This document shows positions 1 to 42,843 of a stretch of 42,843 nt of DNA, piece after piece. Source of the DNA: Phoronis australis (taxonomy: Eukaryota > Animalia > Phoronida); contig NMRA01000544.1 of NCBI GenBank assembly GCA_002633005.1, positions 1 to 42,843 of the forward strand, in the 5' to 3' direction. The notes below the pieces were generated by a model. That model was not told the origin of the DNA, did no database searches, and saw only the letters and a program-made list of their open reading frames with translations. Position 1 is the first letter of the stretch, and each line of letters opens with the position of its first letter. A program made the translations under genes and the position numbers.

Positions 1-1509
1 CAGGAATTAAGAACAATTCCATATAAAAACCAGATGTTGGGCTATATATGCATAATCACCAATTTTTTTGAAACTTAGCACATCAGCTGGCCTGGTTTTT
101 TAAGAGTTTCGGAGTTTTTTTTAACCCTTTTTACGACCACTTTGTACTTTTTCTGAAAAATAGCAAATAAATGTACTGGGAAGTAGATGTAGGTGACTTT
201 TTGTCAGCAACAACACATCATCGCTTCGCGCTATTGAAAAAATAACTACATACAGCAGAAAGAAGAAAGAAAAACATAAAAGAAAAACTAGTTCGGATAG
301 AATTATTGATTTTATGTCCTCCCATTTTAGCCTACAAAAATGTCATTTTCACTGCTTACTATTAAGGCCATTTTTACGCATTTTTATCACTCTCGATCTC
401 CCAAATCTATATCGGATTCTTTTGGAACATGAATTAACTTCCATCTGTTACTGCTGTCTTTGTTCAGCTCAACGCGAGAATGAAAAATCGTGTCTCTTTC
501 ATAGTTTTTGTGCAGTCACACTTTTCTGCCAATCTGTGATCGTCGGTTAGATTAAAAGACTCTAGGAGGCGCTACTCGATTGTGCAATTATCTATCGATC
601 AAGATGACAAATAGAACAAATATCATTCGTTTTGCTACATCAGTGACGAAGGAGATCATAGGAAGCTGTACGAGAATTTTTTTCTTCGCGGATTTTCAGT
701 TTTGCTGGTGCAAAAATAAAAATTTGTTATAGGATTACAAAAATCAATTAAAGTAAATTTTAATGTACCGATGAGTTAATAATACAACCCCCATCACCGT
801 CTCATACTTCGGAGAAACAGGTTTTATTTTTATTAAGGGTGCCCATTACCCTTTGCTTGGTCAGTTTTTGAACACCGTAATGGACTAAGAATCCCACGCA
901 CTGCCTGCAGTGCATGCTGGTCCATTTTCAGACCTCCTGGACAAGTCCCTGTATATGCTCTTAAAAAGTCCTCTCAAACTATTAGCAAAGTTCATACTAA
1001 AACCAATCAAGATCTTCAAGATCACAAGTGAAAAGAGGACGGTGGATACGAGCAGAAGTGTCGTGTTGTTGGACATACAAAGGGTCATGCAATGCTTCTT
1101 GTATTACACAAAAGCGGCCGAGCATGGTGGCAGTGCGCCAATAGAATTTGCAATTTCAGAAAAATAACGGGTACGGATATTTACGATTGAAAACATAATA
1201 CTTTCAGTGATATCCAAGTTACCGGCTGTCCAAACCAGTGTTTAATCAATTGGATGTTGTTGCGACTTACCAGCTAAAAATTTCACAATATGTAAATTCT
1301 TCTCATGCGGCGGCCTCAAAACCACAGTTTTTGATGGTATGCTAGGTTTAGTGTATGATGCATTTCCACACAACACTTCAAAAAAAACACAAAATACGTC
1401 GAATCCATCCCAAAACGGGAACATGTCATTGTTTCTTTAATAGAAATTTATTTACCACGTCCAATGACAATCCGTCAAGGAACTTAGAAGTTAAAGAGGA
1501 AAACAAAAA

Positions 1510-2025
1510 ATGAAACTGCTACTAGGGGGCACAGATTCATTGGAAAGTCATCGTCGTCCGTTGTTAACTTCACGCAAATACACTTAGTAAAATTAATCAA
1601 GATCCTGCTGTGGGTTTATAAGATACACCTATGGGACCAAAAAACAAAACTGCCACTAGGAGGCGCCACAGTAGTCTATGTCGTTGGAAAATCATCATTA
1701 ACCGTCCTCTTCTCACTAAGAGCATATATGCCAATTTTTACGATCAATCTATGGATGGTTTGTTCGATAGAGGGGCAGGCTCGAAAACAATAAAAATGGC
1801 CACTGGGTGGAACAAAATACCTTAAATACATACGAAAATAGGAGGATAACGCCATCTCCCTAATAGATGGTTATGTGCCAAATTTCATGAAAATCCGTTG
1901 AGGAGCTTTGAAGATACAGAGGTAAATAAATAAAATTAGGATTGCCACTATATGGGGCACACCAGTTGTTGGATCCATCCGAAATTTGTCGTCATCTGTC
2001 ACGTAAGCTCATAAAAACCTGTGTT
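1510..2025. repeat. Diverged minisatellite-like array (~4 units of ~135-150 bp)
   Basis: Recurring (t)gc(c/t)act.ggg.. heads at ~1516, 1651, 1797 and 1944, with 'tgtgccaaatttcatgaaaatccg'-like tails. Confidence 0.55.
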
Positions 2026-2789
2026 CCATTCAGAAACTGATGAGGTGCACATCTGAATACGGTTGACCGACAAGTCAGAGATGACTGCATGGCAAAAAGT
2101 ACTGAATAAGTGAAAAATTATGATCAATTGCCATTACAATTTTAAAGGGAAGTGAACTGTATTGTTAATTTTTGAGTCGTGGGGTATTATCATGAGTGGA
2201 CTTTCTTTCCATACTTAGAAAATATTTTGACGTAAATATTAAAATACAGATTATGGCAAGCAATCAGCTCAGGGATGGTCGCCATCATTGCTCTGGCATA
2301 ATCTACTAGCTTCAATGGCGACCCGAGCAGAAGCAGACTAGTGGAATGGCAAATCTGGTGACGATTTCACCAGCTATCACAAGTCATATGTACTAAAGAT
2401 GTGTATAAAGATGGGTCACCTTTTGTACAAGTATGGTACATACTTTTTCGTGGTCTTTCGGTATAAACATGGGTCACACCTTTGAACCATTTGAATAAAT
2501 ATGAATCACAATTTTCAGACTTTCAAGGTATAACATGGTTGCAATTTTCAAAGTCCGGCAGCCCATCCTAACCCGCCACCCGGATAAGCCTATCAGGTTT
2601 GTGCACCTGGACAGTCAGTAAGTCGAAAGTTGTCAGCGAGAGCTAATACAATATTCTGAACTGAAGTCATGACCTGTTGACCCAGGCCAACACTTACGAT
2701 AAATATGAAGTAACTTTTTAGCAATTGCTACATATCTTACTTGCACCAACACGGACTAACAAATCAAACAGGCGAAAGATCTTTTGCAA

Positions 2790-3035
2790 CACGCTAAAGT
2801 CAACGCTCCGTTCTAGCTGTGCGTTCTGGATAACAGCACGTCGTTTTTTGTCTAAAGCCAAGTTCAAACTCATGTCGAGTGTAAAACATATATCGGCGCA
2901 TTTCCATTGGTTTGCCAGTCCAGCCTCCTCTCTCCAGCTCTGGCCAGAATCATCTGTAATTCCGATATACTTTCAAACTTCTGTGGCACTTTGCACGGCC
3001 TCAGATGACTTCTGACGTCTTTAACACAGCTAATG
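2790..3035 (-). pseudogene. Decayed Cys/His-rich coding remnant, probably from a transposon
   Basis: Minus strand ISCVKDVRSHLRPCKVPQKFESISELQMILARAG, then after frameshifts IC..RHEFELGFRQKTTCCYPE. It recalls the N-terminus of large transposon-associated proteins of marine invertebrates. Family not established. Confidence 0.4.
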
Positions 3036-6000
3036 AAGGCCACATTTTTTCCACTATACCACTATAGTAACGAAAATTGACCAAATGTGCAAGAAGGAAA
3101 TTCCTCCCTTTCCTTTGCAGTGACAGCCGGGAAGTGCGTGTAATTTCGAACCCTAAAGTGCTATTGGTAAAGTTAAACAGAGTGTTTCAGAAAATTGGGG
3201 TCTCAAAAGTGAAACTTAAATTTTTGTGATATTGCATTGTTGATATTAGGTGATATCTCTAAACTAAAAGAGTAGCCTCAATTCTCTTGTCAGTCAGATT
3301 AAGGCCACGCAACAAAAATGCCCAAATTCGGGGCTACGTTTAGCACTAAATATATAAGAGACAAGTGTTTTTAAAAACAATTATCAAAGATCAGTCTTAG
3401 AAGTGTCTACACAAAGAATTCCAGGCAGGTCAAGCAACATCTTGCTACTTGTGACTGGCCTGAAAAGTAGTCTCGGAGTTATCTCCCCTGCTGGACATTT
3501 AAATGTACCTATGAATTTCAAATTTCATTTTCTTACTAACCTTACATGAGTCTTTATGACCATTAATGTCAAACTTCGTCACCAGTTTTCTAAGTCTGAA
3601 TTTTTGCCGTTCAAAAAATGCAGTTTTACTGACATGAAAAATTGCTAAATATGCCTTTATAGCCAAATAGGTCATATCTCGGTAACCAAAGGTCGTTGAG
3701 TGCAAATATTGCAGCAGTGTACTTTGGGCCAGCATCTCAAAACATGCACAAAATATTAGCTGTGTATGAATTTTTGAGTATATAGTGATTTTTCATTTTC
3801 ATATGGTTTTTATATGGAATCATTCTTAACGGTGGAAGTGGCATTGCGCGATAAGATGCGCTCCCGCACTGCGGGGTGACTGACACGATTACGCTGATCT
3901 GGAACTTGGGATACAGCCGTGTTGTTATCAGTTTGACAGAGAATGTTAGCAAACCAATGATTACATAGTCCAGTTCTTTCACTGTCGGCGTTCATCTTAT
4001 GAGCTCAAGCAATCCAGCAAATATGCTGTAAACAACGCGCCTTAAAAATACTATTTACAAACGGTGTTAAAACAAATGTCGTGAAGAGGATGTGTTTTTA
4101 TGAAATACTATGACCAAAACAATGACTGTAAGCTCCGTCCCACATCATTAAGCACGACAGGCTTGTCTGTTAAGTTTAATAGAACGTGATTCTAGATCAG
4201 ATCGTGGTGTTGGAACTTGGTTTTGACAGGGCAGCGGAATGACGTAATGTAACGTAGGAAGAAAAGGTGTAGTTGATTCTGGTATACGCCTCACTACCTA
4301 ATCATGTTTGTGCCCTCACCTTTTTTGCGGTTAGCCAGGCGCTATTTTATTGACAAGGTCACTGCATCATCTGTATCCGCATCGAAACTAGGCCACCAAA
4401 ACGCAGCGCTTAAGTGCTTGTGTCGGCGTCGCGTAACTCATCCAAAACGCAACAAATCGACTAACGCGTCCATTTTGAGCAGAAGACTCTTGTTTCTCAG
4501 CAAATAAAACATGGCGAAGTCGTTATCCCCCGTATTTTAGAGTCCGAGTGGATTTTCGAGAATTATCGCCCGAGGGGTACGTTAAACCTCATCCTGAAAT
4601 GGTCACTTCAAATGTTTAGATTCACCGCATCTTTGATCAATCTTTGATAGATTTTAGAGTTTGAAGAAAAACCTGGAGGTCACTAGGCAAAGCTTTTCAT
4701 TATGCAAACGTGTACAATGTACATCACGCTCAGAAAGCAGCCTCCTTGTATCCATGATCTGCAACATTATAGCTCGCTGGTTGTACATGCCTTCATTACT
4801 TGTACAACGTATTATCCGGATATCCTACGGAATGTTTTTATGAAAACCCCAGCTTTGTCAAACCACACTGAAAATGGTGTTTCCATATAGTTTTATTTCA
4901 AAGTTTAACGGAAAACTGGGTGCAACACGTGAAGAAATATCAGCATAAACAACAAACTATAAGAAAACATCTGGCAAAAGTCCTAACAATAACATTTTAA
5001 GTGAAGCCATCATAACGAAAAAACAAGAATTACCAGAAACATTGAAAGGAATAATAACAAGAAAAACACTGACAACGAATTGTAATAGCAGGACGTTCGT
5101 CAAACAAGCAACAATTGAGCATCATGCTAAGGAAAGCTATCACGTGTGTAAAAATGCTCGGTTCACGAAAAACAAATCACATGTTCTTAAAACAATACAC
5201 ATTTTGCTCAACGTTGAAGAAAATGATACTTTTTAATGTAACATACGAGTACTTTATTTTCTGCCGTCGTGACAGTTGCAGTACTGTAATACTGTAAATC
5301 GCTTGGAATTCCCAAATGATTAACAAGCGAAACAGATACAATAAATCCTAATAACAGCACGTTCATCAAACAAGTAAAAACTGAACATTCTATAAACTGA
5401 AGATATCACGTATGTAAGAAACAAAATCCAGTCCAGCATATGTATGGTTCTCATACACAAAACGTACCGAGAGTGGCGTACATGAAGTAATATCTCACGA
5501 GACATTATTTCGTGTACAGACCTAGATCGAAGGTCAAGGTCGATACGCGGAATAAGGTCGAGTGGGATATTACTACGTGTACGCCAATCGAGGTACGTTT
5601 TGTATTTATCCCATGCGCTTCGAATTCCTAAGTTTCTTACATTTTTCGGCAGATTTTTCAAATACTTCACCCAGACTGCTCACATGGCTGATCACATCCT
5701 ATATGTATGTACTTGCGTGTTAGGTTGCAAGTTTTCTCTTGTAAAAGAAACAGTTTTAAAAGTAACGCTTTATTTCTTGAAAAGAGGTAGCAAAGATGAA
5801 AACAACGGCAACTGAGCAATGAACTTGTAACATCTCCTGAAAATTGTTGAAAAAACAACAATATTTGATATTTTAATTTCCTAGGAATCGGCGCTTGAGT
5901 TGCAGACGATATAGTATTCTGCAATTGAAAACTGAAACATAGTTGTCTTATAATTAACAGTTTTGTTCCAGATTTTACGTTTAGGGCCTGGTTGCATGTC

Positions 6001-6598
6001 GAGTGTTAGTTACACTGTGGCAACTGTATTACTTTAAACTATATTCGGAAAGTTTGATGATCGAACCGGCTGAAGATGTCGAGTCGACATTGACCTACCT
6101 TTGGAACTTTCCATGTCAAAGGTCGCTGTTGAAGTAGCGCGGGAGGTGAATACAGAAAACTTTATTTCACGGCCGTATTTCCCTCGACAAATTCAACGCG
6201 CGTGGGATAAAAACCAATATGCATTTTTCTGAACACAATAGAAAATAATACTGTTTTAACATGCATGTACAAGTGATTAATTGTAAATAAGTTGGAATGT
6301 CCAAATTAACAACAAGCAAAACTCATTAAATTCTAATACCAGGCAAAACATTCATCAAACAAATAACCATTGAACATTAACAGGCATGGAAAAATTGAAA
6401 TCCAGTTAAAGAAAAACATGATATAGGTTAGGAAATCAACACGCAACTCGAAAATTTTGCTGAGCATTGTAGAAAAGAATACTGTTTAACATCGGTGTAC
6501 TTTGATTTCTGCCCTAACGACGAGTGAGATACAGTAAATCAGGTGCAATAATCAAAATAACCATTGGCACCGAGTCCGCCTCCGATGTCTTCGAAGTA

Positions 6599-6684
6599 TC
6601 AATCGGTGGTAGAGATCATCGCCATCACCACAAAGGCTGCGCCGAGCATGATTTTGCTTGGAATATCGTCACATCCAGCTGACA
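6599..6684 (-). other. Candidate terminal exon of an unidentified minus-strand gene
   Basis: Strong acceptor tgacctcttctttcAG before a GC-richer segment. One frame reads SAGCDDIPSKIMLGAAFVVMAMISTTD*. Confidence 0.35.
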
Positions 6685-6970
6685 CTGAAAGAAGAGGTCA
6701 ATCACATGTACACGTACGCTTATTTATAAAATTTTGACTAAAATAGTTGGAATCAGACCAACTTAAGGTGTACTGTGCCCTGGTAATGATCAAATTGTGT
6801 TCTGTTTGAAGTGAATCTTGAGGTCGTGTTAACTGGAATCATATACGGTGAACTCCAGTAACCTGGAATCAATGAAGGGTAATCATACGTGTACGTATTT
6901 ACAAAGACCACTTGTTGGGCAAGTTTAGAAGTGACGAAAGTCAGAGATTAGGTACTGGATACAAACTTAC

Positions 6971-7006
6971 AATATGTTGGAAAGACCTTCAAGTTTCATC
7001 TGGGAC
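6971..7006 (-). other. Candidate 36 nt micro-exon
   Basis: ccttgttaAG acceptor and canonical GTAAGT donor. The only open frame is (x)SQMKLEGLSNI(F). Confidence 0.25.
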
Positions 7007-7385
7007 CTTAACAAGGATTTAATGGAATGAATGGAATGACAGCGTGCGCGTCAGACTGCACACGCAAAGGTTGATACTGAGGTTTCATGTATAAGGATAG
7101 AATGCGGTGCCAGTCCCAGTGTGGGGTGGTCAAAGTTCATGTATTGCTATCTTCTGCTTATGTCCAGCTTAGGTAAGATGTTTAATCTATCGAATGCACT
7201 GGCGGAGAAGAACTCCTCTAAATATACCTATGGCATGTGAACAATGTTTAACTGTCAGTGATTAAGAAGCCAAAACTTGATAGACTTGCGGGTAAAGTGT
7301 TTGACTTGGCGATCAGTTTTAACGAGAGGTCCTGTGCTCCAATGGTCACAGTTGTACGGTTTCTAATGCGCCCAAAAAGATGCTG

Positions 7386-9250
7386 CCGTACTCGAAAAAA
7401 GTTTAAATGAACGCGCCACTCACGATTCGCACCCGAAGAACGACCGCCATTTTGAACTTGCCGCGAACCCGGAAGTACAATTCATTCAGGAACCCAGGCC
7501 GAGAAAACGCCGTCAGTGCGACTGGAGCAGTGCCTGTACTGTTGCAAGCCAGCAGACGGGGATAAAATAATCGAAAGCGCGCCTTAATTTTAATAAAATC
7601 AAACTACGGACAATTTTACCGAATTTGCTGAAGAAATGTGGCGAATAAATTTTGACAGAAATTATTTTGTCAGACTCGGGACCGCAGCCTATCGGACCCG
7701 GTGTGGATCGAGACCAGTCTCTGGCGAACGGTAAATGCATGCGGTTGCAAGCTGTTTTGTCGAAGTAAAATGGTTAAATCATAAATGCTGCATATATTCA
7801 AGGGTACTTTCAGACACTTGCATGAAATTACGCCGGGGCACAAAAAAACAGGAAAATTGAACAAAGTTTCTTTTTTGTAGCAACGTTTGTCAAAGTGTAT
7901 CAACGTTAAATCTTGAAAAATTACAAAGTAGCCGGTTGAACATGCCTTTCAGTTCAGCAAAAGTCGCCATGTTGGTGCCGCCAGAAATGAGACGAAGTCC
8001 AACGGGCATTGTGAGCACATTTATCACCATGTGTAACAACTGCGAGGCTGAAATTTAGTGAACACTGTTAAATCGTGCAGAGTAGTAAGTAAAGATATGT
8101 TTAACTAAATTTCACCGTAATTTGTTGGCGAAAACAATTTACACAAAGTTTTAAACTTGCAACTTATCCCGCTGTCCTCCAATATGGCCGACGCGATCCA
8201 AACAAAGTGACCCCGAAATTTTGCCACACAACTTGCAATTACATTACCCTGCTTGCCCCGATTTTGATACTTTTTCGATTTTTACNCTTATTACATGGTT
8301 AGAGGATGTTATAAGGATCCAAGAAGTACTTACCCCATAACTAATACACAATCCGTACTCGAAAAAAGTTTAAATGAACGCGCCACTCACGATTCGCACC
8401 CGAAGAACGACCGCCATTTTGAACTTGCCGCGAACCCGGAAGTACAATTCATTCAGGAACCCAGGCCGAGAAAACGCCGTCAGTGCGACTGGAGCAGTGC
8501 CTGTACTGTTGCAAGCCAGCATACGGGGATAAAATAATCGAAGGCGCGCCTTAATTTTAATAAAATCAAACTACGGATAATTTTATCGAATTTGCTGAAG
8601 AAATGTGGCGAATAAATTTTGACAGAAATTATTTTGTCAGACTCGGGACCGCAGCCTATCGGACCCGGTGTGGATCGAGACCAGACTCTGGCGAACGGTA
8701 AATGCATGCGGTTGCAAGCTGTTTTGTCGAAGTAAAATGGTCAAATCATAAATGCTGCATATATTCAAGGGTACTTTTAGACACTTGCATGAAATTACGC
8801 CGGGGCACAAAAAACAGGAAAATTGAACAAAGTTTCTTTTTTGTAGCAACGTTTGTCAAAATGTATCAACGTTAAATCTTGAAAAATTACAAAGTAGCCG
8901 ATTGAACATGCCTTTCAGTTCAGCAAAAGTCGCCATGTTGGTGCCGCCAGAAATGAGACGAAGTCCAACGGGCATTGTGAGCACATTTATCACCATGTGT
9001 AACAACTGCGAGGCTGAAATTTGGTGAACACTGTTAAATCGTGCAGAGTAGTAAGTAAAGATATGTTCAACTAAATTCACCGTAATTTGTTGGCGAAAAC
9101 GATTTACACAAAGTTTTAAACTCGTAACTTATCCCGCTGTCCTCCAATATGGCCGACGCGATCCAAACAAAGTGACCACGAAATTTCGCCACACAACTTG
9201 CAATATCTTTACCCTGCTTTCCCCGATTTTGATACTTTTTCGATTTTTAC
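7386..9250. repeat. Two near-identical ~900 bp copies (7386-8285, 8353-9250) either side of a single N at 8286; probable transposon end
   Basis: Both copies start abruptly at CCGTACTCGAAAAAAG with different left flanks. Copy 1 is cut at the N. ORF-track peptides at 7513/8480 and 7670/8637 are the duplicated readings. Confidence 0.92.
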
Positions 9251-10065
9251 TGAGTCGAATGTACTACCTCTCCGATGATAGCAAAGTACTTTTTCAAAAC
9301 GAGAAAAAAAATAAAACCGAAAAAAATTGGTTCCTAGGTTCGACAAAATAATGAAGACTTTTCGAGCAAGCTATAGCACTTTCAGTTACAAGGAAAAAAT
9401 GGCGGCGTTCAAGACAAGTTCCTGAACTGATGAGCCGGAAATGTGGGTACGGAAATAACCGATGACGGCCGGTAATTATACGCTCACAGAGAAGGGTCAA
9501 ATACTGTTAAAAAATCGCTTTTGGCAAGAAAGGCGAAACGAATATAAAGAAAGGGTGTCGAAAATAAGAATTTATGTAGTAAGTATTTTCGTATACTGGA
9601 ACCACATGGGCAGTTTGAGAGAAGGACTTTAATAGACAACATTGCTGACCTTGTGCACCCGCGGCATCGTGCAATTTAAACGGATCTCAGCCTTGTCTCC
9701 AAGCCTCAAGATGGTGCCGATCAGTTAAGCCATTTTAGGCGCAAAAGGTACGCAAACGCGACCCAGTCCCAAAATAACCTGTGTTTACTCTCGCGACATC
9801 TAGCGCCCAGATAGGGTATTACCGCATGTAGCTCTTTGACCTCTTTCTGTTTCTGGCATTTGCTGGTGCAGAAACAGGCTGCTATTGAAAGCGAATATAC
9901 AAGCGACATTTATCTGCCTTGCGTCTTCTATTACAAAATTAGTGATTCCTTCTAATTGTTAACGTTTTTAAGATTACAATTGTAAAGCTTAACTAAATAG
10001 TAGTGCATAATTTCATTTTGTCATTTACCATTAGTTTGCAGCTCCGTGTTTAAAGGTCTAGAGCA

Positions 10066-10466
10066 GACAATTGTTTTGTAACCTGGCGTGCGTTCAGTAG
10101 GCGCTAGGACCTACACTAGGACCTAGCTAAAACCTAGTCAAAGTCACGTGCTCTCATTTAAAATACACGGCAATATCTCATGTAATCTCGCGAAGTCTCG
10201 CTTTTTAGCAAGGTCCTAGCGTTACTGAACGGGAGGCTGGCTAAGTTAGTAACCGTTAGTTGTGTATTAGGCCTAATTTTCATATCATTTAAGTGTTCCA
10301 GTAACTCATAAATTTGGTTGTAGACTTTCAGACGCTTGACAATTGTTTTGTAACCTGGCTTAGACTTAGTAACCGTTCATTAGGTATTAATTTGGGCTTT
10401 ATTTCATAATTATTTTAAGTGTTCCAGCAACTCATAAATTTGGTTGTAGACTTCCAAACGCTTGAC
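10066..10466. repeat. Two diverged tandem units (~120-130 bp); the first is interrupted by the MITE
   Basis: gacaattgttttgtaacctggc...ttagtaaccgtt...tttaagtgttccag.aactcataaatttggttgtagactt occurs twice (starts 10066 and 10338). Confidence 0.85.
10086..10236. mobile_element. Harbinger-type MITE (~150 bp), copy A
   Basis: Inverted ends cgttcagta..cgctaggacct / aggtcctagcg.tactgaacg, with a CTG duplication on both flanks (10083-85, 10237-39). The adjacent tandem unit shows the empty site. Confidence 0.85.
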
Positions 10467-10629
10467 CTGCAATAAATCATCAAATGAGAATGAGGGCGAG
10501 TCAATTGAAGTGTTTCTCTGGAAGAAAATGCTTGCATCAATAAGATGTTACAATGTGCCAGAACCGTTTCGATGCTATGTCATGTCTTTTGCATCGCGTT
10601 GGCAATTGTAGTTATAGCCGAGTTTATCC

Positions 10630-10708
10630 AACCTCAGGGTATCGAACCGCAACCCTGGTAAATACCCTGATAAAACTGGCAAGTGTGTTTACCATTCAGC
10701 CAATGGGC
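10630..10708 (-). mobile_element. tRNA-derived SINE head
   Basis: Minus strand A-box TGGCTGAATGGTAA and B-box GGTTCGATACC. No intact cloverleaf. Confidence 0.6.
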
Positions 10709-12230
10709 AATTTCCCATCAGCGAGTGGCTAACAGAGACTCATAGAATTCACTGGAAGTAAATTTACAACTCAACCATTAGGTTTTTGACTAAGGCTTGT
10801 ATACGTAGTAATGTATGTTTTTGCATGAGTATCTTCTATATGTACCTCTCTGTAAATAATTCTCTAAACATGTATTTTCTATCTGTAAGTAGCACTTGTG
10901 CTAATGTTTCTTTTGTTGTATCTACCCACACCCTGATTTATAATATATGCTTTACCTATACCTACACTTACCAAGTCCGGGGTTTGTTGAAAAAACTAAA
11001 TTGTGATTTAGGCCACTTATTGCCTGCCCTTTGATCTTGTAAGGAACAGTGATAACTGTACATGACTTAATTGACCACAGTTTTTTACAATCCACACAGA
11101 GGTTGTACTGGATTTTTGATAACAGTGAACTATCATTTGCAAAATTTATTTAAGGTTGGGTTTAAGATATAACTAGTTAACATTAACACAAGTGATAGTT
11201 GACTGTATTTTACAAAGGGCCTGCTTGGTACTAACACGTGAAAATGATCTACTCCCTTCACGTTGGAGATGCACCAGTCATGTCCGCATATCAACTGTGC
11301 TGTTAACCTATGTCGATACCAAACTGTTTGATTCGTGAACTGTGTTCTACATCGGTTTTTGAAGGCGAGTGTGAGTGAAACTTTTAGAAAAGGATGGCAA
11401 ATGTTACATGTGGACAGATGGTAAATTTCAATCCATTGTCTTTTGAGAATAATTCACTCACGCTTTCTGCTTTCAGTTCTTCTGTGTTACAAACTAGAAT
11501 TTCCGAACATGGATATACTGCAGATGCTCCAGTTAATAGAAGCAATAAGGACCTGGTGGGAATGTTGCTTCAAATTAACAGAGGAAAGACCAAATTTTAC
11601 ATCCCTGAAGAGTATCACGTGCTGCTTGCTAGTCACAATAATTGTAAATATCATTTGTGCACTTTTGCACTTGTCTGTCATTTGTCGTTATAGGGAAACC
11701 ATACTTTTTTAAACATATGTATGTTGTGTTATCATTCAAAAACCAGGAAACGGACAAAAAGCAAATTTTATGAATTGTATATGAGTAGTGTGCCTCATAT
11801 TCCAGATTACTTGTCTTCCCATCTCAAACACTCATCCATAAAATGAGAGTCAAAATTGTAAAAAAAACTTTCTGTAATGATTCAGTGCCAAGCGTACTTT
11901 CCGAATTACACCGTTCTGTTTTACTAATGAGGGTAGCCTGAGCAAACGCATTCAGTCCAGTCATAAGAGATTTATGTATTGTTATAAAGAAGGAGTGAAT
12001 TGTATTTTCAAAAATCTCCAACAATTCTGCAACCATCTCAAAAAGCATTCTATCACATCTTCTACATTTGAGGATAAACATGATTGTTTGTCTCCTATGC
12101 CTTACTTTCAAATTAAAAAACTACAAGACTTGTAGAATTCCAAGAAACCTGGTTTGGCAAAAATTGCAAAGCATAAGCTTCCTTTAAACCGTCAAAGCAT
12201 AGGCCAAAAACAAGCTTGAAACATTTCTTC

Positions 12231-12355
12231 TGTTCCGTATGTAACTTAGAATGTAAGTTGCCAGATGAGGGAATTCAACCATCCATTCAATGTGACAGAT
12301 GATACGACTGGTTTCATTTTAAATGTGAGAATGTTACTGAGGACAATTCACCTCC
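12231..12355 (+). pseudogene. Decayed PHD-finger coding remnant
   Basis: CSVCNLECKLPDEGIQPSIQCDR*YDWFHFKCENVT: C-x2-C...C-x2-(C>TGA)-x4-H-x2-C. The final CxxC is missing at the foldback junction. Confidence 0.68.
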
Positions 12356-12639
12356 GGCCACACAGTAGCCGCCCATGATTAGCAGACGACGTACTTGCCG
12401 GAAATTGCACCAGAAAATTTAGCCAGGTGTCGCCAGTGAATAATGACGTAAGGGCTTATGCGTAAGATTATAGACTATAGTACATGGACCGCCAACTCCG
12501 TATACTTTCAATGGACGAAATCTGTGATCTTACGCACAAGCCCCTACGTCATTATTCACTGGCAACACCTGGCTAAATTTTCTGGTGCAATTTCCGGCAA
12601 GTACGTCGTCTGCTAATCATGGTCGGCTTCTGTGTGGCC
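12356..12639. repeat. Long inverted repeat / foldback (arms ~119 bp, spacer ~46 bp)
   Basis: 12356-12474 (ggccacacagtagccgcccatgattagcagacgacgtacttgccgg...) is the reverse complement of 12521-12639 with few mismatches. Confidence 0.95.
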
Positions 12640-12814
12640 AGTTGTTCGCTCATACAGGAAATGCAAAGGAATTAGCTTCCATACCATCCGAAGATCCCAT
12701 AATCGGCTGTGGGAAGAAAAGCTTATTTCTTGTGTAAACGCGAATGGCAGTTGTTTCAGAAATAAGACTTTATGCATTTGTTCTGAAAGGCACTTAGAAG
12801 ATGAACGTTTTTAA
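12619..12814 (+). pseudogene. Decayed THAP zinc-finger remnant (DNA transposon derived)
   Basis: MVGFCVASCS, a frameshift, then KGISFHTI....W....LCICSERHLEDERF. This follows the THAP pattern MxxxCxxxxC..ISFHxFP..W..ICSxHF. Confidence 0.62.
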
Positions 12815-13540
12815 GAGGCTCTGGCAGGCCTACTACTTAATCCTTTCTTCACAAATCCATTTTTGTTTTCTCCGTTTTGATGAAAACTATCTGGTAAACT
12901 TTTTGACGAAAATTGTCCGCTAAATTTCTTCCAAAGGTATTGACTCATGAATTCTTGTCCTTGCGAGGAACTTCAGCCATAGTCTAGTGAGTGAATTAAC
13001 CAAATTACTCTTCGCTGGCCCTGATCAGACGGTTGATCTAAGCAGAACGCGCACATTTGTCCAGGATTTGGACCAGCGATTTCAACAAATTCACATTCGT
13101 GTACAAATAAATAGAACGCTGGTAAAACCTTTAGCATAAATAACGATTACATTAATACTTCAGAAATAACCAACTGGACCGATTATACTCTATCTCGCAA
13201 TTTCAACAGCAGGTTACACAATATATGCCGCACAAAATCTCTCGACTGTAGTCTATGAAAATGCAACCAGCTTCTTTGAAAACATGGAACAGGAAATTAC
13301 ACCAGAGGGGTGTGAATGTTGTTTTTATTCTTCAATGTTAATTTTTTGTAAACGGGCAAATGGTTTTCAAAATTCCGCCTTAAGTCCTAACATTTCCAAA
13401 CTCAAGCCGCAAACAAAATTCTTCAATCAGTTTTGTAAAGTCCTATGCCACCTGTAGGGTACATAATGAACCAATCCCACTCCTAATGTAACAAAAGGGT
13501 CCCGTGCATACAGGATACTAAGTACTGTCCTGAAATATTA

Positions 13541-13610
13541 CCGTATTCGCCCTAATAAGTGGCCAGGGCGATCAGAAAAATCCGCTTCAGGAAGGGGGGG
13601 CACATATTAT
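13541..13610 (+). mobile_element. Single Tc1/mariner-pogo-like terminus
   Basis: TA|CCGTATTCGCCCTAATAAGTGGCCAGGGCG. Partner end not found. Confidence 0.35.
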
Positions 13611-16600
13611 AGCCCAAAAGTGGTCGAAACACGTTCTCTGAAACAGGTGAAATCATCAAATTTACGCTCTGTGACGAATCTGTAACCTATGACAGAGTTT
13701 CTACAAAACTGCAGTGCATTGCTATCAAACTTTGTTGTCAACTTACGAGCATTTTTCAGAAAATCCCACTGCCAAAAACTTCCTTGAATCAGGTTTCAAG
13801 CTCCTTAGCTTGGTTTAACTATATATTAATAAACCATAAAAATGGTTCCAAGTGATCAGTGCAATGCCTGCGAACGTCTAATAAATGTGTGTCATGCAGC
13901 TCCTGATTTAAACAAAGGTCTGTTTTTTTAATTTTGGTCCGGTATAAATAACGCCACAGACCTGGAAATCCAGCGAAACACTTCTACCTTACTGACAATC
14001 CCTAGTCTCAGAAAATTTGAGCATCCGGCACAAGATACTACTGATGAAATTCTGGTGATGATAATCACAGTGCTACAGTGCACACGTGCACGATACTTGG
14101 TCTATTTTTCCCTCCGTAAATGCATGAACCAAACAGATCACCAATGGCGCAAAGTTTTCGAAAACAGCTCGAATTTTAGAGAGTCCTGTTACTTTTCTAT
14201 TTATTTTCAAAACTTTATTGTGTTACTGACATTTAATTTATTCTCTGTTCAACAGAATGAAGTCACCTAATACGAATGCATTCAACACAATTAATGCATT
14301 GTAAAAACCAAAAGTTATGCTCTATCAACGTTAGACAAAATAATTACACCCCTTTCTTAAAAAATGGGTTAAAAGTTAGAAACAACGGACACAAGTTTCC
14401 ATCACTTGTAACGTCGATTTTCGATATTGATGTTGAGGAGGAACATCAGTCTGGCGACAGCTACACGGAATCGCGCGAAGGCAATGATTTTCAAAATTTG
14501 ATTCGTTTTCGTTGTACATGTATGTCTTTTTCCGTATGGTTCAAGGTTACTTCTGAATCCAGGAACAAGAACAGAAAGAGGCAGGGCTCGTGATAACGTT
14601 GGAGAACGGTAACATTTTTATAAGATGTTACACCTGTCATCCATATTGTCATCTCATCTGTTTTCATATATCCTTCCCAGATGAAAACTTGAATGAAGAG
14701 GACCTTCAGTACTTGAGTGAGCATGGTATACTGTGTTATTTATGTTGAATTCTTCAACGGTTCTTTTAGAGCCATTTTACGCTACACCTACAACCAACGG
14801 CCGTTTTAAGGGCCACTCAACACTTCCCAGAAGAACTGCTCACTTGAGAATGTTGAATTATAAACATGCAAAGGTTAAAATAGTCAAATCGTTGCAGAGG
14901 CGCATTTTTTAATTCGAACAAAATTGATATTTTTCTAAACCAAAAACGTTATATAAGTATCTTTTGCATTCACAGGTACTCTTTGGAATTTGTGCACAAA
15001 CATGCTTTCGAAGTTTTCTCAGTAGGCCTATGTGAAACATAAATCACAAACTGTCCGATAACTATGCTGCTAAATTGGGCAAGCAGACGACATAATCAGT
15101 CGGCACCGAAGTTTGAATTTTGTAATTAATTACTAGTAGCATTGCCAAAAGTACTCACAATACCAACACTTCTACTATTGAAAGACTTTGAACAGCGTTT
15201 CAATCCCGAAATTAATATTTTTCTCGTTGTTTTGGACAGTAAAGTAGATGCAAGTATTTCTCGTCAAAATACACTCACCGGAAACTGTACCAGAAAGGTT
15301 AGGAGAGTGGCGGCGCCTCTTGGCTAGCACGTAAGAAAATGTCTGAGTTGCGAATCTGTTGTGTATAATCTATGGTTCTACTCACAAACAGAAATATTCC
15401 TGCATTGGGCCTCTAAAGTCGACATTAGTAGTTCGATATTGGCACTGTACTGGCCCACAACTACACTGGGTAATTAGTATACTGGCTTAATATGAGCCCA
15501 TCAATGGCCCTGTACATCGCCAACACAGTCTGTTAAAACTGGCTCTTTATAGGGCCGAAACCGGTTTTTGGCATTCTATAAAGCTAATGAGATAACTGAT
15601 TACGCCTATAAACATTCGAAAATCAAAAATGGAGTTCCTGCGTTTACATTTGGGTTGTTTATATGTGGAACTTTTTAGAGCTTTCTTAATAAGACAAGAT
15701 AACACCTAGCTGTACCAGAAACAAGATGGATTATTTCTGCTATAATATGCTCCTACACAGAGTTGTATTAGTTCAGTCTGAATTTGACCTCTGCTAAAAA
15801 ACTGGTCTGTTTCAGGCTTTGAAGTCGGGAGTTTAGCTTCAAACTGAAGCGAAATGACTGCATGAGAGAATCTGCTCAACATTGTAAAAACAATTCCAGT
15901 TTTTCCAATGCCAACAATGAGGCTCAAGACTGGTGGTTAAAAACAGAAAGTAGCGTAAGAGCACGGGTTTGTGTTAGTCAGATCAAGTCGGAAGATCAAG
16001 TCAGTTCAAGGAAGTTAATCAGGAGAATTACAGTTGAGTTGAAGTGAAGAGAATCAGCAGTTACAGCGATAGTCAATAGAGAGCCAGCTGTAGAGAGAGC
16101 AGGTTATTGAATCGACGAGTGTAACACTTGCTGAACGTGTCTCAGAAGTTCATCACAAGTCAAGGCTTCGCAGCACTGGCTGGAGCATAAACAGACATCT
16201 GGATTTCAGTGCATACCCTTATGCACGTGCCAGCAGCACATTCATGATCAGATGCCTTGTATGCAAACAATTTGATTTGTCTGACTTCAGGAATGTTAAA
16301 AAGTACCAAAAGTGAATGCTAAAACTGTGTTCAGCAGGCCTGAAAATAATTAACGCAACTGAGAATCTAATGTCTTCAATAACAATAACTATATTGATTT
16401 TTATGAATGGAAGATAACGGGATAGTGTAAACATTTGTCCTTGTATTCCGTCAAAATAATGACACCTTGCTTAACGAGCATTGCAGATTAACAACTATTT
16501 TTCCACATTCTGTAAGTATACATCTATAACCCAATAAACATGAAATAAATTGCTCCAAAAATGTTTTATGCATGTTTGTTGACCATGAAAATATAAGTAT

Positions 16601-17722
16601 AAACACCTCATTTTTCAAGTTAGCCTGCAGGAGCACATTACATTGTATGGTAATGGCGGCACCTAATTTGAATAATTAGTTTTTAGGGTTGCATTTTTTA
16701 GTTTTCATAAGTGATGTATTGCTCAGGAAGTATTTATAAGAAGAGTACAGGTGAGACATTTCTCCATTTTAAATGGTATATTGTGATTTCTATTACAAAA
16801 GTACATCTGAACTTGACAATTTGGCTGCCATTTTGTTTATGCTAATTAGATGATCAAAAATACAAAATTCGTCTTGGGAACAGGGTTGGTTGAATTTGCC
16901 ATATCTTGATTGTGTGAAAAAGTCTTGTTCCCAACTTTTAATAAAAAATGCTTCTTGAACCTTGAACAGGGCTCTTTTCAGGAAATGCGTCTAGACAATA
17001 TGGCTAAGCAGGGACTCATCTAGGATTGCAAAAGTGGGGATCCAAATTTGTGAGAAAGACGTGTCGCTTGAAGCGCGATTGTGAGTAGCACCGAAGGGGG
17101 CGAAAGTTGGGAGCGAGGGGTGTTTCCCCAATCCCGTTGAGGGAAAAATTTAACTTTTATAAAAAGAGACATTTTCCGTGCATTTTAGCACACTGTTTTT
17201 ACGTTTTTTCTTGTTCAAAGGACGACAAAGAAGAAAACTACACGTCAAAGGCTTGCTCCATTCAGGATGTCTGCATGAATGTTTCTGGATTGCAAAAATC
17301 AAGACCTGAAATCTTTTTATAAGATAAGCTGTGTAGAGTTGCATGTTAGACAGATAATTCGAAGCATGACTTCAGAACTCATGTATCTTTAAGCTCTCAA
17401 AGGAGAGGTGTATTATTTTAGTGCAGTTAAGGAAGATAGTTTAAACTGGAGAGAAAACAATGAAGTTGTTTCTGTTGACAAAGGACGTTATTACATCCGA
17501 AAATTTCAGTTGATCCATTCTTGTTGTTTTATTTACCTATTTATGAAGGACATGAAGAAATGTGTCCTTGAGAGCATGTGTCTATGTTTCATTAGAACAC
17601 GCAATACTGCAATTCATAAGTCTACGGTGAACACGAATCCTCAACAAAATCACAACTAAGGCCCACCGGCGCTCGACACAGGCGAAAACTTCCGCTCGAA
17701 AATAGGAGTGATGGCATATCAG

Positions 17723-17873
17723 CCTCCCGTTCAGTAACGCTAGAACCTAGCTTAAAAGCAAGACTTTGCGAGATTACGCGAGATATTGCCGTGTATTTTA
17801 AATAAGAGCACGTGACCTTGACTAGCTTTTGGCTAGGTCCTAGCGTAGGTCCTAGCGTCTACTGAACGCACTC
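17723..17873. mobile_element. Harbinger-type MITE, copy B (inverted relative to copy A)
   Basis: Reverse complement of 10086-10236 with scattered mismatches. Flanks CAG/CTG. Confidence 0.85.
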
Positions 17874-18059
17874 CTGCACTCGCGCTTGTGTACCCGGACT
17901 TGACCTAATTAATAAAATGGTCTGACACTAGTTCCAGTTTAATCGCTTTTATTTTAGTGTTCTGTACCAGCAGGTACAGTAGCACTTGATTGGCATGACC
18001 CCTGAGGTCAGCCTGAGGACAGTAATGATGAATTTTTACAAGAGAATGGTAACCAATAT

Positions 18060-18611
18060 TCTAGCATGTTAATGATACATGAAGTCTGAAACATTTAGCA
18101 ACCTGTTGTTTGTAGAATGATTGGGTAGATTCCGGAAAGTTCTAGAATGTGCTTGAATTGCGAAAAGTTCCAGAACAGTGTAAGAGGCTACAAATACCCA
18201 GGCACAGGTTTGTGACAGTCAGCTGAAGTTGAGTTGCAGTTGAATGCCGTTGGCGTTAAAGTCAGTTGAAGTTAAAGTTGAGTTGCAGTCAAGAGAATCA
18301 GCAGTTACGGCGTTTATTGGGTCAATAGAAAGCCAGCTACAGAGACGGCATGTTATTGAGTCAACGAGTGTCAACACTTGTTGGAGATGTCTCAGAAGTT
18401 TACCACAAGTCAAGACTACAACATTGACTGAAGCATATAACAGACATCACGTCGGCCGGAAGTTTTGTTTGATTAGACTTGAGTACGTACGCTCGAGATT
18501 AATAAAGTGATTAACTCGAACCAGTCTTTTAAGACCAAGTTTTTCGTCGCACCGAAAACTATAAAGCACCGTTTGGTAAGAACGTATCCCCTCCATGGGG
18601 AAAACGTGACA
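18060..18611 (+). mobile_element. LTR-like repeat; related diverged copy at ~16030-16200
   Basis: ttctagaa-type motifs, TATA-like tacaaata, AATAAA near 18501 and a ...GTGACA end. The core gttgagttg.agt.aagagaatcagcagttac...aacagacatc is repeated at 16033-16199. Left boundary and target duplication not found. Confidence 0.5.
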
Positions 18612-19845
18612 ATCTTGAATGGACCACTCTGCAAATAAATGGACTACCGGGCGAGAGAGCATGCCATGTGTCCCATGCAACGCTGTTCACGAGAACTGGA
18701 ACGATAACATTCATCCACGTGACATGAGTAGTGACATATGGTCGAGTACCCAATATCTGTAGGCCTACACGACATCGAGGCCTAACTATGCTTATCATTT
18801 TCTGCTCTGTATTTGTGCCAACTCAAGATAAGTACAGTAGCTACATGTATTTGTGTGTGCTCGCAAACACTATGATTCATGCATACGAGCTTTATTCCTA
18901 GTTGAGTACCCCTATATTTGAGGTGCAAACTCGAGTTAAGTAAAGGTTGAGATTTTAAGTAAAATATCGATTTTTTAGTTTAGACTTGAACATTCAGCCT
19001 TAATGTTGGAGTCATCAAGTGCAAACCCGGATTATAAAGTTATCTATCTGATATGAATGTTGGTCCAAAGGCGACTTAGGGAAGTGACTGTTATCGCTCG
19101 CAGTGAAAGGCAAACACGGTTTATCCGGTAAATGGCGAGGCAACTTTATCACAAATGACACAATACCTAGAAAGGGAAGGCAATGTACAATTCAACTATT
19201 TCTGACTGGGAATTTCAAGATATCTTTTTTATTTTATATCACTTTATCAAGTAATTCACATCAGTGTTGCCCTGAAAAATTCCACATTTTACGTTATCAG
19301 GTAGATGGCTCAATATTCAACGTTTTTAAACGCACATGCGATCCTATGTGTCGTGAAACCGGGTATAACACTCATGGTCTCAACGAAGAAAAGATAGTTA
19401 CATCATCAATAAAACCAACGAATTTTCAATTTGTTTCGCTGTCTCATAGATCATCATCAGAACAAGTACATGTAATCAAGGTCATTTAAAATCTTGGCCC
19501 ACACATTGTACAGTAGAACTATCAAGACGCATCGTAACAACAAAACATCAATGAAAACGCTTATATTAAGAACTTCCATCTGTCAAAAGTCCAGGTAACT
19601 TGATCTGAGGAAGGGACAGAACTTTGATTTATCACGTCACAATTCCCATTTGGGTAGAGATGAAGCTGTTAGAGATCTTTGCAAATTAAGGGTGTCGCCG
19701 AAAGAATTTGTGGACGTGCTCAGGTATCTCTTTTGTATCACTATTAGTGTTAGGCACATACGGCAATTTTTTGTCAAGACTAGGGCTCTCTCGTCGTAAC
19801 AATCATTTAGATGTGAGTGGTACCATAGACCGACAAACAACGATG

Positions 19846-20274
19846 CAGGGCCGTAGGAAGCGGGGGCACGACCCCCCCCCCAAAAAAAAATTCAGGAGTA
19901 AGGGTTAAACCGTGGCAACCGACGGAGGTGTGAGACCGGGGACAGTCGAGAAAAGAGAGAAAATTCAAGAGAACATTTAACAACTCTGCATTAGTGCATG
20001 ACTTGCTTTTTGAGGAGCCTGGCCAAGACGAAAAATTGAGAAAGTTTGTAAAGCGAAGCTTTTGTGGAGCGTACTAATTTATTGGATGTTTAAACTCAAA
20101 TAAGTCAATTTTGCGAGTGCAAAACTATTTTTTCCAGATGCTCCTCTCTGGCAAGGGATAACGGAGACAAATTTCGCTTTATTTTTTTCTTGAAACTACA
20201 TATTACTTAAAAAACTGATGACCTGACAGATAACATCAATTGTTGTGCATTTCCATTTAGGGGCTCCGGCCTTG
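19846..20274. mobile_element. hAT-like MITE
   Basis: Ends CAGGGCCGTAGG ... CTCCGGCCTTG with a subterminal C-run/A-run. Confidence 0.45.
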
Positions 20275-20649
20275 AAGGAGGCCATTGATGACATTAAAGT
20301 GGCCATCCTTTTTTGGTTTTTATTGAAAATTTTTTAAGGGGCCGCTCACGGAGAGAAGGTCCAACGTTGGAATCGATTACCTCTATTTTCCTGCTTTTTT
20401 GTGAAATCATGCATCCGGCTTTCATGATGAAGGAGGTCACTCCCTCCATCGGTTTCGGACCACACGACGGTGGAATGCACTGTCACTCTTTTTCCAAGCT
20501 TAATGATGTTTAGCCTTTTGTCTTAAGGTGTCCTATTTCCAGTGCTTGAGCATTGAACGTAATTTACGGTGCGTAGGTGCTTCGTTCAAATGCCAAAAGT
20601 AGGTTGGCTGCGCCTACGTACGCCTACGCCCTACTACAGTAATGCCCAN

Positions 20650-20697
<48 letters not shown>
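20650..20697. repeat. (GT)n microsatellite next to N at 20649
   Basis: Pure GT run. Confidence 0.98.
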
Positions 20698-20699
<2 letters not shown>

Positions 20700-21137
20700 C
20701 GTTCAATTATTATTGTGTTCAATTGTTTCTATGATAATTCATCTGTGCAACGTTTGCCTGTTGCCGAGATACTTTTGACTCGATTTCTGAGCAGTGAAGC
20801 AAAATTTTAAAAATGAAAAGTTTACCTTGTAAAAATCAAATCCAATTCGTTGTGTTGGGCAGCGAGCACTATACTTGCCAACTGTCCCGCTCTTGGCGTA
20901 TTAGCCCACTTTTTCCCGCCATCCTGACACAACATCAAAATACCCCCCTTTTTGACACCTGGTGACACTGGCATCACGTAGTACTGTAATTTCCCACGCA
21001 ACAAAGTGCTATTTTCTAGGTCGACTAAAAAGAAAAAACGGGACGTTCCATTGGTTTTAAGGCACTCGAAATTGCCCATTTGACTAAAGCAAAAACCGTC
21101 ATTGGGTAATTTGATTGTAACGTCTCCTGTTTTGGCA

Positions 21138-21303
21138 TAGACCCAGATGCCAAAGATTCCGCTTTTCAATCCAGTGGACCTGGTTTCTTCATTCCTTGAA
21201 TGTTGACATCTATGGAGCAGGTACTCGTTTGTCTCTTTGTCATGAATAGTGTTGTTTTTCAGAGTCCACTATCTTTAGTTACGTAACAATCGTAAAAATG
21301 TGT
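21138..21303 (+). repeat. Dispersed repeat, second copy at ~24568-24752
   Basis: Shared tagacccagatg, tttcaatccagt and cagagtccact.tctttagt blocks in the same order. Confidence 0.7.
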
Positions 21304-22194
21304 TCCAACATTTGCACATTTCTATTAATCAAAAAATTTATCTGCAATCTACGGGGCGCAATCACAGCAGCGCGAGACCGAGGTTGGCATTCCAGGGCAA
21401 AGTTTAAAAGTTGGCTAAGGCGAAAACGAAATGATAATTTAGAAAACTGTAGTAACGGTTGTGAGCTTTTATTTTGGACATTCACACTAAACTAAGTTTT
21501 GTCATGTCATTCATGTGGTTGTTTGGCTGTGAATGTACCTTAATGTGCAACGTTTTACTAAAAGGACATGGTTACGAGACCAAAGTGGTTATAGATTGGT
21601 GTAAAATAAAAGATTAAGTTCTGTGGAGCTTCTTTTTTCAGAAAATACATACTTTCAATGAGTTTAATGGTACAGTATTACAATAGATATTTACTTAAAC
21701 GCGCAAAGTTGTCGACAAGGTCTTACATGACCTTTTAGATCAGTTTAAGATCGATAAATGTAGTGTTTTTAGTTTACTGTTACCAAGTAAATGGTTGGCA
21801 ATATGAAAGTATTTGATTGTGAATAATATTGGCTGTAAGCGTTGACGCGAGTCGATCCAGCTCATGAAGAAATAGGTTATCCGAATATTAAATCAAACTT
21901 TGAACACAAAAGATTAGGTATGGGTGTCCATTTATGCTCTTATCACCTATCTCAGGTCGAGGTTAGGCCAAGGAAACCATATTTGGCTTAGGTGTGTGAT
22001 GGCTTTGAAAACTGAGACAGTGGTGCGGTATTTGTCCTGTTGCTTATTATTTCAAAAATCACTTGGTATCCGCTAAAGTTGTGGGACAATTCCTTCTGTT
22101 TTTTACAAAAATTACCCGATATCAACTGTCTATTAATGATGAGCCGCTTCGAAACTGACACGGGCACAGATCAGGGTGGACTTCAGTAGATATC

Positions 22195-23170
22195 CATAGG
22201 CGGATTTAGGGGGGGCCAGGTGGCCAGGGGGCCAGGCCCCCCCCCCCTTGGCTGCCGCAAAAAATAAAACAGCAAGAGCGTAGGGAAATGCTGAGTTTAT
22301 TAATTAACCCCGGTAATTAAAATTATACGGATGAAACAAGATTTAAATGTGTGTAGTTTTAGTGTTTGGGGGGGCTCAGATCCAATTTCAAGTGTGATAT
22401 TCGGAACACAGCGCATTGGTAACGGAACTATGGCTTAGTATACATGTAAGCTCTCCCGCGATATCCCAGGCGACCGGCAATTGCGCTGCGCACTACGACT
22501 CCTTTTCCGTCGTCTGTTCCACTGTGCAATGAAGAAAATTTACTTCATTTTTTAAAGAAAATGGAACCAGAAACTGCTGGTAAGATGTGAATTTTAATCG
22601 AAGCTTTGATGAATCACTCAGAAACTCATAATTCTCTCTTTGTCAAACCTTAACTTAAGACGATTTCCAAAGCAATCCCGTCATTATTGCCAACACGAAA
22701 AACGGATTTGGTCTTTTGGGTATTTGAAGACTATTTTAAATACAACAAATTTGTTAAGAACCGGTTGCACAAAATACAAAACGTGTAATAAGCATTACAA
22801 AAAGAAGTAGGTTTCGCGGGCAAACGCTGTGGACCATAAAGAAGTTGGTCTCTTAGCACAAGATCAGTAGTTAAATCTTGGTGGTGTAGTGGTAAAGCAC
22901 GTGCGCTCTATCCGCCAGGTCGTGAGTTCGAGTCTGCGGTACGTGCGGGTTTTCCTGTTTGACACGTTTTCTCTTTTTTTTTGCCTTTTTTCTTGGACAA
23001 TACTTCAAGAATCAAGGAAAATGCTTGATTTTTAGAGAAAAAAAAAAANNNNNNNNNNNNNNNNNCCCCCCCATTCGGTGCTATACGCATCTACAATCGT
23101 GGTTTGCGCAAATGCTTACAGCCGGACAAAATGTTGGCCCCCCCCTTGTGATACCTTAGATCCGCCACTG
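22195..23170. mobile_element. hAT-like non-autonomous element upstream of the P450 start (contains N gap 23049-23065)
   Basis: Ends CATAGGCGGATTTAGGGGGGG ... CCTTAGATCCGCCACTG with G/C runs, typical of CAGTGGCGGATC-type hAT MITEs. No clean target duplication. Confidence 0.6.
22880..22945 (+). other. tRNA-like Pol III head (degenerate) inside the hAT-like element
   Basis: A-box TGGTGTAGTGGTAA and B-box GAGTTCGAGTCT at tRNA-like spacing. Stems degenerate. Confidence 0.5.
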
Positions 23171-23408
23171 ATGTCTCGCTGCTAGAAAAATCACCTGCTC
23201 TCATTTACAGCACACAAAAATTTCTTGCGTAACATCATGAAGTCTTACTGCCCATGTAAGGTTATAGCTATTGAACTCTGCCCTGGTCCTAATGTGATTC
23301 ATTTGGCCTTCACGTTATCTCGTTCGGTTATTTCAATAACCAGATTAGTAATTATTTCTTAGAGGGTGAAGTTGATCGCAGGAAAACATACAACTACATA
23401 CAGACAAG

Positions 23409-23653
23409 ATGATAGCTGTTTTCGGATTCAGTCTAACTTCAGTGCTTCTTTTGCTCTGTCTTGTAATAGCTTTTTGCTGGTGGATTCAGCTGCGTCGATC
23501 TCCTGGGATAGTGGTTCCTAGAGTACCCGCGATTCCCGTGTTAGGGTCCTTGCCGTGGGTAGGCTCCCTTCAAGAATTTTCGGAGCACGTAGGAAAATCA
23601 CTTTATGGACTGTCATACAAGTATGGACCTGTGTTTTACTTCAGGCTAATCGG
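23409..23653 (+). CDS. Cytochrome P450 (clan 2 / CYP2-like), exon 1
   Basis: ATG at 23409. Hydrophobic ER anchor (SVLLLLCLVIAFCWW), basic/Pro-rich hinge (RRSPG..PAIPVLGSLPW) and 'LSYKYGPVFYFRLIG'. Donor GG|GTGCGT after 23653, phase 2. Confidence 0.93.
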
Positions 23654-24050
23654 GTGCGTTTTTTCACTTGCTCAAGATATTGTTAAAATGTTAGAATAAC
23701 GATTTGAAGCCCTTGATGCAGTGCATTAGCGGTGCTAGTTTTCTACGGTTATATGCATTAAACAGAGTTCTTCAAGAGTTTCTTTGGTAAGTTTTTGTGC
23801 CGCAAGCTATGTTAAATTTGGTGTGAAAGTAATGAAAAGTTGGTCATAGTCTTTTTGCAGTGTGTGGTTTTGAAAAAGTTCCTTTCCCAAGTCCCATTAA
23901 ATCACGAATTGCCTATGCGTGTGCTGCAACGAATATTTCAGCTTGCAGTGCACAAGATGTGTCCTTTCCGTTCTGTCATGATGTGTCTGTAATGAAAAGC
24001 GCGTGTCAGCTCGTCAAAAAATACCCTTCGTGTTCCCTGAAAAGCAATTC

Positions 24051-24315
24051 TGTTGTGTATCTTACTTTGTCAAATAAAGTAGACACTCCATGAACTACGC
24101 AGTGAAACGAACAGAATTGAACTGAACACTGAACTGATTTATTCTACATATCACAACAATATGTATACACACAACTACATAACAACATATGATGCGTTAC
24201 CTGTGACACACTTCCTATACTAGGCATCGCATGACATAATACCACTTAAACTACTGAACTCATAAACAATAACAACCTACAAACATCCTGTTATTGTGTG
24301 ACTAAGTACACAACA
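24051..24315 (-). mobile_element. Solo LTR, 265 bp, in P450 intron 1
   Basis: Starts TGTTGTGTA and ends TACACAACA (9 bp inverted termini, TG..CA). Perfect 5 bp target duplication AATTC (24046-50, 24316-20). AATAAA on the minus strand near 24140. Confidence 0.88.
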
Positions 24316-24959
24316 AATTCGATCTTATGTTTTCAGTCCTAGTGTCCCTACTGAACACATGGTCGTCTTTTTTTCAAAAATGTGGCCAAATTCCACAACA
24401 CTGACACAAATATCAGAACCCGTTGTGTACCGATTTCACCAAAAATCAACAATGTGCCGAGAAGTATGCTCACCTGAATATTTTGAAAGTTCAGATAGTG
24501 TTAATTTTCTGAGCTTTTCCATGAAAACCAGGTTAGATAACAAACAAAACTTTTATACGTTTTGGCTTAGACCCAGATGTCATGCTTTTTATCTTGAAGA
24601 TCCTCTTTCAATCCAGTTGTTCCGTTTTTAGTCGTTGAATCTTGACCGTGAGAGTTATGCAACATGTATTCAAAATAACAATGTCTCTCTTTATGAATTT
24701 TGTTATTTTCCAGAGTCCACTTTCTTTAGTAACAAAACAGTCCTGAAATGTGTGTGAAACGTCTTATGACTGGTCTCCTTTAGCTAGGTTATGTCCTAGG
24801 TTTATGCAATTAAACAATTTGGTCATCTACTTCATACACCCTGGGTATCAGACAAAACTAGAATTTTTAATGTTGTGAAATGAATTACCCTATCATCTTT
24901 TATGTAATTACAGATTACATCAAATTCATTAGTAAAAAATAATCTACATGTAGTGCCCA

Positions 24960-25556
24960 CCGTAAGAAAGTTACGAGCTGAAATAGAATTTTTAATAATG
25001 GACGCCTTTATTTTCATAAATTATGCTAATTTATCATGCAACTATAAGCTATAAGCACTAGAAGAATTGTGAATAATGGCGGCCTTAATTTGCATAAATT
25101 ATGCAAATTGACAACGTATTCACCAAAAAACTTCCACTATTAAATTCGTTGGCCATCGAAACATGGGTTGAAGCATCAAAGTAACCTGCCTGCAGTGCTT
25201 GGTAAGGAAATTATAAGCAAAAATAGAATTTTGCATAACGATGGCCTTAATTTGCATAAATTATGCAAAATGACAATTTATTCACCAAAAACCTTGCACT
25301 ATTAAATTCATTGACCATAAAAATATGGGTAAAAACGTCAAAATTATCTGGCTGCAGAGCTTGGTAAGGAAATTATAAGCAAATTAAAATAAAATTTTGC
25401 ATAATGGCGACCTTAATTCGCATATTTAAAAAATGCTCAAGGGTTGCGAACGGTCACCCTCCTAAATCATGGTTACTTAACCCTAGGCTACATGAAACAG
25501 CAAAGAAAAAAACTTTATACGGCAAAACCAGGTTCAACAACCTGGCTCCCGGACTA
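24960..25556. mobile_element. Academ-like non-autonomous end with internal ~164 bp tandem units
   Basis: Units beginning aatggcggccttaatttgcataaattatgcaaa at ~25074, ~25238 and ~25402. Terminus ...CCGGACTA (reverse TAGTCCGG). A related motif set occurs at ~16650-16997. Confidence 0.55.
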
Positions 25557-25743
25557 AAAGTAACACCTGGCGCGAAGTATTGTCAGGTTATGGGCTGTTA
25601 GATTTATTAGCCTGTGACAACGAAAAATAGTTTGCCTTTAAATGTTGGAACTCGTTCCAATAGAAAATCATCTTGACATCTGTAATAGATACGTGTTAGC
25701 TCATGCACTGTAAGGGCAGGAGTTTATGTCCTATGTATATTTA

Positions 25744-25802
25744 CGCGTGCGTGTGCGTGTGCGTGTTTGTGTATGCGTGTGCGTAAGTGTGCGTGTGTGT
25801 GT
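25744..25802. repeat. Compound (GT/GC) microsatellite
   Basis: cgcgtgcgtgtgcgtgtgcgtg... run. Confidence 0.9.
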
Positions 25803-26159
25803 AAACATCTTCCATTGACGGATTTCAGCGTTCTTTGTGTTTGCCTTTGCCCAAATAAGCAATCAATTAAGTTTGAGATGGTTTAATTTTTTCCTGAATT
25901 CTCTAAAGGCCTAGTATAAAATGCACAGATCTAATCATATACTAGTATATATTTGAAGCTTTCTGGTCAACGACTGGAGGTTAAACAGATTATGATTTTA
26001 GGTCCTGTATGGTTGTTCATTTATTGATTATAGTAGCGTGGATATAGGCAGAAAAATATCCCTGTATAGGGCCAGTTGCATGAACATCTTTTTAAGTACT
26101 TGAAATATGATTGTTAATCTCACGCCTGTTTTCTAGAAAAAAATATATAAAATAAAGCA

Positions 26160-26590
26160 AAACGCTGACTGGCCCCGAATTCTTAGGGGAAATTTAAGCA
26201 GTCTTCATAATGTGCAGCGTGAATGGGCAACACACCTTTTCAAAGCTACTGCAATATACTTTCTTGTGTAGGAGGGGAATAAACCTTCCTCGTCCTCTGT
26301 GCTGCGCGTATTTAAACATACGAACAAAAAATCGAAAACTGAAAGCGTTTATCTTATAATATTTGACAAGATCTTTTATCTGGAAGAGTTCCGAAAACAT
26401 TCATAAAAACGAATGAAATGCAGCAAGCTGCCACGATCTCCGTCTTTGTCGTGTTTTGACGGAAGAGAAACAACTAACGGTGAAAGGCACGGAAGATAAG
26501 CTGTCCTCCCCTATCCACCGCTGTAGAAACCAGGTGGCGCTGTGTGCCACGTGCGACAGGGCGTGACGGATCTCGAGTATCTTATCTATG
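26160..26590 (+). repeat. Dispersed repeat, second copy at ~39865-40310; ends in TCTATG-like terminus
   Basis: Shared blocks ctggaagagttccgaaaa, gaatgaaat.cagca.gct.ccac, gaaaggcacgg and tagaaacca..tggcg.tgtgtg in the same order. Confidence 0.8.
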
Positions 26591-27402
26591 ATACAACCAA
26601 CCTACACTATTCAGGACTCAGCAGTTTGACAAAGTTTGCTCGCAACATTTTGTGAGATTTAACTTGTGTAGACTGGTAGCCAAAATTCATCAAAACAGCA
26701 AATTTTGTGTTTGGTCGGTTTTGTAACGAGCCTAATCAAACATTAACAACATAACTCATAGACGAAAGAGAACTTGTATTTTTGCTATTAACATAAAGGC
26801 TGTGTCGGCATATCTGGGAAACATTCTGTAGACGAAAGAAACTCGCAAAAAGCAAGACCACGCAAAAATAAGCATGGGAAATCACCGTGCAAAATTGACG
26901 TCACTGAGAAGTGATTGGTCGGTAATTCGATAGAATTCACCGTTTCCTCTCCTTGAGTGAACATTTATCTCCCGAAGTGCTTGCGTTTGCGTAACGCAAC
27001 CTTTACGTAAAGTTGAGGAGTGTGAAAATTTTGGCATCAGGGAATCCAACAGATGTCGTTGAAGCGGCATTTTACTGAGCGGTCAGAATTGTTGTCCGGT
27101 TAATTTGTTTCAAGAAAGTGACCAAAGGCTTTTAAAGACAGAAATTTCGCGTTACGCTCCCAACTCACAATTTTTTAGCCTAGTAATTATGAGCGTGTCT
27201 CATTCTTGAAAAAATTTATACCGATTATCTCAGTAGCTAGCAGTTATGTGTATATTCTTAGAGACTTAACACTTTTGCTCAAATGAGATTTAATTATTTT
27301 CTGAAATAGTTGTGTGAAGCGTAAGGTTAAATTTCTGAGTTAAATCTTAAGCCACTTGCCATGAAACAGATCCCTGGTTGTATAGTGTTTTTTTTTTGCA
27401 AG

Positions 27403-27524
27403 GATTGATATGGTTGTCGTCAATGGCTACGAGTCAGTTCGAGAGGTACTGGTCGTCAAGGGGAGCGATTTTGCTGGAAGACCAGAAGAATTTCAATTAC
27501 TGAAGAAACATCAGAACAGTTTAG
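27403..27524 (+). CDS. Cytochrome P450 exon 2 (not in ORF track)
   Basis: T-run acceptor ttttttttgcaAG, then (G)IDMVVVNGYESVREVLVVKGSDFAGRPEEFQLLKKHQNSL(G), matching the CYP2 'VVLNGYEAVKEAL..FAGRP' pattern. Donor G|GTATGA. Phases 2 and 1 match the neighbouring exons. Confidence 0.93.
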
Positions 27525-27580
27525 GTATGATGGCTGTTGTCATTGAAATTTTTAGGAAATACAAACAAGTGTAACTGCAT

Positions 27581-28672
27581 GGTGTTCCACTGAAATTGGA
27601 ACCACGGTGTAAAACAGACATCCCGGAGTCGAAAAAAGACTTCTGCACCTTCAAAACAACTAACCAGCTCGAAAAAACACGAACCCGACATCAAAACAGT
27701 ACACCCGGGAACCGAAACCGCACTTTTGGTCAGAGTGATTGCTTTGAGCTCAGAAATTCCAATTGCAAATTCCGTTTTAGTGTTTCTTAAATGTTTATTA
27801 TGAAATATTCAGTAGAATAAATATACACACCCAGAAAGCTCAAAGAGGCATTGTACAGTATATACAGAGAAATCTATATACAAATATTATACACAAATAC
27901 ATAACTTAATAAACTAATGTTAAGATTACAATGACATATGATTACGAATATAAATAAATCATTTTCATACACAATAAGTTATTATACATTATTATTGACG
28001 AACACAAAGAGATTTAATATTAAAAGGAAATTTTAATCCTTTTTTTAATAAAATCTTATTTTTATTTAGGTTGAGTTCTTTACATCCATTTAGATAAAAA
28101 GAATATTTTGTTATACATTTGAGAAATATCTGAATATTTTTTGTAAACATTGGGGTATTATTCGGGTGTCTGGAAAAGCTGTGCTTTCTGCTCCCCGCAT
28201 ATCAATAATGGCGCACAAAAGTCGAAATAATATATTTGTTTTTCATTTTTGAAAATATTTATGGAGAAACTCTTGAATAATCTGAAGTTAACTAAATATT
28301 CACCGCGATAACAACATGTTGAAAGTTAGATTATGAAGACAAGTTGCACTAGTTTTACCGATAAAAATCAAACTAAAAAATCAATATAATGTAATTACGT
28401 TTCATTATTGACATTTTAACAAACAAATGCATAAAATAACCGGAAAGTACTTGAAGATGCTGTAACTCAAATTTTGAAGCTCATGACATCGTCTCACAAA
28501 ATTTGAAAAATTGTTCGGGTTTCCTGTCTGATCCCCGGGATTCCCTTTTTAAAGGTCGGTGTTTGTGTTTTATAGGTCAAAGTTCGTGTTTTTCGGGTTA
28601 GTTAGCTATTTTGAAGGGGCGGAAATCCGGGATATCTGTGTTACACCTGGATTCCAATTTTGATAGAACACC
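27581..28672. mobile_element. Non-autonomous TIR DNA element (~1.1 kb) just downstream of P450 exon 2
   Basis: GGTGTTCCACTGAAATTGGAACCACGGTGTAAAACAGACATCCCGGA... is an imperfect inverted match over ~110 bp to ...TCCGGGATATCTGTGTTACACCTGGATTCCAATTTTGATAGAACACC. Interior very AT-rich and non-coding. Confidence 0.72.
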
Positions 28673-29874
28673 TTTATCTACCACAACATTAAATCCCGAG
28701 TCTGCAGATTCAGTGTTGCTATGGTGTGGTGTATCGTTCCCGCTTGTGCGAAATATGAAGCTGCGACAAAAGCGGGTATTTCGTTTTTGGTATTTCCTTT
28801 ACAGCCCATAATGCTTTAGTCTAGCTGCCAAAAAGTTGACCCTGCAATGTTGTTTACTGTAAAGTTTTCTTTTGGAAATTTATCATGTGTGGTTAGGAGA
28901 ATAAAATTAACTTGATTGCATTTTGTGCAACTTTGAGCATTTTCATAATTCAATGTGGCGGCTTCCGCCATCTTGAATTTCGCCTAATTTCCACACTCTG
29001 AACATGATACCGTGTAGCATACTGGAATTAATGGTTTCCAATGTTTTTTGGGACGGAGAGTCCATTTCTGATATCATGTAATGGATGCAAGGTCAAAGTC
29101 AAGGTCAAATGAGAGGTCAATGGTCACGTTGAACTGAATCAAGGAAAATGCATCTCTTTTAGCGGACGAAATGTTAAATTTATGGGAAATGTGGAATTAT
29201 CATTTGTGTGATTCCATTATACCAAGAATAAGGGACAGCTAAATACTGGAATAAGATATCCTCCCAACATCTCAATAATAAGTTTAAAATATTTTTGTAC
29301 CAGACCTACGCATGCCGCTCAATAGGCCCATCACGACGCTGAGCACCTTCAGTTGAAACAGAGCTGAGGATCTGGGGGCTTGACTCGAGCGACCAACAGT
29401 GTGCCCTGTGTGACTCGAAAACACAACCTTGAGTAGAGCAAGGACACTAAGCCACACTGCCTCCTCGTAGTGAATAGGGGTATGTGTATAGACTACATGT
29501 ACGCGTAATACGGACAGGTTTTTTATACATGTATGTAGACTAGGATGTGCACTATTATTAATCCAAGGAAAACTCATAAATTACATGTATGACTTCTGGA
29601 ACTTACTTCCCGACTGGCTTCTTCTACTGGTGATTGATGACTCACTGGTTCTTGAGAAAATCCCCCTCCCCCCCTGCGTCTGTGTTCATGGAGAACAGCT
29701 TCAGGGCAGTTGATCAGGGTCGCTAACTGAAAGAAGTTCAACTTGATACCTTCGTGTGTACTCAGAGAGGGGTTATGGGCGTGTCTGGCAGCTCGTTCAA
29801 ACCAAGAACTTTTCTTTGTTTTGTCCATTACCCTCACCGGCGTCTTGTGACCTCTCATGGTGGCGGCACTTTTT

Positions 29875-30086
29875 TCAGGTCAAATCTCTAAAATGTTCCA
29901 TTATGTCCAAAATACTACCATTCCACTTCTCTATTTGAGTCTTGGCGTCAACTGTCATCTTAGACGCCCCATAAATCAAGAGCTCGGGGACGTCAGTGTT
30001 GTCACAAGTGATTCTGAGGGGGTGGGTGCCTTCTTCCACCACTTTCAACATTTACCTATACAACCTCTAGCTTCAGCATGTGTGAT
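29875..30086 (-). pseudogene. Remnant of XPG/PIN-like nuclease domain of an Academ-type transposase
   Basis: Minus strand reads ITHAEA, a frameshift, then MLKVVEEGTHPLRITCDNTDVPELLIYGASKMTVDAKTQIEKWNGSILDI. This resembles the 'HEEAD...VxSDDTDVxxLL' acidic motifs of Academ XPG-like domains. Confidence 0.62.
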
Positions 30087-30521
30087 TACACAGTGGCTCT
30101 TCTTGACCCGCTCGATGTTGAATAGAATGGAATAGCTTCATACACATAGAAGGTTGTTTAACATAGCGTTATTTAGAATAATTTAGCTCCAAAAACGGAT
30201 GTTTGGGAACTGGGGTTAGCATGATTTCCTCAACTTTCCCTCATGTTATCGTGTAATGGTCCTTTGTGTAGGGATCTTAGTGGTCACATTTTTCAAAGCG
30301 AATAATTGTTTCACAAGCGGGAGGACAGGGAGCTAGTAGGGTGCCGAGGATTTTACCTGAATCTCCTGTAGTTCTGAAAACACTCAAAACGACCAGGTAC
30401 AAAAGCTGGGCAACAGCACCCAACTCCACCTCCGGACCAGAATGATTTGGGACATAACGCGAAGAGATTTGACCAAAATGGCTTTGTGACCCTTCCTCAG
30501 ACTGTCGTATTTGTCGATCTG

Positions 30522-30768
30522 GGGCCCGTTCCAACAAAACTGACTTAGCTAAGACAAAAATCTTAAATCTTAGTAATTAAGAGAAGACTTAAATTTGCCT
30601 CTATACCGTTTCAAGAAAGAGATCATAAGTTTGAATTAAATTTTTGATAAAAGTTTTGTCTTAATTTTGACTATCTTACCGGATGTGGAATTTTCAAAGT
30701 ATGGAAGTTAAGACAAATCTTAGACTTAAGTAAAAAATTAACTTAAGTCAGTTTCTTGGAACGGGCCC
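30522..30768. mobile_element. PIF/Harbinger-type MITE nested in the Academ-like element
   Basis: TIRs GGGCCCGTTCCAACAAAACTGACTTA ... TAAGTCAGTTTCTTGGAACGGGCCC. Flanks CTG/ATG. Interior rich in CTTAAG motifs. Confidence 0.8.
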
Positions 30769-30789
30769 ATGGCAGGGAGTGGACTCAAT

Positions 30790-31430
30790 AAGTTCATACT
30801 GAAAGATATCAGCTATGTTAATGTTACATCGCTGTCTTACGACTAACAGGCAACCGAACAGCGTCTCAACGCAGTGGCCTTCCTTCGGCAGTAAGGCTTC
30901 TTCAGCAACTATAGTATTTTGACTTTTTCTTAAATTGCTTTGCAACATTCACTGCTTACCAAATCTGATTACTTTGCTCATGCCCAATGACCAGCTCGTA
31001 CTGGAATTTACTCGGCGATTGCAGATGTTATGGATATATGATTACTGGTCAGTGAGCGGGTATCTGTGCTTCTCTATCTCCTCCGAAACCTTTCTCTAGT
31101 CTTCCTCGTTCAGGTCCTCTCCTCCCTTCATGTACTTTAGTCTTTTTCTGTCACTCCACTACATGACGTTTGCTCTTCACCACCTTCGTTCCACATTACT
31201 TATGTTCTCCATGGCAGTATCAAGGTGGGTGCACCCACTGAAACTTGGTATCCACTTGTCCACTTACTTGCTCGGCTCTCATTAAAATGCCCCTTGTGAT
31301 CCCAGAACCTTTTACTCGTTTGATTTACAGTATCCCTGTTCTTCGAATTGGTCAGCTGGTACTACAGCCTTGTCATCCAAGTGTTGACTGCTGTGCGCAG
31401 CTTCGAGTAGAACTTTTTTACTATTGGACC
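30790..31430 (-). mobile_element. Possible decayed Penelope-like element 3' end (GIY-YIG remnant)
   Basis: Broken minus-strand peptides YQLTNSKNRDTVNQTSKRFWDHK ... RLKYMKGGEDLNEED, followed by gaagaagcc...gaaggcc...gttgagacg, reminiscent of Penelope terminal repeats. Heavily degraded. Confidence 0.3.
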
Positions 31431-34418
31431 CAGCAAACTTCAATATAAACTTCAAAAGAACTCTGTCAAGCTGCTAAACTTGGCATAAACTTCTTGCCAG
31501 AAATGTTTGGCACCTTAGTCGAACACTTATCGCACGTTTGTCGAATTTTTGTCGTAGTTTAGGTTGACGTTATTGCGCCTAGCCGTTTATTGTTAATTTA
31601 TGAATGGAGTTACGTGCAAATTGTGAAATTTAAGACAACGTATATGGAGGCGCTATCATATTCTAGTCGAAAAGAATTTCCACGTTTATGATGACCTGCT
31701 GTAATAAAATATATCAACATCTCCTTGAGACAGGGTTGTTGGAGGAAAAAGTTAAGGCAGAAACATGAGAGACAGCAGTGTTGACCAGTCTACCGATGTG
31801 GGTGGTTATTGACCGTCTCCAGGTAAACCATCAGCTCTACAAAAGACTTGGTCCCATTTGAGTAGACATTGAGTAAAAACATGGCTGTGATGAGATTGTA
31901 TACCTACAGTGCATCGGTTCTAGCCTGTCCGTTGACTATACTGGTGTGTAACGGGTTACTACTCCGATGGTCCACCACTCCGAAATAAACAGCTACTCCG
32001 AAGGTCCACTACTCCAAAAAACACTGTAACTACTACTTTTTTACTCGACCTTCCTAAATTTTCTCAAACTTTCACGAATGGTTTATTAACTTGTTACTTA
32101 CTAACAAAATACCCACACAAAAAATAAATTTGGACAATGAAGTCCAATGATTTATTTCTAAAATTATTACAAACGTAACGGAGAAAATGAAAAATAATGA
32201 GATGAGAAACTAAATGTCAGAAGTTTGCTAGGCAGTTTTGACTTTGACATCCAGGTTGATCTTTAAAATAACCCCGTATTAATAAAATAACACCAGAAAT
32301 GGACTCCTCATCCTAGAAAATGGTACAAACAATGTATTACATGACCCTGTTAGTTATCAAATTGAAAAAACTTAAGTGGGTCGAAATTCAAAATAGCGGA
32401 ATCCGCCATCTTGAATTACACAAAATGCTCAAAGTTGCCCTAAGTGCAACCATTAAGCTAATTTTGTTCTCCTAATCATATTTAATATATTTCACCAAAA
32501 AAATTTACAGTAATCAACATTGCAGGGGGTTATTGGGCTGGCAACTAGACTACTTCGGAAGTGGCTTGCGGTAGTGAAGAATGAAAAGTACATCGTTAAT
32601 ACCGTGAGAGTTCTGCGTGGCCTGCATTTCATCGGATCGGTAGTTGATCGGTTTTTGACTTTGGAGAATTGTAGTTGGCCATGAAAACATAAACAATTGC
32701 AATTAATTCAAGGTTTTGTATAACTTGTTTGATGACCGACTCGTTCGTGAGGCTTCTGTTTGGGTGTAGGATGTTTTCGCCAGTTCTTTTTCTCAACCCT
32801 AAAAATGTCATAAGCACACCTATGTTTAGACGCGGTGCAAAATCAGGATGGTCCGTAAGACACATCTGCTCTTCTCCAAGAGGGCGTTTCACTAGCAAAC
32901 ACAACGTCAGTCGTTTCCATTATCGTGCAGTTAGCTTACTGACGCCATGGCAAGTCATTCAAACGGTTTTCGGAACCATTCATTTGTTCCGATGTCTGGG
33001 CACGTTCACGGAGCCTCTCTGTTATTTCTTGACCAGTGTATTCCGGTTCGAACTGATAGCCTGTGAAACCTAACGATCGGTTTTCGTCGGATGACCACTC
33101 GTCTAAGTCAGAAGTGCGAGTTGATGTTTATTAATTACTGTATGTTCTGTTTCAAAATGAGTTATTCTCACCCTAACCAATGCTTGTAACAAACTGAAAC
33201 AAAGTCTGTCTCATTTGACACAATTTGCAATACCTTGGAGTGTTCGTGAGTGCAAATGTTTTGAGAACCAGCAATGAATAAATCACTGCGTTACCGCCTT
33301 TAGATGCACCGAGGCAGTGTGAGCACATGCTAATTCAGTGTTTGCTGATAGAAAGCTGTTGTGAAACACTATAATTGGATTTTATATCCTATGGTTAGAT
33401 GTTAAGGGAATCTTTATTTAGATATTCATATACATTATTCGAATCATTGTTAACTTAATTTTGCCCTGACGTTCTGTGGAAGGGTAACCTGACTTCGCGG
33501 CGCCCCACGAGCTAGAAAGTAGATTTGCAGTTTCTTGGCTAATTCACCAAAATAATCACATGCACATTTTTTCTTTGGCTCTGTCACTAGTATAGTCTAG
33601 TTTAGTTACCAACTTTGGCTGGTTTATGTTCGTGGTGTCTTCAGGCCGGCCGCGATGGGCCTGGTCGGTTCCAATCGGAGACACTTGCTGGGATAGCAAG
33701 CGTTTTGTGTGTTTAGAACTGAAAAATCGCGTCTAAAATTACAACACACAGCTATTTTCTCCTGTCTGTATTTAACGGAAGAAAAATTTGAGTTTATCAC
33801 CGAACAGACACCAAAGTCCCGCAACCGACATTGGTAAATTGGCTTACCTAACTTTGTAGGCTACGATACGTTCAAATACCTAGAAATCCGTAACAACGAA
33901 ATAAAATAACACATTTTTTTCAATAAGTCTGTGTACTTGTAAGGGTTTTACTTCGAACTTTTGTGATTTATTACTGTAAAACGATTAATTCAAGCGTTAA
34001 GCTGACACCAGTAAGTGTGTTGTGAACTGCTGAACAGACTGCATTCGAACCTATGACGTCATTGGTTAATTTCAACACCTCCGTCTGTCGTCAGATGTCA
34101 GGTAAAAGAGATGTATTTGCTTTTATCGAATGGAGCTACTCGATCTAAATTGATACAAACTAGGTTGTTTTTGGATGACATTCTCCTTTAATCCGGCTCT
34201 GTAATCATCACTAAGAAGAATGAACAAAGTAAAAAAGCGAAAAGAAGTACAGTCAGAGCTGGGAAAGGGATTGGGGAAAGCGAGTGGAGAAGGAGAATAT
34301 TGGGAAAGGGATTGGGCAAGCAGGCGGAGACGTTAACGCGGACGTGCCATTATTGTATATCCATAAATGAAGCGTGTCCATAACTGTGCATCTCATAAAA
34401 TTTGACGTTTCGTTAAAG

Positions 34419-34674
34419 GAATTCTGGACGGTGACTATAATAATCAGTGGAAGGAACAAAGACGATTCTCGCTGCAAAATCTAAAAGTGTTTGGCTTTGG
34501 AAAACGTCGGTTTGAAGGCAACATTATCAAGGAGATCAGTTGCCTAGTGCAAGAACTGAGAAATAAAAACTGCCAACCTTTTGCCATCAATCATCTCTTC
34601 GCTGTTTGCACTTCAAACGTAATTTGTTCCATGGCCTTTGGTGAGAGATTTGACTACAATGATCAAACCTTCAA
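34419..34674 (+). CDS. Cytochrome P450 exon 3
   Basis: (G)ILDGDYNNQWKEQRRFSLQNLKVFGFGKRRFE...SNVICSMAFGERFDYNDQTF(K): C-helix WxxxR and 'SNVICS..FG.RFDY.D'. Acceptor ttaaAG, donor AA|GTAAGT. Phases 1 and 2 match. Confidence 0.93.
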
Positions 34675-35511
34675 GTAAGTTATTGTGCATGTATGAATTG
34701 AGGTGTTGAGATTGTACGATCATTCCAGACGACTTTGAATACTGATCAAAAAGCGGTCAACTAGATACCATAGACGATGGTGTAAATAATCAATAAATAT
34801 TTAGGGATTAAAGCTCGAGATTAGTCGATTTCATTTTATTTACCTCATTTGTTGGTGTGAGAGTGGACATTCCGTACCTTTCTTAAAGTGATAAGTCGGG
34901 TTCACCAGGAGATATTTATTATAAGATAATTTATGCTTGTATTGAATTGAAAAGTGTTTTGAAACCAGTATTACTGATAAGCTTATGTGGTAGGATTCAT
35001 GAATTACGAGGGGGCCTATTCAGACACACCGGTTGTGTATAATGAAGCCTAGTTTTCTAAATCGGCAATCTGTGCTAACACTTCATATTTGCAGTACGTT
35101 AAAGTTTAGAGAAGTAATATCGCCTCTAGGTGTGCGTATTTCCAAGTTGTTCCAATCTTGAAAAAGGTTTTTCACTAATTTGATTTTCGTAGACTTGAAA
35201 TGTAATAAAACAGCTCGTGAGTTTTCACTTGCTATATAATTCTTAACTATTGCAAGTTGTTTTGGTTTACGTCCCATTTGAGCACAAGTCACCCAGACAG
35301 CTTGGACTTTACAAAGATTGACAATTACATTAACGTTGTTCATTGAGATAGTTCCACGCATGTTCAGCTGTCGCTTTTCGCGAGATAACACCTTCCCTCA
35401 CTTCCTCGTTGTGTCAGAAATTGTCAGATAATGGATGTTATGAGTATCAGTGTAGTGACACTACGTTGTTACGGCATTTGTAACTTGCTTCCAACCTTCA
35501 ACCTTTTCTAG

Positions 35512-36073
35512 GTACTTACTTGACGCCTTAATGAGGTATTTCGACACACGAGCTCAGCCACCGATATCGGAGTTACAGAGTTATCTGAGATGGATGCCGA
35601 GCGCAAGAAACTATCGCAAGAAAGTCATCAAATACAGCAACCAGCTACTTGACTTCTGTCAAAGTAGAATAGACGAACATATTCAAACTTTCAACAAGGA
35701 CAATCTACGGGATTTTGTAGATGGTTACTTAGCTGAGATTAACACTACCTCAAGCAAATCGTATTCTGTGGAGCAGCTCAAGCGGATCTTATTTGAGATA
35801 TTCGTCGGCGGGACGGAGACTACTTCAACTTTTCTCCAGTGGTCCATGATTTACATGGCCAACAATCCAGCTGTTCAAGACAAGGTCAAGGCCGAGTTGG
35901 ATGCAGTGTTTGGAACCGGCATGTCTTCATTGCAAGAGAGGCACCGGCTTCCTTACACTGAGGCGACGCTTTTGGAACTACAGCGGATCTCTTCAGTTCT
36001 TACGCTGACGCCGTTCCATAAAGCTCTGAAGGACACTGAAGTTGGTGGTGTCCCTGTACCTGCCAACACTATG
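35512..36073 (+). CDS. Cytochrome P450 exon 4 (F-K helices)
   Basis: Acceptor ttttctAG. Contains RDFVDGYL, I-helix EIFVGGTETTS, 'P.VQ.KV..ELD', 'LPYTEATLLELQR' (ExxR) and 'VPANTM'. Donor ATG|GTATAA, phase 0. Confidence 0.96.
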
Positions 36074-37675
36074 GTATAATTTAAAATTCTTTCATTTTCT
36101 AAGTATTTTATAAACTCAATAACTGAATTTTAGTCTTAGCCATTCCATCATAATCGTCACCAGTCAACACTCATCGCCATTTGCATCAGCGTAACCATCA
36201 CTATAGTCACCATCACCTCCGTCATGAACACCATCGTCATCATGCTCTCCGTCATTCTGAACAACTGTACTATGAATGAGGAATATGAAATGAGATCACT
36301 TGTGTTTGGATAGCTCCTTGATTCTGAACTTCTATTCTCAACAGCACGCCTTGCCTAAATTCTATAAAACGGTCGCAATTGTCCACTCGCAGATTTCTAT
36401 TTTAGTAAGTTTGATGGATAGTTAGTAGTTAGGTCTATGATGACATAAACTCTCCAAAAGCAGACGATAATCGTACCCACGTGACCCAATTATGTCCACT
36501 GATCGGGATCGTGAACACGGTGTAACTTTCACCGCTGTGTTCGTAGTTTTCATAACACTATTCTTCCTGGACCTGGTTGTATAAAAGTTGCTGGATATCA
36601 ACCGAGACGTCGGATTATCACACGGTGCTAATATTGAGCAATGTACTTGGTGTCATGCAACAATGTAACTTATTCAACGGATATGCTTTAGGTTTTATGA
36701 AACCGAGCCGCGAAGGGGAATCAGCAACACCCATATTCGTTAGACTCAGTTTTCACTTTGCCTATCAGAACACACCTCAATGGACTCGTCACCCTTTCTT
36801 CACTCTGTCAAATACTGTATGCAAAGAACGAAAACATTTTGAGCCTATTAATTCATATCCTTAGCCCTACAGGTGAGCACAGAAACTTTATTCTCTCTTT
36901 CATTTTTTACCCTTTCACTTCTACTAAAAATCAAGGTGGACTGAGAAAAAAGGGGTGAAAACGCAAAATTAGCATTTTTCGCACCAACACCACCATTTTC
37001 TTGCCTATGCTCTACTAAATCCAACATTAGATTTTGAAAGCAAATTTCTACAATTGTGGTCCAAAAGTACTATCAACCAACTAGATTTTTTTTGCAAATC
37101 TGGCTTGTTTGAGGGCTACATGAAATCGCAACCAATTTCTCAGTCGCTACCCAGCAATGCACAATTGCAACAAGGCGCAGCAATCTTGAAGAACTGCGCA
37201 GCTACAGCCGAGTAAGTGGTATTTTTTCAATCTCATCATGTTCACAAATACATGTACAAACAAACCAGCTTCATTTAGCTTACATGCAATACATACCCGA
37301 AATGCCTCCAAGCCTGGCCTATGTTAGTCCCTCTGCTGTCAGTGATATACAACAATTTCATTTTATGTAAAATTTTCTGGAGCATTGTATTACACCTCCC
37401 TGTAAACAAATGGATACGAGCATCATCTGGACAAATTACGCTTGTCAAGGACTGGTTTGACTGTTTACAATTTTTTAACACGACAAAAACAAATACATCT
37501 TTACTGTCGCTTTAAAAGCATAAATGACATTAACAGATTAAGAAAAGGTGGATTATGGTCCTTCACAAAACCTACTACTGATTTTACTCTCCCTACATAT
37601 TTAGATGGGCTTTTTGAGAGTTATCAATAACTGTTCTCCTCTTTGCCCATGCAGTTTCTCTGTACTGTTTTTCAG

Positions 37676-37808
37676 GTTGCTGTTAACCTATACTCCGTGT
37701 TGTATGATCCTGCTTTGTTCCCTGATCCGGAAGAGTTTCGACCCGAGAGATTCCTGACCAGCGACTTCAGGTTCGAGCGCAACGAGCGTGTTATACCCTT
37801 TGGATTAG
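37676..37808 (+). CDS. Cytochrome P450 exon 5 (PERF region, start of heme loop), copy 1
   Basis: Acceptor tttttcAG, then VAVNLYSVLYDPALFPDPEEFRPERFL...VIPFGL(G). Donor G|GTAAGG falls just before the expected xRxCxG motif. Confidence 0.94.
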
Positions 37809-38043
37809 GTAAGGCCAAGACAGTAATCCATTTCATTTGACGTACCTTCCACTTCAATAAGATGCCCAGCCGAAATTTTGTGCTGTTCCACACAACCTAA
37901 GGTCTCCCAGTGATCCCCCAATTTAACTCGAAACTCGACTCGATAATTCACCAATCGCGTGGCAGGCTTTAAGTAAATTTCACGTTTCATGGTATATGAT
38001 TGCTTAATTTTCTGATCGAGTCTCGTATAAAGTTTGGTGGTCA

Positions 38044-38069
38044 TAATAATATTTATAATAATAATGATA

Positions 38070-38100
<31 letters not shown>

Positions 38101-38114
38101 TAAATAATAATAAT
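38044..38114. repeat. (ATA/ATG)n trinucleotide microsatellite (also ~38935-39004)
   Basis: ataataatgata... run. It produces the spurious poly-Ile ORFs on the minus strand. Confidence 0.95.
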
Positions 38115-38255
38115 AGATATATTAGAATCACACAATTACCGAGAAATAAATGAAAAACATAAAAACACAAGACAAAAAAATAAAAGTACAAGAGCAAGGC
38201 TCTGATAACATAAGAAATCAAAGACTCCTTTCCATTATGGTCCGTCACAGGGCCT

Positions 38256-38510
38256 GGGGTCTGTTTCATTAAAAATGATTTAAGACTTCAGGCAGAAAAA
38301 TGCTCCACACAACTATTTCCGAAATATAATCAAATCTTCCTTGATCAAAAGTATGAAGTGTCGGAGCATATACACATAATTTCTTTAAATACTTCAGACT
38401 GTCATACCCTTATAATTACATTGCTAAACTTTTATTCACCAACTATGAAGTTTGAGCTTAAGACCAAATTACTGTCTTACGTCTTAATTCGTTTCCATGA
38501 AACGGACCCC
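38256..38510. mobile_element. Harbinger-type MITE (repeated at ~39146-39400 inside the duplicated block)
   Basis: TIRs GGGGTCTGTTTCAT ... ATGAAACGGACCCC. Confidence 0.72.
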
Positions 38511-38567
38511 ATGGTTTGGACATCTTCAAAATNTTTGCCCATGCAGTTTCTCTGTACTGTTTTTCAG

Positions 38568-38700
38568 GTTGCTGTTAACCTATACTCCGTGTTGTATGAT
38601 CCTGCTTTGTTCCCTGATCCGGAAGAGTTTCGACCCGAGAGATTCCTGACCAGCGACTTCAGGTTCGAGCGCAACGAGCGTGTTATACCCTTTGGATTAG
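38568..38700 (+). CDS. Cytochrome P450 exon 5, duplicate copy 2 (probably allelic/assembly duplicate)
   Basis: Same exon sequence and splice sites 892 bp downstream, inside a duplicated block that starts immediately after the N at 38533. Confidence 0.6.
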
Positions 38701-38961
38701 GTAAGGCCAAGACAGTAATCCATTTCATTTGACGTACCTTCCACTTCAATAAGATGCCCAGCCGAAATTTTGTGCTGTTCCACACAACCTAAGGTCTCCC
38801 AGTGATCCCCCAATTTAACTCGAAACTCGACTCGATAATTCACCAATCGCGTGGCAGGCTTTAAGTAAATTTCACGTTTCATGGTATATGATTGCTTAAT
38901 TTTCTGATCGAGTCTCGTATAAAGCTTGGTGGGCATAATAATAATTATAATAATACTGATA

Positions 38962-38993
<32 letters not shown>

Positions 38994-39698
38994 TAATAAT
39001 AATAGATATATTAGAATCACACAATTACCGAGAAATAAATGAAAAACATAAAAACACAAGACAAAAAAAATAAAAGTACAAGAGCAAGGCTCTGATAACA
39101 TATGAAATCAAAGACTCCTTTCCATTATGGTCCGTCACAGGGCCTGGGGTCTGTTTCATTAAAAATGATTTAAGACTTCAGGCAGAAAAACGCTCCACAC
39201 AACTATTTCCGAAATATAATCAAATCTTCCTTGATCAAAAGTATGAAGTGTCGGAGCATATACACATAATTTCTTTAAATACTTCAGACTGTCATACCCT
39301 TATAATTACATTTCTAAACTTTTATTCACCAACTGTGAAGTTTGAGCTTAAGACCAAATTACTGTCTTACGTCTTAATTCGTTTTCATGAAACGGACCCC
39401 ATGGCTTGGACATCTTAAAAATTCACCATTTTCAAAATACCCGCTAAGGAAAACTCTGTAGTCACCATAAAGTTTCAAATTCCCCTATTAGTGTTGACCT
39501 GATGTTCTGTGGAGTCATCCAAGTAGTTCCAAAAGCATCAATATAAGGACCTGAAGGTTTTTTTCCGAGACGGCAAGTGTCACAGAAACGCGAGGCATAA
39601 AGTAGTCGATGATTTTTAGGAAAAATATCAATCGAAAGCTTCTTGATGCTGCTTGTACAACCGGACAGGTCAAAGGTTGTTGGGCTTGCCATTGACAT

Positions 39699-39706
<8 letters not shown>

Positions 39707-39735
<29 letters not shown>
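39707..39735. repeat. (CA)n microsatellite
   Basis: Pure CA run. Confidence 0.97.
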
Positions 39736-39737
<2 letters not shown>

Positions 39738-42438
39738 GTTAACTCTGTGACGCTTTTACCTTAATTCACGTTTTTGACATGAAATCCTGACCTCATTTCA
39801 TTGTGCTTTAATCTCCCGTCTGTTTAATTTCCTTGAAAAATGTAATATAATCCCACTTAAAAACCCTGATTGACCCCGAATGCTATAGAGAATTTGACAG
39901 GTCAGTGGTGTGTTCAGCATGTATGGATAACGCACTTTTTCAAAAATCTATTGCACAATATTTCGTTATGCAAGAGGGGGACATGCCACCTTCGTCTTCT
40001 ATACGGCGTGCATAGAATTACTGTAACAGCTTGGAGCGTATTCAAACATTGAAGCATAATAATTGAAAACTGATAGTTTATCTTCTATAAATAATGATCA
40101 AATATTTGACAAAATCTTTCCACTGGAAGAGTTCCGAAAAGTTCATAACTATGAATGAAATACAGCAGGCTTCCACAATCCCCTCTTTGTAAACTACCGG
40201 CGAAAGGCACGGGAGGTGAGCCGTCTTTGACAATTGAATGCAATAGAAACCAATTGGCGTTGTGTGTCGAGTGCGGCAGGTTTTCAACATCTCGGAGTAT
40301 CTATTATATGGTTACAACTCTGTTTCTCACTCCCTCTGATTTTCTGATCCATGTCCGGTTTTCATTTTGTAGCTGTCATTTTAGTATTTGGTCTTTCTGC
40401 AATGGCTTCCGACTAATGATGTTGTGAGCAAAGAAGTGAAACGTCTGTATATCTACATATAGTATGTAGTGTTGAAAATATGACATCGTTGGCTAAAGCT
40501 CTTGGTATTTGTTTTCTTGGTGTGTTGTTTTGACCTAAAACCACAACCAAAATTTTCTGCGTGATCTATCCAAACCATATTCGAAGGTCTCATGTCAAAG
40601 ATAACGCACGCTTACTGTCCATTAATTTCATGAGACGAAACAAAGTTGAATCGGACGTACTTTACCTGAAACGACAACTAAATCGAATACGACTTTTAAG
40701 CTACTTTTACACGAGAGACAGTTGTCACCGTGTAAGTTGTCGCGGCGCTACTTGCTCCACTATAGTTGCATTTACACGACATTAGATCGCAAACTGGGTC
40801 AGCATGAGCCGACACGAAGACTGTCTGTGCATGCTCACATAAACAATAGTGAACGTCCAAACCACCTGGAATGTCAGCGGATCACCCACATGTACGCTAT
40901 TAAGCAAGCGCTTTGAAAGATGATCCCTTTCCGCCCTGTCCTAGTTGTGTTTAGATGTGTAGTTAAAACTGGAGCATCTGATCTAGTGCAACTTGCTCTA
41001 CCTATCAAGCCGGTGTCAAAAATGGCCTCTCGTGGCAACTTGTTTACACACACACACTTGCTTCCGATCAATTGTTCCGTGTTAGTTGCTCCTTGTCAGC
41101 TGGCTCTCGTGCAAATGCAACTTAAGGCTCGAAAAATCGTCTCTAGGGCCTTGTTAACATTTTCCAATTATTCTTGTACGACAGTTGTATACGAAAATTG
41201 TTTATGACAATCGGAGCATGTTGACATGGCTGTGACCTACATAAAGAGAGCAGCAGGGAGCTTTTGTCCTAGTAACTTAATTGTCTTTGTAGTCTTTCAG
41301 TTATCCTTCGGTCAGTGGTGGTCATTGCCTCAGGCAAATTATAGTGCCCCGGGTTGTTCATATATAACTTAAAACGTCCCATCCTTTATAGTCCAGTCAT
41401 TTTAGGGATCCAGAGGGCCCAACCTAGAGAAAAGTGTAACAGAAGGTTTTTTGTATTAATGGCATCTTCAAACATCCATTGGTGCCAGAAAAATGTCTAC
41501 CGAAATCTTTGTGGAGGAAGTCGGTTTTTCAATATGGCGGACAACGTGCCGATGTATGCTTACAAGTCGTTCTGTAAAAAAATCTGTGACCCAATAACAA
41601 AGCCAAACTGACCTCTTGCCTATATATTTTGATTTTGATATTGGCATGACAACTTTTGGCCCACGGGCAAACTCGGGGCAGCAAAAAGTACATCTCGCTT
41701 GAATTTTGATTTTGCAAGTGATAATGTACTTTAAATGCTCTTCTGGGTCAATTAGCTACAGCCTACACGCATGGCTTCCCAATAACAATGAAACAACAAG
41801 GAGTAAAATCTGAACATCTTTTATCTTAGTAATGATTATTTTTTTAAAGGATTTCACGTCTCACATGTGTCATGATTATGAAACTACACTGAACTTGACA
41901 ACTGTAGTTGTGTCATTCAGATACATGTACATGTATGTTACCTCAATGATTCATTTTCATCTACAGATCAAGACTTCCATCAAGTGTGAATCAGTTCAGG
42001 AGTTAACTTTGCTTTTTAAGTTGTTTCAATTTTATCACCATTAACGTTCAAGCTAAAAACGGCCAAGCGAGTATCGTATAGTCTCAGAGCTCTATTTGAC
42101 TCGGGCAGCGTCATGCGTAATAAGACAACTTAATTGGCAATATATTTTCATCCCAAAGTACAGTATTAATGCTCTACATATGTACAAATTGTTTACCCCG
42201 TTGACTGTCATCTGTTTGAACTAATATCACATCCGTAGTACGCCAATCCATTTCACTTGTTAATGTTACTAATCCATCAGTTTTCTATTTGCAAGATTTA
42301 GCCTAACTCAATGTAATTAAATTAGTAGTGGTGGGAATTTTCATGCCAACCCTAGTGTTTATAGCTTTTGTCCTTACTTCATTACTTTTAGTCTATTCAC
42401 ACACTTGTATATACTTCTCTTTCTCTTGTTAGATAAGC

Positions 42439-42843
42439 ATGTTAATTATGAACTGTATGAATTTATCAGTATTTAACTACAGACATAATAATTATAATTG
42501 TTCGGGTGTCTGGAAAACAAAAATACTCCACTGCTTTTCGTCTATTACGCTCGACCTCACTCTTCTACTACGAAAACGACCCCGAACTGAGCACTTACGT
42601 AATGTTTACTGCACAATGAAGAACTCATGTTGTGATATCCGAGTTATCATTGAGCAAAGTCTTTTGACTGCTGGTGATATGGAGGTCAATCCAGGACCAG
42701 GCACTCAGGGTTTAGCCAGCTTCAAGGTCTTATTCACTAATATCAACAGTATCAAGGCGAACAATCTTTCAAGATTTGATCTTCTCAAGCAAGTTATTAC
42801 AGACAACAATTACATGGTCATTGCTATATGTGAATCTGGAACA
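42439..42843 (+). mobile_element. 5' part of a non-LTR retrotransposon ORF: N-terminal extension, 2A-like peptide, APE endonuclease start; truncated by window end
   Basis: Frame open for 135 codons from ATG 42439 to the window end. Reads ...IIEQSLLTAGDMEVNPGP GTQGLASFKVLFTNINSIKANNLSRFDLLKQVITDNNYMVIAICESGT. 'TNINSI' and 'VIAICES' match APE motifs I and II (xNxxS/GL; D/xIIxIxET). Confidence 0.82.

What the first reader, a model, noticed from the sequence alone, without database searches (positions are those of the whole stretch)
42439..42843. 2A-like ribosome-skipping motif (non-canonical D-M-E variant) fused to an APE endonuclease, hidden at the window edge
Seen: an uninterrupted frame from ATG 42439 to the window end, missed by the ORF track because it has no stop. 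It encodes ~79 aa, then DMEVNPGP (42676-42699, preceded by the helical run IIEQSLLTAG), then an APE-like N-terminus (VLFTNINSI...VIAICES). Known: StopGo/2A peptides have the consensus D(V/I)ExNPG|P, and 2A-like sequences occur just before the APE domain in CR1/L2-group and L1Tc-type non-LTR retrotransposons. Inference: this is a fairly intact 2A-bearing LINE. Met in place of Val/Ile could tune the ratio of fused to free ORF2 protein, and skipping would release a ~86 aa Cys-containing leader of unknown function. APE motif II reads ESG rather than ETW/ESW.
Basis: partly seen in the sequence, partly recalled or inferred. Interest (0 to 1): 0.78.

Follow-up and report, generated by a model that had tools for sequence, protein, structure and literature searches.

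The report
Known 2A-LINE; Met is one-copy mutation
This is the front end of a multi-copy jumping gene with a virus-style ribosome-skipping motif just before an endonuclease-like region, a known arrangement, and its unusual methionine was seen only in this copy (sister copies carry the standard isoleucine), so it is likely a damaging one-off change rather than a tuning device.

Summary
In detail: the frame is open from ATG 42439 to the window end, with DMEVNPGP at 42676-42699 followed by an APE-like start. It is the 5' end of a multi-copy LINE. Relatives share the 2A-APE layout, and one reaches into RT.

The claimed novelty fails. Sister copies read GAC ATA, giving canonical D-I-E, in 39 of 39 RNA reads over the site and in 9 contigs. 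One gapped contig (4% of one run's depth) is unresolved. Met is therefore most likely private to this copy, by mutation or assembly error. Published saturation mutagenesis tolerates only Ile for Val at this position, so Met probably weakens skipping.

ESG at APE motif II fits its subgroup, where seven relatives read EVG. The 86-aa leader has no homologue, and its start codon is uncertain. 2A before APE in LINEs is known (PMC3708506), and this scan noted 2A-LINEs before in other genomes. This element's own RT was not seen, and skipping was not assayed. Verdict: new member of a known kind, low interest.

The parts
41644..42438 (+). Multi-copy 5' region of the element, likely 5' UTR. No ORF1 seen. 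The 5' boundary was not found: 41644 is only where the laid stretch began.
   Evidence: Contigs tile it, and deleted copies join it to the leader. No ORF of 100 codons or more between 39418 and 42433. 19 ATGs.
42439..42642 (+). N-terminal leader frame, codons 1-68, with 6 Cys, no homologue and weak hydrophobicity. Start codon uncertain.
   Evidence: Shared without gaps by young contig X1 record 5. Leader-only searches blank. Maximum 19-residue hydropathy 0.99.
42602..42619 (+). 5-codon uORF in the +1 frame whose TGA (42617) overlaps the in-frame ATG 42616. This is a possible alternative ORF2 start giving a 27-aa upstream peptide; it may be chance.
   Evidence: Sequence; frame listing.
42643..42699 (+). 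Class A 2A-like 19-mer VIIEQSLLTAG-DMEVNPG|P. The predicted skip lies between codons 42694-42696 (Gly) and 42697-42699 (Pro).
   Evidence: Same position in relatives.
42676..42681 (+). Asp and Met codons GAT ATG. Sister copies read GAC ATA (Asp-Ile).
   Evidence: 39 of 39 RNA reads; X3 depth 321.8 of 321.8; X1 103.4 of 108; X6 2 of 2.
42721..42843 (+). First ~41 residues of an APE (EEP) endonuclease: motif I Asn (N101) and motif II Glu (E132, read E-S-G). Cut by the window end.
   Evidence: Aligns at 38-48% to relatives with Pfam PF03372/PF14529.

Best explanation
This is the 5' end of one young copy of a multi-copy LINE-type repeat whose open frame carries a 2A-like motif directly before an APE-like start; sister copies read canonical D-I-E, and this copy's Met is most likely a private mutation or assembly error that would weaken skipping. 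In the family, the ribosome is predicted to stall in the 2A and release the short upstream peptide at Gly. It would then restart at Pro to make free APE-RT, drop off, or read through, which lowers and apportions ORF2 protein in an element that appears to lack ORF1 (model of PMC3894237; not assayed here). Shown: frame, motif, multi-copy status, Ile in other copies, 2A-APE-RT layout in relatives. Inferred: RT in this element, CR1-group clade, skipping activity, effect of Met.
For: Other letters at 42678 (C) and 42681 (A): X9 19 of 19 reads, X10 9 of 9, X11 11 of 11 (29 start places in all); X3 depth 321.8 of 321.8 (4 contigs); X1 103.4 of 108 (4 contigs); X6 2 of 2 (1 contig). The copy has other differences from the young contig, two of them non-synonymous (42446, 42527). 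All 10 phmmer hits at E<=1e-3 match the 2A region; 9 of 10 continue into an APE-like start, and P0009 (XP_074651604.1) carries EEP and the start of RVT_1. The profile search gave 119 proteins at E<=1e-10, nearly all with EEP and/or RT domains. 72 of 128 held proteins carry a 2A-like motif; at position 13 of their 76 motifs: I 62, V 12, L 1, M 1. Saturation mutagenesis: V13 tolerated only I in both P2A and F2A (bioRxiv 10.64898/2026.09.24.754024, section 24). Met at p13 is not among the enriched variants in 2,465 viral octapeptides (PMC12846837). The core GDIEVNPGP is scored active in oyster CR1-1_CGi (PMC12338488 supplement 2).
Against: 4.6 of 108 depth in X1 does not show C/A. It equals one gapped contig whose letters at the site were not printed, so a second Met copy is not excluded. 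X1 and X3 are one sample, and reads come from few loci. The profile behind the I/V tally was seeded with canonical 2As. The RT of this element was never read: no genome is held, and two single-protein searches were blank. Rare core variants can be highly active in their native context. Many LINE 2As with canonical cores are weak or inactive (PMC3708506), and only 43 of 580 retroelement contigs had a highly active 2A.
Confidence: 0.85

Rival explanations
1. Met is fixed in a small active subfamily and tunes the ratio of fused to free ORF2 protein.
For: The frame is open and indel-free. One X1 contig does not show the C/A letters. GDME occurs naturally: 5 rows of PMC12338488 supplement 3, all one FMDV-type peptide, activity not tested, and once in P0006. 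Native context can rescue rare variants.
Against: 0 of 39 reads and none of 9 informative contigs show Met. No 2A-APE relative has Met. V13 tolerates only I.
Confidence: 0.05
2. The family's 2A-like sequence (Ile version) is a vestige or linker that skips little or not at all, so ORF2 is made with its leader attached or from a downstream ATG.
For: Lancelet CR1 2As with near-canonical cores were low or inactive. The upstream helix has only 2 Leu, whereas activity rose with 3 or more in bioRxiv 10.64898/2026.06.17.732966 (section 12).
Against: The core is conserved across 72 of 128 relatives. Multi-contig variants near it are synonymous (42640, 42660). SLLTAGD is shared letter for letter with Providence virus 2A3, listed with activity 0.41.
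Confidence: 0.25
3. ORF2 starts at ATG 42616, not 42439. The true upstream peptide is 27 aa, and the first 59 codons are a non-coding or unconstrained stretch; a 5-codon uORF ending in an AUGA overlap could couple initiation.
For: Variants seen in 4 or more contigs: 5 of 5 non-synonymous in codons 1-59, 3 of 3 synonymous after codon 60 (Fisher p 0.018). The leader has no homologue and lacks the hydrophobic segment of relatives (0.99 against 1.7-3.1).
Against: The tally uses only printed rows (40 of 169). Five dropped rows after codon 60, each with 1-3 contigs, were 4 non-synonymous and 1 synonymous. A 59-codon open frame arises in only 2% of shuffles. Relatives have a median 66 residues before the core. 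Such overlaps are common in AT-rich DNA.
Confidence: 0.3

Closest known systems
2A-bearing APE-type non-LTR retrotransposons (CR1, L2, Crack, Rex1, Ingi/L1Tc; PMC3708506), subtype with 2A immediately before APE (e.g. CR1-17_BF, CR1-26_BF, L1Tc)
   Same: 2A about 80 residues from the ORF start, directly before APE; no ORF1 seen upstream; the family core GDIEVNPGP equals that of CR1-1_CGi. A protein carrying the CR1-1_CGi-type 2A (P0082) was pulled by the family profile.
   Different: This copy has Met at core position 2. The leader is not strongly hydrophobic. APE motif II is E-x-G. The clade was not fixed by an RT tree.
Unnamed E-x-G subgroup of 2A-APE LINE proteins (Owenia CAH1783833.1 and CAH1787295.1; Tubulanus XP_074651604.1; P0004, P0005, P0007, P0008, P0014)
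   Same: 38-48% identity over 2A plus APE start; N-I-N-S-I and R-F motifs; E-x-G motif II. They group with the window in a 71-column tree (9 rows, 100/92).
   Different: Their leaders are hydrophobic and unrelated in sequence; none has Met in the core. The tree is weak (long branches) and seven of these proteins seeded the profile.
Class A viral 2A/StopGo peptides (e.g. Providence virus 2A3)
   Same: Leu-Leu-x-(A/S/C)-G before the core; SLLTAGD shared exactly.
   Different: Cellular retroelement context; position 13 is Met in this copy.

Membership tests
Class A 2A/StopGo peptide | Core (D/G/C/N)(V/I)ExNPGP | tested here: not met
   This copy reads D-M-E. Sister copies meet it. It meets the looser GDxExNPGP used.
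Class A 2A/StopGo peptide | Gly before the core and a Leu-rich upstream segment | tested here: met
   SLLTAG precedes the core; only 2 Leu.
Class A 2A/StopGo peptide | Measured peptide-bond skipping at G|P | not testable with these tools
   Needs a reporter assay.
APE-type non-LTR retrotransposon | APE (EEP) domain near the ORF2 N-terminus | tested here: met
   First ~41 residues align to Pfam EEP-positive relatives with motif I Asn and motif II Glu. The fragment alone has no Pfam EEP hit.
APE-type non-LTR retrotransposon | RT domain downstream in the same ORF | tested here: inconclusive
   The window ends first and no genome is held. Relatives P0009, P0015-P0020 and others have RT.
APE-type non-LTR retrotransposon | Dispersed multi-copy family | tested here: met
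   141 contigs of X3 lie on 1200 bases: 17 at 99%+, 44 at 95-99%, 45 at 90-95%, 35 under 90%. No second copy in the window.
APE-type non-LTR retrotransposon | 3' tail and target-site duplication | not testable with these tools
   The 3' end is outside the window.
CR1/L2/Crack clades | Placement in an RT phylogeny | not tested
   No RT for this element and no named reference set. CR1 group is an inference from P0082 and recalled motif likeness.
ORF1-less 2A LINEs (PMC3708506) | No ORF1 upstream of the 2A-bearing ORF | tested here: inconclusive
   No ORF of 100 codons or more in the 3 kb upstream, but the 5' boundary was not mapped.

The most novel reading that the evidence does not exclude
This ORF1-less LINE family stacks two translational brakes in 100 bases: ORF2 is entered by stop-start coupling at an AUGA overlap (5-codon uORF, ATG 42616), then meets a canonical 2A 20 codons later. 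Near-identical copies under three species labels would mark it as recently active or horizontally moving.
Probability: 0.08. Interest if true: 0.45.

Novelty: new member of a known kind. Interest (0 to 1): 0.16.

Why it matters
Little. 2A peptides before the APE domain of LINEs have been described and assayed since 2013 (PMC3708506), and two 2026 preprints screened them at scale. The case is useful as a caution: a non-canonical motif in one repeat copy must be checked against the family. It also supplies a natural Ile/Met pair in one context, an easy test of position 13 outside viral 2As, and points to an E-x-G subgroup of 2A-APE LINEs that includes annelid and nemertean members.

Tried and rejected
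Extending the element: no genome is held. Single-protein searches were blank for longer proteins (0 of 136 candidates) and near-length proteins (0 of 5). Viral contigs: 86 pattern matches, none confirmed. Metagenome contigs gave one locus, L001, a chance match in another frame of a GC-rich bacterial-looking contig, rejected. Contigs of X6 and X7 run past the window end, but their letters were not shown.

Expression: no RNA holder was listed by index except one guessed run. Raw RNA reads lay on the stretch (77, 83 and 29 reads from about a fifth of each run), but only 9, 2 and 0 were 99% alike or more, mate direction differed between runs, and no RNA joints appeared. This shows nothing about expression of this copy. 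A polypyrimidine-AG just before ATG 42439 looked like a splice acceptor; no spliced reads were seen.

Leader homology: none better than E 0.54 among 128 proteins. Of 51 relatives' leaders against upstream DNA, the best was E 0.004 and hydrophobic, rejected. A decayed ORF in the +1 frame upstream was considered and dropped: too many shared stops. Atlas hits for P0001 had low recognition. Rfam was blank for 40500-42843.

Literature: six octapeptides including DMEVNPGP gave no full-text hit. Six DME octapeptides gave none in two PMC12846837 supplements. The PMC3708506 supplement search found no NPGP text, one file unread. Supplements of the two bioRxiv preprints could not be seen; they may hold the exact V13M score and tested DME peptides.

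Full report
Observation. Window 42439-42843 translates as 135 codons without a stop. DMEVNPGP lies at 42676-42699 after IIEQSLLTAG, and an APE-like start follows. It is the only NPGP in the six frames, and GDxExNPGP is expected 6e-6 times per window by chance.

What it is. A search of 1.84 billion representative proteins gave 10 hits at E<=1e-3, all matching the 2A region. Nine continue into an APE-like start; P0006 is a tandem 2A protein without APE. Five of the 10 hit Pfam EEP families at E<=0.01, and P0009 also hits the start of RVT_1 (E 5.8e-6, below the curated cut-off). The named hits are from Owenia (two) and Tubulanus. A profile of eight of these proteins, P0001 included, found 119 proteins at E<=1e-10 among 5,469 candidates, nearly all with EEP and/or RT domains. 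The DNA is a repeat: 141 contigs of run X3 lie on 41644-42843 at identities from under 90% to over 99%, and internally deleted copies join the upstream part to the leader. No ORF of 100 codons lies in the 3 kb upstream. So this is the 5' end of a LINE with at least 800 bases of likely 5' UTR and no visible ORF1. The RT of this element was not seen: no genome is held, and attempts to extend failed.

The Met. At 42678 and 42681 other copies read C and A, turning GAT ATG into GAC ATA (Asp-Ile). This held in X9 19 of 19 reads, X10 9 of 9 and X3 depth 321.8 of 321.8 in 4 contigs, and in X11 11 of 11, X1 103.4 of 108 in 4 contigs and X6 2 of 2 in 1 contig. X5 and X7 do not cover the site. The remaining 4.6 in X1 equals one contig with 13 other letters and 17 gaps whose letters here were not printed. 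X1 and X3 are one sample, and none of the runs need be the source individual, so a true private mutation cannot be told from an assembly error. The copy is young: a collapsed contig (depth 29.4) matches 42328-42677 with 5 other letters and no gap, and the X6 contig matches 42629-42843 with 4 and no gap. Two further differences from that young contig change residues (codons 3 and 30). Among 128 held proteins, 72 carry 76 2A-like motifs, and position 13 is I 62, V 12, L 1, M 1, the Met being in P0006. That tally leans towards I/V because the profile was seeded with such motifs.

Likely effect. In saturation libraries of P2A and F2A, V13 tolerated only Ile (bioRxiv 10.64898/2026.09.24.754024, section 24 read whole; the V13M score itself is in a figure or supplement not seen). 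In 2,465 viral octapeptides, Met at p13 was not among the flagged variants, though the rare variants tested were active in native context (PMC12846837, passages). GDME appears in 5 rows of PMC12338488 supplement 3, all one FMDV-type peptide and untested, against 22 rows of DIEVNPGP. The Met copy therefore probably skips less well; this is inferred.

Motif II and leader. E-S-G is normal for the subgroup: seven close relatives read E-V-G, and the window falls with them and P0014 in a weak 71-column tree (9 rows, 100/92, long-branch warnings). The leader frame is shared by the young subfamily, and 59 open codons arise in 2% of shuffles. But it has no homologue and lacks the hydrophobic segment of relatives. 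Variants carried by 4 or more contigs are 5 of 5 non-synonymous in codons 1-59 and 3 of 3 synonymous afterwards (p 0.018). This uses only printed rows (40 of 169), and five dropped rows after codon 60 with 1-3 contigs were 4 non-synonymous, so it is a hint only. An in-frame ATG at 42616 overlaps the stop of a 5-codon uORF; a 27-aa upstream peptide is as possible as an 86-aa one.

Mechanism. Shown: frame, motif, copy status, Ile in sister copies, layout in relatives. Inferred: in the family the nascent 2A stalls the ribosome, the upstream peptide is released at Gly, and translation restarts at Pro, stops or reads through, which limits ORF2 protein in an ORF1-less element (PMC3894237, part 1 of 3 read). 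Whether this 2A is active is open. Many LINE 2As were weak or inactive (PMC3708506, parts 1-3 of 6 read), and 43 of 580 retroelement contigs had highly active ones. RNA reads do not show expression of this copy.

Comparison and verdict. PMC3708506 describes 2As about 40-80 residues from the ORF2 start in Rex1, L2, Crack, CR1 and Ingi elements, some directly before APE and most without ORF1. bioRxiv 10.64898/2026.06.17.732966 (abstract, sections 12-13 and passages) adds 16 ORF2 clusters. The family core equals that of active CR1-1_CGi (PMC12338488, supplement rows). The CR1-group assignment here is inferred, not tested. Earlier notes of this scan report 2A-LINEs in three other genomes and none like this sequence. 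This is a new member of a known kind, and the feature flagged as novel is most likely noise of one copy. Interest 0.16.

Noticed in passing
window 42629-42843 (run X6, organism B) and 42755-42843 (run X7, organism C): Contigs under two other species labels match at 4 differences in 215 bases and 1 in 89. This could be close relatives, mixed samples or horizontal transfer.
   Followed up: no
window about 34450-37810, + strand: Cytochrome P450 gene in exons (Pfam p450). The exon with the heme cysteine was not found by pattern after 37700, so the LINE may sit in the last intron or the gene is cut.
   Followed up: partly
window 37642-38473 and 38534-39363: An ~890-base near-identical duplication, including a P450 exon, abutting an N at 38533. 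Likely an assembly artefact. A similar ~966-base pair lies at 7386-8285 and 8353-9250 around an N at 8286.
   Followed up: no
protein P0006: A 199-aa protein with three tandem 2A-like motifs and a degenerate fourth, one of them GDMEDNPGP, and no APE.
   Followed up: no
protein P0082: Two 2A-plus-APE-start units in tandem, the second with the CR1-1_CGi-type 2A.
   Followed up: no
proteins P0002 and P0008: Long hydrophobic leaders of about 150 aa that begin with a similar M-x-(I/V)-D...W-R...G-x-F pattern. The window's leader lacks it.
   Followed up: no
window 24962-25424: A tandem repeat of about 162 bases with palindromic cores.
   Followed up: no
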